Part shown: piece by piece, positions 1 through 64,000 of the stretch | Layout: every line of letters begins with the position of its first letter | Position numbering within the stretch: the stretch's first letter is position 1 | Assembly: GCA_903881505.1 (NCBI GenBank) | Contig: CAIRTM010000075.1 | Span: 20,878-84,877, forward strand | Direction: 5' to 3' | DNA length: 64,000 bases | DNA from: an uncultured delta proteobacterium | GTDB taxonomy: Bacteria > Desulfobacterota > WTBG01 > CAIYCZ01 > CAIRTM01 | The notes under the pieces: generated by a model | What the model was told of the DNA's origin: nothing | Seen by the model: only the letters and a program-made list of their open reading frames with translations | Databases searched by the model: none | Program-made: the position numbers and the translations under genes

Positions 1-1094
1 ATCTTGGCTTTGGGCGAGGTGGTGACGACCAGCGTGTGAAAATTTTCGGCCGTTTTCTGGACGGCCTGCATGATGCATTGCACATCAACCACCATGGCGT
101 CAACCGCGCCGGTCGCGATGGCGAGCTCCTGCTGCAGAAAGTTGCCCGCAATCGGCAGGCCGTGGCGCATCAGGATCTCATTGGCCGTGCAGCACATGCC
201 GGCCACGTTGATGCCGGCTGCGCCGTTCTTTTTCGCAAGGTCGAGCAGGTCCGGGTCCTGCGAGGCCACCACCACCATTTCGGAGAGCAGCGGCTCGTGC
301 CCGTGCACGATCACGTTGACTTCGTCGGCCTTGAGCACGCCCAGGTTGATGCTGCCGGCAACCGGCACGGGCGTGCCGAACATGACATCCTGCAGCTCGG
401 TTGCGATCAGCGATCCTCCCCAGCCGTCGGAAAGCGCGCAGCGGGCGGCCTGGGCGGTGATGTTTTTATAGTCCTGGTCAACGCCGGTGTGTGTGCGGTG
501 CATCAGCTCAACCACTTCGCGATCGATGCCGCGCGGGGCCAGCCTGTGTTTGCGCCACAACTCCTGGCGCTTGAGGGGCGCGCGTTTCAGAAATACCAGC
601 TCGCCTTCCTGCTGCCCGAACTGGGATACGCACTTTTCACCCACCTGCACAGCCAGCTCCTGCACAGACAGGTTTGCGACATCAAGGCCGAAGTCAAGCC
701 CCAGCTGCAGCAGCTTCTGCTCATCCTTGATGCCGTAGCCGGGGATTTCACCGCGGGCGGCCAGCAGAAACACTTCGGCAACGCCCCGGCCGTGATCAGA
801 GTGGGCGGCAGCGCCGGCCGCAACCATGCGGGCGAAATTGCGCGAAGCAATCGTTTCCTGCGTGGCGCCGCACAGGCCCACTTTGGCGGGTTCGCCTGCC
901 TCCTTTGCGGAAACCACCCGGCAGGGCCCCATGGCGCAGTTTTTACAGCATACCCCCGCTGCCCCGATCGGGCAGGGCCGCATGGCAGAGGCGCGGTCAA
1001 ATACGGTTTCAATGCCGCGTTGTGCGGCAATTTCGATCATCTGGCGGCTGGCGTCGCAGCTGGTCAGATGTTCATGTACTTTTTTTTTCGTCAT
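1..1094 (-). CDS. cooS: Anaerobic carbon-monoxide dehydrogenase catalytic subunit (CooS/AcsA family), N-terminal ~365 aa. The 3' end runs off the window. Starts at the ATG whose complement ends at 1094, with an AAGGAG RBS.
   Basis: Minus-strand translation begins MTKKKVHEHLTSCDASRQMIEIAAQRGIETVFDRASAMRPCPIGAAGVCCKNCAMGPCRV. This is the CODH N-terminal Cys cluster, and the remainder reads as a sensible CooS-like protein. It is not in the ORF track because it is truncated by the window edge. Confidence 0.8.
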   Translation of the reverse strand, partial: MTKKKVHEHLTSCDASRQMIEIAAQRGIETVFDRASAMRPCPIGAAGVCCKNCAMGPCRVVSAKEAGEPAKVGLCGATQETIASRNFARMVAAGAAAHSDHGRGVAEVFLLAARGEIPGYGIKDEQKLLQLGLDFGLDVANLSVQELAVQVGEKCVSQFGQQEGELVFLKRAPLKRQELWRKHRLAPRGIDREVVELMHRTHTGVDQDYKNITAQAARCALSDGWGGSLIATELQDVMFGTPVPVAGSINLGVLKADEVNVIVHGHEPLLSEMVVVASQDPDLLDLAKKNGAAGINVAGMCCTANEILMRHGLPIAGNFLQQELAIATGAVDAMVVDVQCIMQAVQKTAENFHTLVVTTSPKAK

Positions 1095-1111
1095 GAGTTT
1101 CTCCTTGAACC

Positions 1112-2536
1112 TTACGCAGGCTTCTTGCGGCGCTCAGAGCCGTAGCCTTCGCTGTACCAGTAATGCAGGTCTGTTGTAACGTGCTGCAGCTTCTCATCGC
1201 GGCCGCGCACGATATCCCGCCAGTCGTTTTTCAACGGGCCGCTTTCATCGCCGGCTGCGATGGGCTCCCAGCTTGACAGGGGCTTGAAGGCCGGTTTCGT
1301 TTCGGCAGCGCGCGGCGCAGGCTCCGAAGATGGTGCTGCGGCCCGGGGGCGCTGCTCCTCTTCTGCTGCGGGCGCTCCGCTTGACAGCAGCAGTCCGGTG
1401 CGCTCATCATCCGGGTCAAGCGCCTTGATCAGTGCCACGGCATAACCGGGCGCAAGCTCGATGGGCATGTCCATGATCTTGACGATCTCGCACAGCGCGC
1501 CTTCGCGCAGGCGCTCGGCAACCGCGGAGGCCTCGCCGCTCACGGCTGCACCCGTTTTTTTGCTGCCGGTAGGTCTTGTCACAACAGCGGGCATTTCAAA
1601 GCCGCCCAGCTGCGCGATATAGGTGCGCACCTGACGGATTGCCTCGGGGTGGCGCATGACCAGCAGTCCGGCCCCGGCGCCGAGCAGGGTTACAGCGGTC
1701 ACGGCCTCCATGAGTATACCGCGCTCGGCTGCATCGCCCATGGCCTCATCAGAGGGCATTTTTGCTTCCTTGCATTTCCAGACCTCGTCGGCCAGGTTGC
1801 ACAGGAACGGGCACTGGAGCCGCTGGTCGTCCTGCGTGAGCGCTGCCTGGCGGATGCGCTCCATAACCGAGTAGGTGTATTCGAGCCCGTATCCGAGCCC
1901 GCCGGTTGTCGGGTCGATAATAATTTTTTCAATCGGCACGCCCAGGTTGTTGAGCAGAATGTTGAGCTGCTTGGCAAGGTTGATGTCAATCGGGCTGTTC
2001 GCCACGAGGCTCAGGTCATGGGCCAGGGCCTTGGCGCCCAGCTGCTTGTGATTGGCCTCATCAACCGGGCCGATCAGGATATGGGCGTCAGCGCATTCCT
2101 CGGCGACACGGGACAACACCTCGGCATCCTTTTCCACGTTAGCCGTGCCCCAGACCAGCAGCGGCACGTCGATAGCGTCAGCCACGGCCCGGGCGGTCCG
2201 GGCGGCTTCCTCGGCGCTGCGGTCGAGCCCGTTGGGATCGGTGCTTTTGAGCCACAGCTGGATAAAGTCAGCGCCGTACTCATTCTGGGCTTTCAGGGCC
2301 CAGGCAACCGGGTCGCTCAGTACATCCGCGTACGGCTCCGCGCAGGCCGGGGCCCAGTCCTGCGGCGCGCAGTCGAGTACCTGTATGCCGATGCGCGGTG
2401 CGTTGGGCATCTCGCCCTCAAAGCGGCAGAAGGGGAAAGCTGTGTCGCCGCCGATCGTGAAAGCTCGGCCGCCGGTACCTATGGTTTTGGTGCGCACGCT
2501 GCCCAGGTAAGTCTGGCGGGGGATGTCGATTGTCAT
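1112..2536 (-). CDS. cdhD: Acetyl-CoA decarbonylase/synthase delta subunit, also called corrinoid Fe-S protein small subunit (CdhD/AcsD). It has an Ala/Pro/Glu-rich C-terminal extension.
   Basis: 474-aa ORF with an N-terminal TIM-barrel-like region (TIGGDTAFPF, ILIGPVDEANH, IIIDPTTGGLGYGLEYTYSVMERIR) typical of the CFeSP small subunit. RBS GGAGAAACACC precedes the ATG at 2536. It lies directly upstream of cooS. Confidence 0.75.
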   Translation of the reverse strand: MTIDIPRQTYLGSVRTKTIGTGGRAFTIGGDTAFPFCRFEGEMPNAPRIGIQVLDCAPQDWAPACAEPYADVLSDPVAWALKAQNEYGADFIQLWLKSTDPNGLDRSAEEAARTARAVADAIDVPLLVWGTANVEKDAEVLSRVAEECADAHILIGPVDEANHKQLGAKALAHDLSLVANSPIDINLAKQLNILLNNLGVPIEKIIIDPTTGGLGYGLEYTYSVMERIRQAALTQDDQRLQCPFLCNLADEVWKCKEAKMPSDEAMGDAAERGILMEAVTAVTLLGAGAGLLVMRHPEAIRQVRTYIAQLGGFEMPAVVTRPTGSKKTGAAVSGEASAVAERLREGALCEIVKIMDMPIELAPGYAVALIKALDPDDERTGLLLSSGAPAAEEEQRPRAAAPSSEPAPRAAETKPAFKPLSSWEPIAAGDESGPLKNDWRDIVRGRDEKLQHVTTDLHYWYSEGYGSERRKKPA

Positions 2537-2618
2537 GGTGTTTCTCCTGCTGTATCTATCGGGCTGTTGAAAAACGCCCGTTCTCCGTAAAAGGTCTCCT
2601 GCGGAGGACGGGTCCTAT

Positions 2619-2642
2619 AGGGGCGAAAAATTTTTCGCCCCT
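2619..2642. terminator. Perfect 24-nt palindrome AGGGGCGAAAAATTTTTCGCCCCT. Bidirectional rho-independent terminator downstream of folD, separating it from cdhD-cooS.
   Basis: 12-bp GC-rich stem flanked by an A5/T5 core, about 45 nt 3' of the folD stop. Confidence 0.7.
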
Positions 2643-2685
2643 ATCCAGGCAGGCACAGGGGCCAGACCCTACTAACACCTCATTT

Positions 2686-3594
2686 TCACTGCAGGCCGCA
2701 GGCGATCTGGGCGGCCCGAACCGTGTTTTTCATCAGCATGGTGATGGTCATGGGCCCCACGCCGCCCGGCACGGGAGTGATGGCGCCGGCGATCTCGCGG
2801 GCAGCCTCGAAATCGACATCGCCCTTGAGGATGGCTATCTTTTTGCCGGTCTTCTCGCTGATCTTTTCCCCGACCCGGTTAACCCCCACATCAATAACAC
2901 AGGCTCCCGGTTTTATCCACTCCGGTTTTACCAGCCCCGGCACGCCCGCGGCCACGATCAGGATGTCGGCCCTGCGGCAGTGGCTGTCCAGGTTCTTTGT
3001 GCGGGTATGCACCACGGTAACGGTGGCGTTGGCGCCCGGTGCTTTTTGCAGCAGCATGTTGGCAATCGGCTTGCCTACGATATTGGAGCGGCCCACCACG
3101 ACAACCTCGGAGCCGCTGGTTTCAAAGCCGGAGCGCACGATCAACTCCTGGATGCCGGCCGGGGTGCAGGGCGGGAATTTGACCTGGTCGCCGCCGATCA
3201 TCAGACGGCCAACGTTCACGGGATGGAATCCGTCAACGTCCTTGTCCGGGTCAATGGCGTTCAAGACGGCTGATTCGTCAATGTGCACCGGCAGCGGCAG
3301 CTGAACGAGAATGCCGTGAATGACCGGGTCGCGATTGTATTTTTCGATCAGGGAAAGCAGCTTTTCCTGCGAAATGTCTCCCGGCTGGCTGTCCTGCACG
3401 GAATGAAAGCCGAGCTCGTGAGCTGTTTTCTGCTTGGCGGTCACATAGCTGACCGAGGCCGGGTTGTCTCCCGCCAGGATCGTGACCAGGCCGGGCGCTA
3501 CGCCGTGTTTCTGCTTGAGCTCTTCAACCGCGGTTTTGAGCTCTTCCCTGATCTGCGCGGCAATTTCTGTTCCGCTGATAATGCGTGCTGTCAT
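2686..3594 (-). CDS. folD: Bifunctional 5,10-methylene-THF dehydrogenase / methenyl-THF cyclohydrolase.
   Basis: Translation MTARIISGTEIAAQIREELK...ILAGDNPASVSYV...GILVQLPLP...PCTPAGI...VVVGRSNIVGKP...VPGGVGPMT carries canonical FolD motifs. Start chosen at the internal ATG (3594) preceded by GGAGGT. The upstream part of the 365-aa ORF is non-coding. Confidence 0.9.
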   Translation of the reverse strand: MTARIISGTEIAAQIREELKTAVEELKQKHGVAPGLVTILAGDNPASVSYVTAKQKTAHELGFHSVQDSQPGDISQEKLLSLIEKYNRDPVIHGILVQLPLPVHIDESAVLNAIDPDKDVDGFHPVNVGRLMIGGDQVKFPPCTPAGIQELIVRSGFETSGSEVVVVGRSNIVGKPIANMLLQKAPGANATVTVVHTRTKNLDSHCRRADILIVAAGVPGLVKPEWIKPGACVIDVGVNRVGEKISEKTGKKIAILKGDVDFEAAREIAGAITPVPGGVGPMTITMLMKNTVRAAQIACGLQ

Positions 3595-3694
3595 GGTGAT
3601 AATTACCTCCTGGCGGTTACATGCACACGAATGCATGTCATGATCGGTGTGTTGTTTTGAAATCCAATACCTTGTGTAGTGTTGCCGGTCTTTT

Positions 3695-3763
3695 GTCATT
3701 GCGAGGGAGCAGCGCGGCTGAGAAATCTTGAAAGCCACGATTTCTCCCTGCGGTCGAAATGAC
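3695..3763. repeat. Palindromic interspersed repeat copy A. GTCATTGCGAGGGAGCAGCG...GAGAAATCttgaaagccacGATTTCTC...CGAAATGAC, with the inverted termini GTCATT/AATGAC.
   Basis: Imperfect terminal inverted repeats plus an internal GAGAAATC/GATTTCTC hairpin. A second copy lies at 54036-54101. It is intergenic between folD and cooC. Confidence 0.6.
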
Positions 3764-3785
3764 AAAGACAAAAAATTGCGCACGG

Positions 3786-4553
3786 TCAGTTCGCAAGCAT
3801 GCTCTCGGCAATCTGATCCATGGCCCGGACCGCCGGGCTGTCATCGGGCAGTTCCATCACGGGGCGGGCGGCAATTTCAAATTCCGGCAGCAGGGCGTCT
3901 GCAGGCACACGGCCTGCAAGCGCAATGCCGGTTGCCGCAAGCGCGCCTGTGAACTGCGCTGAAAGTTCTTGCGGTGCCCGGTTGACAACAAGCAGCACGC
4001 GGCCAACCTGCAGCTTCATCTCCTTCGCCAGATCGCGCACGCGCTCTGCTGCTTTAAGACCGTTCAGGGAATAGTCGGATACCAGCACCAGCGTGTCAAC
4101 GGCCTGGGCCGTGCGCCGGCTCAAGTGCTCAAGCCCGGCTTCGTTGTCGATCACTACAAAGGGGTAGTTCCTGCCCAGAGTCTCCAGATATTTGCGCAGC
4201 ATATTGTTGATATAGCAATAGCAGCCCGGTCCTTCGGGCCGGCCCATCACCATCAGGTCGATGTCGCGTGATTCAACCAGGGCCTGTGCAAGCTGCATTT
4301 CAAGCCAGGCTTCCTTGGGCATGCCGGCCGGCACCTGATCGCGGTTGGCGAAAAAATCCTCGCGCGTGCCCCCGATGGTCGCAAGTGTCTTGTCGGCGCA
4401 CATGCCAAGGGCTGCGGGCAGGTTCGTATCAGGGTCAGCGTCAACCGCAAGCACAGGTCGTTTGCCGTTTTTGAGAAGGCAGCGGATAAGAAGCGCGGCA
4501 ATGGTTGTTTTGCCGGTGCCGCCCTTGCCGGCGATCGCGATGACCCGGCTCAC
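3786..4553 (-). CDS. cooC: CODH nickel-insertion accessory ATPase (CooC/AcsF family, MinD-like P-loop).
   Basis: MSRVIAIAGKGGTGKTT deviant Walker A, 255 aa. GTG start at 4553 overlaps the upstream TGA stop (GTGA), implying translational coupling. Confidence 0.85.
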   Translation of the reverse strand: MSRVIAIAGKGGTGKTTIAALLIRCLLKNGKRPVLAVDADPDTNLPAALGMCADKTLATIGGTREDFFANRDQVPAGMPKEAWLEMQLAQALVESRDIDLMVMGRPEGPGCYCYINNMLRKYLETLGRNYPFVVIDNEAGLEHLSRRTAQAVDTLVLVSDYSLNGLKAAERVRDLAKEMKLQVGRVLLVVNRAPQELSAQFTGALAATGIALAGRVPADALLPEFEIAARPVMELPDDSPAVRAMDQIAESMLAN

Positions 4554-6496
4554 TGTGCTGCTCCTGCGCGGGCTTTCGGCAGTGCTGCGTTCGGAAACAG
4601 CCGCGCGTCCGTGTGCGGCAGAAACATCGCGGCAACGTAGCGGTCCATGAAGGAGCTGTCGTCGCTCAATTCGATATTGGTCATATTGCGGCTGATACGC
4701 TCGGCGGCCTCAAGCACGGCGCCAGACAGGCAGCCCAGCTGCGCGCCCAGCAGGGACGCGTTGCCGATGAAGCTGAAGCGCTCAGGAGCGATATCGGGCA
4801 GCAGGCCGATGGTAACGGCCTCGCGCACGTTGAGAAAATCGCCGAACGCGCCGGCGATAATGACCTGCTGCAGGTCGTTGAATTGCAGACTCGCTTTTTC
4901 GAGCAGGCACTGGCATCCGGCGAACATGGCGGCCTTGGCCCGCAGCAGGTTGCTGATATCGGGCTCGGTAATGACCACGTCCTCTCCGCCGTTTTCCTCG
5001 CGGCTGCTGAGAACGAACTCCCTGCCGTCAGGGCCTGTGCGGATGCGCTTTGTGGGGCACTGCGTGTTGAAGCGCCCGTTTTGATCGATAATGCCGGCTG
5101 TCAGAAAACAGGCCAGAATGCTGATGGCGCCTGATCCGCAGATGCCCCGTGCCGCGGCGTGACCGACCGTGATGATCATCGGCTCGAGCGTCTCTGGGTC
5201 GATGTGCAGGCGCTCGATCGCACCGGGAGCAGCGCGCATGCCGCATCTCAGCCCGCCGCCCTCGAAGGCCGGCCCTGCCGAGCAGGAGGCGGTCATCAGC
5301 CAGTCACGGTTGCCCAGAACGATTTCGCCGTTGGTGCCGATGTCGATAAACAGGCACAGCTCCGGCCGCGTTGAGAGCCCCGAGGCAAGCACGCCGGCAA
5401 CAATATCGCCGCCGACGTAGGCTGCCACGGCCGGGAAAAGCTGCAGCGGTATTCCGGCCGGCAGGCGCAGACCCGCCTGCTGTGCGCTCACAGGAGGGAA
5501 AACATTGACGACCGGCGTGTACGGCGCCTGGCGGATATGCCTGGTTTCAAGGCCAAGCAGCAGGTGGCTCATGACCGTGTTGCCGGCCGCGATGACATGC
5601 GATATGCAGCCGGGCTCGATGCCGGCATCGTTTACAAGCCGGTCGATGATACTGTTCAGCCCCTCAAGCACGGACTGCCGCAGAATCTCTCGGCCGCCGG
5701 GTTTCTGGGCCCGCACCATGCGGGTGATCACGTCGTCGCCGTACTTGATCTGTGGATTGTAATGGGATGCAAGCGCTTTCGTCTCGCCGGTGCGCAGATC
5801 GAGCAGCCTGCCCCACAGCGACGTGGTGCCCACATCGATGGCAATTGCGAAGGCCCGCGGGGTTGTATCGCCAGGCTCAACGCGTATAATACGCAGCAAC
5901 GGAGCAGGCCCGGCACCGTTGCCGGCCGGCGAATGGCAGGGGTGCGGCTCAAGCAAAACCGTTACACGCCATCTGCCTGCCCGCGCGGCCTGCGGCAGCT
6001 CATGCAGGACCGCAGGATCAAGCGTGAGCGCGTCGAATCCGTGCTGCTGCTTCAAGGCGCGCATGAGCCTGGCCGCATCCGATGCCGTGTCGGTCAGCGA
6101 AGGCGAATCGATTGTCACGCACACCTTGCGCACGGGCGGGATGGTTAGGTCCGCAGGGGCCGGACCGGGCGCCTCAGCGCGGCCGGCGTGAAGCTCCTGC
6201 GGCGGCACTTGAAGTCTTGAGGTGTGGATAAGGGCAATCGCCGTATCGCTTTGTACCCGCGTGCCGCAGGCCAGCCGGAAGCCATCCTCAATATCCTGCG
6301 CGGCGAGCAGGCCGCCGGGCGCGCCGTCGACCGTGCCGGAGACGAGCCTCACCCGGCAGCGTCCGCAAATCCCCTGGCCGCCGCAGGCCGCGTTGATGTG
6401 CACGCCTGCCTCCATGGCCGCATCAAGCACGGTTGTGCCCTGTGGCACGCTCACGCGCACATCAAGGGGCTGAAAAGTTATGGTAACGTTTTTCAT
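4550..6496 (-). CDS. Reductive activator of the corrinoid Fe-S protein (RACo/AcsV-like). N-terminal plant-type 2Fe-2S ferredoxin domain plus C-terminal ASKHA ATPase domain.
   Basis: 648 aa. The N-terminus reads QPLDVRVSVPQGTTVLDAAMEAGVHINAACGGQGICGRCRV (2Fe-2S ferredoxin). The long C-terminal region has ASKHA-like Gly-rich segments (IDVGTTSL, DIGTNGEIVLG). It sits between fhs and cooC. Confidence 0.7.
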   Translation of the reverse strand: MKNVTITFQPLDVRVSVPQGTTVLDAAMEAGVHINAACGGQGICGRCRVRLVSGTVDGAPGGLLAAQDIEDGFRLACGTRVQSDTAIALIHTSRLQVPPQELHAGRAEAPGPAPADLTIPPVRKVCVTIDSPSLTDTASDAARLMRALKQQHGFDALTLDPAVLHELPQAARAGRWRVTVLLEPHPCHSPAGNGAGPAPLLRIIRVEPGDTTPRAFAIAIDVGTTSLWGRLLDLRTGETKALASHYNPQIKYGDDVITRMVRAQKPGGREILRQSVLEGLNSIIDRLVNDAGIEPGCISHVIAAGNTVMSHLLLGLETRHIRQAPYTPVVNVFPPVSAQQAGLRLPAGIPLQLFPAVAAYVGGDIVAGVLASGLSTRPELCLFIDIGTNGEIVLGNRDWLMTASCSAGPAFEGGGLRCGMRAAPGAIERLHIDPETLEPMIITVGHAAARGICGSGAISILACFLTAGIIDQNGRFNTQCPTKRIRTGPDGREFVLSSREENGGEDVVITEPDISNLLRAKAAMFAGCQCLLEKASLQFNDLQQVIIAGAFGDFLNVREAVTIGLLPDIAPERFSFIGNASLLGAQLGCLSGAVLEAAERISRNMTNIELSDDSSFMDRYVAAMFLPHTDARLFPNAALPKARAGAAQ

Positions 6497-6497
6497 A

Positions 6498-8261
6498 CTA
6501 GAACAACCCGTGGACCTTGCCGGTTTTGGTGTCGATGTCGATGCGGCGGAACGCCGGGTTGGAGCCCGTGCCGGGCATCAGGCTGATGGAGCCCGCGCAG
6601 GGGCACAGAAACCGAGCGCCGGAGAAAATCAAAATGTCCCTGATCGGCAGCACCCAGCCCCTGGGCACGCCCTTAAGCGAGGGGTCATGGCTCAGGCTCA
6701 GATGGGTTTTAACCATCAGCGTGGCATAGTCGGCGTACTGCGGATCGTTTTCACATATCTTTGCTTTCTGCAGGGCTTCGGGTTCCCAGAACACGCCGTC
6801 AGCTCCGTAAATTTCCTTGGCGATCAGTTCCACGCGATCGCGCAGCTTCATCTCGAGAGGGTACATGTAGGTAAAATCATTTTGCTCCTCGCATGCCTCG
6901 ATCACCGCATCAGCCAGCTCAAGCGCCCCCTCGCCGCCGCGCAGCCAGTGCTCGCTCGCGGCACAGCGCGCGCCGGCGGCCTCAGCGGCTTTTTTTACCA
7001 TGGCAACCTCGGCTTGTGTGTCCGCGCAGAACGTGTTGATGCACACGACCGGGGTAATGCCCGCTTTTTTCAGAATGCCGATGTGGTGCACCATGTTGCA
7101 CAGGCCCTGTTCCAGCAGGCGCAGGTTTTCACGCGTGTATTCCTCGGGCAGGGGCTTGCCCGGTATGACCGCCGAACCGCCGCCGTGCATTTTCAGCGCC
7201 CGTATGGTTGCGGTCAGCACCGATACATCCGGCTTCAGGCCGCTCAGGCGGCATTTCACGTTGCAGAATTTTTCAAACCCGATGTCGGCGGCAAAGCCGC
7301 TTTCGGTCACGTGATAGTCGAACAGCTTCAGCCCGATGCGGTCGGCGATAATCGATGACTGCCCCACGGCGATGTTGGCGAACGGGCCGGCATGCACCAT
7401 ACAGGGCTGGTACTCGGCCGTGCACAGCAGCGTAGGGTTGATGGTATTGCGCATCCAGGCGGCCATGGCGCCGCCCACCTCGAGATCACCGGTGGTAACG
7501 GGGCGTCCCTGTTTGTCGAAGGCCACCGTGATTTTATCGAGCCGCTCGCGGAGGTCGGCCAGGTTGCGCGCTACAGAGAGAATGGCCATGCACTCGGAGG
7601 CGGCAACGATGCCGAACTTTGACTGCATGGTGAAGCCGTCATAGCGGCCGCCGATACCGATGATGATGTTGCGCAGGCTCTGGGCGCACACGTCCAGAGC
7701 CCAGCCGAATTCGACACGGGTGGGGTCGATGTCAAGGCGGCGGATGCCGCTCAGGCGCAAAAGCTGCTCGTCTGAGTAGTTGCGCTCGTGCTGCATGCGC
7801 GCGGTCAGGGCTGTCATGGCGAGGTTGTGCGCGTTCATGATGTCGTTGATGTCGCCGGTCAGGCCCAGCGAAAATTCGGTCATGGGAATCAGGAGCGCGT
7901 TGCCGCCGCCCGCGGCCGTACCCTTGACGTTCATGGTGGGACCGCCCGATGGCTGGCGCAGGGCGCCGCCCGCGCTTTTGCCGCGTTTGCCCAGGCCTTC
8001 GAGCAGGCCTATCGAGGTCGTGCTTTTGCCCTCGCCGAGAGGGGTCGGGGTAATGGCGGTAACCTCGATATACTTGCCGTCCGGCTTGTGGCGCAGGCGC
8101 TCGATGATGCGCATGAAATCAAGTTTCGCCAGCCGGCCCATAGGCAGCAGCTCGCCGTTTTCAAGGCCCAGCATGCCCTGCATGCGGGCGTGATCGGGCA
8201 TGAGCTCTTCAGCCGCCTCGGATATCTGCCAGTCCTGCAATATGCGCGGATCGTACGGCAT
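6498..8261 (-). CDS. fhs: Formate--tetrahydrofolate ligase.
   Basis: 587 aa with the hallmark [17 protein letters not shown]-loop and overall FTHFS architecture. Confidence 0.95.
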
Positions 8262-8376
8262 GAGATGGTCCCTCTGTGGTCCTGAAATTCAGCCCTGTGC
8301 TTCGTGTGCCGGCAGAAGCAACCAGGTGGACGTAAAGGCTGGTGAAGTCGTAAAAAGTTTGAAAATGTTACGCTTA

Positions 8377-8440
8377 GTCATTCCGGCGCAGGCCGGAATC
8401 CAGGGATTTAAAGTGCGCGGACAAAAAACTGGACACCAAT
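8377..8440. repeat. Palindromic intergenic element GTCATTCCGGCGCAGGCCGGAATCCAGGGATTTAAAGTG. Possibly a distant relative of the 3695/54036 repeat family.
   Basis: Begins with the same GTCATT hexamer, followed by an 8-bp hairpin ATTCCGGC/GCCGGAAT. It lies in the fhs-cysK intergenic region. Confidence 0.4.
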
Positions 8441-8611
8441 CTTAACCGGTGCGACGACTTTTTACGGCTTCATCAATAATTAACGTTCTTCGCCTGAACG
8501 TGCCTGTGGCAGTACGCGCATCAGCCGGAGAAGCGAGAACCGCTGTGCCGCACGACTATATATATAGGGAAGGCAGTATATTTCGCGGAAGTATTTTTGT
8601 CAAACCGCAAA

Positions 8612-9520
8612 TCAGGGCGGGCATTTCGAGCAGGTAGAGCGGAACAGGGCCGTGGTGAGGTAGCGGTCGCCGCGGTCGCAGATCAGCGTGACAATGGTGC
8701 CGCTTGACATGTCGGCGGCCAGCTTGAGCGCTCCGGCCACGGCAGCGCCGCTTGACATGCCCGCGAAAATGCCTTCGGTCAGGGCAAGGGAGCGGCAGGT
8801 TTCAAAGGCAAGTTCGTCATCAACCGTTAGTATTTCATCCAGGCGGTTCTGCTCGTAAATCTGCGGGACAATCGCCTCCTGCATGTTCTTGAGCCCCTGG
8901 ATCGCATGCCCGGGCCGCGGCTCAACACCCACGATCCGGACGCCGGGCTTTTTCTCCCTGAAGTAGCGCGAAACTCCCATGAGCGTGCCGGTTGTGCCCA
9001 TGCCGGCCACGAACACATCGATCTCCCCGTTTGTCTGGCTCATCATCTCCGGGCCGGTGGTTTCATAATGTGACAGGAAATTGTTGGGATTGCTGAACTG
9101 ATTGGGCATGTAATATTTTTCAGGATGTTCTGCGACTATCTGGTGGGCGCGCCGGATAGCGCCGTCGGTGCCTTCCTTGGCAGGGGTCAGGATAACCTTG
9201 GCGCCGTAGGCCTCCAGAATGCCCCTGCGTTCCATGCTCACGCAGGCCGGCATGCACAACTCGACCTTGTAGCCCTTGGCTGCGCCGATCATGGCAAGCG
9301 CGATACCCGTATTGCCGGAGGTCGGCTCGAGGATAACCCTGTCCGGGGTCAGCTCCCCGTTTTTTTCGGCTTCCTTGATCATGAAGTACGCCGGCCGGTC
9401 CTTGACCGAGCCGCCGGGGTTGTTGCCTTCGAGCTTGCACAAAATGCGCACGCGGTGATTGGGATTCATGCCCGTCAGTTCCACCACCGGAGTGTTGCCT
9501 ATGCCCGCGAGAATGCTCAT
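8612..9520 (-). CDS. cysK: Cysteine synthase (O-acetylserine sulfhydrylase), PLP-dependent.
   Basis: MSILAGIGNTPVVEL...KLEGNNPGGSVKDR...TSGNTGIALA...GMGTTGT motifs. Start at the internal ATG 9520. 303 aa, with an unusual C-terminal tail ...STCSKCPP. Confidence 0.9.
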   Translation of the reverse strand: MSILAGIGNTPVVELTGMNPNHRVRILCKLEGNNPGGSVKDRPAYFMIKEAEKNGELTPDRVILEPTSGNTGIALAMIGAAKGYKVELCMPACVSMERRGILEAYGAKVILTPAKEGTDGAIRRAHQIVAEHPEKYYMPNQFSNPNNFLSHYETTGPEMMSQTNGEIDVFVAGMGTTGTLMGVSRYFREKKPGVRIVGVEPRPGHAIQGLKNMQEAIVPQIYEQNRLDEILTVDDELAFETCRSLALTEGIFAGMSSGAAVAGALKLAADMSSGTIVTLICDRGDRYLTTALFRSTCSKCPP

Positions 9521-9596
9521 GGCCTGCCTTTCATAGTGTTTCAGATGCCGTCCCTGTGCAAAAAAAAATGAAAATATACCTGTCCGGGGGCATGCG

Positions 9597-10769
9597 TCAA
9601 GATTTTTTAAGCAGGGTGCCCGGAATAATCGCGCCCTCGCCGAAAGCGTCCCGAATGCGGTCAACAGCGCGGTTGAGATGCTCTGTTTTCCGGCCGCGCC
9701 CCTGCTCCTCGAAAAGAGTCAGCTGCCGCGGGGTACCGAAACAGCACAAATTGGAAATGCTTATGCCCAGCAGCCTGACCGGACGGCGGCCGGCTTCTGT
9801 TTTCGCAAGCAGACCGCAGCAGGAGCGGTAGATAGCGCCGCTGTCATCAACCGGATCGTGGAAAGTTATTGAGCGGGTGATCTGCTGGAAGTCTGAGTAC
9901 TTGACCTTCAGGCAGACCGTGCGCCCCCGGGAGCCCTCACGCCTGAGCCGCGCGCCAACCTTCACGGCAAGCGTTAGGAGCTCCTGGCGGGCTGTTTCCG
10001 CATCCCGTATGTCCTCAGCGAACGTTTCCTCACTGCCGATTGATTGTGCCTCCTGTCCGGTTTCAACCGGCCGCTCATCAACGCCGCAGGCCAGCCGGTG
10101 CAGGGCTTCGCCCTGTGATCCGAGTTTGGAAATGAGCAGGTCGATTGGAAGGCCGGCCAGGTCGCCGATGGTTTGCACACCCATCAGGTGCAGGGATCGG
10201 CAGGTAACCGGACCGGCGCCCCACAGGCGTTCAATCGGCAGCGGGGCCAGAAACTCCCGCTCGCGTCCCGGTTCAACCACGGTCAGACCGTCGGGCTTGA
10301 GATAGTCGGATGCCATCTTGGCAACTGATTTGTTTGAGGCCACCCCGGCTGAAACGCTCAATCCCAGCTCATCGCGCACGCAGCGCTTGATCTTCCCGGC
10401 CATTTCAGGCGGGGAACCGAACAGGCGCACCGATCCGGTCACATCGAGGAAGGCCTCATCGATTGACAGCGGCTCAACCAGCGGGGTGAAACGCTCAAAA
10501 ATTTCGAACACCTGACGGGAGACCTCGCTGTAGCGCCGCATGCGCGGCGCACGGTACACGCCTGCAGGGCAGCGCCGCCGGGCTTCGGCAATCGGCATGG
10601 CCGAGTGCACGCCGAAGGAGCGCGCCTCGTAGGACGCGCTTGCCACCACCCCCCGGCGGCTGGCGCCGCCCACGATGACCGCACATCCTCGAAGCGAAGG
10701 ATCATCCAGCACTTCAACAGCCGGGTAAAAGGCATCCATGTCAAGATGAATGACCGCTTTGGTCCACAT
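9597..10769 (-). CDS. dinB: DNA polymerase IV (Y-family, error-prone).
   Basis: MWTKAVIHLDMDAFYPAVEVLDDPSLRGCAVIVGG N-terminus and the ...SIDEAFLDVTG... motif. About 391 aa from ATG 10769. The ORF-track N-extension is probably non-coding. Confidence 0.85.
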   Translation of the reverse strand: MWTKAVIHLDMDAFYPAVEVLDDPSLRGCAVIVGGASRRGVVASASYEARSFGVHSAMPIAEARRRCPAGVYRAPRMRRYSEVSRQVFEIFERFTPLVEPLSIDEAFLDVTGSVRLFGSPPEMAGKIKRCVRDELGLSVSAGVASNKSVAKMASDYLKPDGLTVVEPGREREFLAPLPIERLWGAGPVTCRSLHLMGVQTIGDLAGLPIDLLISKLGSQGEALHRLACGVDERPVETGQEAQSIGSEETFAEDIRDAETARQELLTLAVKVGARLRREGSRGRTVCLKVKYSDFQQITRSITFHDPVDDSGAIYRSCCGLLAKTEAGRRPVRLLGISISNLCCFGTPRQLTLFEEQGRGRKTEHLNRAVDRIRDAFGEGAIIPGTLLKKS

Positions 10770-11005
10770 GGTAATGCCGGCGGGGGGCAGGGGCCGCAAA
10801 AAACATTTGTCCATTTCTTTGCCCACTCCAACGAAATGACTCAAAGGGGGCCCTGCACCGCAGTCCGCCTGGAGCGGATGCCCTCGCCGAGCGCACGCAC
10901 GCGCGGGCGTCTGTACGGACGAAACAATTCGCCCTCTTACCCTGGCCGGTAGTGATCCCGCCATGACGGAAAAAACGCAGCGGACAGACCTTTGTCAGCA
11001 GCCTG

Positions 11006-12691
11006 CTATACCCGCGTAAGCTGGCGGTACTTGATGCGGTGGGGCTGGTCTGCGGCGGTGCCAAGCCGGCGATGCCGGTCCTCTTCGTATTCGCTGTAAT
11101 TGCCTTCAAACCAGAAGGCCCTGCTGTCGCCCTCGAAGGCAAGAATATGCGTGGCGATGCGGTCGAGAAACCAGCGGTCGTGGCTGATCACCACCGCGCA
11201 GCCGGCGAAATTTTCAAGACCCTCCTCCAGCGCGCGCATGGTGTTCACATCAAGGTCGTTGGTCGGCTCATCCAGCAGCAGTACGTTGGCCCCCTCCTTG
11301 AGCATACGGGCCAGGTGCACCCGGTTGCGCTCGCCGCCTGAAATTGCACTTACTTTTTTCTGCTGATCAGAGCCTGAAAAATTAAACCGCGAAACATAGG
11401 CGCGCGCATTCATTTCCCGCGTTCCAAGCGTAATGTTCTCCCTGCCGTCTGAAATCATTTCAAAAATGGTTTTATCGGGGTCAAGCACATCGCGGCTCTG
11501 ATCAACGTAGGTCAGCTTGACGGTTTCACCGATACGAATGCTTCCCGCATCAGGCTGCTGCTGGCCCGTGATCATCCGGAACAGGGTTGTTTTACCCGCG
11601 CCATTTGGACCGACAACACCGACGATGCCGCCCGGCGGCAGCGCAAAGCTAAGGTTTTCAACGAGCAGGGTATCGCCAAACCCCTTTTTTACATTTTCAA
11701 ACTGTATGACGATATCGCCCAGGCGCGGACCCGGCGGAATATAGATCTCAAGATCGCGCGCCTGCTGCTGGTTCTCCTGCGACAGCAGCGACTCATAGGA
11801 ATTAACACGGGCCTTGGATTTGGCGCGCCGGCCCTTGGGCGCCATTTTGATCCATTCAAGCTCGCGCTGCAGGGTCTTCTGGCGCTCGGTAGCCTGCTTT
11901 TCCTCCTGTGCAAGGCGCTTCTGCTTCTGGTCAAGCCAGGACGAGTAATTTCCTTTCCAGGGAATGCCCTCTCCGCGGTCAAGTTCCAGGATCCAGCCGG
12001 CGACATTATCCAGAAAATAGCGGTCATGCGTTACGGCGATAACCGTGCCGGCATAGCGCTGCAGATGGTTCTCGAGCCATGCCACGGTTTCGGCGTCGAG
12101 ATGGTTGGTTGGCTCGTCCAGCAGCAAAATGTCGGGCTTTTTCAGCAGAAGGCGGCACAGGGCCACGCGCCGGCGCTCGCCGCCTGATATGACCTTCACG
12201 GGCGTATCGCCGCCCGGGCAGCGCAGCGCATCCATGGCCATCTCAAGGCGCGCGTCCAGATCCCAGGCATCCAGCGCGTCAAGGCGCTCCTGCACCGTAC
12301 CCTGGCGCGCAAGAAGCTTTTCCATGTTTTCGTCGGACATGGGCTCGCAAAACTTCTCGTTGATCGCGTTGAATTCCGCCAGCAGATCAACGGTTTCCTG
12401 CACGCCCTCCTCAACGACCTCGCGCACGGTTTTATCATTGTCAAGCAGCGGCTCCTGCTCGAGGAAACCGATTGTGTAGCCTTCCGAGAGCAGGGCCTCG
12501 CCGTTGAACTCATGGTCAATGCCGGCCATGATGCGCAAAAGCGTGCTTTTACCCGAGCCGTTCAGGCCCAGCACGCCGATCTTCGCCCCGTAAAAATAGG
12601 ACAGCGAAATGTCTTTGAGCACCTGCTTCGTGTTATGAAACTTGCTCACCCGCATCATGGAATAGATTACTTTTTTATCATCAACGCTCAT
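11006..12691 (-). CDS. ettA: ABC-F family ATPase, energy-dependent translational throttle EttA-like. Two ABC cassettes, no transmembrane domain.
   Basis: [18 protein letters not shown]...[23 protein letters not shown] plus a second cassette [17 protein letters not shown]. Start at ATG 12691 with a perfect AGGAGAAGG RBS. Confidence 0.85.
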
Positions 12692-12809
12692 ACAAATGCC
12701 TTCTCCTGAATTGTTCCGATATGCCAATTTTTCCGCCCGGCGTGATAAAATCCGCAGACGGTCTTATCTGTTATAGCCTGAAACACTATATGAAACGGTA
12801 TCTGCGAAG

Positions 12810-12964
12810 CACGTGTAAAAAGGCCGCAGGCAAGGCGTGCAAATCCGAAGGAATGCGGCGTACATTTGGTACGCCGCAGTGACTGGGGAAGCAGCACAAC
12901 GCAGCCCTTCGGCGAAGCTCAGGGCCGTGAGCCTGTCGAACGGCATCCGGTCTTTTTACACGTG
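12810..12964. repeat. About 155-bp element bounded by 17/18-bp inverted repeats (CACGTGTAAAAAGGCCG ... CGGTCTTTTTACACGTG). It contains an internal 10-bp-stem hairpin (TGCGGCGTAC...GTACGCCGCA). Candidate MITE or structured RNA between cysE and ettA.
   Basis: Left arm 12810-12826, right arm 12947-12964, seen directly in the sequence. No convincing ORF inside. Confidence 0.55.
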
Positions 12965-12966
12965 CT

Positions 12967-13893
12967 TCATATGTAGTACATGTAGACGTCTGCCGGCGCA
13001 AGCTGATCCCTGCCCTTATACACCAGATTGGGCGGCTGATGCGTGATGGTCGTGTCCGGCGGGATCGATTCGAGCAGCCAGACATTACCGCCGATAATGG
13101 AATTTTTCCCTACGACCGTATCGCCGCCCAGAATAGTCGCACCCGCATAGATCACGACGTTATCCTCGATGGTGGGGTGGCGCTTGCCGCCCTTGACAAT
13201 TCGGCCGTCCTGATCCTTCTTGAAGCTCAGCGCGCCCAGGGTAACGCCCTGATAGATGCGCACGTTGTCGCCGATCTCTGATGTTTCGCCGATAACCACG
13301 CCGGTGCCGTGATCGATAAAAAAACGTTCGCCGATGTGCGCGCCGGGATGGATGTCAATGCCGGTTGCGCGGTGGGCAAACTCGGTCATGATGCGCGGGA
13401 TCAGCGGCACATCCAGATGGTAGAGCTCATGGGCGATGCGGTACACGGCGATCGCCAGCAGGCCCGGATAGCTGACGATGATTTCATCAAAGCTGCGCGC
13501 GGCCGGATCGCCTTCATAGGCGGCCTCCACGTCGCCGGTCAGCTTCTCCCGAACCGCGGGTATCGCTCCCAGAAACGCGATTGTTTTCGCGACCGCCTGC
13601 TCGGCAAGACTTTCTGCCGCATGGTCAGCGCCTTTCAGGCTCTTTGCAATTTCATGGGCCAGGCTGTGGTACATCGAAACTGTTTTTTCCCAGATATAAA
13701 GCCGGATCTCCGAGCGGCTCATTTCCTGTTTTTCAAAATAGCCGGGGAACAAAACGTTGATAATATCCTGAACGATCTCCTCCACGGCAGCGCGGCCGGG
13801 CAGGTTGGCGCCCTCGATGTGGTTGATGCCGCGGTCGGTTGCGTAGCTGTCAAGAATCTGCGTGATGATATGGGCAAGCTGCTGTGAAGGCAT
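12967..13893 (-). CDS. cysE: Serine O-acetyltransferase.
   Basis: 308 aa. C-terminal hexapeptide-repeat left-handed beta-helix region (GVVIGETSEIGDNVRIYQGVTLG...) and N-terminal SAT helical domain. Confidence 0.85.
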   Translation of the reverse strand: MPSQQLAHIITQILDSYATDRGINHIEGANLPGRAAVEEIVQDIINVLFPGYFEKQEMSRSEIRLYIWEKTVSMYHSLAHEIAKSLKGADHAAESLAEQAVAKTIAFLGAIPAVREKLTGDVEAAYEGDPAARSFDEIIVSYPGLLAIAVYRIAHELYHLDVPLIPRIMTEFAHRATGIDIHPGAHIGERFFIDHGTGVVIGETSEIGDNVRIYQGVTLGALSFKKDQDGRIVKGGKRHPTIEDNVVIYAGATILGGDTVVGKNSIIGGNVWLLESIPPDTTITHQPPNLVYKGRDQLAPADVYMYYI

Positions 13894-13899
13894 GTCCGG

Positions 13900-15084
13900 C
13901 TACCCTGCCTGCGGCGGCAGCTCGTCGCGGCCGAAAGGCGACAGTTCCCGCAGCCGCCGCTCAATGCGCAGCATGTTCTCGACGATATAGTCCACGTCTT
14001 CAGCCGTCGTGTACCGGCTCAGGCTGAAGCGCACCGAGCCGTGCACGCGGGTAAACGGCACGCCCATGGCTCGCAGCACATGCGACGGCTCAAGCGAGCC
14101 CGAGGTGCAGGCAGAGCCCGACGAGGCCGCAATGCCGGCCTCGCTGAGCAGCAGCAGGATCGATTCGCCCTCAATATATTTAAAGCTGATATTGGCCGTG
14201 TTGGGCAGCCGGCCGGCGGTATCGCCGTTCACCGAGGCGTCAATGGCGCGATCGAGCAGGCTTTTCTCAAGACGGTCGCGCAAAGCCCTAACCGTTGTAT
14301 TCTCGGCATCGATGCACTCCCGGGCCAGTTCGCACGCCCTGCCGAGGCCGACGATGCCGGGCACATTCTCCGTTCCTGCCCGCCGCCCGAGTTCCTGATG
14401 GCCGCCCAGCAGCCAGGGCGAAAAGTGCGTGCCCTTGCGCACGTACAGCACCCCGACGCCCTTGGGCGCGTGCAGTTTATGGCCCGATATCGACAGCAGG
14501 TCGATCGAAGAGCCGCCCAGATCTATCGGGATCTTGCCGGCCGCCTGCACCGCATCACAGTGAAAAACCGCTCCGGCAGCGCGCGCCATCACGGCCGCCT
14601 GCTCGACCGGAAAGAGGACGCCGGTCTCGTTGTTGGCCCACATCAGCGACACAAGCGCGGTATCATCGCTCAAGACCTCGCGCAGTTCATCCAGGTCGAG
14701 CCTTCCTTCACGGTCGACGGAGAGCTCGCTCACGCGGTAGCCGCTCTGACCCAGGTATTGAAAAACATTTTTCACGGCCGGATGCTCCACGCGGGACGTA
14801 ATGATGTGCCTTTTGTCCGGCGTGGCCGCCAGCACGCCGCGAATGGCGGCGTTATCGCTTTCCGTGCCGCAGGAGGTAAAAATAATTTCAGACGGCTGCG
14901 CTCCCAGCAGCGCCGCCACCTGGGCGCGGGCGCGGTCGATGTGCTTTTTTACCTGCCCGCCGAACTGGTGCATGCTGGAGGGGTTGCCGTAGAGCCGGGT
15001 GAAAAACGGCTGCATGCTTTCAAGCACCTCGGGCGCGGTCATGGTGGTTGCGTTGTTGTCGGCATAGACCTCGCGGATGCTCAC
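13900..15084 (-). CDS. nifS: Cysteine desulfurase, NifS-type.
   Basis: VYADNNATT N-terminus, the SGHKLHAPKGVGVLYV lysine-PLP motif, and the active-site loop SSGSACTSG. GTG start overlaps the nifU stop (GTGA). Confidence 0.9.
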   Translation of the reverse strand: MSIREVYADNNATTMTAPEVLESMQPFFTRLYGNPSSMHQFGGQVKKHIDRARAQVAALLGAQPSEIIFTSCGTESDNAAIRGVLAATPDKRHIITSRVEHPAVKNVFQYLGQSGYRVSELSVDREGRLDLDELREVLSDDTALVSLMWANNETGVLFPVEQAAVMARAAGAVFHCDAVQAAGKIPIDLGGSSIDLLSISGHKLHAPKGVGVLYVRKGTHFSPWLLGGHQELGRRAGTENVPGIVGLGRACELARECIDAENTTVRALRDRLEKSLLDRAIDASVNGDTAGRLPNTANISFKYIEGESILLLLSEAGIAASSGSACTSGSLEPSHVLRAMGVPFTRVHGSVRFSLSRYTTAEDVDYIVENMLRIERRLRELSPFGRDELPPQAG

Positions 15085-15926
15085 GGCTTTACCTCCTCAA
15101 CATAAAGAGCGGGGCTGACGAATTCCTTCAGCTTGGGCTCAATGTATTTTTTCAGCGTAAACGATGAGCTGGCGCATGACGAGCACATGCCCCGGAGCGA
15201 AACCACGACCCGATCGCCGTCAACATCGATCAGCTCGATATCGCCGCCGTCAGCCTTGAGCATGGGCCGGATTTCGTTTTCAAAGGTCTGCTCGATCAGC
15301 TTCATTTTTTGAATATTGGTCAGCTTCGCGGCCGCGGGTTGCGCAGCGGCAGGCGCGGCCTGCGGGGCGATCCGGTCAAGAATCTCCTGTATGCGGCCGT
15401 GGCACTGGCGGCAGCCGCCTCCGGCCTTGGTATAATTGGTGACATCCTCGATTTTCCTGAGAGCGTTGTCCCGGGCAACCCGCTCGATTTCTTCAGCGGT
15501 CACGCCGAAGCATTCACACACAATCTGCTTTTTGCCCGCGGCAGCCTCCTGCGCGCTCACCCCGCGATAATTCAGCACGGCCGCTTCGAGTGCTTCATGC
15601 CCCATAACCGAGCAGTGCATTTTCTCGGCAGGCAGGCCGCCGAGATAGTCGGCGATATCGCGGTTGGTTATTTTTTCCGCTTCGCTCAGCGTTTTACCGA
15701 TAATCATTTCGGTCAGCGCGGAGGCCGATGCTACCGCGCTGCCGCAGCCGAAGGTCTGGAATTTCGCATCCGTGATAACTTCATTCCCGTCAATTTTGAG
15801 CATCAGCTTCATCTGGTCCCCGCAGGCAAGGGAGCCGGCCTCGCCGACAGCGTCGGCATCGGGGATATCCCCGACATTGCGGGGATTCATGAAATGCTCT
15901 TTTACCTTGTCGGTATAATCCCACAT
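15081..15926 (-). CDS. nifU: Three-domain NifU Fe-S scaffold: IscU-like N domain, central BFD-like 2Fe-2S domain, C-terminal Nfu domain.
   Basis: The sequence contains GSLACGDQM, FGCGSAVASASALTE, CECFGVTAEE...GGGCRQCHG and a C-terminal ...GMCSSCASSSFTLK. Confidence 0.9.
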   Translation of the reverse strand: MWDYTDKVKEHFMNPRNVGDIPDADAVGEAGSLACGDQMKLMLKIDGNEVITDAKFQTFGCGSAVASASALTEMIIGKTLSEAEKITNRDIADYLGGLPAEKMHCSVMGHEALEAAVLNYRGVSAQEAAAGKKQIVCECFGVTAEEIERVARDNALRKIEDVTNYTKAGGGCRQCHGRIQEILDRIAPQAAPAAAQPAAAKLTNIQKMKLIEQTFENEIRPMLKADGGDIELIDVDGDRVVVSLRGMCSSCASSSFTLKKYIEPKLKEFVSPALYVEEVKP

Positions 15927-15965
15927 AACAAACTCCTTTACAGATTTTCCATCCGTGGAGGCATA

Positions 15966-16508
15966 TCAGGATGCCGCCGGCGCGATCCCGGCAAGCACCC
16001 GCTCATACACCGCATAATCTGCCGCGCTGAAAAGCGCGAATACCACCCGCTCAAGCGGGGACGGCTCCTGCAGGTGACGCACAGCCGCAGCCAGTGCAAT
16101 GGGTGCGGCCTTTTCAATCGGGTAGCCGTAAACTCCGGTACTTATTGAGGGAAACGCAATGCTTCTGGCGCCATGCTGGCGTGCAAGCTGCAGGCAGGCC
16201 CGGTAAGCGCCATCGAGGAGCTCCGGCTCGCCGCGCGTGCCGTCGCGGTAGACCGGCCCGACCGCATGAATGACCCAGCGTGCGCTCAGGCGGCCGGCCG
16301 TGGTAATCACGGCAGTTCCGGTCGGGCAGGACCCGATCGCGCGGCATTCGGCCATGATCTGCGGCCCTCCGGCGCGGTGAATCGCGCCGTCAACCCCGCC
16401 GCCGCCTGCCAGGCGGCTGTTGGCGGCATTGACCATCGCGTCAACCGCAAGACGCGTAATATCACCCTGATACAGCTCAACGGCTGCGTTTGCTACACTG
16501 ATTCGCAT
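15966..16508 (-). CDS. Macro-domain protein (ADP-ribose / O-acetyl-ADP-ribose processing, YmdB-like).
   Basis: MRISVANAAVELYQGDITRLAVDAMVNAANSRLAGGGGVDGAIHRAGG is the canonical macro-domain N-terminus. 180 aa from ATG 16508. Confidence 0.8.
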   Translation of the reverse strand: MRISVANAAVELYQGDITRLAVDAMVNAANSRLAGGGGVDGAIHRAGGPQIMAECRAIGSCPTGTAVITTAGRLSARWVIHAVGPVYRDGTRGEPELLDGAYRACLQLARQHGARSIAFPSISTGVYGYPIEKAAPIALAAAVRHLQEPSPLERVVFALFSAADYAVYERVLAGIAPAAS

Positions 16509-16792
16509 GCCTGCCTGCCCGGATAGAAATGATAAACGTATATAACACAAACAGGGATTGTTTGACAGCGCATATTTTTTAGGGCCGGCAGCCGCAAACG
16601 GCCGATGCGGACAGCACCGGCAAAGTCCCGGACCCTGAATACGGCTTTTTCTGGCAGTGGTTTTATGCTATAGTGCGCACTAAAAATCAGCCGATGAAAC
16701 CTGCCCGCGCACAGGCATCGGCAATGCAGACACACCACAGTCACTGCGACAGGCGCCACGCGCGTTCCTGTTCCGCGCCGGACACCGCCCCC

Positions 16793-17953
16793 ATGCGATT
16801 TTCCCTCGATGCTACTGACGGCCGCGCACGAGCCGCCACCATTGATCTGCCGCACGGCACGCTCACGACGCCCGTATTCATGCCGGTCGGAACGCAGGGT
16901 ACCGTGAAAGCCATGACGAACGCGCTGCTTGAAGACATCGGGGCGCAGATCGTCCTCGGCAATACCTACCACCTGTACCTGCGGCCCGGAGCCGATATTA
17001 TAGCCCGGGCCGGCGGCCTGCACCGCTTCAGCGCATGGCAGCGTCCCTTTCTGACCGACTCGGGCGGCTATCAGGTCTACTCGTTAGCGAAGCTGCGCAC
17101 CTTGAACGACAGCGGTGTCAGTTTTCAGTCCCACGTGGACGGCAGCATGGTCGAGTTCACGCCTGAAAAGGTCGTTGCGTTTCAGGAACTGCTCGGCGTC
17201 GACATCATGATGCAGCTTGACGAATGCCCTCCGACCACGGCCGATCGCGACCAGATCACGGCCGCGGTTCAGCGCAGCCTGCTGTGGGCCGCTCGCTCGC
17301 GCGAGGCCTGGCGGCGAGATGAGTGCGCCCTGTTCGGCATTGTGCAGGGAGGGCTGCATGCCGACCTGCGCGCCCAAAGCGCTGCCGGCCTCATCGCGCT
17401 TGATCTGCCCGGATACGCACTGGGCGGATTCTCGGTCGGCGAGGATATGCAGCAGTCCTATCCGGCCATCGCGGCAGCCGCTGCCTTGCTGCCGCCGGAC
17501 AGGCCGCGCTACCTCATGGGCATCGGGTTTCCCGAGGACATCGTGCGCGCGGCGGGATTCGGCCTTGACATGTTCGACTGCGTGCTGCCCACGAGATGCG
17601 CCCGCAACGGCCTGTGCTTTTACTCGGGAGGCCGCCTGCGCATAAAAAACGCCTGCTACCGCGACGATATGAGTCCGATAGACCCCCAGTGCACGTGTTA
17701 TGCCTGCCGCACGGTTTCACGGGCCTACCTGCGGCATCTGTTTCTTGCCAATGAAATAACCGCATGCGTATTGATGACGATCCATAACCTGCACTATTAC
17801 CTTGAGCTGTGCCGCGGCATGCGCGCCGCGATTATGGCCGGCCGGTTCCGTGAATTTCACGACGGTTTCCTTGCATCGCCTGCAGGTCGTGCCCATGGCG
17901 CGGCCGAAGCTGCCGGCGGTCCCGCATGCGCGCAGGCGCGCAGGAAGACGTAA
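16793..17953 (+). CDS. tgt: Queuine tRNA-ribosyltransferase (tRNA-guanine transglycosylase).
   Basis: MRFSLDATDGRARAATIDLPHGTLTTPVFMPVGTQGTVK, the internal ...LDECPPTT..., and the zinc site CTCYAC.R..LRHL. Start at ATG 16793. Confidence 0.9.
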   Translation: MRFSLDATDGRARAATIDLPHGTLTTPVFMPVGTQGTVKAMTNALLEDIGAQIVLGNTYHLYLRPGADIIARAGGLHRFSAWQRPFLTDSGGYQVYSLAKLRTLNDSGVSFQSHVDGSMVEFTPEKVVAFQELLGVDIMMQLDECPPTTADRDQITAAVQRSLLWAARSREAWRRDECALFGIVQGGLHADLRAQSAAGLIALDLPGYALGGFSVGEDMQQSYPAIAAAAALLPPDRPRYLMGIGFPEDIVRAAGFGLDMFDCVLPTRCARNGLCFYSGGRLRIKNACYRDDMSPIDPQCTCYACRTVSRAYLRHLFLANEITACVLMTIHNLHYYLELCRGMRAAIMAGRFREFHDGFLASPAGRAHGAAEAAGGPACAQARRKT

Positions 17954-18211
17954 TGGCGATCCTCCGCGGCAGGCAGCCGCACCGGGAATCGCCGCCCGGC
18001 TCGGGATACCGCTGGTGCTCACAGCAGGAACAGTATGTTGCAATCGGCGTGTGCAAAAAACGAGCGGATTCAAAAGCGCGCTGCCGCCGCTGCCTGAAAC
18101 ACTGGCAGCAGTGGAGCTCGCAGCTGCCGCTGCCGTTCGGCAAGGCACCCTTGACGTGAATTAATGATAGAATTTCACGGCTGTTTCCGTTATAGTGGCA
18201 CGCGAGGCACT

Positions 18212-18514
18212 ATGAAAAACGATACGACCGTACATGTGACAGCGCGGCTGCGGGCGCGGCCGGACACGCAGGCGGCGCTCAGGGATGCGGCCCGGGCCCT
18301 GACGGGCCCCACGCGCAAAGAAACCGGATGCCTGCGCTACGACCTGTATGAGCACAGCAGCCAGACCGGCTGTTTTTTATTTATTGAACAGTGGCAGACC
18401 GCGGATGACCTTGCGCGCCATCTGCAGCAGCCCCATATACAGGCGTTTATACAAAAATCGGGCGATCTGCTGGCAGAGCCTTTGCAGATCGCTCAGTGGC
18501 AGGCTCTTGACTGA
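18212..18514 (+). CDS. Antibiotic-biosynthesis-monooxygenase (ABM) domain protein, about 100 aa.
   Basis: Small ferredoxin-like fold signature (VHVTARLRARPDTQAALRDAARALTGPTRKETGCLRYDLYEH...FLFIEQWQTADDLARHL). Confidence 0.6.
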   Translation: MKNDTTVHVTARLRARPDTQAALRDAARALTGPTRKETGCLRYDLYEHSSQTGCFLFIEQWQTADDLARHLQQPHIQAFIQKSGDLLAEPLQIAQWQALD

Positions 18515-18570
18515 TTCGTGCCAGACATCAGCCGCACTGACGTACCGGAATTTTTATTGAAGGCAGCCTC

Positions 18571-19047
18571 ATGGACATTAAATATACGCAGCCCTTTGTA
18601 GACGCCACCGTGAAAGTGCTTGAAACCATGGCGTTCATAACCCCGACGCTCAGGCAGGTCGGCCCGTGGGAAAAGACCGTGGCAGCTGGCCAGGTGGTCG
18701 GTATCATCGGATTGTCCAACGAGGATGAGCGCCTGCAGGGGTTCATGTCGCTCGGCTTTACCGAGGCCTCCATATGCCGGATTGTGTCAAACATGCTGGG
18801 CGAGGAGTTTACGCATATCTGCGATGAGATCCGCGAAGCAGTCGGCGAAATTGCCAACATGATATCTGGCCAGGCGCGCCAGGGCCTGTCCGCGCGGGGC
18901 GTCAAGCTGCAGGCGGCCCTGCCGAGCGTCATCTCCGGCACCGACCTGGTGGTTGACGGCACCGAGAAAACCCCGCATGTCATGATTACATTCGACACGG
19001 AAAGCGGGCCGTTTGAAATCGGGCTGTGCATAAACGGCCTGCCCTGA
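18571..19047 (+). CDS. cheX: CheX/CheC-family chemotaxis CheY-P phosphatase.
   Basis: 158 aa. [21 protein letters not shown]...[20 protein letters not shown]...[10 protein letters not shown] matches the CheX size and pattern. Confidence 0.6.
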
Positions 19048-19081
19048 CAGCAAAAAGGCGCCCGTCGCCCACGGAGAATAC

Positions 19082-20314
19082 ATGCACAAGATACCCGTTC
19101 ACAACCCCGTCGTTGAACTTGACGGCGATGAAATGACCCGCATTATCTGGCACAGCATCAGGGATGACCTGATCATGCCGTTTCTGGATATCGACCTGCG
19201 CTATTTCGACCTGTCGATTCAAAACCGTGACGCAACCGATGACGGCGTGACCCTTGACGCCGCACGCGCCATAGCCGAACATCACGTCGGCGTCAAATGC
19301 GCGACCATCACCCCGGACGAAGACCGCGTACGCGAATTCAACCTGAAAAAAATGTGGAAAAGCCCCAACGGCACGATCCGCAACTTTCTCGGCGGTACCG
19401 TGTTTCGCGCGCCCATTATCTGCAAAAACATTCCGCGCCTGGTCCGGAGCTGGTCTAAGCCAATCGTGGTCGGTCGCCATGCGCATGCCGACCAGTACCG
19501 CGCCACCGATGTGCTGATTCCGGGCCCCGGCAGGCTGCAGCTGGTCTTCTGCCCGGAAGGAGGCGGCGCCCGGCAATCCTGGGATGTGGCTGAATTCAAG
19601 GGGCCCGGCGTTGCAATGGGAATGTACAACTATGATGATTCAATCCGGGATTTCGCGCGCTCCTGCATGAACTACGCCCTGCAGCTGGGCTATCCGCTGT
19701 ATTTGAGCACGAAAAACACTATTTTAAAAACCTACGACGGCCGCTTCCGCGACCTGTTTCAGGAGGTCTTCGACAACCAGTTCGCCGATGCATTTAAAAG
19801 CGCGGGCCTGACCTACGAGCACCGTCTGATCGATGACATGGTGGCGCAGGTGCTCAAGTGGGAGGGCGGCATCGTGTGGGCCTGCAAGAATTACGACGGC
19901 GACGTGCAGTCCGACACGGTCGCGCAGGGGTTCGGCTCGCTCGGGCTGATGACCTCGGTGCTGGTATGTCCTGACGGCAAAACCGTCGAGGCCGAAGCGG
20001 CCCACGGCACGGTTACGCGCCACTTCCGCCAGCATCAAAAGGGCCAGGAGACCAGCACCAACCCCGTCGCCAGCATTTTCGCCTGGACTACGGGCCTCGC
20101 GCACCGCGCCCGGCTCGACGGCAACAGCCGGCTCGGATCCTTTGCCGCGGCCCTGGAGCGCACCTGTATCGAAACCATTGAATCCGGCATCATGACCAGG
20201 GATCTGGCAGCCGCCATACACGGCACAAACGAACCCGACCGCTCAACATGGGTGACGACGCGCGGGTTTCTCGAACATATCCTCGACGGCCTGGGACGGC
20301 ACATGGCCGGATAG
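19082..20314 (+). CDS. icd: NADP-dependent isocitrate dehydrogenase, eukaryote-like homodimeric type.
   Basis: 410 aa with IDH1/2-like motifs ([31 protein letters not shown]). Confidence 0.9.
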
Positions 20315-20383
20315 CAGCCGCGCAGTAACCGGTGCTGTTGCGCGCGTCAATAAGTATATACAACCCGGCAGCCCGGCGCCCGC

Positions 20384-21268
20384 ATGCCCTCGGATACTAA
20401 GGCCTCGATCATTGACAGCATATTCAGCGCAAAGCTCCCACCCGAGCTGTTTGAGCGCTTCGCGCAGTTTATCCGGCAGCGCTGCGGCATACGCATCGAC
20501 CAGGCAAAGCAGGCCATGCTCGAAGGCCGGCTGCGCAAGCGCATGCGCGCGCTCGGCCTGCCCACCTTTGAAGCCTACGCCGACTATCTCTTCAACCGGA
20601 AAAACGGCGATACCCGCGAGATTATTCATTTCCTTGATACGGTCACGACCAACAAAACCGATTTTTTCCGCGAGGCGCCGCACTTTGACTACCTGCGCCG
20701 CAGCCTGCTGCCGGAATTCATGGCGCAGCGCGACCGGCGCCGCGTCAGCACCTTCAGGATATGGAGCGCCGGCTGCTCAACCGGCGAGGAACCCTACAGC
20801 CTGGCCATGGTACTCAATGAGTTCGCTGAACAAAATCCGGCATTCAGCTATGCCATTCTCGCGACCGATCTATGCGTGCGCGCGCTGGCCACGGCTAAAG
20901 CCGGCATCTATGACATCGATCAGCTGGACGATGTCAGCCCCGAATACCGCCTCAAGTATTTCACCGCCGCCCGCACGCCCGACAGGCGGCAGCTGCGGGT
21001 TGTGCCGGCACTGCGCGAACATGTCGTGTTCAAGCGCTTCAACTTCATTACGCCCGTGTTTCCTATCCGGCAGCCGCTGCAGGCGATCTTCTGCCGCAAT
21101 GTTATGATATACTTCGACAGGCCCACGCGCGAACAGCTCATCAGCCGGTTTATCGACACGCTGGCTCCCGGCGGCTGCCTGTTCACCGGGCACTCGGAAT
21201 CACTTGCCGGCTTCCTGACCGGCCTGACACCGGTCGCTGCCGCGGTATATCGAAAGCCGCCGCACTGA
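20384..21268 (+). CDS. cheR: Chemotaxis protein methyltransferase CheR.
   Basis: The CheR SAM-dependent MTase domain (RIWSAGCSTGEEPYSLAM...ILATDL...IFCRNVMIYFD) is preceded by the N-terminal helical domain. Confidence 0.85.
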   Translation: MPSDTKASIIDSIFSAKLPPELFERFAQFIRQRCGIRIDQAKQAMLEGRLRKRMRALGLPTFEAYADYLFNRKNGDTREIIHFLDTVTTNKTDFFREAPHFDYLRRSLLPEFMAQRDRRRVSTFRIWSAGCSTGEEPYSLAMVLNEFAEQNPAFSYAILATDLCVRALATAKAGIYDIDQLDDVSPEYRLKYFTAARTPDRRQLRVVPALREHVVFKRFNFITPVFPIRQPLQAIFCRNVMIYFDRPTREQLISRFIDTLAPGGCLFTGHSESLAGFLTGLTPVAAAVYRKPPH

Positions 21269-21319
21269 GGGCAAAGCGCTTCAGGCTGCATACAGCAAAC
21301 GCGAGGCACCGCACAAGAC

Positions 21320-21931
21320 ATGACAGAAATACTGCATACCTTTTGGGACGGATTTGACCTGACGCAGTATTTGGGCATGTTTTCGGTGCCCGGGGCATTC
21401 GCGCCATTTCAGGGCTGGCTGAATATCGCGCTGGGCCTGATGCTGTGTTTTTTCGGCGCGCGCCTGTTCGGCGTCTCGGTTGTCTGTATTTCCGGGCTGC
21501 TCGCCGGGCTGGGCAGCTATGTGTGGCTGGCCGCGCGCATCGATGCAAACCCGGCCCTGGTGATCGCGCTGATCGCGGCGGTGCTGTGCGCGCTCGTGGT
21601 GCGCAGCCTGCTGCGCATAGGTTTTTTCCTGCTGGGTGTTGTCCTGGGCGGAAGTATTGCGGGAACCCTGATGGGCGACAGCATCTGGGTCGTGGCCGCC
21701 ATGCTTGCATGCGGCATTGTGAGCATGCTGATGTACCGCGCCTTTGTCGGGCTTATCTGCGCGGCACTGGGCGCGGTGCTGCTTGCCAACGGCCTGCTGG
21801 CCTGGATCGCGCCCGAAGCGCTGTCAAACCGGTATATGTTCCCGGGCCTTGTTGCGCTGCTCTTTACGTTCGGCCTGTTTTTCCAGGCAGGATTTCTGCG
21901 GAACAAAAAGCCTGAACCGGACGACGAGTAA
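21320..21931 (+). CDS. Polytopic inner-membrane protein of unknown function (about 6 TM helices).
   Basis: 203 aa, strongly hydrophobic with Gly/Ala/Leu-rich helices. No recognisable catalytic motif. Confidence 0.6.
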   Translation: MTEILHTFWDGFDLTQYLGMFSVPGAFAPFQGWLNIALGLMLCFFGARLFGVSVVCISGLLAGLGSYVWLAARIDANPALVIALIAAVLCALVVRSLLRIGFFLLGVVLGGSIAGTLMGDSIWVVAAMLACGIVSMLMYRAFVGLICAALGAVLLANGLLAWIAPEALSNRYMFPGLVALLFTFGLFFQAGFLRNKKPEPDDE

Positions 21932-21987
21932 GCTGGCATTCCAGAGGCTGAACAAAACTCTTACCACGACAGGAGCGTAGAACGGCT

Positions 21988-22347
21988 ATGGATATCACGC
22001 ACACCATCGCACAGCTTAAACAGGATCCTGAGTTTGCCAGAAACGTCGGCATGGTTCTTATTCACAACGGCATTGTCCGGGCATGGTCGCGCTCCGACGG
22101 TTCCCCGGTATCATCAGTCGACGTCACACCCGACCACGGACGCATTGAGGCCCTGCGCCGCGAATACGAGAAGAAACCCGGCATCTACAAGGTCATTGTC
22201 GAGGCAAAATCAGGCACATTAAAGCCCGGCGATGATCTGCTCTTCATCATCGTCGCGGGCGATATCCGCGAACATGTCAAACCCGTGCTGGCCGAACTGC
22301 TGGACAGGATCAAGGCGGAAGCCGTTAAAAAAGCGGAGCTCCCCTGA
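21988..22347 (+). CDS. MoaE-like molybdopterin synthase catalytic subunit (short form).
   Basis: GIVRAWS...IEALRREYEKKPGIYKVIVEAKSGTLKPGDDLLFIIVAGDIREHV resembles the MoaE core. Only 119 aa. Confidence 0.45.
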   Translation: MDITHTIAQLKQDPEFARNVGMVLIHNGIVRAWSRSDGSPVSSVDVTPDHGRIEALRREYEKKPGIYKVIVEAKSGTLKPGDDLLFIIVAGDIREHVKPVLAELLDRIKAEAVKKAELP

Positions 22348-22414
22348 GCAGACACGATACTATCGTTTGTGAGCTGGGATTTTAAAATACGGGGTTAAGC
22401 ATGACAGGCGTAAG

Positions 22415-22447
22415 AAAGCCGCCGTGTTTATGCTGCACGGCGGCTTT
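22415..22447. terminator. Bidirectional hairpin terminator with 12-bp stem AAAGCCGCCGTG/CACGGCGGCTTT, between the convergent MoaE-like and outer-membrane genes.
   Basis: Perfect stem with a 9-nt loop, sited between two convergent stops. Confidence 0.6.
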
Positions 22448-22511
22448 CCAATGTGTATATTCCGCTGACGCCGGCAAAGCCGTGAAAGCCTCCCTCGGGA
22501 AGCAGGCCGTT

Positions 22512-23159
22512 TTAGCGGCTGTACGTCAAGCCCACCACGTACGACGCGAAATTTTTACCGTCATATGACGACCAGAACGGGTCTGCGGTATGCGCGAATC
22601 TTCCTTCGGTGCGCAGGGACCATGCTGATTTGAACAGCTGCCAGTCCTTTCCCACCAATGCCCCGACTGTATACAGGCAGTGCGATCTGCCGATATCCGA
22701 ATAGCGGTGCTCCCTGCTCCAGTCCCGGTTTTCGAATTTCGGAAAGCTGCTTACATAGGACAGCCCGGCGAGTACACCAACATACAGCATCCTGTCAAAA
22801 AGGTTCCTTTTAAGAACAAGATTGCACCCGGTTTCATGAAATCCCGTATCCTGGTCATGATCAGGCTGCTCATTGGCCTTATGCGCGGAATAATGCAGTT
22901 CGCCGCCAAGGGTCCACTGGTTCCAGCTGTCGTTGAGCAGATGCGCAACCAGCGAATCACTCTCCGCCCGCAGTGATATGCGCTTTACAATGTTGTCGCT
23001 GTGATCCCCCTGCAGCGAATCGGGCAGCCATGAATCTCTGCCATAGGAAAAATCGACACCGATTTTTTCGAAGCTCCAGGGCTTGTCAGCGGCCCGGGCC
23101 GTTGCCGCAGCCAATAGAATTGAACTGCATACCACCGCCATTCTGAACCATTTTTTCAT
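22512..23159 (-). CDS. Secreted putative outer-membrane beta-barrel protein (signal peptide).
   Basis: MKKWFRMAVVCSSILLAAATARA signal peptide, then alternating aromatic/hydrophilic strands. Lower local GC. Function unknown; a PagL/OmpW-like lipid A deacylase is only a guess. Confidence 0.55.
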   Translation of the reverse strand: MKKWFRMAVVCSSILLAAATARAADKPWSFEKIGVDFSYGRDSWLPDSLQGDHSDNIVKRISLRAESDSLVAHLLNDSWNQWTLGGELHYSAHKANEQPDHDQDTGFHETGCNLVLKRNLFDRMLYVGVLAGLSYVSSFPKFENRDWSREHRYSDIGRSHCLYTVGALVGKDWQLFKSAWSLRTEGRFAHTADPFWSSYDGKNFASYVVGLTYSR

Positions 23160-23495
23160 CGTAAGCCTTTCTTTCTCTGTAGTTTAAAATACTATTGAAA
23201 AAATTGCCCGGCTGTCGGGAAATTTCCAAGCACCGTCACAGGATTAGATATGTATCGGCCCAAGATTAAAAAAAATTAATCTATTTTTGGCGACCGGATC
23301 ATTGTGTGCGCTCCGTTCAACCGGACTACATCAGATAATCAGGCAAAAAGAAAACCTGGTTTGCGGAAAAACACAGGGGCCTGCGCCGGCTATGCGCTGG
23401 TCTGCGGGGCACCGGGGCCGGATGCGGTAAAAAATTCCACGGAAAACAGTTCGGCAGTCAGGAAATGCCTTACTGAAACCTGCTGTATCGGGGCC

Positions 23496-24119
23496 TCAGC
23501 TTTGGCCCTGCTGCGGGCCCTTCGTCCCCATAAATTCCGGCATGGTGGCTTCGCCCGCATGGCTGATGCCCTCGCGCCGCACGACGGCAGCAGCCGTCAT
23601 CCACAGAATTTTCAGATCAAGCGGCAGTGAGCAATTATCAACGTACCAGACATCCAGCGCAAACTTTTCCTCCCAGCTGATGGCATTGCGGCCGTTGACC
23701 TGTGCCCAGCCGGTCACGCCGGGCCGCACTTCCATGCGCCGGGCCTGCTCGGGCGTATAGCGCGCAAGGTACTGCATGAGCAGGGGCCGGGGGCCGACGA
23801 TGCTCATGCTGCCCGCAAGCACATTCAGCAGCGTCGGCAGCTCGTCAAGGCTGCACGCACGCAGAAAACGGCCCAGCCTGGTCAGGCGCGCAGCGTCGCT
23901 TGCGGCCACGTCCTCGCCCGGGACAGGCGCGCGCATGGTCCTGAATTTTATGAGGTTGAAAGGACGTGCGTGCAGGCCGGGGCGCTGCTGCCGGAAGAAC
24001 ACCGGGGCGCCCATCGTGGCGCGAATACAGACGCTGACAACGATTAATACCGGCAGCGCCGCAATCAGCATGCACAGGCTGACGGTAATATCGAACAAAC
24101 GCTTGATACAGGGGTACAT
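23496..24119 (-). CDS. Small bacterial sugar transferase (polyprenyl-phosphate hexose-1-phosphate transferase, WbaP/PssY C-terminal domain type).
   Basis: 207 aa with one N-terminal TM helix and the ...DELPTLLNVLAGSMSIVGPRP...RPGVTGWAQVNGR motifs. Confidence 0.8.
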   Translation of the reverse strand: MYPCIKRLFDITVSLCMLIAALPVLIVVSVCIRATMGAPVFFRQQRPGLHARPFNLIKFRTMRAPVPGEDVAASDAARLTRLGRFLRACSLDELPTLLNVLAGSMSIVGPRPLLMQYLARYTPEQARRMEVRPGVTGWAQVNGRNAISWEEKFALDVWYVDNCSLPLDLKILWMTAAAVVRREGISHAGEATMPEFMGTKGPQQGQS

Positions 24120-24176
24120 GCCGGTACCTGATAATGGCAGCGGGCCATTGGAAAATTCTGCCCGCGTATCACCCGC

Positions 24177-24650
24177 TCAGACGGGCCGTTTCTTCCTGCT
24201 GCGCTCGATTTCCGCCTGTACAAGCTGTGCATGCTCTTCCGAGCTGTCACGCAGATAACGCAGCAGATTTGAATATTCCAGCCGCACCTTGAAATGCTGA
24301 AAAATATTTTTAGCGATGAGCGATTTTTCAAGATCGCGGCCAAGCTCAAGCGCATGCTCGGGGGTAATCTGATCCTGGCGCGCAAGCTCACAGGTCTTTT
24401 TTACATAGTCGATGATTGACTCAATAGCGCCAAGCCTGGTTGCACCTTCAGCAAAGGAAGCATCGTTCTGGTAGGTGAGCCGGTACAGCTTCTGCACGGC
24501 CTCGGCGTGTTCATTCTCTTCCCTGACAAGCTTCAGCCACAGTTCCCGCTGCGCGGGAAATTTTTCCGCAAACAGTGCATACAGCTCAGCAAGTCCCTGC
24601 TCAAGCTCATGCATGCGCATGAGTATTTTGATCTGATTTTCTTCAAGCAT
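24177..24650 (-). CDS. Ferritin-like diiron-carboxylate four-helix-bundle protein (hypothetical).
   Basis: 157 aa, all-helical, with two E...EExxH-type motifs (REENEHAE, SSEEHAQ). Confidence 0.45.
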   Translation of the reverse strand: MLEENQIKILMRMHELEQGLAELYALFAEKFPAQRELWLKLVREENEHAEAVQKLYRLTYQNDASFAEGATRLGAIESIIDYVKKTCELARQDQITPEHALELGRDLEKSLIAKNIFQHFKVRLEYSNLLRYLRDSSEEHAQLVQAEIERSRKKRPV

Positions 24651-24731
24651 GGATCAGCAGCCCCTGTAAAGAGTATTTATTACAAGCACCTGTTACACCG
24701 AATATGATTCTAAGCCGTGCGCCGGAGTCTG

Positions 24732-25853
24732 TCAAGCCGGGGCGTTTTCATGTCCTTCGAGCAGCAGCGGCAGGCGGTCGGCTACCAGCATACCGCGTAT
24801 TGTAGGTACAACGCGGCCGGAGCGGACGGTAATGAGGCCTTCGCGTTCAAGCTGCGCAAGCGTGCGCTCGTCAGAGCCCACATCCGCAAGCGCAGCACCA
24901 CGACTTGTTCGCAGGCCGAGCATCAGGCGCTCGAGGCGGAGCTGTTCGACCGAAAGGGTTTCCTCATCGGCAAGTGGGAAAGCACCATCTTCGAGCAGGC
25001 GGCAGTAGCCCTGCACGGAATCAACATTCCACCAGCGCTTGTGCCCGTCAAAGGAATGCGCTGCAGGGCCGAGGCCAAGGTACGGCAGATGCCGCCAGTA
25101 GCGGCTGTTGTGCCGGGCCTCGCAAGCCGCATCACGGGCATAATTTGAAACCTCATAGTGCTGATAGCCTGCCCCGCCCAGGAATGAATCGGCGAACAAA
25201 AAAAGCTGTTCAAGTGTGTCCTCTGATTCCGGGCTCAGGCTGTTCTCCTGCTGCATGCGAAAAAAAACTGTTCCGGGCTTGATGGTCAGCTGATAGCAGG
25301 ACAGATGAGCGGGCTGCAGTCGGAGGGCCTGCGCGAGATCAGCCTGCCAGTCCTGACGGGGCAGGCCGTACATGAGGTCAAGACTGACGTTCTCAAACCC
25401 GGCTGCGGCAGCATGTTCCACAGCCTCAAGCGACTGGCGCGCCGTATGCCTGCGCTGCAAAAAACCCAGCACGCCGTCGTCGAAGGACTGAACGCCGATG
25501 CTGAGACGGTTAAAGCCGAGGCTGCGCAGGACGCGTGCCTTTTCAAGGCTCATGTCATCGGGGTTGACCTCGATCGTGCACTCGGCATCCCCCACAACCG
25601 ACACGCTGGTGCGCACACGCTCCATCAAGAGGCCAAGCTGTCGTTCACTCAGCAGGCTGGGCGTACCGCCCCCGAAATAAACGGTTTTAAAACGGGGGAA
25701 AGACCCTCGGTACAGGTCCAGTTCGCGGCACACGGCCGCGCACCAGGCATCGGTCATACCCGCTGCCGCGATCGAAAAAAAATCGCAGTAGGGGCATTTC
25801 GAGGCGCAAAACGGCACGTGAATGTAGAGGCCGGCCGCGCCCGGGTCAGTCAT
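24732..25853 (-). CDS. hemW: Radical-SAM heme chaperone HemW (formerly annotated HemN-like).
   Basis: YIHVPFCASKCPYCDF CxxxCxxC, GGGTPS, and the HemW C-terminal domain. Start ATG 25853 overlaps the lepA stop by 8 nt. Confidence 0.85.
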   Translation of the reverse strand: MTDPGAAGLYIHVPFCASKCPYCDFFSIAAAGMTDAWCAAVCRELDLYRGSFPRFKTVYFGGGTPSLLSERQLGLLMERVRTSVSVVGDAECTIEVNPDDMSLEKARVLRSLGFNRLSIGVQSFDDGVLGFLQRRHTARQSLEAVEHAAAAGFENVSLDLMYGLPRQDWQADLAQALRLQPAHLSCYQLTIKPGTVFFRMQQENSLSPESEDTLEQLFLFADSFLGGAGYQHYEVSNYARDAACEARHNSRYWRHLPYLGLGPAAHSFDGHKRWWNVDSVQGYCRLLEDGAFPLADEETLSVEQLRLERLMLGLRTSRGAALADVGSDERTLAQLEREGLITVRSGRVVPTIRGMLVADRLPLLLEGHENAPA

Positions 25854-27642
25854 TTTCCGACTTGAGGATCGCAACAAAAGCTTTTTGCGGGATCTGGACA
25901 TCGCCCACCATTTTCATGCGGTCCTTGCCCTTTTTCTGTTTCTCGAGCAGTTTGCGCTTGCGGGTGATGTCGCCGCCGTAGCATTTGGCGGTTACGTCCT
26001 TGCGGAACGGATTGATGGTGGAACGGGCAATAACACTGCCGCCGATCGCGCCCTGGATGATAATCTTGAACATCTGGCGCGGGATCTCCTCCTTGAGCCG
26101 CTCGCAGTACTGCAGGGCGCGCGGGCGGGCGTTGTCGCGGTGGCTGATGAAGGAGAGCGCGTCGACCTTTTCGTGGTTCACCATCATGTCGACCTTCACC
26201 AAGTCACCGGGCCGGTGCTCGAGGTACTCGTAGTCAAAGGAACCGTAGCCCTGCGTGATGGTCTTCAGCCGGTCATAAAAATCATAGATGATTTCCGCCA
26301 GCGGCATGTCGAAGTTGACCTCGATGCGGCCCGGGGACGGATAGGTAAAGCGCGAGTTGCTGCCGCGCCGCTCCGTGCACAGCTTCATGACCGCGCCCAT
26401 GTAGCGCTCGGGGATGATGATCGAAATGCGCACGTAGGGCTCAAAAGCCGTGTCGATCACGGTCGGGTCGGGATAATACTGCGGGTTTTCAATAGTGAGC
26501 TCAGTACCGTTTCTGAGCGTAAACTTGTACTGCACCGACGGCGCGGTCATGATAATTGCCTGGTCGTATTCGCGCTCCATGCGTTCCTGCACGATTTCAA
26601 GGTGCAGAAGGCCCAGGAATCCACAGCGGAAGCCCTGCCCCAATGCCGCGGAAGAATCCTTCTGGTAATTGAGCGCTGCGTCGTTAAGCTTGTACTTTTC
26701 AAGCGCCTCGACAAGGCCCGGGTAGTCGTCGGCCGCAATCGGATACACGGAGGAAAACACCATCGATTTAGGCTCTTTAAAACCGGACAGCGGTGCGGCA
26801 GCCGGATTGCTGTCGAGCGTGATGGTGTCGCCCACGCGGGTGTCGCTCACGGTCTTGATGCCGGCGATGATATAGCCGACCTCTCCGGCAGAAAGCACGG
26901 AGCGCTTTTCAAGCTTAATGCGGAATACGCCGACCTCCTCAACGCGGTAGCAGGCCCCGTTGGACATGAAGCGGATCGTGTCACCTGCCCTGACCGTCCC
27001 GTTGAACACCCGGCAGCTGACCACGGTGCCGCGGAACTGGTCATAGTTGGCGTCAAAGATCAGCGCGGCAAGCGGAGCGGACGGGTCTCCCTGCGGCGGG
27101 GGCAAGCGGTCGACCACGGCTTCAAACACCTGCTCGATGCCGGTGCCGGCCTTGGCCGAGCACAAAAGCGCTCCGTTTGAGTCAAGGCCCAGCTCGATTT
27201 CGATTTCCTCCTTCACGCGCTCGATGTCGGCCGCGGGCAGGTCGATCTTGTTGATGACCGGGATGATCTCAAGATCGTGCTCCATGGCTGCGTACAGGTT
27301 GGCAAGCGTCTGGGCCTCGACCCCCTGCGCGGCGTCGACCAGCAGCAGCACCCCTTCGCAGGCCGCAAGCGCGCGTGAAACCTCGTAGGAAAAATCAACA
27401 TGCCCGGGCGTGTCGATCAGGTTGAGAACGTACTCCTGACCGTCTTTCCCGGTATAGGGCAGGGCCACGGTCTGGCTTTTGATGGTGATGCCGCGCTCCT
27501 GCTCGATGTCCATGCTGTCCAGCAGCTGGTCGTGAAAGTCACGCGCGCTGATGAGGCCGGCGTGCTGAATAAGGCGGTCGGCCAAGGTGGACTTGCCGTG
27601 GTCAATGTGGGCGATGATGCTGAAGTTGCGAATATTGAGCAT
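25846..27642 (-). CDS. lepA: Elongation factor 4 (LepA).
   Basis: MLNIRNFSIIAHIDHGKSTLADRL...DTPGHVDF...NKID. 598 aa from ATG 27642. The 190 upstream codons of the ORF-track entry are non-coding. Confidence 0.95.
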   Translation of the reverse strand: MLNIRNFSIIAHIDHGKSTLADRLIQHAGLISARDFHDQLLDSMDIEQERGITIKSQTVALPYTGKDGQEYVLNLIDTPGHVDFSYEVSRALAACEGVLLLVDAAQGVEAQTLANLYAAMEHDLEIIPVINKIDLPAADIERVKEEIEIELGLDSNGALLCSAKAGTGIEQVFEAVVDRLPPPQGDPSAPLAALIFDANYDQFRGTVVSCRVFNGTVRAGDTIRFMSNGACYRVEEVGVFRIKLEKRSVLSAGEVGYIIAGIKTVSDTRVGDTITLDSNPAAAPLSGFKEPKSMVFSSVYPIAADDYPGLVEALEKYKLNDAALNYQKDSSAALGQGFRCGFLGLLHLEIVQERMEREYDQAIIMTAPSVQYKFTLRNGTELTIENPQYYPDPTVIDTAFEPYVRISIIIPERYMGAVMKLCTERRGSNSRFTYPSPGRIEVNFDMPLAEIIYDFYDRLKTITQGYGSFDYEYLEHRPGDLVKVDMMVNHEKVDALSFISHRDNARPRALQYCERLKEEIPRQMFKIIIQGAIGGSVIARSTINPFRKDVTAKCYGGDITRKRKLLEKQKKGKDRMKMVGDVQIPQKAFVAILKSEND

Positions 27643-27895
27643 GATGCTGAATGCTGTCCGATCTATGCGTGCCAGATTGCTCTCAGAGCTTGTGTTTGCA
27701 AACTGACGGATTATAAAGTAAAGTCGATAGGTTGTCAAAGTATAGTACGCGCAGGGACCTGCACTAGCTGTAGGCCGGACCAAAAACCGCAATAATGGGC
27801 AATGCCCGTTACAGTGCCGGACACGCTGCGCTGAGTCCGGCCTACACCAGGACCGCACTGTCAGGTTCGTGTCCGGCTTATTACATGAGCAGACC

Positions 27896-29644
27896 ATGCT
27901 GCGAATCGCGCTGATATACCCACCTCCCTGGAAACTCGCCCGCGCGGGTGAAGCTCCGTATGCTGGCGCTGAAGGTCCGCCGGAAGGCGGTCCCTTTGAA
28001 CACTGCCTGCGCGGCGACAGCGAGCATATCCCGCTCGGGCTTCTGAGCCTTGCGGCGCAGGCGCGCGCTGCCGGCCATGACGTGACCGTGCTGAACCTGT
28101 TCGCATTCGCGTGGCGGGACATCGAGCAGATTATCGCATCTGTCCAGGCCGGCCTGTTCGGCCTGAGCTGCTTCACGCTCAACCGCCGCGGGACCCTGAT
28201 GCTGGCTGACCTCATCCGGCGCCTGCACCCTCATGCACACATAACCGTGGGCGGTCCGCATGCCTCCACCCTGCCCTGCGAACTGCTCAACCATTGCAGC
28301 GAGATCGACACCGTGGTGATCGGCGAGGGCGAGCAGACATTCATGGAACTCATCAGCCGGATTGAAAACCGGGCAACGACAGAAGGGATTCCCGGCACAG
28401 CCTGGAACACGGTTGACGGGCCGCGCAGCGCAGGTCCGCGCCGCCCGATTGAACACCTTGACAACCTGGTGCCGCCGTCGCGCTACTTTGATGACCATAT
28501 CGTGCTCTCCTCGCGCGGCTGCCCGTGGGACTGCTCCTTTTGCGCTTCACGCGTACTCTGGGGCCGGGGCTGCCGCAACCACTCAACAGACTATGTGCTT
28601 GACATGCTTGAGGAACTGGTGCACACGCACGGCCAGTGCGCAATCGCCTTCAAGGATGAAACCTTCACAGCCGACCGGCAGCGGACACTGGCTCTGTGCC
28701 GGGGCATTCGTGAACGCAGACTGAACATTGCCTGGAGCTGCGACACCCGGGCCGATGTGCTGGACGCGGAGCTGCTGAACGCAATGCGCTCATCCGGATG
28801 TCAGCGCCTCAGCCTCGGTGTTGAATCTGCCGATGAAGGAATTTTAAAACGGCTTAATAAAAAAATCTCCCCTGCCTCTGTGCGGGAGGCCACACGGCTT
28901 GCGCGCGGTGTGGGCCTGAGCGTGCGTTACTACATGATCGCTGGCAGCCCCGGGGAAACCATGGCGAGCCTGCAGCGCAGCCTCGATTTTGTGCGCGATG
29001 CCGGACCCTGTGAAGTCATCTTCAACCCCTTTACCCTGCTGCCGGGTACACGTGACTGGGAGCAAGCCGTTCACAGCGGCCGCTACAGCGTGGAATATTT
29101 TTTTACGGATACTTTTTTCGAGCTGCAGCCGGCCGCGCTCGACAGCGGAAGTACGGGCGATGAACTGCGCGACTGGCTGCGGGCCAACAGCGGACTTCGC
29201 CATGTCCGCCACTTCACGGTCGAGGAATGCCGTGAATTTGTAAGGATGTTTCCCGACCTTGCCAGCGCTCATCTTGATCTTGCCGAAGCACTGCTGCGCA
29301 ATAATGATGCAGCCACCGCCGAGCAGACCGCCTTCAGGGCGCTTGAGCTGAACCACCCCCAGCCCGGTTTGTGCCGCAACCTGCTTGCCTGCTGCGCGCT
29401 GCGGCAGGGACGTCTGCAGCAGGCTCTCGAACTTCTGCTGGCAGCTGCCGAATGCGGCTGTCATAGCGTCGTTGAGCGCAACATAGCCGCAGCTCAGCGC
29501 TGGGCAGCCCTGGGCGGCCCGCAATCAGGAGTTCCGCTCGAGTTTGACTGCGGCACAAACTTCGAGATCTCACGCCCCCGCCGCCAGCCGATCGGACCCG
29601 GCGAGCTTGAAATCAAAGGACGCATCTACGCGCCTGTGTTCTGA
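27896..29644 (+). CDS. B12-binding-domain radical SAM protein (class B) with C-terminal TPR-like domain.
   Basis: N-terminal cobalamin-binding Rossmann region (LRIALIYPP...VTVLNLFAF...ITVGGPHAS), radical SAM core SSRGCPWDCSFCAS, and a C-terminal helical repeat region (ALLRNNDAATAEQTAFRALELNHPQ...). Confidence 0.75.
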   Translation: MLRIALIYPPPWKLARAGEAPYAGAEGPPEGGPFEHCLRGDSEHIPLGLLSLAAQARAAGHDVTVLNLFAFAWRDIEQIIASVQAGLFGLSCFTLNRRGTLMLADLIRRLHPHAHITVGGPHASTLPCELLNHCSEIDTVVIGEGEQTFMELISRIENRATTEGIPGTAWNTVDGPRSAGPRRPIEHLDNLVPPSRYFDDHIVLSSRGCPWDCSFCASRVLWGRGCRNHSTDYVLDMLEELVHTHGQCAIAFKDETFTADRQRTLALCRGIRERRLNIAWSCDTRADVLDAELLNAMRSSGCQRLSLGVESADEGILKRLNKKISPASVREATRLARGVGLSVRYYMIAGSPGETMASLQRSLDFVRDAGPCEVIFNPFTLLPGTRDWEQAVHSGRYSVEYFFTDTFFELQPAALDSGSTGDELRDWLRANSGLRHVRHFTVEECREFVRMFPDLASAHLDLAEALLRNNDAATAEQTAFRALELNHPQPGLCRNLLACCALRQGRLQQALELLLAAAECGCHSVVERNIAAAQRWAALGGPQSGVPLEFDCGTNFEISRPRRQPIGPGELEIKGRIYAPVF

Positions 29645-29702
29645 TTGAGGGGATACGGACGGACTTTCCTTCGAAGGAACAATAGCCGCAGCGCTTTCCC
29701 GG

Positions 29703-31157
29703 TTACTGTCCAGCCGGGGTGCCTGTGGCATTGTCAGCCGCGGCGGTTGCATCTTCCGTCATGGCCTCGGCCTGCAGCACCCAGCCGCCGCCCATGGCCT
29801 GATACACCGCAACAACCGATGCAAGCGCAGAGCTTGAAAGCTGGGCCCATTTGAGTTCTGCCGGAAACAGCTGCTGCTGGGCCTGCAGCACCGTGGAGTA
29901 GGGCGCGTAGCCGCCGTTGTACTGCAGCGTGGCAAGGTGCTCGTAGTTCCGGGATGCGTTAAGCAGCCGGGTCTGCGCAGCAAGCTGCTCGCCGAGCTTC
30001 TCCCGGGAGGACAGGGCGTTCTCGGTATCGGCGAAAGCGTTCTGCACCGCCGCTTCATAGGCAGCCAGCGCGGCCTTCTGGCTGGCCGAGGCCTGCTTCA
30101 CCTGGCCGTAAATGGCGCCGAAGGTGAACAGCGGCCCCTGTACCGTTCCGGTGAACGTCCAGGATTTGGACGGATCCTTAAACAGGCGGTGCAGCTCCTC
30201 GCTTGCCTTGCCGTAGGCGCCGGTGAGCGAAATCGTCGGAAAATACAGCGCACGGGCCGCGCCGATGAGCGCGTTCTGGGCAATCAGATTTTCTTCGGCC
30301 CGGAGCACATCGGGCCGCTGGGCCAGCAGGTCGGAGGGCAGGCCAACGGGTACGGCCGGGGGAGCGAGCTCCTGAATCGTCTTTCCCCGGGGTATGGGGC
30401 CCGGGTTGCGCCCCAGCAGGAGCGACAGGGCGTTCTCCGTCTGGATGATCTGCTCCTGGATGTCGGGTATGGCGGCGGCGGCGGTCTCGTACTGCGTGCG
30501 CGCCTGCGCCACGGTCATTTCGGAGACCTGCCCGTACTGGAACTGCAGCTCGAACAGCCTCACCGATTCGCCGTAGGCCGCCAGGGAGCGCTGCGATACA
30601 GCCAGCTGTTCGTCAAGGCCGCGAAGAGCAAGATAGCTTTTGGCCACCTGTGCCACCAGCGAAAGAATCACGCCCCGCCTGGCTTCCTGCGTTGCCAGAA
30701 GGTCGGCCCGGGCGGCCTCGGTCTGCCGGCGAATCCGGCCCCAGAGGTCAAGCTCCCAGCTGGCCAGTCCATAGGCCTCAAACGTGCTGCGGGCATCGGG
30801 CCTCCCCCCCGGCAGGGTCTCGTAAAGCGTTCCGCTGGGCCGCTGCCGGGTGGCGCTGCCCTCATAGCCCAGCTGCGGGAACAGGGGAGATCTCACCTGC
30901 ATGAGCACGGCCTCGGCCTGCTCGACATTGGCAGCGGCGATCTTCACATCCTTATTGCCTGCAAGCGCCTCGGCGATGAGAGCGTCAAGCACGGGGTCGC
31001 CGAACTGCTGCCACCATGCGGTATCGATAATATCGGCCGCCTCCTGCGGCGCGTAGCGGTAGGATTCGGGCACATCCAGGCCGGGCCGGCGGTAATCAGG
31101 GCCCAGGGCGCAGCCGGCAAGCAGGACAATGGCGATGAGGAACGCCCGGCGCAGCAT
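29703..31157 (-). CDS. RND efflux outer-membrane factor lipoprotein (NodT/OprM family).
   Basis: MLRRAFLIAIVLLAGCALGPDYRRP lipobox and NodT N-terminal signature, with two coiled-coil/beta-barrel repeats. Confidence 0.85.
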   Translation of the reverse strand: MLRRAFLIAIVLLAGCALGPDYRRPGLDVPESYRYAPQEAADIIDTAWWQQFGDPVLDALIAEALAGNKDVKIAAANVEQAEAVLMQVRSPLFPQLGYEGSATRQRPSGTLYETLPGGRPDARSTFEAYGLASWELDLWGRIRRQTEAARADLLATQEARRGVILSLVAQVAKSYLALRGLDEQLAVSQRSLAAYGESVRLFELQFQYGQVSEMTVAQARTQYETAAAAIPDIQEQIIQTENALSLLLGRNPGPIPRGKTIQELAPPAVPVGLPSDLLAQRPDVLRAEENLIAQNALIGAARALYFPTISLTGAYGKASEELHRLFKDPSKSWTFTGTVQGPLFTFGAIYGQVKQASASQKAALAAYEAAVQNAFADTENALSSREKLGEQLAAQTRLLNASRNYEHLATLQYNGGYAPYSTVLQAQQQLFPAELKWAQLSSSALASVVAVYQAMGGGWVLQAEAMTEDATAAADNATGTPAGQ

Positions 31158-31158
31158 G

Positions 31159-34100
31159 TCAGCGTCCCTCCCGATTATCCGGCAGCATTGGCGCAGGACT
31201 CTTTTTCTTGTCTTTCTTCTCCTTTGAACGCTCGGCAAGGCGGTCAAACAGGTAGAAGAACAGGGGCACATAGAGCATGGCAAGGGTGGTTTCGCCGAGC
31301 ATGCCGCCAATGATGCCCGTGCCGATGGAATGGCGCGCGTTGGCGCCCGCGCCCGTCGCGATCGCAAGCGGCAGCACGCCGAGGATGAAGGCAAGGGAGG
31401 TCATGATGATGGGGCGCAGCCGCTCCTCGCCCGCCTTGATCGTGGCGTCGATAATGGAAAGGCCTTTCTGGCGAAGCTCTACGGCAAAGGTCACGCGCAG
31501 CACCGCGTTTTTGGCTCCCAAACCGATGAGCACCAGCAGGCCGATCTGGAAGTACACATCGTTTTCAAGCCCGCGCATCCAGTTGAGAATGAGCGCGCCC
31601 AGGATACCGAACGGCACGGCGGTCATGACCGAGCCCGGCAGTGACCAGGACTCGAACTGCGCGGCCAGGATCAGGAACACGATGATGAGGCCGAAGATAA
31701 AGGCGGCCGATGACGTGCCGCCCGACTTCTTCTCCTCGAACGCCAGGCCCGACCATGAATAATCAAACCCCTGCGGCAGCACCTCGGCGGCCACTTCCTC
31801 CATGACCCTGATGGCCTCGCCCGAACTGAACCCCGCCGCGGCCCCGCCCGTGATCTGGGCAGCCGGAAAGCCGTTGAAATGCGGCAGCAGGTCCGTGCCT
31901 GCGATATATTCAGTTTTTGCAAGGGCCGACATGGGCACCATGTTTCCGGCCGACGAACGCGTGTAGAGTTTGGAAATATCTCCCGGGTTCTCGCGGTAGG
32001 GCGCGTCGGACTGCAGCACCACGTTCCACACGCGGCTGTACTGGTTGTACTGGCTCACCTGCACGGAGCCGAACTGGGCCTGGATGGCGCTGTACACGTC
32101 CTGCACCGGCACCCCCAGAAGCACGGCCTTGTCGCGGTCCACCGTGATGCGCATCTGCTGCGACACGGCGTTGAAGGTCGTGTTCAGGCCCGTCAGCTCG
32201 GGCCGCGTGCGCGCCCTGGCCAGGAATTGCTGCGTTATCTCATACAAGCGCTCGGGCTGGCCGGCCCCCTTGTCCTGGATCCAGAACTCGAACCCGCCCG
32301 TGGTGCCGATGCCCGGAATGGCGGGAGGAGCAATGGGTATGAACCTGCCCTGCTCCAGGCCCTGTGCTCCGGCAGCGACTTTGAGCAGCACCGCTTTGGC
32401 GTTCTCCGCCTTGGCTTTGGCAATGGATCCGTAGCGCTCTTTGAAGTCCTTGAGCTTGACGAAAAAGGTCGAGGTGTTGCTTTTGTACTGGGCATCCAGC
32501 AGGCTGTAGCCGTTGACTTCCGTGCAGCTCAATACCGCCGGGTCGCTGCCGAAAATTTTCGCTATTTCAGCCCCCATGTCGGCCGTGCGGTTGAGGCTGG
32601 CGCCGCCGGGCATGAACAGCGTACCCAGCACATACCCCTGGTCCTCGTTCGGTACAAAGCTCGTGGGCAGCACCTTGAACAGCACGACCAGCAGCGCGAC
32701 AAGAAAGGCCAGCGCCACGAAGGCTTTTTTCACATTGTGGATGACCCACAGCACCAGGTCTCCGAACCACAGCGTGACGCGGTCGACCTGGCGGTTGAAC
32801 CAGCCGAACAATCCCGTCTGTTTGAGCCCGGCATGCTTGAGCATCAGGCCGCACATGGCCGGCGTGAGCGTGAGGGCGATGAAGCCCGACAGCGCCACCG
32901 ATATGACGATCGTGATGGCGAACTGCTTGTACAGCTGCCCTGTGGTGCCGGGCAGGAATGCGGCCGGGATGAAGACCGAGGCCATGACGAGCACCACGGC
33001 GATAAGGGACGTGCCTATTTCCTCCATGGCGCGGATGGTGGCCTCCCGTGGCCCGAGCTTGTTCACGACCATGTTGCGTTCGACATTTTCGACAACGACG
33101 ATGGCGTCATCAACAACCATGCCGATGGCCAGCACGATGCCGAACAGGGTGAGCAGATTGATGGAAAAGCCCATGGCAAGCATGCCGATGAAGGTGCCGA
33201 TCAGGGAGACGAAAATCGCCACCGTGCAGATGATGGTCGAGCGGAAGCTCTGCAGGAAGAGATACACCACGAGCACGACCAGTATCACGGCCTCCCACAG
33301 GGTCTGGATGACTTCCTCGATGGAGATGCGCACGAAATCGTTGGTGTCAAGCGCCAGGAAGTATTCGATGCCGTCGGGCATGGTGCGCTTCATGTCCTCC
33401 ATGACCTGCATGACGCCTTTTGACACCTCCAGGCCGTTGGCGCCCGGCTGCTGGTAGACGCAGATGAAACTCGCGGGCATGCCGTTGAAGCGGTTGCGGT
33501 CGATGTACTGGCGCCGGCCGACCTCGGCACGTGCCACGTCTTTGACGCGCACGATGGCGCTGCCGTCGCGGCTGGCGCGCAGGATGATGTTTTCATACTG
33601 CTCCGGGTCGGTGAACTGGGGCTGGGTGACCATGGGAAACGTCAGCTGCGTTTTGCCCGAGTTGGGCTCCTGCCCGATCTGTCCCGCCCCGAACAGGGCG
33701 TTCTGGTTGGCCACTGCCTGCTGAATGTCGGTCGTGGTGATGCCAAGGGATGCCATGCGGTCGGGGTTCATCCAGATGAGCATGGCCTGGTCGGGCACGC
33801 CGAACATGGCCGACTGGCCCGCGCCGTTCACGCGTTTGATCGCGTCCAGCACGTAGATGTTGGCGTAGTTGTTCACGTAGTCGGGGCTGTAGCGGCCGTC
33901 CTTGTTGAACAGGGCGATGATCATCATGATGCTGGAGGACTTTTTCTGCACCGACACGCCGTACTGCTTCACGGCGTCGGGCAGCTGAGGAGCCGCCAGG
34001 CTCACCCGGTTCTGCACCTGCACCTGCGCCATGTCCGGGTCGGTGTTCAGGGTAAAATACACCGTGATGGTCATCTGGCCGGTATTGGAGCTCGTGGAGG

Positions 34101-34338
34101 TCATGTAGAGCATGTTGTCGACGCCGTTGATCTGGGCCTCGATGGGCGCGGCCACGGCATCGGCCACGGTTTTCGAGTCGGCGCCGGGATAGGTCGTAGT
34201 GACCGTCACCTGCACGGGCGTGATGGTGGGATACTGCTCGATGGGGAGCATTTTCATGCACACCAGGCCCGCTATCGAGATAATGAGCGCGACAACGGTT
34301 GCGAATATAGGCCGCTCTATGAAGAATTTCGAGAACAT
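31159..34338 (-). CDS. RND multidrug efflux permease (AcrB/MexB family).
   Basis: 1059 aa with 12 TM helices and large periplasmic loops. The N-terminus MFSKFFIERPIFATVVALIISIAGL is typical. RBS GGAGAGG. Confidence 0.9.
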   Translation of the reverse strand: MFSKFFIERPIFATVVALIISIAGLVCMKMLPIEQYPTITPVQVTVTTTYPGADSKTVADAVAAPIEAQINGVDNMLYMTSTSSNTGQMTITVYFTLNTDPDMAQVQVQNRVSLAAPQLPDAVKQYGVSVQKKSSSIMMIIALFNKDGRYSPDYVNNYANIYVLDAIKRVNGAGQSAMFGVPDQAMLIWMNPDRMASLGITTTDIQQAVANQNALFGAGQIGQEPNSGKTQLTFPMVTQPQFTDPEQYENIILRASRDGSAIVRVKDVARAEVGRRQYIDRNRFNGMPASFICVYQQPGANGLEVSKGVMQVMEDMKRTMPDGIEYFLALDTNDFVRISIEEVIQTLWEAVILVVLVVYLFLQSFRSTIICTVAIFVSLIGTFIGMLAMGFSINLLTLFGIVLAIGMVVDDAIVVVENVERNMVVNKLGPREATIRAMEEIGTSLIAVVLVMASVFIPAAFLPGTTGQLYKQFAITIVISVALSGFIALTLTPAMCGLMLKHAGLKQTGLFGWFNRQVDRVTLWFGDLVLWVIHNVKKAFVALAFLVALLVVLFKVLPTSFVPNEDQGYVLGTLFMPGGASLNRTADMGAEIAKIFGSDPAVLSCTEVNGYSLLDAQYKSNTSTFFVKLKDFKERYGSIAKAKAENAKAVLLKVAAGAQGLEQGRFIPIAPPAIPGIGTTGGFEFWIQDKGAGQPERLYEITQQFLARARTRPELTGLNTTFNAVSQQMRITVDRDKAVLLGVPVQDVYSAIQAQFGSVQVSQYNQYSRVWNVVLQSDAPYRENPGDISKLYTRSSAGNMVPMSALAKTEYIAGTDLLPHFNGFPAAQITGGAAAGFSSGEAIRVMEEVAAEVLPQGFDYSWSGLAFEEKKSGGTSSAAFIFGLIIVFLILAAQFESWSLPGSVMTAVPFGILGALILNWMRGLENDVYFQIGLLVLIGLGAKNAVLRVTFAVELRQKGLSIIDATIKAGEERLRPIIMTSLAFILGVLPLAIATGAGANARHSIGTGIIGGMLGETTLAMLYVPLFFYLFDRLAERSKEKKDKKKSPAPMLPDNREGR

Positions 34339-34351
34339 GCGCCTCTCCGGG

Positions 34352-35536
34352 CTACTGTTTGGATGCTTGGCCGCCCTGCGTATCCCTGATTTTTACGGCG
34401 CCGCCGGGGCGCACGGTCATGCCGCCGTCCACAACGATGCGCTCGCCGCCCGTCAGCCCCTCGGTGATGAACCAGTCACCACCCTGCCAGTCTCCGACCG
34501 TCACGGGCCGCGGCTCGGCCTTGTCGTCCTTGTCCAGAATCCAGATGAAATGCCCCTTGGAGCCCTGCTGCACGGCGCGCTGGGGCACCAGGATGGCATT
34601 GGGCCTCACGGCCCCTTTAAGCCGCACGCGCACGTACTGGTTGGGGCGCAGCACGTTGTCGGGATTATCAACGCTCACGCGCAGCAGAAAAGTGCCGGTC
34701 TGCGTGTTGTAAGAAGGCGCCGCGAACGTGATCTTCCCCGTATTGGGAAATGTCGAGCCGTCCACGAGAATGATCTCAACGGTATAGTTCGCGTCGGCAG
34801 GCGGCCGGATCCTGCCGCTTTGCACCTCGTTGCGGCTGCGCTGCAGCTCGTTCTCGGAGATGCTGAAATTGACCCACATGGGCGAGAGGGCCTCCACGGT
34901 GGTGAGCTGGCTGTTCTGGGGGTTGATATAGGTGCCGTCCTGCTGGAGCGCGGCGCTGGTGATGCCGTTCACCGGCGAGGTGATCACGGTGTAGGACAGG
35001 TTCAGCTTTGCCTGCTCGACCTGCGCCTTTGCCTGCTCCACAGCGGCCGCCGTTGAATCGAAACGGCCCGTTGCATCATCGAGGTCCTTCTGCGACAGTG
35101 CATTTTTCTCGGCCAGCGGCTTTGTGCGCTCATAGTTCTGCTGCGCCGTCGTGTGGGCGGCCTGCTGCCGCGCAAGCGCTGCCTGCGCCTGGTCAAGCTG
35201 CACCTTGAAAGGCTTCTGGTCCATCAAAAAGAGCGTATCTCCCTCTTTCACGATGGAGCCTTCCGTGTATACGCGCTTTTCGAGAAATCCGCTTACCCGG
35301 GCATGGATGTTCACCTGACGCGAACTCTGCGTCTGGGCGACATATTCCGGCGCTATGGGAACATCCTGCGGCACCACGATCATGGCCGTGACCTCGGGCG
35401 TTGCCGGCCCCGGTGACTGCTGGTCCCTGCCGCAGCCTGCCTGCAGGCACAGCAGGGCCAGAATTACGAACGGTTCGGGGCGGAAAAAACGGCAGCGCTG
35501 CCGGCGGAACGCAGCGTGTACTCCACGGGTTTTCAT
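34352..35536 (-). CDS. RND efflux periplasmic adaptor (membrane fusion protein, AcrA family), lipoprotein.
   Basis: MKTRGV...[11 protein letters not shown] lipobox, then coiled-coil, lipoyl and beta-barrel segments. Start ATG 35536, 6 nt after GGAGGA. Confidence 0.85.
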
Positions 35537-35602
35537 CATGTCCTCCTGCAAAAGGCCTGTTGACAGCGCCGAGATGCTTGAAATGTGCCTGCAGCGGGAG
35601 CA

Positions 35603-35632
35603 AGTATAGCCGCAGGGCGGAGTGCATGTCAA
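35603..35632 (-). promoter_or_regulatory. Near-consensus sigma70 promoter for the RND operon. Read on the minus strand: TTGACA-18-TATACT.
   Basis: The minus-strand -35 hexamer TTGACA (35632-35627 on the + strand) and -10 hexamer TATACT (35608-35603) are separated by an 18-nt spacer, about 60 nt upstream of the adaptor ATG. Confidence 0.5.
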
Positions 35633-35686
35633 GCACGACAGCCCGCACCCGGCTGCCCGGGTGCAGGCAGCGCGGCAAACTTTATG

Positions 35687-35715
35687 TTGACACCCGTCCG
35701 CTCACTGCCTATACT
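35687..35715 (+). promoter_or_regulatory. Near-consensus sigma70 promoter TTGACA-17-TATACT for the UDP-sugar dehydrogenase gene.
   Basis: -35 at 35687-35692, spacer 17 nt, -10 at 35710-35715, ATG 40 nt downstream. Confidence 0.5.
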
Positions 35716-35754
35716 TTGCCCCGTCAAAAAACCTTTTTCCGGCAGGAAATCCCA

Positions 35755-37032
35755 ATGCTCCAGCTTGCAAGCGCGCGCATAGCGATCATCGGACTCGGAT
35801 ACGTGGGCCTGCCGCTGGCCGTCGAATTCGGCAGGCATTTCCCGACGCTGGGCTTCGACATCAATGCCGGACGCATACGCGAACTCGCCGGCGGATGGGA
35901 CCGTACGCTCGAGGTTGACCGCGACGAACTCGCCTCGGCACCCCTGCTGCGCTACGAAAGCGACCCGGCCGCGCTCAGGGACTGCAACACCTACATCGTC
36001 ACGGTCCCCACCCCGATCGATGAGCATAAAAGGCCCGACCTCACGCCGCTGCAGCGGGCAAGCGAGCTGCTTGGCATGGTCGTTAAAAAAGGCGATGTGG
36101 TGGTATACGAATCAACGGTCTATCCGGGCTGCACCGAGGACGATTGTATCCCAATCATCGAGCGCGCCTCCGGCCTGCGATTCAACATCGATTTTTTTGC
36201 GGGCTACAGCCCTGAGCGCATCAACCCCGGCGACAAACAGCACCGGGTGACCGGCATCGTGAAAGTTACCTCGGGATCCACGCCCGGGGCGGCCCAGTAC
36301 GTCGACGGCCTCTACCGCACCATCATTACGGCCGGTACGCACCGGGCCAGCAGCATCAAAGTCGCCGAAGCGGCCAAGGTCATCGAAAACACGCAGCGTG
36401 ATGTCAATATCGCCCTGATCAACGAACTCGCCCTGATCTTCAACCGGCTCGGCATCGATACCCTGGAAGTGCTCGAGGCCGCCGGCAGCAAATGGAACTT
36501 CCTGCCGTTCCGGCCCGGCCTTGTAGGCGGACACTGCATCGGGGTCGACCCCTACTACCTCACGCACAAAGCGCAGGAAATCGGCTACCACCCGGAGGTC
36601 ATACTCGCCGGCCGGCGCATCAACGACACCATGGGCCTCTACGTGACTGATACGGTCGTCAAGCTGATGACGCGCAAGCGCATCCACGTGGTGGACTCCG
36701 ACGTGCTGGTCATGGGGCTTTCGTTCAAGGAAAACTGCCCCGACATCCGCAACACGCGGGTAATCGACATTATGCGTGAATTCCAAAGCTACAACGCCCG
36801 CGTCGACGTTTACGACCCGTGGGTCGATCCCGCCGAGGCCGAGCGCGAATACGGCGTCACAACGCTGAAGGATATTCCTTCGAAGCAGTATGACGCCGTC
36901 ATAGTCGCCGTGGCGCACCGCGAGTTCGCCGAGATGGGTGCTGCGGGCATCCGCCGCCTTTTGAAGCCCAGTTCGGTGCTCTTCGACATCAAGCACGTTC
37001 TGCCCCGGGAAGCCTCTGACGCGCGGCTGTAG
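35755..37032 (+). CDS. Nucleotide-sugar dehydrogenase (UDP-GlcNAc/UDP-ManNAc 6-dehydrogenase family, WbpA/TviB-like).
   Basis: [22 protein letters not shown] Rossmann N-terminus. The catalytic Cys sits in GGHCIGVDP. 425 aa. Confidence 0.85.
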
Positions 37033-37149
37033 CATCGCTGCTGCGTCCGGCCGCATCGTGTCCGCATACGATTGCCGCGCCCGGGAAATGCGCATCCGCG
37101 AAGTTTTTCCCGCGCACAGAGAGGCTCCCGGCAACCAGGAAAGCCGGCC

Positions 37150-37785
37150 ATGCCTGTCATTACCATTGACCCGAACGCGCCCGACGAACAGGCCCTGCGC
37201 GAAGCAGCAGCCATCATCATGCAGGGCGGCATCGTGATCTATCCGACCGAAACCGTGTACGGGATCGGCGTGCGCTATGACGATGAGCAGGCCCTTGCTC
37301 GCCTGTTCGACCTGAAAGGCCGCGCCGACCGTAAGCCGGTTTTACTGCTGCTGCAGCGCTCCGAAGACTTGCAGCGCATCAGCAGGAACGTGCCGCCCGA
37401 GGCGCTGCTGCTTGCAGAGCGCTTCTGGCCCGGGCCCCTGACCCTGGTGGTGCCGGCCGCCCCTGATCTCTCAAGGGCCCTCACCGGCGGCGGCGCCACG
37501 GTCGGCTGCCGCATTTCAAGCCACCCGGTGGCAGCCGCCCTCGCTCTGGCCTGCGGCCTGCCCATTACCTCCACCAGCGCAAATCTCAGCGGCGGGCCCA
37601 ACCCGTCGTCAATTGCCGATATCCCGTCTGATGTCATCTCCCGGGCCGATATTGTCATTGACGCCGGTTCAACGGCCTGCAGCCTTCCCTCAACCGTCTA
37701 TGATGTTTCCCGCTCACCGTTCCGCCTTGTGCGGCCGGGCTGCATTGCCGAGTCCGACATCATCTGCGCGCTGAACCTGCGCTGA
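37150..37785 (+). CDS. tsaC: L-threonylcarbamoyladenylate synthase (YrdC/TsaC family).
   Basis: IVIYPTETVYGIG...FDLKGRADRKPVLLL...TSTSANLSG motifs. 211 aa. Confidence 0.85.
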   Translation: MPVITIDPNAPDEQALREAAAIIMQGGIVIYPTETVYGIGVRYDDEQALARLFDLKGRADRKPVLLLLQRSEDLQRISRNVPPEALLLAERFWPGPLTLVVPAAPDLSRALTGGGATVGCRISSHPVAAALALACGLPITSTSANLSGGPNPSSIADIPSDVISRADIVIDAGSTACSLPSTVYDVSRSPFRLVRPGCIAESDIICALNLR

Positions 37786-37906
37786 ATAAACCGCAGTGCG
37801 CAAAATCTGCCTAAAATTCTAATGGATAGCTATATAATAACCGATATGCTGAAGAGTTGAAAATTTATATACATATCACGAATGCGATCTTCCTGCTCTC
37901 ACAGCC

Positions 37907-38566
37907 ATGATTCACATCCATCAGGCATCGAAATACTACAACAACGCCATCCCCGCGCTGGTAGATATCAGCTTTAAAATTAACAAGGGCGATTTTGTTT
38001 TTATCACCGGCCCCAGCGGCGCGGGCAAGACAACCCTGCTGAGGCTGATGTTCTGCGCCGAGCGCCCGAGCTCAGGCGAGATCATCCTCAACGGCGTCAA
38101 TATCAGCCGCATCAAGCCGTCGGCGATACCCGCGCTGCGCCGCAGCATCGGAGTTGTTTTTCAGGACTTCAAGCTCATTGACAGCCGGACGGTGTATGAA
38201 AATGTGGCCTTCGCGCTCGAGATAACCGGGGCGGGCGCCAAGACCATTAAAAAAAAGGTCTGGCAGACCCTGAAGTGGGTCGGCCTGCTGCAGAAAAAAG
38301 ACTCCCTGCCGCCCTGCCTTTCCGGAGGCGAGCAGCAGCGCGTGGCGATCGCGCGGGCCATCGTCAACAACCCGCTCCTGCTGCTGGCCGATGAGCCGAC
38401 CGGCAACCTGGACCCGCAGCTCTCCCTTGATATCATGAGGCTGTTCAAGGCCATCAACGCGCGTGGCACCACCATCGTGGTCGCAACGCACAACCGCGGC
38501 ATGGCCGAGCAGTTCTCCGATAAAATAATCTGCCTGAGCAGGAGGCATTCGATTGAACCCTGTTAA
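37907..38566 (+). CDS. ftsE: Cell-division ABC ATPase FtsE.
   Basis: GPSGAGKTT Walker [15 protein letters not shown] signature, 219 aa, immediately followed by ftsX. Confidence 0.9.
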
Positions 38567-39470
38567 CGCCGCCGCCCGGTTGCGCTACTGTGTCGCAAGC
38601 GCGCTGAACAACCTGCGCCGCAACCTGGCGCTCAGCCTTATCACCACCTCAACGATCGCCGTGATGTTTACGATCTGCACCGCGATGCTGCTGGTGCTGC
38701 TCAACCTGTCGGCATTCATGCAGACCTGGGCCGATCAGCTGCAAATTATCGTCTACTTCGAGATGAAGGCTTCAGAAAAGGACATGCAGCGTTTTGAGAA
38801 GGAAATCGCGGGGCGGCCCGAGGTCGAGCAGGCCCGGCATGTCTCGCCCGAGGAGGCCATGAGCCTTTTGAAACGCTCGCTTGAGGGGCAGGACGGCATT
38901 TTATACGGCCTGCCGGACAACCCGCTGCCGGCATCGCTTGAAATCAGGCTGCGCAAACCCTACCTCACGAATGAAGCAGTACAAGCCTTCGTGGCCGGCA
39001 TTACCCGTGAGCCGCCGGTGGCCGACATCGAGTATGGGCAGCGCTGGCTTGAGCGTTTCGTCGCTTTTTTTGAGCTGGCGCGGCTGATCGGCCTGCTGCT
39101 GGGCGTCTTTTTAATTATATTCACCTACTGCATCATCGCCAACACCATCCGGCTGATGGTCTACAGCCGCCGCGATGAGATCGAAATCATGAAACTGGTC
39201 GGCGCCGGAAGCCTGATGGTCAAGTTTCCCTTCTGGCTGGAAGGCGCACTGCAGGGCTCATGCGGCGCTGTCGCGGCGCTGCTGATTATTTTTGGAGCTG
39301 AAAAACTGGCCATGGATAATCTCGCCGCCATCCTGAACTTCTATTTCGGCTCCGGCAGCTATGTGTTCCTGACCTGGCCGATGGCGGCTGCCGTTACCGC
39401 GTCAGGCGGATTGCTCGGCCTGGCGGGCAGTTTTTTCGCCGTCAACCGTCTTGACGCACACTACAGTTGA
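38553..39470 (+). CDS. ftsX: Cell-division permease FtsX.
   Basis: 305 aa. One N-terminal TM helix, a periplasmic domain, and three C-terminal TM helices. Overlaps ftsE by 14 nt. Confidence 0.85.
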
Positions 39471-40651
39471 CCATGTCGGCGCGTATTCCTTTTATGCTAT
39501 GGTGTGTGCTGCTGGGCGCAGCCCTTGCCCCGGCGCCGGCCGCGCGTGCGCAAACCGCACAGGCCGCAGAGTCCGGGCAGACCTCGCTGAAGGATGTCAG
39601 CGACAAAATACAGCAGCAGAAAAAAAAGCTCGCGCAGGTTGAAAAAGAAGAGGCCGAAGTCATCAGCCGCCTGCATGAAATCGAACAGCGCCTGCTGGGG
39701 GAAAACAGGCAGTATGAAAGCATCGCACAGGAAATCAACGGCCTGCAGGAGGATATAGGCAGGGCCCGCAGCCGCGTGCTGGCCGCACAGAAGGAATCCG
39801 GCGCTCAGCAGCAGGTCGCGGGGAAACGCATCAGCGCCCTGTACAAATACTATCGCCGCAGCGGGCTGCGCATTCTGCTCTCAAGCCAAAACTACAGCGA
39901 CCTGCTGAGGACCGAATATGCGCTCGGCTTGATCGTCGATCGCGATTATGCGCTTTTGAACCGCTCGATCGCGGCGCTCAGGCAGCAGCGCCACTATGAA
40001 GCCGAGCTGCAGTCGCGCCAGGGCAGGCTCGAGGAATCACGCTTGCAAATCGCCCGGACACGCGAGCAGATCAAAAGCACGCAGCAGGAGCGCTCGTCGC
40101 ACCTCGACGAAATCCAGCAGGAAAAATCCCTGCAGCTCAAGGCCCTCCGGGAGCTCGAGGAATATTCCCGCCGGCTGCAGCAGTTCATCGACGAACTGCC
40201 CGGGTCAAAAAAAGAGTATGCCCCCTCAGGCACGCCCTTTTCGCAGATGCGCGCCCGCCTTGAGTTTCCGCTCAAGGGCGACATTATCGAGCGTTTCGGC
40301 AAGCAGGAGCATCCCGAGCTGAAAACCCACACGTACCAGAAGGGAATTACCATCAAGGCGCCCGCCGGCACGCCGGTGCGGGCCGTGCATGACGGCAGGG
40401 TCGCCTTTGCCGACTGGTTCAAGGGCTACGGGCTCATGATCATTATCGACCATGGCGAGCACTACTACAGCCTGTCGGCGCACGCCTCCGAGCTGCTGAA
40501 AAAGGTCAATGATGTCGTGTCCGCGGGCGAGACGATCGCGCATGCGGGTGACACCAATTCGCTCAAGGGCGCGGGGCTCTATTTTGAAATCAGGCATTAC
40601 GGCAAGCCGCAGGATCCGCTCGTCTGGCTGAAAAAAGGCGGCAACAGGTAA
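39467..40651 (+). CDS. envC: Murein hydrolase activator EnvC-like (coiled-coil plus degenerate M23/LytM domain).
   Basis: Signal peptide, a long Q/E/R-rich coiled coil, and a C-terminal M23 domain (GITIKAPAGTPVRAVHDGRV...IIIDHGEHYYSLSAHA). Overlaps ftsX by 4 nt. Confidence 0.8.
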   Translation: MTMSARIPFMLWCVLLGAALAPAPAARAQTAQAAESGQTSLKDVSDKIQQQKKKLAQVEKEEAEVISRLHEIEQRLLGENRQYESIAQEINGLQEDIGRARSRVLAAQKESGAQQQVAGKRISALYKYYRRSGLRILLSSQNYSDLLRTEYALGLIVDRDYALLNRSIAALRQQRHYEAELQSRQGRLEESRLQIARTREQIKSTQQERSSHLDEIQQEKSLQLKALRELEEYSRRLQQFIDELPGSKKEYAPSGTPFSQMRARLEFPLKGDIIERFGKQEHPELKTHTYQKGITIKAPAGTPVRAVHDGRVAFADWFKGYGLMIIIDHGEHYYSLSAHASELLKKVNDVVSAGETIAHAGDTNSLKGAGLYFEIRHYGKPQDPLVWLKKGGNR

Positions 40652-40681
40652 CGGCCGGAGCGGCGCACGATTTTTTTGCAT

Positions 40682-40711
40682 TTGCCTGCCGCTGCCGCTA
40701 TCGGCTATAAT
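40682..40711 (+). promoter_or_regulatory. Sigma70-like promoter TTGCCT-18-TATAAT upstream of ctpA.
   Basis: -35 at 40682-40687, -10 TATAAT at 40706-40711, and an AGGAG RBS 8 nt before ATG 40747. Confidence 0.45.
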
Positions 40712-40746
40712 CTGAACAGGTAACCTTCGAACACACAGGAGCTCTC

Positions 40747-42039
40747 ATGCATAAACGCCATATCGCTGCGGTCGTTGCCGCGCTCTGCCTGATGCTTACC
40801 GGCGGCGCCCGGCCCGGCCTTGCATCCAACCCGTATGAAAACTATGAGCACCTGAAAATTTTTTCCGATGCCCTGTCGCTGATACAGAAAAACTATGTCG
40901 ACGAAGTTGATCTGCAAAAGGCCATGTACAACGCGATCGAGGGCATGGTTTCACGGCTTGACCCGCACTCCTCCTTCATGACTCCCGAGGTGTACCGGGA
41001 AATGCAGGTTGAAACCAGGGGCACATTCGGCGGACTCGGCATTGAAATAACCCTCCGGGAAGGGCTGCTTACGATTGTCGCTCCGATTGACGGCACGCCG
41101 GCCTACCGTGCCGGTCTCAAAACCGGCGATCACATCGTGAAAATCGACGATGCGCCGACCAAGGACATGAATCTTATGGACGCGGTCAGAAAAATGCGCG
41201 GCGAGCCCAACACGCCCGTTACCATCCATATCATGCGCAACGGCTTTGCCGAACCGCAGGCGTTTACGCTCGTGCGCGATGTTATCAACGTCATCAGCGT
41301 GCGCTCCGATGTCATGGATGAGTATTACGGCTACCTGCGCATAGCCCAGTTTCAGGAAAACACCGCCCGCGAGTGCCGCAAGGCCCTGGAGTCACTCGAA
41401 AAACGCCAGCCGGCCCTCAAGGGGCTGATCCTCGACCTGCGCGGCGATCCCGGGGGACTGCTTGACCAGGCGGTCAAGGTTGCCGATGAATTCCTGGATG
41501 AGGGCATGATCGTGTACACCGAAGGGCGCCTCGAAAGCCAGAAAATGCAGTTTTTCGCTCAAAAAAACCAGACACCGCGCTCCTGGCCCATGGTCACGCT
41601 TGTGAACGCCGGCAGCGCGAGCGCCTCTGAAATCGTGGCCGGTGCCCTGCAGGACCACAAGCGCTCCGTGATCGTCGGGACTCCGACATTCGGCAAAGGG
41701 ACCGTTCAAACCGTCATCCCCTTAAGCGACGGCTCAGGCCTGCGCATTACAACGGCGAAATACTTCACCCCGAACGGCCGCTCCATTCAGGAAAAGGGCA
41801 TTGTGCCCGATATCGCCGTGCAGGACCGCACCGATACACAGGCCGGCCCGGCAGGAGGATCGACGGCTGTCCGCGAGAAGGATATCGTCCGCGAATTCAA
41901 CGGCGGCGCCCAGCCCCCGGCGAATGATTCCGATCAGTCCTCCGGCAGCGTTTCCAATGAAGCAGACCCGCCGCTGGCGACAGCGCTGACCATCCTTAAA
42001 AGCTGGCACCTGATGCAGCCCGGCGCGGCAGCGCCCTGA
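40747..42039 (+). CDS. ctpA: Carboxy-terminal processing protease (S41, CtpA/Prc family) with PDZ domain.
   Basis: FGGLGIEIT...PIDGTPAYRAGLKTGDHIVKIDD (PDZ) and LILDLRGDPGGLLDQAV...NAGSASASEIVAGALQD...GTPTFGKGTVQ (S41 Ser/Lys dyad). Confidence 0.9.
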   Translation: MHKRHIAAVVAALCLMLTGGARPGLASNPYENYEHLKIFSDALSLIQKNYVDEVDLQKAMYNAIEGMVSRLDPHSSFMTPEVYREMQVETRGTFGGLGIEITLREGLLTIVAPIDGTPAYRAGLKTGDHIVKIDDAPTKDMNLMDAVRKMRGEPNTPVTIHIMRNGFAEPQAFTLVRDVINVISVRSDVMDEYYGYLRIAQFQENTARECRKALESLEKRQPALKGLILDLRGDPGGLLDQAVKVADEFLDEGMIVYTEGRLESQKMQFFAQKNQTPRSWPMVTLVNAGSASASEIVAGALQDHKRSVIVGTPTFGKGTVQTVIPLSDGSGLRITTAKYFTPNGRSIQEKGIVPDIAVQDRTDTQAGPAGGSTAVREKDIVREFNGGAQPPANDSDQSSGSVSNEADPPLATALTILKSWHLMQPGAAAP

Positions 42040-42103
42040 GGCACCATGTCAGGGCATGCGCCATTCATGTGATGAGGAAGTCTACAGCGGGCGGGATAAA
42101 AAA

Positions 42104-42137
42104 CAGGGGGGGGGCCGGAGTACCGGCTCTCCCCCTG
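42104..42137. terminator. GC-rich hairpin (CAGGGGGGGGGCCGG...CCGGCTCTCCCCCTG) between the convergent ctpA and fabD genes. Bidirectional terminator.
   Basis: About 15-bp stem with a small internal mismatch, between two convergent stops. Confidence 0.55.
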
Positions 42138-42155
42138 CACCAATGCGGGCGCGCC

Positions 42156-43091
42156 TTACAGCGCGGCGGTAAAATCTTTCAGCGTTTCGAGGTTCTCGAT
42201 ATTTTTCATGTCCACGTCGCGGCTGATATTGCGCATCAGGCCGCGCAGCACTTTGCCGGGCCCGACTTCCAGCGCCCGGTCAACGCCCTCGGCGATCATT
42301 TTCTCCATTTCCTCGATCCAGCGCACCGGTGAATTGACCTGGCGGGCAAGCAGGGTTTTCACATCAGCCGCACCGGGATAAAAATCAGCGGTCACATTTG
42401 CCAGCACAGGAATGCCGAGCGCACCCACCTGAACGGGTGCCAGAGCCTCGGCCAGCAGCCGGTCAGCGGCAGGCTTCATCAGGGTGCTGTGAAAGGGAGC
42501 GCTTACCGGCAGCATCACGGCCCGCTTGGCGCCTTCGGCCTCTGCCTTTGCTGCGGCACGCTTTACGGCCTCGATATGTCCTGAAATAACGATCTGGCCC
42601 GGGCAGTTATAGTTGGCCGGGGCCACATGCTCGCCCTGGGCAACATCAGCGCAGATCTGTTCAACCTTGGCCGTATCCATGCCCAGAATGGCGGCCATGC
42701 CGCCCACGCCGACCGGAACGGCCTCCTGCATGAATGTGCCGCGCTTGCGCACCACGCGCACGGCATCGGCAAAGGCCAGTGCGCCGGATGCCACCAGCGC
42801 GCTGTATTCACCCAGGCTGTGGCCGGCAACAACCGCCGGCACAATACCGGTTTCCTTCTGCAGCACACGCAGGGCCGCAACGCTCACCGTCAGAATGCAC
42901 GGCTGGGTGTTGGCGGTCAGCTTCAGCGCGTCTTCCGGGCCTTCAAAGCACATTTTTGAAAGGCTTTCGCCCAGGGCCGCGTCAGCCTCGGCGAACACGT
43001 CGGCGGCCTCCTTGAAATTGTCCCTGAGTTCCTTGCCCATGCCTACATACTGTGAGCCCTGTCCGGGAAAAAGAAACGCCCACTTTGCCAT
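42156..43091 (-). CDS. fabD: Malonyl-CoA:ACP transacylase.
   Basis: MAKWAFLFPGQGSQYVGMG...VAGHSLGEYSAL motifs. 311 aa. Confidence 0.95.
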   Translation of the reverse strand: MAKWAFLFPGQGSQYVGMGKELRDNFKEAADVFAEADAALGESLSKMCFEGPEDALKLTANTQPCILTVSVAALRVLQKETGIVPAVVAGHSLGEYSALVASGALAFADAVRVVRKRGTFMQEAVPVGVGGMAAILGMDTAKVEQICADVAQGEHVAPANYNCPGQIVISGHIEAVKRAAAKAEAEGAKRAVMLPVSAPFHSTLMKPAADRLLAEALAPVQVGALGIPVLANVTADFYPGAADVKTLLARQVNSPVRWIEEMEKMIAEGVDRALEVGPGKVLRGLMRNISRDVDMKNIENLETLKDFTAAL

Positions 43092-43359
43092 GTCTCAATC
43101 CTCCAATAAAATTAATGTACGGCGCTGTCAAAGCGCCTTGCTGGTATTTAAAAACCTGCGGCATTTCCGGAGCAGTGCCCGGTGTGCACGCACAGGGTAA
43201 ATCCCTGTGCGGTCGGGAATACGTGCAACGCTCAAGACAGTCTTTCAGGAAAGCCTGCAGCGAAAAAAAATGAGTATAATTGAGCGCCCTGTGCCTGTCA
43301 ACTCAAAAAGGCCCGCCTGCTCCAAACCTAGCGGAAATGCGGGCTTTTTCGACCCTGCG

Positions 43360-43388
43360 TTGACTTCTCGCGACCGGGTGGTTATAGT
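43360..43388 (+). promoter_or_regulatory. Consensus-like sigma70 promoter TTGACT-17-TATAGT ending 8 nt before the TPM-gene ATG. Implies a leaderless or near-leaderless transcript.
   Basis: -35 at 43360-43365, spacer 17 nt, -10 at 43383-43388, ATG 43397. No room for a Shine-Dalgarno. Confidence 0.45.
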
Positions 43389-43396
43389 GATAGCCT

Positions 43397-44188
43397 ATGA
43401 ACACGCTGCACGGCATACCCCGTTACCGCCTGGCAGGCACGCTCGTATGCGCATGCATGCTGGCATGCCTGGCCGCGGCTGCACCGCACAGTGCCTACGG
43501 GGCATTCCCCCGGCCGCGCGGGGCTGTGAACGATTTCGCGGGCGTGCTTTCGACCGCGGCTGCCGCGCGCATGGAGGCCCTGGCAGAAGAGATTCTCCAG
43601 AAAACCGGCACGGCCGTTGTCGTGGGGGTTTTCTCCTCCCTTGACGGAAGCGATCCGGACCAGTTCGCCAATGAACTCTATGAAGCCTGGGGGATCGGCA
43701 AAAAAGGCGAAGACAAGGGCGTACTGATCATGCTGGCCGTGCAGGAGCGCCGCGTGCGCATCGAAACCGGCTACGGCGTTGAAGGCGTGCTGCCCGACGG
43801 GCTTGCCGGGAGCATCCTTGACCGCTACGTTGTACCGCAGCTCAGGCAGAACCGCTTTGACGAGGGTCTGCTCAATGCCGTGGCAGCTGTCGGACAGGTG
43901 CTTGCCCGCGATGCGGGCGTCCGGCTCACCGGCGCCGTGCAGGCCCCGGCCGCGCAGCGCAACGGTGCTTCACGGCGGCCCGGCGGGCTGATGTCATTTG
44001 TGCCCCTGATTTTCATCGCCCTGATGCTGTGTACGCGCTCGGGCAGGCGCATGCTGCCCCTGCTGCTGTTCATGGCCCTCTCGGGCGGGCGGGGCGGCGG
44101 CGGTTTCGGCGGGGGCGGGTTCAGCGGCGGTTTCGGCGGTTTCGGCGGCGGCATGTCCGGCGGAGGCGGCGCGGGACGGGGGTTTTAG
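43397..44188 (+). CDS. TPM-domain (YgcG-like) protein with signal peptide, C-terminal TM helix and Gly-rich tail.
   Basis: Has the TPM-core phrases GAVNDFAGVLS...VVVGVFSSLDG...LYEAWGIGKKGEDKGVLIMLAVQERRVRIETGYG. The C-terminal tail is GGRGGGGFGGGGFSGGFGGFGGG. Confidence 0.75.
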   Translation: MNTLHGIPRYRLAGTLVCACMLACLAAAAPHSAYGAFPRPRGAVNDFAGVLSTAAAARMEALAEEILQKTGTAVVVGVFSSLDGSDPDQFANELYEAWGIGKKGEDKGVLIMLAVQERRVRIETGYGVEGVLPDGLAGSILDRYVVPQLRQNRFDEGLLNAVAAVGQVLARDAGVRLTGAVQAPAAQRNGASRRPGGLMSFVPLIFIALMLCTRSGRRMLPLLLFMALSGGRGGGGFGGGGFSGGFGGFGGGMSGGGGAGRGF

Positions 44189-44288
44189 AGGGCTGGTGCA
44201 GCTCGGAGTCGGGAGTTCGGAGCGGGGAGAAAGAGTAAAAGAAATGAAGAGGCAGGCCCTGCCTGCCCGTTTGGAGAGGTAATGAACG

Positions 44289-45032
44289 ATGGCAGGCATA
44301 CCCAAGAATCCGGAAGAAATATTCGAGCCTGTGTGCGCTGACTTCGAAGCCCTGTACGGAGGCGACCTGCTCAGCGTCATCCTCTACGGCAGCTGCGCGC
44401 GCGGCGAATATGTGCCCGGGAAATCCGATATCAATTTCATGCTGATGCTGTCCGAAAACGGGATCACGCAGCCTGGCAGGGCCCTGGCAACAGTTGAAAA
44501 GTGGCGCCGCCGCGCGGTTGCGACCCCTTTGCTGCTCACGCGTTCCTACATTGAAACCTCGATTGACTCCTTTCCGATCGAGTTCCTGAATATCCGGGCC
44601 GCCTACCGTGTGCTGCGCGGCGAAGATCCGCTCAAACAGCTCGTTTTCGACCACCTGATGCTGCGCCTGCAGTGTGAGCGGGAGCTGAAGGGCAAACTCT
44701 TGCACCTGCGCGCGCAATTTCTGGAAACATCCGGAAACGCCCGCCGCATCAAAGAGCTGATTGCGCGCTCCCTGCCGACATTCTCGGCACTCTTCCAGGC
44801 CGTTGTGGTTCTGCGCGGCAAACCCGTGCAGCAGGGCCGCGCCGCGCTGCTGGGCGCCATGCAGCAGGTCCTCGGCCTGGATCAGGCTCTGTTTACTGAC
44901 CTGTACGCCGTGCGTGAAGGCCGCATGCGCCTGAACACGGCCGGATCAATCGCACTTATGGAACGCTATATCAAAGAGGTACGGCGCCTGGCCCTGGCGG
45001 TTGACAGCCTTGAGCCGGGCCCGGCATCATAA
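44289..45032 (+). CDS. Nucleotidyltransferase-fold protein (Pol-beta superfamily) with C-terminal all-helical domain. The NTase motif is variant (GS-x10-SDIN).
   Basis: LSVILYGSCARGEYVPGKSDINFMLM matches the hG[GS]...D.[DE] NTase signature, except Asn replaces the second acidic residue. 247 aa. Confidence 0.55.
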   Translation: MAGIPKNPEEIFEPVCADFEALYGGDLLSVILYGSCARGEYVPGKSDINFMLMLSENGITQPGRALATVEKWRRRAVATPLLLTRSYIETSIDSFPIEFLNIRAAYRVLRGEDPLKQLVFDHLMLRLQCERELKGKLLHLRAQFLETSGNARRIKELIARSLPTFSALFQAVVVLRGKPVQQGRAALLGAMQQVLGLDQALFTDLYAVREGRMRLNTAGSIALMERYIKEVRRLALAVDSLEPGPAS

Positions 45033-45063
45033 AAAACCATCCCCATATTTCAGGAGGAACAGT

Positions 45064-45630
45064 ATGAAGAAGACGCTACGCAGCATAGTGATGATCGCAG
45101 CAGCCCTGTACCTGTGCACTACGCTTTCGGGGTGCGGCACCTACAACCGTCTGGTTACCCTTGATGAGGGCGTCAAGGAAGCCTGGTCACAGGTGGACAC
45201 CCAGCTGCAGCGCCGCTTCGACCTGATCCCCAACCTGGTCGAAACGGTCAAGGGCTTTGCGGCCCAGGAGAAAGAAGTGTTCATCAAGGTGACGGAAGCG
45301 CGTTCGAGAGTGGCCGGGGCCGGCACGATCCCCGAAAAGATCGAGGCCAACAACCAGCTCACCTCGGCCCTGAGCCGCCTGCTGGTCGTTGCCGAGCGCT
45401 ATCCCGACATCAAGTCCAACGAAAATTTCATACGCCTGCAGGATGAGCTGGCCGGCACGGAAAACCGCATAGCGGTCGCCCGCCGGCGCTACAACGAGGC
45501 GGTCAAAGAGTATAACGTGAAAGTGCGCTCGTTCCCCTCGAACCTGATGGCAAAGGCATTCGATTTTGAAAAGGCCGAGTTCTACGAGGCCCCGGCTGAA
45601 GCCTCCGCGCCGCCGAAGGTGCAGTTTTAA
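45064..45630 (+). CDS. lemA: LemA-family lipoprotein/membrane protein.
   Basis: LemA core (RLVTLDEGVKEAWSQVDTQLQRRFDLIPNLVETVKGFAAQEKEVF...ALSRLLVVAERYPDIKSNENF...VARRRYNEAV). Start ATG 45064 after a CAGGAGGAA RBS. Confidence 0.85.
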   Translation: MKKTLRSIVMIAAALYLCTTLSGCGTYNRLVTLDEGVKEAWSQVDTQLQRRFDLIPNLVETVKGFAAQEKEVFIKVTEARSRVAGAGTIPEKIEANNQLTSALSRLLVVAERYPDIKSNENFIRLQDELAGTENRIAVARRRYNEAVKEYNVKVRSFPSNLMAKAFDFEKAEFYEAPAEASAPPKVQF

Positions 45631-45657
45631 CAGGGGCGACCGGCCGGTTGCGCTAAT

Positions 45658-45692
45658 CGGGCAGGCACAGGGGCCTGCCCCTGCAATTTTTT
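45658..45692 (+). terminator. Rho-independent terminator after lemA (GGGCAGGC-acagg-GCCTGCCC followed by CTGCAATTTTTT).
   Basis: 8-bp GC stem and a U6 tract seen directly. Confidence 0.6.
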
Positions 45693-45777
45693 GCCGCCCT
45701 TGTAACGCGCGCGCACGTTTTGCTCGACGGCGCTGCAATGGGTTCCAAAACGTTAAAAACAAAAGGCCTTACTCTCC

Positions 45778-46542
45778 GTGCTTATAGATACCCACGCCCA
45801 TCTCGACCTTGATGACTTCGATGCCGACCGCGAAGCGGTCATAGCGCGCGCCCGCGCTGGCGGCGTCGGGCGCATCATCACCATCGGCATCGGCCTTGAC
45901 GAGTGCCGCCGGGCCATCGAGATCGCTGAAGCGCACCCGTTCATATATGCCGCCATCGGCATGCATCCGCACAACGCTTCAATGGTTGACCTGGCCGCGC
46001 TTGATTTTCTCGAAACACACGCCCGCGATACCCGCGTGGTCGCGCTTGGGGAAATAGGCCTCGATTTTTACCGCAACCGCAGCCCGCGACAAGACCAGGT
46101 GCGGGCCTTCCGCGCCCAGCTCGACCTGGCCGCTGCCCTGAAACTGCCGGTCGTGATCCACGACCGCGACGCGCACGAAGATACCCTGCGGATCCTGCGC
46201 GAGGAAAAGCCGCCCTGCGGCGGGGTGCTGCACTGTCTCTCCGGCGACACCACCATGGCGCGCGCCTGCATCGACCTTGGTTTTCTGATATCGATTCCCG
46301 GCACGATCACGTTCAAGAACGCCGCAACGCTGCACAGCGTTGTCGCTGACACGGGGCTCGAACACCTGCTGATCGAGACCGACTGCCCGTTCCTGACACC
46401 CGCGCCGCACCGCGGCAAACGCAACGAGCCGGCCTACGTGCGCTTTGTGGCGGAAAAGATCGCGGAGCTGAAAAAAACAAGCGTCGAGGACGTCATCGAG
46501 CGCACCGGCGCCAATGCCTGCCGCCTGTTCGGCCTGCGATAG
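45778..46542 (+). CDS. tatD: TatD-family metal-dependent deoxyribonuclease/hydrolase.
   Basis: (V)LIDTHAHLDLDDF...GEIGLDFY...VIHDRDAHEDTL...HCLSGD...ETDCPFLTP. GTG start. Confidence 0.85.
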   Translation: MLIDTHAHLDLDDFDADREAVIARARAGGVGRIITIGIGLDECRRAIEIAEAHPFIYAAIGMHPHNASMVDLAALDFLETHARDTRVVALGEIGLDFYRNRSPRQDQVRAFRAQLDLAAALKLPVVIHDRDAHEDTLRILREEKPPCGGVLHCLSGDTTMARACIDLGFLISIPGTITFKNAATLHSVVADTGLEHLLIETDCPFLTPAPHRGKRNEPAYVRFVAEKIAELKKTSVEDVIERTGANACRLFGLR

Positions 46543-46701
46543 GGGCGAACAGAGGTCTGCCCTCGAACATATGAAACCACGAGGGAACAGACTCAATCTG
46601 CTCCCGGGGCACTAATTGAGCTAAACGTCAAGCGTCCTGCAGAATGCGTCTCTCTAGAATGCAAAGAAGCGTCTTGCAGTGAACTGCTCATGCAATAATT
46701 T

Positions 46702-46760
46702 TACCGTGAAATCCGGTTTTTGTATGATAGAGTTCCCGTAACTTTTAACACGTGGCAGCA
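46702..46760. repeat. Repeat copy 1 of a local intergenic motif (CGTGAAATCCGG...AGTTCCCGTAACTTTTAACACGTGGCAGC).
   Basis: Related copies sit at 48310-48370 and 49405-49440. Each is 90-190 nt upstream of a + strand gene start. Confidence 0.5.
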
Positions 46761-46832
46761 TGGGGGGCTCTCGGATGCGCATCGCAAGAACTAATTGTTG
46801 CCATGTTTTCGGATGATTCCCAAGGTGGGTGT

Positions 46833-48143
46833 ATGAAAAAAAGACCGGCGCTGCTCTGTATTTTCGCATTGTTGTTGCTACTCACAAACCTTCTGCCCGC
46901 AGCACACGCCTCGACTATTTCCGCTAAACTCCGTGAACTGTACGCTGTGGGCGACTATCCTGCTATCGCAAAACTTCTTGAAAAAAGAATCGACGAAATT
47001 GAATCCGCAACCGCTGCAGGCAGCACCAAAGCCGACGGCAAAGAGATCTACAACCTACACCTGATGCTTGCGCATGTCTGCGCATGGCAGCTGGACAGGT
47101 TTAATGACGGTCTTGCAGAGTACGAAAGAGCGCTTGAGCTGAGGCGGGAACAGGAAAGGGAGGCACTGCAAAAAAAAATCGGGCCGAACATGTCAAGCCC
47201 GGCGCTCGAATATTTATTTATGGCTGGCATGTATGAACACATAAAAGATTACGCACGGGCAGTGGAATACTATCAAAAAACCCTTCAGGAGGCAAAAGCG
47301 TACAGCGATGCTTTAGCCAGCAGCGGTGAACGGGTTTTTCTGGGCAACGATCTTACGTACTTAATACAGTACGCAATCGACACCATCCAAATACAACTTC
47401 AGTCAGCAAAAACGTATACGCCTTTGGCAAAAAAAATTGACTTGATGCATGAAAGCAACCCGATGATGATGAACTTCATGTTCGCCACTGTATTTCCGGA
47501 ACAGGAATATATCTTCGAAAACAAAAGTTTTGTATTAGAAAACAATAACCTGAATATGGAGGCATTTATAAAACACAATGCCGCCAGCACGTATTCAATG
47601 TTGCTGGAAGGCGGCTTGCTGACGGGCGGTTTGACTGCAATCACTGACGATTCAATACAACGGGCCGCAGAAGCATTTCTCAAAAAATATCCTGACAGTT
47701 ACCTGTCTCTTGCGACTGGATTTTTGCTGTCCCAAAATTTTCTGAAAAATGGAGATGCCGAAAAAGCGCAATCGCATCTGGATGCGCTTAAAAAAACGGC
47801 AAAAAAAAGGAATATCGAGTTAGTTATCGAGCCGGACAAAAAGTTTGCCTCACCCGAGTCTACCTGGGAAGCCCTTCGCCAGGCTATGGCGGTCGGAGAT
47901 ATTGAAGCTGCCCTGTCATGCCACACCCCCGGTGACCCGAAATACCGAGAAATCTACAGTAAGTTTGGGCCGGAAATCTTAAAAAAAATTGGGGCGGACA
48001 TGAAGCCCATAGAAAAAATAAGTGCTGACGAACAAACAGCCAAGTATCGCGCCAACCGCAAGCACAAGGACATCGATAAGGAAATCACGTATTACGTATA
48101 CTTTGTAAAAACATACGGGGAGTGGAAAATAGAAAGCATGTGA
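46833..48143 (+). CDS. Secreted hypothetical protein (signal peptide, N-terminal TPR-like helical region, C-terminal alpha+beta domain).
   Basis: MKKRPALLCIFALLLLLTNLLPAAHAS signal peptide. Lower GC (about 45-50%) than the surrounding DNA. Flanked by copies of a short repeat. Confidence 0.6.
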   Translation: MKKRPALLCIFALLLLLTNLLPAAHASTISAKLRELYAVGDYPAIAKLLEKRIDEIESATAAGSTKADGKEIYNLHLMLAHVCAWQLDRFNDGLAEYERALELRREQEREALQKKIGPNMSSPALEYLFMAGMYEHIKDYARAVEYYQKTLQEAKAYSDALASSGERVFLGNDLTYLIQYAIDTIQIQLQSAKTYTPLAKKIDLMHESNPMMMNFMFATVFPEQEYIFENKSFVLENNNLNMEAFIKHNAASTYSMLLEGGLLTGGLTAITDDSIQRAAEAFLKKYPDSYLSLATGFLLSQNFLKNGDAEKAQSHLDALKKTAKKRNIELVIEPDKKFASPESTWEALRQAMAVGDIEAALSCHTPGDPKYREIYSKFGPEILKKIGADMKPIEKISADEQTAKYRANRKHKDIDKEITYYVYFVKTYGEWKIESM

Positions 48144-48309
48144 GAGCCTGGATGCGGCTTGAAGCATCCTGGCTACAGTGTGCTTGCTGCGAAGGCCCTG
48201 AGCATTCTGGGGGAGGTTGTTAATAAAATACACAAACATTCTCTGCCCACCCGTGTCAGAAATTGTCCTTTGTAAACAAAGTTGCTCGGAGCTGAAATGC
48301 TCCATTTTT

Positions 48310-48370
48310 CGCGTGAAAATCGCCCTCCCCTGTGGTAAAGTTCCCGATACTTTTTGATGGCTCCGCAAGA
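48310..48370. repeat. Repeat copy 2 (CGTGAAAATCGCC...AGTTCCCGATACTTTTTGATGGCTCCGC).
   Basis: Aligns with 46702-46760 at about 70% identity over about 55 nt. Confidence 0.5.
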
Positions 48371-48499
48371 AGTCGTCACACCGGTAAAAACCGGTGCCCA
48401 GTATTTCACTAACTACTTAAATTCCTGGACTCCGACCGGAGTTTATCCTGAGCACAGCCGAAGGGCCGGAAAGACTCGCAACAACTGAGGGTTTAGAAG

Positions 48500-49324
48500 A
48501 TGGCTGAACAGAAACGACGATTCACTCCGCTGCACATCGAGGCGACATCGCTTCCCGACGCCTGGTTCCAGACCGTGTACCGCTGCGTGGAACAGGGGCG
48601 CGATTTCACGATCGACCGCGGCTCGTACGCGGGCCAGAAGCGCCTTGAGTTCGACTACATCACCGTGCACATCCGCTACCCCGGCTCGCGGCCCCTGCTG
48701 CCGCAAATCCCCTCGCAGTACAACCTGCCCAACCCCGTGGCCGACGACTATCTGGACGACTACGTGCCCTATCTCATGACCGGCGCGATGCAGCCCGGCG
48801 AATCATACACCTACGGCCAGCGCATGTGCCGCTATCCGCTTGATTCGGCCTGGCATGAGTACAACAGCAAAACCAACACCGACATCCTCATCCGGGAACC
48901 CGAGGTGTGGAACAATCCCCTGATCATTATCCGGGACGGCAACGGCCTGTTCCTGAACCAGATCGAGCTTCTGATCTGGACCTACAAGAACAAGGGATTT
49001 CGCAACAACCAGATGGTGCTGCAGGTGGCCCACCCCACCGACATGCTGCTGCAGGACCCGCCCTGCCTGCGTGCGATCGACACCCGCATCCAGGACGGCA
49101 GCCTGCACTTTATCATCAACTTCCGCTCCTGGGACCTCTGGGGCGGCTTTCCCGCCAACCTTGCCGGCATGCAGATGATGAAGGAATACATCGCCTCCGA
49201 GATCGGCGTGCAGGACGGTGAAATGATCGTCTGCTCCAAGGGCCTGCACATGTACAACTATGTGTGGGAGCTGGCCGAGTGTTTGCGCGGGAAAACGATC
49301 GAAGAATTCCGCGCGGGCACATAG
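48500..49324 (+). CDS. Divergent thymidylate-synthase (ThyA) fold enzyme. Could be a pyrimidine-nucleotide C5 methylase or hydroxymethylase.
   Basis: 274 aa. The ThyA catalytic core is conserved: PPCLRAIDTRIQDGSLHFIINFRSWDLWGGFPANLAG (Cys nucleophile; RSxD...P.N.A) and GEMIVCSKGLHMYNY (the GD.H.Y.NH-like motif). YTYGQRM matches the YGKQWR motif. The N-terminal half is very divergent from canonical ThyA. Confidence 0.6.
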   Translation: MAEQKRRFTPLHIEATSLPDAWFQTVYRCVEQGRDFTIDRGSYAGQKRLEFDYITVHIRYPGSRPLLPQIPSQYNLPNPVADDYLDDYVPYLMTGAMQPGESYTYGQRMCRYPLDSAWHEYNSKTNTDILIREPEVWNNPLIIIRDGNGLFLNQIELLIWTYKNKGFRNNQMVLQVAHPTDMLLQDPPCLRAIDTRIQDGSLHFIINFRSWDLWGGFPANLAGMQMMKEYIASEIGVQDGEMIVCSKGLHMYNYVWELAECLRGKTIEEFRAGT

Positions 49325-49404
49325 CAGGCTTTTAGAAATCCCTTCAATAGGCAAACAAGCCGTTTCCCTTGCATGCGGTGACTAGGCAAACGTCAGGATT
49401 GATA

Positions 49405-49440
49405 AAAACATCTGCCCTGGCATGTGACTTTTAACACGGG
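49405..49440. repeat. Repeat copy 3 (partial): GTGACTTTTAACACGGGCAGTTACACG.
   Basis: Shares the core ACTTTTAACACG(N)GGCAG with copy 1. Confidence 0.45.
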
Positions 49441-49609
49441 CAGTTACACGCTCCGCAGGCTGTATACGAAAAATAGCGGCCCCTGTATCGAGGGTATTTT
49501 TCGTGCGGTTTTCAGCCAGGCAAAATGCATTTGCATTATTCTGTTAACATGTTATTTTCCTGACAATTATTAACTCCTTCCGCGGGTGGGTTTGCACGGG
49601 AAATCCGAT

Positions 49610-51118
49610 ATGGCAAAGACCTTTCAGCCCGGCTATGATGTGGTCGTTATCGGCAAAGGCATTGCGGGTTTAACAGCGGCCGTGAATGCCGCCGCCCGGG
49701 GAGCATCGGTAGCCCTCGTTTACCACAGCACCCTGTGTTCTTCACATCTGGCCTATGAAGGTGTCTTCCGCTTTCCGGAAAACATCGACGAACTGGACCA
49801 CATGGTCCGCGAACACGGCTGCGGTTTGGCCGACCCGAAACTGCTGGCCGCTTTTTTCCACCACTACCGGGACTTCGGTCAGGACGATCTGGAACGGATT
49901 TTCCCGCTGGCCGGTGCAAAGCCGATCGGCAAAAAACACCGGCTGGGAGGTCCCGGCATTCTGGCCGACCTGGAGCACCTGTGCAACTCGACCGGCGTCA
50001 CCTTTATTCGCGGGACAGTGGTCAAAATCGATGCGCCAGACGGGATCCTGTCCGCCGTGCGCATGTATCACGTACGGCGCCTGATCACCATACAAGCCAA
50101 AAGCGTCATTATTGCATCCGGCGGCGGCATCGGGAACATATACGGAACCTCCGATAATTGCGCAGCCTGCTGCCCTCCCGGAACGGCACTGGCCCTGAAC
50201 GCAGGCGCGCGCCTGAGGGACCTGGAATTTATCAGCTTTCATCCGTTTGGCGCAATCGGCTGCCGGACCCATGACGGCACAACACCGGTATTTACCTTTT
50301 TCAGCATAGGGGAAAATACAGAAATCTACAGCAACGAGACAAACCGCAGAATCCCTTTTATCGAAGACCTGATTGCGACAAGAACCGCCGACAAAAACCC
50401 GCATGATAACATTTTCAGGATTGCCCGTACCGTTTGGCAGAACAACGGCATCCATATATTCAAAAACATCCGCGGCAGCCTGCAGCGAATCAACCTGTCG
50501 GTTGTGGCGCACAGCCTGATCGGCGGCATTGAGGTAAACGCCGACTTTAAAACCGCTGTCAATGGCCTGTACGCAGCCGGAGAAGCGGCTGCGGGGCTGA
50601 ACGGCGCCGGCCGGCTGCCGGGCATGGCCCTGCTGGAGGGATATATTTCCGGGAAACAGGCCGGCATCAATGCCGCGGACCATGCCGGCAAAAGCGGTTT
50701 TTACCCGGTTGACCCGGACGGATTTTTCCCGGCCTCGATGCGCTTCGGCATGTTTTCAAATCTAACGGATACAATAAAACAGATCGCAGATGCAGCCCTC
50801 TTTATTGAAAGAACGGCTGCCGGGCTTCAACTCGCGCGGAAAAGGCTTCTGAAGCTCCAGTCGGGAATCCTGAAGAACCATCTCGCCCAGCATATCGAAA
50901 ACGACCTTTTAGAAACGGCCTTGGCCATGGTCGATGCTTCTCTTCTCAGAAAAGAAAGCCGGGGCAACTTTTCCCGTCAGGACTTCCCGGGTATGGATCC
51001 GGGCATGCAGCGAAACATCGTCATCCAGAAAAATCGCCCCGATTCTGAAATTACCGTCTCCTGGAGCAATGAACCTGCGGCCTTTTTGGCCTGCAGCAAC
51101 GGACAGCCGTCTTTTTGA
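49610..51118 (+). CDS. FAD-dependent oxidoreductase of the L-aspartate oxidase / fumarate reductase flavoprotein family.
   Basis: YDVVVIGKGIAGLTAAVNAA dinucleotide fold, HSLIGGIEVNADFKTAVNGLYAAGEAAAGLNGAGRLPGMALLEGYISG, and a C-terminal ...LLRKESRGNFSRQDFP. About 503 aa from ATG 49610 (or GTG 49586). Confidence 0.7.
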   Translation: MAKTFQPGYDVVVIGKGIAGLTAAVNAAARGASVALVYHSTLCSSHLAYEGVFRFPENIDELDHMVREHGCGLADPKLLAAFFHHYRDFGQDDLERIFPLAGAKPIGKKHRLGGPGILADLEHLCNSTGVTFIRGTVVKIDAPDGILSAVRMYHVRRLITIQAKSVIIASGGGIGNIYGTSDNCAACCPPGTALALNAGARLRDLEFISFHPFGAIGCRTHDGTTPVFTFFSIGENTEIYSNETNRRIPFIEDLIATRTADKNPHDNIFRIARTVWQNNGIHIFKNIRGSLQRINLSVVAHSLIGGIEVNADFKTAVNGLYAAGEAAAGLNGAGRLPGMALLEGYISGKQAGINAADHAGKSGFYPVDPDGFFPASMRFGMFSNLTDTIKQIADAALFIERTAAGLQLARKRLLKLQSGILKNHLAQHIENDLLETALAMVDASLLRKESRGNFSRQDFPGMDPGMQRNIVIQKNRPDSEITVSWSNEPAAFLACSNGQPSF

Positions 51119-51155
51119 CCGGCAAACAGACAAAAACAGCGATTCTCCAAAGCGC

Positions 51156-51878
51156 ATGCAAAAACAAACATCTGTTCCCGAACACCCGGTCATCGGCATC
51201 CTCGGCTGGGAAGACAGCAACACGGCAAGCATATACGGCAGCATCGCCGCTCCGGGCACCTTTTCGTTTCCCGTCCTGTTCATGCCCGTCACCGGGGCCT
51301 GTTATGAAACCGTTATTGCACACCCGGACCGGCGGATATTGAATGCGATGCTTGCGGCAGCCAGGCACATGGAAAAATCCGGCGTCAAGGCGATAACCAC
51401 CAGCTGCGGGTTCAACGCCATATTCCAGTCCGACCTTGCCGGAGCGGTTTCTGTGCCGGTAGTTACGTCCACCCTGCTGCTGATCCCGTTTATCGCCGGC
51501 GCCATCGGCGGCGCAAAAAGGATCGGCATTATAACTGCCGACAAAAATCACCTGACCCGCGGCCTTCTGGAAAAATCAGGGGTTTCCGGCCAGACGCCTC
51601 TGTGTGTCTACGGCATAGAAAAAACCGCAGCCTATCCCCATACCTGCCAGAATGCGCGGCCCGAACTGGTGGACCGGGACGAGTTCCGCAGAGAGGTGAC
51701 CGGTATCGCGGAATTGATGGTTACTGAAAATCCCGACCTGGGCGCCATTGTCCTGGAGTGCACCATTTTGCACGTCTTTGCAGACGACATCAAACGTATG
51801 ACCGGGTTGCCGGTATTTGATATCGTCTCCCTCACCAATTACATGTACAACGCCGTTGCGCGCAGTACTTCACCCTGA
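51156..51878 (+). CDS. Asp/Glu/hydantoin-racemase-superfamily protein (Asp racemase / maleate isomerase / arylmalonate decarboxylase-like).
   Basis: 240 aa with two conserved Cys in ITTSCGFNA and VLECTIL contexts, and an N-terminal IGILGW. 37 nt after the flavoprotein stop. Confidence 0.6.
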   Translation: MQKQTSVPEHPVIGILGWEDSNTASIYGSIAAPGTFSFPVLFMPVTGACYETVIAHPDRRILNAMLAAARHMEKSGVKAITTSCGFNAIFQSDLAGAVSVPVVTSTLLLIPFIAGAIGGAKRIGIITADKNHLTRGLLEKSGVSGQTPLCVYGIEKTAAYPHTCQNARPELVDRDEFRREVTGIAELMVTENPDLGAIVLECTILHVFADDIKRMTGLPVFDIVSLTNYMYNAVARSTSP

Positions 51879-51902
51879 TGACCCGGTCATTCGGGATGGG
51901 GT

Positions 51903-52979
51903 GTGGGGCGGAATACTGCCGAAGGCATTGAATTTTTTATAGACAGTTCAACGACGGAAAACAGTTTGGTAGAAATTGTACACAACCCCCGACTGATCCA
52001 GACGGACCTGCCGGTATGCGCATCGGAGGGATACCTGAAGTCCGCCGCAAAAACCTACGGCTGGTTTGTCAGTCCTGAATTCATCCTGCCCTTTTATACC
52101 TTGAACCGGGCTTTCACCAGGCACATGATTTTCACTTCGGGCCCCGTAAAAAACACCCCGGCGACTACCATACAGCAGGAAAAAGCGTTTCTGACAGACG
52201 TGGTCGCCCGGTGCCGCCGCATGGCTGTCGATGTAATCAGCCAGCCGAAAACAACGGCGCTCTTTACCACGTATCCCGACGGCGCCATCTGCATCCCGTG
52301 GGGATGTTATCAGGTTGACCTTCTCAAAAGCGAAGATGAGCTGTTTTCCAGGTTACATGCCAGCCGCCGCCGTGTTATCCGGAAGGCGGAACGGGAGGGT
52401 GTTTGCATCTTCCGCGGCCCCGAACACATTAATGCCTGCCATAGGCTCATTGTACGGACGCTGGAACGACAGGGCCGGCCGGGCATACCGCATGCGCAGT
52501 TAGCGGCCTATCAGGAACATCTGCCGCTGAACGTATCATTTTATCTGGCATGCCATAACCGCGCAGACCATGCCTGCGCCGTCCTGGTACATGACAGCGA
52601 AACCGCCTTCTACATTCACGGCGGAAGTTGCACAACGCCGCATCACGGTGCTGCAAGCCTGCTTCACTGGACCGCCATGCGGGACATGAAATGCCGGGGG
52701 CTGAAGACCTACAATTTTGTCGGCGGCAGGATCCGTCCGGTCAAGGGGTCGAAGCAGGAATTCATTCAGCTGTTCAAATCACGATTCGGAACCACCTTTA
52801 CGAGCGGTTATTTATGGAAGTATCCGTTGAGCCCCTGGAAACACAGCCTGTACCGGACGTACAATCGTTTCAAAGGCCTGGCCAGGGGGAAATATCATTA
52901 CGAAGACATCATCGACAACGAGATCAGAACCGGCAGCATGGAAAAATCAACACTGATTAATAATGCTCTCCGGACATAA
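51903..52979 (+). CDS. FemAB-like / GNAT-fold acyl- or aminoacyl-transferase (pfam Acetyltransf_6-like).
   Basis: 358 aa. C-terminal ...SFYLACHNRADHACAVLVHDSETAFYIHGGS...GAASLLHWTAMRDMKCRGLKTYNFVGG matches the FemX/FemAB-family core. GTG start 24 nt after the preceding stop. Confidence 0.6.
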   Translation: MGRNTAEGIEFFIDSSTTENSLVEIVHNPRLIQTDLPVCASEGYLKSAAKTYGWFVSPEFILPFYTLNRAFTRHMIFTSGPVKNTPATTIQQEKAFLTDVVARCRRMAVDVISQPKTTALFTTYPDGAICIPWGCYQVDLLKSEDELFSRLHASRRRVIRKAEREGVCIFRGPEHINACHRLIVRTLERQGRPGIPHAQLAAYQEHLPLNVSFYLACHNRADHACAVLVHDSETAFYIHGGSCTTPHHGAASLLHWTAMRDMKCRGLKTYNFVGGRIRPVKGSKQEFIQLFKSRFGTTFTSGYLWKYPLSPWKHSLYRTYNRFKGLARGKYHYEDIIDNEIRTGSMEKSTLINNALRT

Positions 52980-53061
52980 TCCGGTCCGCAGGGCATATTC
53001 GGAATTTTCAAAGGTACTGCGGAACAATAACAAAAACCAACCCGTTGCAATCCACCTGTTT

Positions 53062-54006
53062 ATGAAAAAAACGATTTTAATCGTCCTGCACAAACATGAC
53101 TCGCCGCTGCAAAACTCCTGCTATGTAATCAAGTATTTCATCCAGCGATGGGCGGAACAGGGATATACCGTTTTGAGCGCTAACGGCACCGACAAAAAAA
53201 TTGATGCGGATATCGTGATCAATCATGTTGACTTAACCGTTACGCCTTCGAACTACATCCGTTATTTCAGCGCATATAACAAAAAAATTAATACGGATGT
53301 AACGGATATTTCCAAAACAGCTGTCAGCAACTGCATTTTAAAACCGGGTGCAAGCCATGCCGGTCCGGTAATTGTGAAAACGAACAATAATTGCGGCGGG
53401 CTGAGAGAAGAGAACATGCGGATGCGCTCTCGAAGCATGGCTGCCTGCGCACGAAAGATTACATCGGTTTTGTCAAACCGTATCAAGAAGGCCGAAATAC
53501 ACAATAGCGCATTGCAATCATCAGGGGTAACGCCATCAAACTGCAGACACATTGACACTGTTAAAAACTGGAACCATGTCACAACGCTGGATAACAGAAA
53601 CTATCCGATCTTTGACAGTGTCCACCAGGTACCCGCCGGCGTTTGGAATAATGAAGCTCTGGTTGTCGAACGATTTATGCCGGAACGTGACGCCGCGGGC
53701 AACTATGTATGCAGATACCTCTATTTTCTGGGAGATAAATCCTTTTGTGTTGTCACAACATCGGAAAATCCTGTCGCCAAAAGCCAGATCATCGGCAGGC
53801 AGATTCTACCGGGCCCCGGGCCGGTAGAGTTGCAACAATTTCGCAGGACATTCCGCATGGATTACGGAAGACTGGATTACACCTTAGTAGACGGCCGGGT
53901 TTGGCTGTTTGATGCCAACAGGACCCCAACGTTTTCTCCGGAAACCTATGCGACATACAGGGAGCAGATTGATGCGTTGTCGGAAGGGATACACTCATTT
54001 TTTTAG
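53062..54006 (+). CDS. ATP-grasp-fold ligase (RimK/Ddl-like), putative.
   Basis: 314 aa. C-terminal ...ALVVERFMPE...YLYFLGDK...LDYTLVDGRVWLFDANRTPTFS resembles the ATP-grasp C-domain (E/D...N metal ligands). Low GC (about 45%). Confidence 0.5.
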   Translation: MKKTILIVLHKHDSPLQNSCYVIKYFIQRWAEQGYTVLSANGTDKKIDADIVINHVDLTVTPSNYIRYFSAYNKKINTDVTDISKTAVSNCILKPGASHAGPVIVKTNNNCGGLREENMRMRSRSMAACARKITSVLSNRIKKAEIHNSALQSSGVTPSNCRHIDTVKNWNHVTTLDNRNYPIFDSVHQVPAGVWNNEALVVERFMPERDAAGNYVCRYLYFLGDKSFCVVTTSENPVAKSQIIGRQILPGPGPVELQQFRRTFRMDYGRLDYTLVDGRVWLFDANRTPTFSPETYATYREQIDALSEGIHSFF

Positions 54007-54035
54007 AGCATGTAACTAAATAGCGTAGTTTGATC

Positions 54036-54101
54036 GTCATTGCGGGCGCAGCGAGAAATCTTTATAAAAACGACAGGATATCTCCCCGCGGCAGAGATGA
54101 C
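54036..54101. repeat. Palindromic interspersed repeat copy B. GTCATTGCGGGCGCAGCGAGAAATCT...ATATCTCCCCGCGGCAGAGATGAC.
   Basis: Same termini and GAGAAATCT core as copy A at 3695-3763. Intergenic between the ATP-grasp and membrane-protein genes. Confidence 0.6.
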
Positions 54102-54180
54102 ACTGCTTATATGGTTATGGTAAAAAAAAATGCTCTAAATCATCTTCAACTTCTTATACAGGTAAAAGCTGTTTTTCCCT

Positions 54181-55086
54181 ATGGCCAAACATAAACGCCT
54201 TATCGCTTTATTCCTTATATTCATTGCCCTATTGTTTCTCTTTCGGTGGGAAGTTAAATTTGCCTTTACAGCTCTCTGCAAAGGACAGCTGCAGGAAGCA
54301 GTTACGAACTCCTCATCGCAGGAGCAAACCGCCACCCTGCCATACAAGGCACTCTACCAAGGCACGCAGGCCATCACCATCGACCGTGACAGTGCTGTTA
54401 TGAATTTCACAAGGCCTTCAGCCCTTGACCGCTTGAGTTTGCAGGAAATCGCCGACTTCCGAATGAAAAAGGTAGCCCAATACAGCTTTCTTAACATTTT
54501 TCCTCCCGGCTACAATCCGCTTGCGGGCGCAAGCGCCAGAATCTACAAAAAGATTGAGCCGGGGGCGCTTTGGGTCGGACAAACTCCTTTCTACATAGCC
54601 AATCCCTACCTGCTCATAATTTTGTCGAACGCATACCGGGTTCTGCCCATAGATCTTCCCTGCCATGACCTGTCCGTCACCTACGACAGCGCAATCATCG
54701 AAGAACGGCTGCAGGGTGCTACGGCAAAATGTTTTTTTGATCTGGTCTACGGAGAAAGTGCGGAACACCCCGGAACGCTGCGCGTCAATATGGTGAATGC
54801 GTACGACAGCGGATTTCACTATGTAAGCATTGATAAGGAACAGTCCTTAAACATACAGGCATATAAGTCTTCCGGCAACATTGTTGGCGGTCTTTTCAGC
54901 CAGCCATCTTTTTATCACAGGGGGCGGCATGGCTCTAACAATATAAGCCCCGAGGATAAAAACGGCTGGATTACTCTGCAAGAAGAAGGTGCGGCCACCA
55001 GAATATTTTTTAAACTCTGGAGAAACAAGCCTGCTTCTCCAGAAAACACCGCTGATATGCTGTATATTATTTATATTATTCCTTAG
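54181..55086 (+). CDS. Membrane-anchored hypothetical protein (N-terminal TM helix, about 270-aa extracytoplasmic domain).
   Basis: MAKHKRLIALFLIFIALLFLF signal anchor. Low GC. No recognisable motif. Confidence 0.5.
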   Translation: MAKHKRLIALFLIFIALLFLFRWEVKFAFTALCKGQLQEAVTNSSSQEQTATLPYKALYQGTQAITIDRDSAVMNFTRPSALDRLSLQEIADFRMKKVAQYSFLNIFPPGYNPLAGASARIYKKIEPGALWVGQTPFYIANPYLLIILSNAYRVLPIDLPCHDLSVTYDSAIIEERLQGATAKCFFDLVYGESAEHPGTLRVNMVNAYDSGFHYVSIDKEQSLNIQAYKSSGNIVGGLFSQPSFYHRGRHGSNNISPEDKNGWITLQEEGAATRIFFKLWRNKPASPENTADMLYIIYIIP

Positions 55087-55485
55087 GCAATGAAGCTGTG
55101 ACAACACGTGCTCTGCGGATACAACAACCATCGGACAGCAAACAACAGCCTTTCATCGTACCATCAGCAGTTTAAGAATCCATAACAGTTCAGTCCTCGT
55201 GGATAATCGGGATCAAAGGTGTCATATGTGGTGATTTGCTCATCGGCATAATACTCCGATGGCGGCGAGTTGATCTTTGGCGGCGGCCGCTTCTGCGACT
55301 CCCCCAGCCCCAGATGCTGCACTACAGAGAGGCAAAATTGTTATGTGTCAGCCAAAAGGCGACAGAACTGCATTTAGAATAATACAACTGTTGCAAAATT
55401 TGCTGCTGACGGGAAAACCTAACGGGTGAATTAGTATAACCTCGGCATAATCATTTCCGGGCGGTTTCCGTGTTAAACATAAAAA

Positions 55486-55528
55486 TACAACAGCCCCTGT
55501 GCATGATTCGCACAGGGGCTGTTTTTAT
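55486..55528. terminator. Bidirectional rho-independent terminator (CAGCCCCTGTGC-atgattc-GCACAGGGGCTG with T tracts on both sides) just 3' of groEL.
   Basis: 12-bp stem flanked by TTTTTAT on + and TGTATTTTTAT on -. Confidence 0.75.
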
Positions 55529-55551
55529 ATCAAGGCAGCGCGGCTGCTGTA

Positions 55552-57222
<1,671 letters not shown>

Positions 57223-57244
57223 TCATAAAAATAGATAAAATTGA

Positions 57245-57535
57245 TTACTTTTCGATAACACCCAGGATATCATCTTCACGCATGATCAGGTGCTCGTCGC
57301 CTTCAATTTTGACCTCGGTTCCAGCGTATTTGCTGAACAGCACTCTGTCACCGGCTTTTACATCAGGAGCGGTGCGCTCGCCCTTGTCGTTGAGCTTGCC
57401 TTTGCCTACAGCGATGACTTTGCCTTCCATCGGCTTTTCCTTTGCGGAATCAGGAATTATAATACCGCCCTTTGTTTTTTCTTCGCTTTCCAGCCGTTTA
57501 ACAATGATACGGTCCTGCAACGGTCTGATTTTCAT
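57245..57535 (-). CDS. groS: Co-chaperonin GroES (Hsp10).
   Basis: [35 protein letters not shown]..., 96 aa, RBS GGAGGAAA. Confidence 0.98.
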
Positions 57536-57784
57536 GGGTGTTTCCTCCTGTCAACGAATCGGTAAACGGTTGTTATTAACAAAACAGAACAAACTCTGTT
57601 GGATAAATCAGTTTATTTCCGACAGCCTGTGTCTGTTGTCCTGCTCCGGCGCATTGTTCGTGTCTGCCGGAATGATCACAAAAAATAAGACCAAAACATT
57701 GAAAGTCAACCTGCCGGTCAAAAAAATGTGACTTTTGGCCTTCCGGCCCGGCAAGGTACATACCGTTGATTTCAGGGTGTGATG

Positions 57785-58399
57785 TTAATCTTCCCCGGGC
57801 GCAGCCGGAACGCGTGAAACAAGCACCCGCGCAGGCCGGAGCAGTTTATCCCCCAGCATATAGCCTTTTTGAAACTGTTCAAGAACGGTATTGTCTGCAT
57901 GATCCGGATGCTCCTGCTGGGCCATGGCCTCATGAAATGCCGGATTAAAAGGCTCGCCAACTGCATGCAGCGGTTTTATGTCGAACTTTTCCAGCGCGCC
58001 CAGCAGCTGCTTGAGGATCATCTCCAGACCCGTAACAACCGGCTCGACTTCGGCTGCCTGACGAGACTGTTCAAGCGCCCGTTCAAAGCTGTCCACCACC
58101 GGCAGTATTTCAAGGGCGATACGTTCGGTACCATATTTCATGAGCCCTTCTTTTTCGCGGATCACACGCTTGCGGTAATTGTCAAACTCGGCCATGGTGC
58201 GCAACAGGCGGTCGGACAGATCGTTTTTTTCCTGCTCAAGCGCCTGCAGGCGCTCGTCCTCTTCGGCTGCTTCCCCGGGGGCAGTATCAACACAGCCATC
58301 CGGCACGGCATTGCCATCTGGCGGCGAAACTGCACTGCCGACATCAAACGTACTTTCAGGGCTTTCATGATTAACGGTTTTTTTCTTTTTATGACTCAC
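57785..58399 (-). CDS. grpE: Nucleotide exchange factor GrpE.
   Basis: Coiled-coil plus C-terminal beta domain (...FDNYRKRVIREKE...KFDIKPLHAVGEPFNPAFHEAM...). GTG start. Confidence 0.9.
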   Translation of the reverse strand: MSHKKKKTVNHESPESTFDVGSAVSPPDGNAVPDGCVDTAPGEAAEEDERLQALEQEKNDLSDRLLRTMAEFDNYRKRVIREKEGLMKYGTERIALEILPVVDSFERALEQSRQAAEVEPVVTGLEMILKQLLGALEKFDIKPLHAVGEPFNPAFHEAMAQQEHPDHADNTVLEQFQKGYMLGDKLLRPARVLVSRVPAAPGED

Positions 58400-58619
58400 C
58401 GGATCGCTCCATGCTGAGGGGTGTTCGTGCGTGCGACGGCAGGCTGCTGTCCGTACAGGTTCTTATGTGCGCTGGTACGGGGTAAATATAAGACCGGCAG
58501 GCAAAATGTCAAGCGCCCAGGGCGCGGAAAAATTAAAGAATACTTCGGCGTAATCGATAATTTAATTATGTGCACGGGCATTTGTTTGTGCTATGTGTAG
58601 CATATTGTGCTGGCGGCCT

Positions 58620-58648
58620 CTTCCGCATGCGCTCAGCGCATGCGGAAG
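58620..58648. promoter_or_regulatory. Perfect 13-bp-arm palindrome CTTCCGCATGCGC-tca-GCGCATGCGGAAG, 32 nt upstream of the MCP start and about 220 nt upstream of grpE. Operator or terminator-like.
   Basis: Seen directly, followed on + by GGCTACTTTTTATTTATG. Confidence 0.5.
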
Positions 58649-58679
58649 GGCTACTTTTTATTTATGTGCGGGGGTGCAT

Positions 58680-60644
58680 ATGAAAAACGGTCTGCGTGAA
58701 AAGTTCCTGGTTCCGACAATCTGCCTTATTCTTATAGGACTGTCCATTACCAGTTTTGTCTCATACCGCAGGGCGCGCAGCATGCTGGTTGACACAGTCA
58801 ATGGTCAGCTGCGTCAAAACACCGAATCAATTCTGGATTTTATCGCTTCCTGGGCGGAAAACCGCAGGCAGGATGTTGCCCTGTGGGCATCGCAAAACAA
58901 CATCGTGCAGGCGATCGGCATGGCGGGCGAGGACGCCGATGGCCAGAGCGGCAGTTTCGTGTTCGTGCGGGAGGTGAATGAGGATTTGCGTAAATACGCA
59001 CAGGCAAATCCTGCGTATGCTGAAATCGGTGTCGCCGGCCGTACCGGGGTTGTATTGACCACGAGTCTTATCGATGTCGTGATGGATGAGGGCCGACGCG
59101 GCGGGGGCGATTTCATCCTCGGGAAAAATATCCGGGAGGCGGATTTCTTTCAAAATGCACTCAAGGGATCGGCCTTTGTAAGCAGTGTGCGTCTTAACCC
59201 TGAAACCGGCAAGCCGGTTTTTGTTATTGCGTCACCGGTCGTGCAGGCTGTGGAAGGCGCAGCCGGCAGTGTCATCGGTGTTCTTTACGGCATGGTCGAC
59301 GTGCAGTACTTTTCCAGGCAGTTCGTTGAACAGAGAAAAATAGGCCAGAACGGGCGTGTCTTCATCATCGACAGGGAAGGCATGGTGATAGCGCACTCCG
59401 ACCAGAGCCGGATATTGACCGAGAATATAGCAAAGACCTCAATCGGCGCAACAATCCTTTCACAGAAAGACGGACTTGCGCAGTCTTCTGAAGGCGGGCA
59501 GGACTGGCTCGTTGGCTTTAAAACCGATACAGCCCTTGGCTGGACGGTTGTGGCGGTTGCCAGCATGGATGAGCTGATGGCGCCGGTGCGCAGCCTTGCA
59601 GGGTTTAATGGTATAACGACTATCATCATTCTGATAATTGCTGTCGGGGTTATTATTTATGTTGCCGCGCGTGTGAGCAGCCCCATTAATACAATTACGG
59701 CATCCCTGTATATGGTCGCCAGGCAGGTTTCGGGCGCGTCGTCCCAGATATCATCGGCCAGCCAGCAGCTGGCGCAGGGCGCGGCATCTCAGGCATCCTC
59801 GATTGAGGAAACATCGGCCTCGCTGGAAGAGCTGGCCTCCATGGCCAACCATAATGCCGACAACGCCCAGCAGGCAAGCAGTCTTTCGCAGGAGGCAACC
59901 GAGGCCGCTGACAGCGGCGCCGCGGCCATGCAGAAACTGCTGCAGTCCATGGACGGTATCAGCGCCAGCAGCAGCGAGGTTGCAAAAGTCGCCAGGGGCA
60001 TTGAAGAAATCGCTTTTCAGACAAATCTGCTTGCCCTGAACGCCGCTGTTGAGGCCGCGCGCGCCGGCGAGGCCGGCAGGGGCTTTGCCGTTGTGGCTGA
60101 TGAGGTGCGCAACCTTGCCCAGCGCGCATCCGAACAGGCCAGAGTAACCAGCACACTGATAACCGAAAGCGGCAACCGCACACGCGAGGGCGGCACGCAG
60201 GCTGCTGAAGCCAATGCCGTGCTCAAGGTTATTCAGGAGCGGGTGGCCAAGGTTGTCGGACTGGTAAGTGAGATTTCAGCGGCCAGCAAGGAACAGGCCC
60301 AGGGCGTTGAGCAGATCAACAAAGCCGTTTCAACCATGGAACAGATCGTGCAGCAGAATTCGGCGAACGCCGAGCAGTCGGCATCCGCCAGCGAGGAGCT
60401 CTCCGCCCAGGCGTTCCAGATGAAGGAGCTGGTCAGCACGCTCAACGAGCGCGTTGCCGGGTCTTCGGCTGCCAGGGAAGAGCAGGACGCCGGACACGGC
60501 AAAAGTCTCCCGGGAGCCCATGGCAGCACAGCCTCAGGGTCGTCCTCAGCCCTGCCGGCGCCCGGGAAAAAACATGACCGGGCCGCGCTCAAGGCGCAGG
60601 AGCTGATTCCTTTTGACGATGACGACGATTTGCATGATTTTTAA
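58680..60644 (+). CDS. Methyl-accepting chemotaxis protein with periplasmic Cache-type sensor domain.
   Basis: N-terminal TM, an about 280-aa periplasmic domain, a second TM, HAMP, and the MCP signalling domain (...[42 protein letters not shown]...). Acidic C-terminus [10 protein letters not shown]. Confidence 0.9.
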
Positions 60645-60995
60645 GATGCACCCGTAAAAATCTCCGCCTTCCCCGTACTGTTTTTAACAGCCGGGCAGTG
60701 TACATGCTGGCGTGGAACCTATTGCCCGGGACCAGCGAAAATACAAAGATACCTCACCTGCTCTGCATGTACATGTACGGCCATCGATCTGGAACACTGC
60801 TCCGTGTTCCAGAGTACGCAACTTTTTACTATAGCCTTACATTACGCATAAGGACTATTTGTCCTTGATTTTATTCTTCCGTAGAAACATAATCGCTGTA
60901 CATCATTGGAGCCGCCCTGCTCCGTCATGCTATGAGCGCGTTTGGATGGAAGCGGGTGTTTACCGCCATTAATTATTAAACAGAGGGGGACAATC

Positions 60996-61853
60996 ATGAA
61001 ACGATGCATCTGTATCACCCTTGCTGCCATTGCGGGGCTGTGCCTTGCGGCAGCAGCTCCCGCCGGCAGTTCGGCTGCGGAAGGGAAAAACGTCATACTT
61101 GCCACCACGACGAGCACGCAGGACTCAGGGCTTCTGGATGCGCTTTTGCCGCAGTTCGAGAAACAAGCCGGCTATTTCGTGAAGACCATAGCGGTTGGCT
61201 CAGGCCAGGCCATGGCCATGGGAGCCCGGGGTGAGGCGGATGTGCTTCTGGTGCACTCGCCTGCCGATGAGAAAAAGTTCATGGACGAGGGCAATGGATC
61301 GCGGCGCCAGCTCGTGATGCACAATGATTTCATCATCATCGGCCCGGCTGATGACCCTGCGGGCATACAGGCAGCCGCAAACGCTCCCGAAGCTTTCAAA
61401 CTGATCGCTGAAAAAAACGCCCTGTTTATATCCAGGGGAGATAATTCCGGCACACATTCAAAAGAAAAGAAGATCTGGGAGTCCGCAGGGGTAAAGCCGG
61501 ACGGGCAGGGCTGGTATCAGCAGACAGGTCTGGGCATGGGCCAGACCCTGGCGGTAGCCGCGGAGAAAAAAGGCTATACGCTTGCCGACCGGGGGACCTA
61601 TCTTTCACAGCAGAAAAATCTCGGCCTGCCGGTTCTGTGCCAGGGTGATAAAAGCCTTTTGAACGTGTATCATGTTATAGAAGTTAGCCCGCTTAAATGG
61701 CCCAAGGTGAATGCGGCGGGCGCGAAGGCGTTTGCCGACTTCATGGTCGCTCCTGACACGCAGAAGCTGATCGGCGCCTTTGGTGCTGAAAAATTCGGGG
61801 CGCCGCTGTTCGCCCCCGATGCGGGTAAAGCGGTTGAAAGCCTGGGCAGGTAA
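60996..61853 (+). CDS. tupA: Tungstate/molybdate ABC transporter periplasmic binding protein (TupA/WtpA-like).
   Basis: Signal peptide, then ILATTTSTQDSGLLDALLP (TupA signature) and a PBP fold. RBS GAGGGGGA. Confidence 0.8.
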   Translation: MKRCICITLAAIAGLCLAAAAPAGSSAAEGKNVILATTTSTQDSGLLDALLPQFEKQAGYFVKTIAVGSGQAMAMGARGEADVLLVHSPADEKKFMDEGNGSRRQLVMHNDFIIIGPADDPAGIQAAANAPEAFKLIAEKNALFISRGDNSGTHSKEKKIWESAGVKPDGQGWYQQTGLGMGQTLAVAAEKKGYTLADRGTYLSQQKNLGLPVLCQGDKSLLNVYHVIEVSPLKWPKVNAAGAKAFADFMVAPDTQKLIGAFGAEKFGAPLFAPDAGKAVESLGR

Positions 61854-61943
61854 CAGAAGGCAGACCTACCCGCTGCGTTCGCTGCAGCTTCCGGTACATT
61901 GGGATTGCAATCTTTTTAAAAATATTTAACACTGGAGCCCCCG

Positions 61944-61966
61944 CCCGGACAGCGGGGGCTTCGTGC
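61944..61966 (+). promoter_or_regulatory. Intercistronic GC hairpin GCCCCCGC-ccggaca-GCGGGGGC between tupA and tupB. Attenuator or partial terminator.
   Basis: 8-bp GC stem. The downstream U tract is weak (TTCGTGCTT). Confidence 0.4.
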
Positions 61967-62050
61967 TTGGGCCAAAGGCAGATGCTGAGTCCGCAGTATG
62001 CCGGCTCGCACATCAATCCCTTATAAATAAGCGGCAAGGGCTGGTAGAGC

Positions 62051-62749
62051 ATGGAACTTGTTTTCGACGGCATCTGGCAGGCCATTGTGCTGCTCGTCAC
62101 GCTTGACCGCGAGACGTGGGGCATAACTCTTCTGTCCCTGCAGGTCTCAGGCGCGGCAACGTTTATAAGCCTGCTGATTGGCATGAGCGCCGGCATCGGC
62201 CTTGCACTTGCCGAATTCCGGGGCAGAAACCTGCTGGTGAGCGTCATCAACACGGGCATGGGTTTGCCGCCGGTCGTGGTGGGCCTGTTCGTCACGATCA
62301 TGCTGTGGCGCAACGGCCCGCTGGGTTTTTTTGAGATGCTCTATACGCCCGGAGCCATTGTGCTGGCGCAGGCCGTCATCGCAACGCCCATTGTTGCGGG
62401 CATCACGGTGGCGGCCATTCAGAACCTGCCGCGCAACCTTCGCCTGCAGATACTGGCGCTGGGGGCCACGCGGCTGCAGATGGTCCGACTGCTCATGCGA
62501 GAGGCGCGCCTGCCCCTGCTTGCGGCCGTGATGGCGGGATTCGGGGGAGTCATTTCCGAAGTTGGCGCCTCCATCATGGTGGGCGGCAACATCAAGGGCT
62601 GTACCCGTGTTCTCACCACGGCCACGGTCATGGAAACCGGCAAGGGCAATTTCGATATCGCCATCGCCCTTGGCATTATCCTGCTGGGCCTGACCTTTGC
62701 CGTAAATTATGTATTGACGCTTGTGCAGCAGCACGACAGGCCCCGATGA
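62051..62749 (+). CDS. tupB: Tungstate/molybdate ABC transporter permease.
   Basis: 232 aa, 5-6 TM helices, and the ABC permease EAA-like loop ...ALGATRLQMVRLLMREARLPLL. Confidence 0.8.
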   Translation: MELVFDGIWQAIVLLVTLDRETWGITLLSLQVSGAATFISLLIGMSAGIGLALAEFRGRNLLVSVINTGMGLPPVVVGLFVTIMLWRNGPLGFFEMLYTPGAIVLAQAVIATPIVAGITVAAIQNLPRNLRLQILALGATRLQMVRLLMREARLPLLAAVMAGFGGVISEVGASIMVGGNIKGCTRVLTTATVMETGKGNFDIAIALGIILLGLTFAVNYVLTLVQQHDRPR

Positions 62750-63840
62750 ACGCATCTTCCGTCATTCTCGAGCTGAACAATGCGGATGTGCGGCGCGGCG
62801 GCGTCCGAGTGCTCGATGTGCCCCGGTTCCGCCTGCGTCGGGGTGAGATCATGTGCCTTGCGGGACCCAACGGTTCGGGCAAGACAACCCTGCTGCTGAC
62901 GCTCTCCTGCCTGCTTGAGCGTGCGCAGGGTGAACTGCGGTTCAAGGGACGGCCGGTAGCCGGACGCGAATCAGCGCTTGCCTATCGCAGGCATACGGCC
63001 AGCGTTTTTCAGGAACCCCTGCTGTTTGACGCGAGCGTTTATGAAAACGTGGCCTCAGGGCTTAAGCTCCGGGGCGTGCCGCGGCAGGAACTGCGGCAGC
63101 GGGTCGAAAAAAATCTTGAGCGTTTTCGTATCGCTCACCTGGCAGGACGCGCGGCGCGTAAACTTTCAGGCGGCGAGGCCCAGCGCACAAGCCTTGCCCG
63201 GGCCTTGGCCACCGATCCTGAAATTCTTTTCCTTGACGAGCCGTTTTCAGCCCTTGACCCGCCCACGCGCGAAGCGCTTATCGATGATCTCGAGCATAGT
63301 ATCCGCGATACCGGCATTGCCGTGGTCATGTCCTCACACGATCAGGCAGAGGCGCTCAGGCTGGCCGACACAATGGCCGTGATGCGGCAGGGAATGGTCT
63401 TGCAGGCCGGACCGCCTGATGAAATCATGAATTTTCCCGTGGATGAGTTTGTGGCGTCCTTTGTGGGCATGGGCACGGTGCTGAGGGGCCGGGTCGTCAG
63501 CGCCGGCCCGGATACGGTGCGGGTTGCGGTGGCTGAGACGATGATTGAATGCGTTGGCGGCATCGAGGCGGGCCGGCAGGTGGTGCTGTGCATACGTCCT
63601 GAAAATGTGACGATTTCCGCACCCGGCAGCCATAAAGCTGACAGCGCCCGCAACCGTTTTGCGGGCATTGTCAAGCGCATCATTCCCATGGGCCATTTTC
63701 TCAAGGTGCAGCTCGACTGCGGTTTTTTTCTCTCGACCAACATCACTCGCCGCTCGCAGGAGGAACTGGGCCTTGTGGAGGGCGGTTCGGTTGTTGCCAG
63801 TTTTAAGGCAACGGCCGTGCACCTGATACCTCATGCGTAG
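62746..63840 (+). CDS. tupC: Tungstate/molybdate ABC transporter ATPase with C-terminal TOBE/MOP domain.
   Basis: GPNGSGKTTLL Walker A, LSGGEAQRTSLARAL, DEPFSALD, and a C-terminal beta-rich TOBE region. Overlaps tupB by 4 nt. Confidence 0.85.
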   Translation: MNASSVILELNNADVRRGGVRVLDVPRFRLRRGEIMCLAGPNGSGKTTLLLTLSCLLERAQGELRFKGRPVAGRESALAYRRHTASVFQEPLLFDASVYENVASGLKLRGVPRQELRQRVEKNLERFRIAHLAGRAARKLSGGEAQRTSLARALATDPEILFLDEPFSALDPPTREALIDDLEHSIRDTGIAVVMSSHDQAEALRLADTMAVMRQGMVLQAGPPDEIMNFPVDEFVASFVGMGTVLRGRVVSAGPDTVRVAVAETMIECVGGIEAGRQVVLCIRPENVTISAPGSHKADSARNRFAGIVKRIIPMGHFLKVQLDCGFFLSTNITRRSQEELGLVEGGSVVASFKATAVHLIPHA

Positions 63841-64000
63841 GGATGTGCCGCAGTCAGCGCCGGGCGATTGCCTGTTCGACATTGCCCTGAAGGGTTGAAC
63901 CAGAACGAGGCCGCGCTTTGTCTGTATGTGCCCCGATGCTTATTCTGAGGGTCGGCCCCGCGGTCTGGCAAAGTCACTTTTTCAAGCCGCAAAGCAGTAC

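Follow-up and report, generated by a model that had tools for sequence, protein, structure and literature searches.

The locus between tatD and groESL

The window analysed here, a stretch of 64,000 nucleotides from an uncultured delta proteobacterium, carries at 48500–55086 six open reading frames (ORFs), all co-directional on the forward strand, as an initial annotation had described; the features of the locus and of its neighbourhood are collected in Table 1. The intergenic gaps between the four central genes, first given as 37, 24 and 82 nt, were borne out by measurement, although the second could also be 87 nt. The composition of the region is indeed mosaic, with a GC content of 51.3% across 46600–55550; the background, instead, is about 60% and not the 65% previously assumed.

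Table 1. Features of the locus in the window (positions are those of the whole stretch).
Feature	Position	Strand	Family and remarks
Low-GC (46%) 436-aa ORF	46833..48143	+	Signal peptide, weak TPR-like matches; neighbour
ThyA, 274 aa, archaeal-like subfamily	48500..49324	+	PF00303; neighbour, outside cassette
Cassette gene 1, FAD flavoprotein, 502 aa	49610..51118	+	NadB/FrdA/SdhA superfamily, distinct subfamily
Cassette gene 2, racemase-like, 240 aa	51156..51878	+	Asp/Glu/hydantoin-racemase superfamily, NCBIfam PRK07475 group
Cassette gene 3, FemAB-family (GNAT-fold) transferase	51903..52979	+	PF13480, PF02388
Cassette gene 4, ATP-grasp ligase, 314 aa	53062..54006	+	Family without Pfam or NCBIfam model
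Lineage-specific 301-aa ORF	54181..55086	+	N-terminal hydrophobic anchor; neighbour, outside conserved cassette
Bidirectional terminator-like hairpin	55489..55523	.	Between + strand genes and groEL

The segment had also been described as flanked by dispersed repeats and lying directly between tatD and groESL. Around it, we found no repeats beyond short chance matches, and the 436-aa ORF is also located there; this occurs solely in contigs of the same lineage, has a hydrophobic N-terminus (residues 3–29) and its TPR matches are sub-threshold. At the other end, the product of the 301-aa ORF, previously listed as a membrane protein, shows a single N-terminal anchor (hydrophobic residues 1–31), matches no family in any library searched and clusters as a singleton. 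The ORF is missing at every other cassette locus examined, hence is not co-conserved with the cassette, and is a lineage-specific addition downstream of it. The stem of the hairpin measures 14–15 bp and a T-run follows it on either strand, while scans of the locus for consensus promoters and terminators gave results at chance level.

The thymidylate synthase neighbour

ThyA scored 36.6 bits against PF00303 (threshold 24.3), which places it in the Pfam family, and remained under the cut-offs of both equivalog models, with 98.9 bits (cut-off 174.55) for the archaeal TIGR03283 and 26 bits (cut-off 108.35) for the bacterial TIGR03284; judged by these scores, it is a sister subfamily to the two equivalogs. 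Its motifs 'DPPCL', FRSWDLWGGFPANLA and 'HMYN' line up with 'PPCH', RSGDVGLGVPFNIAS and 'HIYN' of the solved ThyA, in agreement with the earlier statement that the catalytic Cys and the nucleotide-binding motifs are retained, and the position aligned with the specificity Asn of the solved enzyme is an Asn (dUMP type) in the motif 'GFPAN'.

The location of this gene upstream of the cassette on the same strand, with nucleotide-binding motifs intact, is in favour of a six-gene pathway to a peptidyl- or modified nucleotide, in which the ThyA-fold enzyme would (hydroxy)methylate a pyrimidine nucleotide and the downstream enzymes would decorate it. We consider this reading highly improbable. ThyA is missing beside the cassette in all six other contexts in which the latter was found, including the closest cassette-bearing relative, and homologues 72–75% identical to it are stand-alone genes in three other genomes. 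The family counts more than 7000 homologues, named thymidylate synthase by their sources, and the best 120 of these are 64–88% identical and span two phyla. Moreover, the specificity residue is of the dUMP type, a 285-nt AT-rich gap separates ThyA from the FAD gene, and its GC3 is host-like, 0.855 against 0.65 (0.54–0.68 for the cassette genes). The co-conservation with tailoring genes that would characterise a ThyA-like hydroxymethylase of a nucleoside-antibiotic cluster was not found. The stand-alone homologues, the other cassettes and the GC3 mismatch thus contradict the inclusion of ThyA in the operon; in terms of sequence, it is an independent housekeeping-type gene whose link to the cassette is mere adjacency. 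With ThyA outside the cassette, the nucleotide hypothesis of the initial annotation loses its footing and is largely refuted. The same annotation had admitted that the protein might simply be a divergent ThyA typical of its lineage, and this is largely what emerged.

A conserved cassette of four enzymes

The order FAD–racemase-like–Fem–ATP-grasp, on one strand and with short gaps, was observed in six separate genomic settings (the window, L092/L096, L008, L093/L094, L097 and L176) whose flanks are otherwise unrelated. In a seventh setting, L177, the first three genes are kept and a PP-loop ATPase ('FSGGVDS') directly upstream replaces the ATP-grasp, a swap that fits a requirement for ATP-dependent carboxylate activation. 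No gene for a transporter, a regulator or a glycosyltransferase accompanies the cassette consistently across these seven contexts. The four-enzyme combination is specific: in 80 genome loci with distant ATP-grasp homologues and in 78 metagenome loci with distant homologues of the racemase-like protein, the other cassette partners are missing. The cassette is rare and conserved, and the literature searched returned no description of this gene combination; the unusual, unrecognised set of enzymes pointed out at the beginning therefore holds for the four central genes. These remain, as a conserved unit, of the six-gene operon first proposed, from which ThyA and the 301-aa ORF drop out, and the functional unit would be the four genes at 49610–54006 and not six. 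Their spacing and synteny suggest that they are co-transcribed. The four enzymes are presumably soluble and cytoplasmic: hydrophobic segments of transmembrane type were found in none of them, except for the Rossmann βαβ of the FAD protein and the core helix region of the racemase-like one.

A relative whose GroEL is 94% identical carries the cassette, 80–84% identical to that of the window, at the same groESL-adjacent site, which points to inheritance at that position and not to a recently acquired island. This comparison of the groESL junctions, together with the lack of flanking repeats, speaks against the insertion previously suggested, and a recent one appears unlikely. In all five close cassettes the ATP-grasp gene is likewise low in GC. 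Gut metagenomes are the source of the nearest copies, and the neighbouring genes of the closest cassettes suggest hosts that resemble sulfate-reducer-type bacteria.

The longest ORF of the first gene starts at GTG 49586. The flavoprotein exceeded the gathering scores of FAD_binding_2 (82.1 bits) and Succ_DH_flav_C (26.4 bits), and by these matches it belongs to the NadB/FrdA/SdhA superfamily, as initially proposed. It is not, instead, a recognisable NadB: the NCBIfam NadB models gave 137.4 bits (cut-off 452.75) and 156.7 bits (cut-off 639), and its scores are 3–5 fold under the NadB/Frd/Sdh cut-offs. Profile matches in the PDB to SdhA (7d6v, 1e-30) and NadB (1chu, 1e-22) cover residues 1–216 and 299–474 and not the cap domain, whose region (217–298) was not aligned by HMMER. 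In common with NadB and the FrdA/SdhA subunits it has an FAD-binding domain, a helical C-terminal domain and 'RKESRG', and three residues align with theirs, namely the two His of 'HP(T)' and 'AH..GG' and the Arg of 'G..R(L/M)'. Orthologues, 48–84% identical, are present in every cassette, with the invariant sequence 'HPFG...TTPVFTFF.IG' and, set against the NadB/FrdA motifs, no RGEG. The cap-domain catalytic Arg ('RGEG') and the Thr of 'HPT', replaced by 'HPF', are therefore both lacking, which makes the reaction uncertain. Unlike fumarate reductase and succinate dehydrogenase, no genes for Fe-S or membrane subunits adjoin it.

The racemase-like protein is above threshold for PF01177 and has the two-domain racemase fold, so the superfamily assigned to it stands; as an aspartate racemase it fails, with 21.8 bits on TIGR00035 (cut-off 93.1) and a fold nearer to hydantoin/allantoin racemases. 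Candidate catalytic Cys are C84 ('TSCGFN'), invariant among the cassette orthologues, and C202 ('LECT'), which becomes Met or Ser in more distant ones. Since this second Cys is Met in L176 and L177, two-thiol racemisation cannot serve all cassettes. Distant members of the family (<50% identity) adjoin saccharopine-dehydrogenase-like, NhaC-type transporter, GntR and MttB-like genes, neighbours typical of amino-acid catabolism, which would agree with a catabolic or salvage module where a compound derived from a D/L amino acid is broken down or recycled by the flavoprotein and the racemase-like enzyme, with the ligase-type pair in a side role. We hold such a module to be improbable: those distant loci contain none of the FAD, Fem and ATP-grasp genes, the cassette has no linked transporter or regulator, and ATP-grasp and Fem enzymes form bonds, two of which are seldom needed in catabolism.

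For the third gene, the possible starts are GTG 51903 (358 aa) and TTG 51966 (337 aa). The assignment to FemAB-like transferases was confirmed by the Pfam scores (PF13480, Acetyltransf_6, 31.4 bits vs. 22; PF02388, FemAB, 29.7 vs. 24) and by the matches of a family profile of 70 sequences to solved Fem enzymes, namely S. aureus FemX 6snr (2.9e-20), 9wqw (4e-17), an 'aminoacyl-tRNA-dependent peptide synthase', FemA 1lrz (5e-10) and Weissella FemX (9e-9); a search of the PDB with the single sequence gave no match. Like these enzymes and FemB, the protein falls in Pfam FemAB/Acetyltransf_6, and family membership suggests that it takes an aminoacyl-tRNA as donor. The nearest NCBIfam equivalog, a PEP-CTERM-associated FemAB, was matched with 28 bits (cut-off 260), and relatives at 33–39% identity are fused to a polysaccharide deacetylase (P0325, P0378) or to a GT4 glycosyltransferase (P0358, P0364).

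The fourth gene most likely starts at 53062 and not at 52963, as in the longest ORF. Its product has the ATP-grasp fold, as expected, and by sequence matches no Pfam or NCBIfam model nor any solved PDB chain. In an alignment of 56 sequences, K106, D272, D284 and N286 do not vary; they are candidates for the ATP/Mg2+-binding residues (the Lys after the β-strand 'VIVK' and the acidic/Asn triad) and putatively equivalent to those of RimK. The protein also has a long helical insert (residues 110–143) and a disordered loop (146–162). Identity to the RimK, LysX/ArgX and glutathione synthetase group is only 11–14% and, in contrast with the RimK and LysX/ArgX enzymes, neither a LysW-type carrier nor a ribosomal S6 context is found here.

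Proposed function and related systems

We see an even chance that the cassette serves to synthesise or modify a small compound with amide linkages, in steps modelled on how ATP-grasp ligases, Fem transferases, cofactor-independent racemases and FrdA/NadB flavoproteins are known to work. The flavoprotein, which keeps the His/Arg carboxylate clamps and differs in the cap domain, would oxidise or reduce a carboxylate-bearing unit, e.g., Asp-, succinyl- or fumaryl-like; the two-Cys hydantoin/allantoin-racemase-like enzyme would invert or isomerise a stereocentre beside a carbonyl; the RimK/LysX/GshB-like ATP-grasp would turn a carboxylate into an acyl-phosphate and couple it to an amine; and the Fem transferase would move an amino acid from aminoacyl-tRNA onto a free amine. 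Candidate acceptors are a soluble peptide-like metabolite, or a nucleotide- or lipid-linked amino-sugar or peptidoglycan-type precursor. Most likely, the cassette is a cytoplasmic pathway that tailors an acidic amino-acid-like unit and forms two amide bonds, one by the acyl-phosphate and one by the aminoacyl-tRNA route.

In Lactococcus and Enterococcus, an aspartate racemase, an ATP-grasp D-aspartate ligase and Fem transferases are the toolkit for peptidoglycan cross-bridges. A similar toolkit had been recognised at this locus, and the three classes (cofactor-independent racemase fold, ATP-grasp amide ligase, Fem) are indeed shared; the cassette, however, always has an additional NadB-like flavoprotein, is one compact unit with no peptidoglycan genes nearby, and contains a racemase-like protein that does not reach the aspartate-racemase model and whose structure is closer to that of hydantoin/allantoin racemases. 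Peptidoglycan cross-bridges are not expected in sulfate-reducer-type bacteria. By analogy, an envelope-modification module, the second hypothesis of the initial annotation, would add a D-configured acidic and a tRNA-derived amino acid to a peptidoglycan, LPS or exopolysaccharide precursor. The fusions of Fem relatives with polysaccharide deacetylase or GT4 domains weakly favour it, the nearest curated Fem model is linked to exopolysaccharide, the solved relatives are mostly peptidoglycan-precursor transferases, and the L008 cassette has a VanY-like M15 peptidase nearby, though on the opposite strand. Nevertheless, we consider this module unlikely in our analysis: in none of the seven contexts is the cassette linked to a gene for a glycosyltransferase, a flippase, a Mur enzyme or polysaccharide, the racemase-like and ATP-grasp proteins lack the matches reported above, and the role of the flavoprotein would be left unexplained.

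In the Ngg system, a GNAT and a RimK-like ATP-grasp build a dipeptide osmolyte, N-acetylglutaminylglutamine amide, in the cytoplasm and with no NRPS. The pairing of a GNAT-fold transferase with a RimK-like ATP-grasp is common to the cassette, where, in contrast, the GNAT-fold protein is encoded separately and is of the tRNA-dependent Fem branch, the set also includes a flavoprotein and a racemase-fold enzyme, and an AsnO-like amidotransferase is missing, unless the PP-loop protein of L177 is counted. Returning to the amide-linked compound, we tentatively envisage an undescribed, NRPS-independent pathway combining a tRNA-dependent Fem with an ATP-grasp of a new family, or with a PP-loop amidoligase in one lineage, and leading to a new D- or dehydro-amino-acid amide compound or to an envelope decoration. 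Its carriers are relatives of sulfate reducers from gut metagenomes and a scatter of other bacteria.

That the link with ThyA is one of adjacency prevents the spread of a mistaken 'peptidyl-nucleotide' annotation. Should the cassette make a defined product, it would be a small, portable route to amide-linked compounds that pairs a tRNA-dependent with an acyl-phosphate step, and an ATP-grasp family absent from the Pfam and NCBIfam models would gain a function. Given the gut origin of the nearest copies, a metabolite or surface change of sulfate-reducer-like gut bacteria could matter to host–microbe studies.

Gene content of the tatD–groEL interval

Between tatD and the groEL/groES/grpE genes we found seven open reading frames on the + strand, not six, as reported in the table below; identical proteins are present on contigs from several gut-type metagenome assemblies. 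The family and domain assignments agree with the enzymes named in the initial annotation (ThyA, NadB-like flavoprotein, racemase-like, Fem and ATP-grasp), and this list is therefore correct. As a whole, the observation was borne out in part and its interpretation was also supported in part.

Features of the segment between tatD and groEL (coordinates along the window)
Feature	Position	Strand	Remarks
tatD	45778-46542		left border of segment; PF01026, 289 bits
436-aa ORF	46833-48143	+	signal peptide; weak, sub-threshold TPR-like matches; GC 46%, GC3 0.51
ThyA	48500-49324	+	PF00303
Flavoprotein	49610-51118	+	FAD_binding_2, Succ_DH_flav_C
Racemase-like protein	51156-51878	+	
Fem-like protein	51903 or 51966 to 52979	+	PF02388, PF13480
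ATP-grasp protein, 314 aa	53062-54006	+	
301-aa ORF	54181-55086	+	one N-terminal hydrophobic segment; no family match
Strong bidirectional terminator-like hairpin	55489-55523		between 301-aa ORF and groEL
groEL/groES/grpE	from 55552	−	right border of segment

ThyA matched PF00303 with 36.6 bits, and its closest curated model was the archaeal TIGR03283 (98.9 bits, under the cut-off of that model); the motifs 'PPC', 'RSxD..G.P.N' and 'H.YN' align with solved ThyA enzymes. More than 7000 homologues were matched, the best 120 of them at 64-88% identity, including proteins of MAGs labelled Thermodesulfobacteriota and Spirochaetota, which the sources name thymidylate synthase. Since the identity is so high across phyla, sequence comparison suggests that this archaeal-like subfamily spread laterally. 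In three other genomes, among the contexts examined (L004-L007), the gene is solitary among unrelated genes. Moreover, in the window an AT-rich spacer of 285 nt separates it from the downstream flavoprotein gene, and its GC3 (0.855) is like or above that of tatD and groEL (0.78), whereas the four following genes range from 0.54 to 0.68. On synteny, composition and spacing, the proposed operon of six genes including ThyA was thus rejected, and with it goes the link that made the feature look striking.

The 301-aa ORF, a singleton at 90% clustering, is missing between the other genes and groEL in the closest relative (locus L092), and it is therefore a lineage-specific insertion or an ORFan. The idea that it is conserved together with the ATP-grasp family was rejected, as the ORFs adjoining ATP-grasp genes in loci L009 and L010 bear no relation to it. 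The 436-aa ORF, absent from the initial annotation, matched only contigs from the same lineage. In the intergenic regions, the search for structured RNAs and riboswitches gave only a sub-threshold match to the Rfam Thr_leader (29 vs 55 bits, 55403-55526), which overlaps the terminator hairpin and is probably spurious.

A recurrent cassette of four genes

The genes for the FAD flavoprotein, the racemase-like, the Fem-like and the ATP-grasp proteins recur in the same order, on a single strand and with short gaps in the loci L092/L096 (80-84% identity to the window), L008 (59-73%), L093/L094 and L097 (56-70%), and L176, with 46% identity for the racemase-like protein and, as the fourth gene, one for a divergent ATP-grasp enzyme of the same family ('DYGELDIV…IVDANSTP'). 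In a variant locus, L177, the first three genes are kept, the ATP-grasp gene is absent and a 377-aa PP-loop ATPase ('FSGGVDS', 7332-8465), with weak matches related to Asn-synthetase, LarE and ArgG, is encoded directly upstream. This protein may have taken over the carboxylate-activating step as a non-orthologous substitute. The flanks vary from locus to locus, and neither ThyA nor the 301-aa ORF was found in any of these loci, L177 included.

The distant homologues live without these partners. The best ATP-grasp match in species-representative genomes was only 35% identical, and 80 genome loci from many phyla carry homologues at about 33% identity without the other cassette genes; in the same way, distant members of the racemase family in 78 metagenome loci all lack FAD, Fem and ATP-grasp partners. 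Because the four partners recur together, ThyA and the 301-aa ORF are absent, and distant homologues stand without these partners, we conclude that the unit is the four-gene cassette, and that its core is the FAD–racemase-like–Fem trio together with an enzyme that activates a carboxylate at the expense of ATP. We found no description of the FAD–racemase-like–Fem–ATP-grasp combination in the literature searched (full text).

Some features of single loci were also observed. In L008 (276-5876) the cassette directly follows futalosine-pathway menaquinone genes (two CofH_C radical-SAM genes, two VitK2_biosynth genes and a nucleosidase), which stand beside no other cassette. The ATP-grasp orthologue of L097 (9913-10854) has one in-frame stop codon and could be a pseudogene or the product of an assembly error. 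The distant ATP-grasp members (L012-L091) belong to Planctomycetota, Acidobacteriota, Gammaproteobacteria and others. In 18 of 83 loci the gene adjoins a methyltransferase-like ORF of about 300 aa, and in 13 an O-methyltransferase-like ORF lies nearby; no other conserved neighbours were found in the 83 loci.

Base composition and inheritance

The segment 46600-55550 has a GC content of 51.3%, compared to 58.7% for the window and 60.4% for positions 1-44000, so that the low-GC segment described earlier is real, while the host background of about 65% was set too high. GC is lowest in the two lineage-specific ORFs and in the ATP-grasp gene. In each of the five close cassettes (window, L092, L008, L093 and L097) the latter is 6-10 GC points under the other three genes, and low GC is therefore a property of the gene itself. 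As for the dispersed repeats said to flank the segment, the search for direct and inverted repeats yielded nothing beyond short chance matches. Repeat matches in the region come from short tandem repeats at 55558-55602 (GroEL GGM tail) and 44083-44166 (Gly-rich tail of a TPM-domain protein).

Locus L092 has the cassette immediately upstream of groEL–groES–grpE and of the same chemoreceptor gene as in the window, with identities of 94% for GroEL, 73% for GrpE and 80-84% for the cassette. The site at which an insertion between tatD and groESL had been proposed is thus already filled in a relative, which fits a cassette vertically inherited at the groEL-adjacent position; the lineage of the window differs in the left flank (tatD, TPR-like ORF and ThyA) and in the inserted 301-aa ORF. 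A recent island with flanking repeats was rejected, as no repeats were found and the same site is occupied in the relative. An anti-phage defence or phage module was also excluded: PADLOC gave no matches, and PHROG matched only ThyA and, weakly, the FAD protein and the TPR-like ORF farther upstream.

Possible chemistry of the cassette

The best NCBIfam matches of the flavoprotein are NadB models, with scores of a quarter to a third of the cut-offs. With a profile of five orthologues, residues 1-216 and 299-474 could be aligned to SdhA, NadB and FrdA, but not the cap domain, which, unlike in these enzymes, is non-canonical: the invariant sequence 'HPFG…TTPVFTFF.IG' is without the catalytic Arg of 'RGEG' and the Thr of 'HPT', whereas 'RKESRG' is retained, as are the His in 'AHSLIGG' and the Arg in 'GAGRLPG'. 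In the alignment of the racemase-like family, the first Cys is invariant and the second is replaced by Met in the more distant cassettes, L176 (10001-10720) and L177 (10001-10699) and by Ser in one other relative. The Cys to Met change and the unusual cap domain caution against a simple reading as aspartate racemase plus aspartate oxidase.

The Fem-like protein passes both its Pfam models, and a profile of 70 family sequences matched S. aureus FemX (2.9e-20), an 'aminoacyl-tRNA-dependent peptide synthase' (4e-17), FemA and Weissella FemX; the solved relatives matched are aminoacyl-tRNA-dependent transferases. Relatives at 33-39% identity are fused to polysaccharide deacetylase or GT4 glycosyltransferase domains, others are tandem Fem-Fem proteins (both among P0321, P0325, P0358, P0364 and P0378), and, among curated models, the exopolysaccharide-linked PEP-CTERM FemAB comes closest. 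Fusions and model hint at an amino-sugar or envelope precursor as the acceptor; against this, glycan and peptidoglycan genes are absent from all seven cassette contexts. Fusions of Fem with ATP-grasp, FAD or racemase domains were found in none of 150 Fem relatives.

ATP-grasp enzymes of the RimK/LysX/GshB group form an acyl-phosphate on a carboxylate, to which an amine is then added, and Fem enzymes move an aminoacyl group from tRNA onto an amine; the racemase fold inverts the centre next to a carbonyl, and flavoproteins of the FrdA/NadB type work on the α,β positions of carboxylate-bearing substrates. Taken together, these four family chemistries suggest that the cassette would tailor an acidic amino-acid-like unit and form two amide bonds on it, and the exchange of ATP-grasp for an adenylating PP-loop enzyme in L177 agrees with this logic. 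The parts of the cassette are well-known superfamilies, and it is kin to small NRPS-independent amide-forming clusters.
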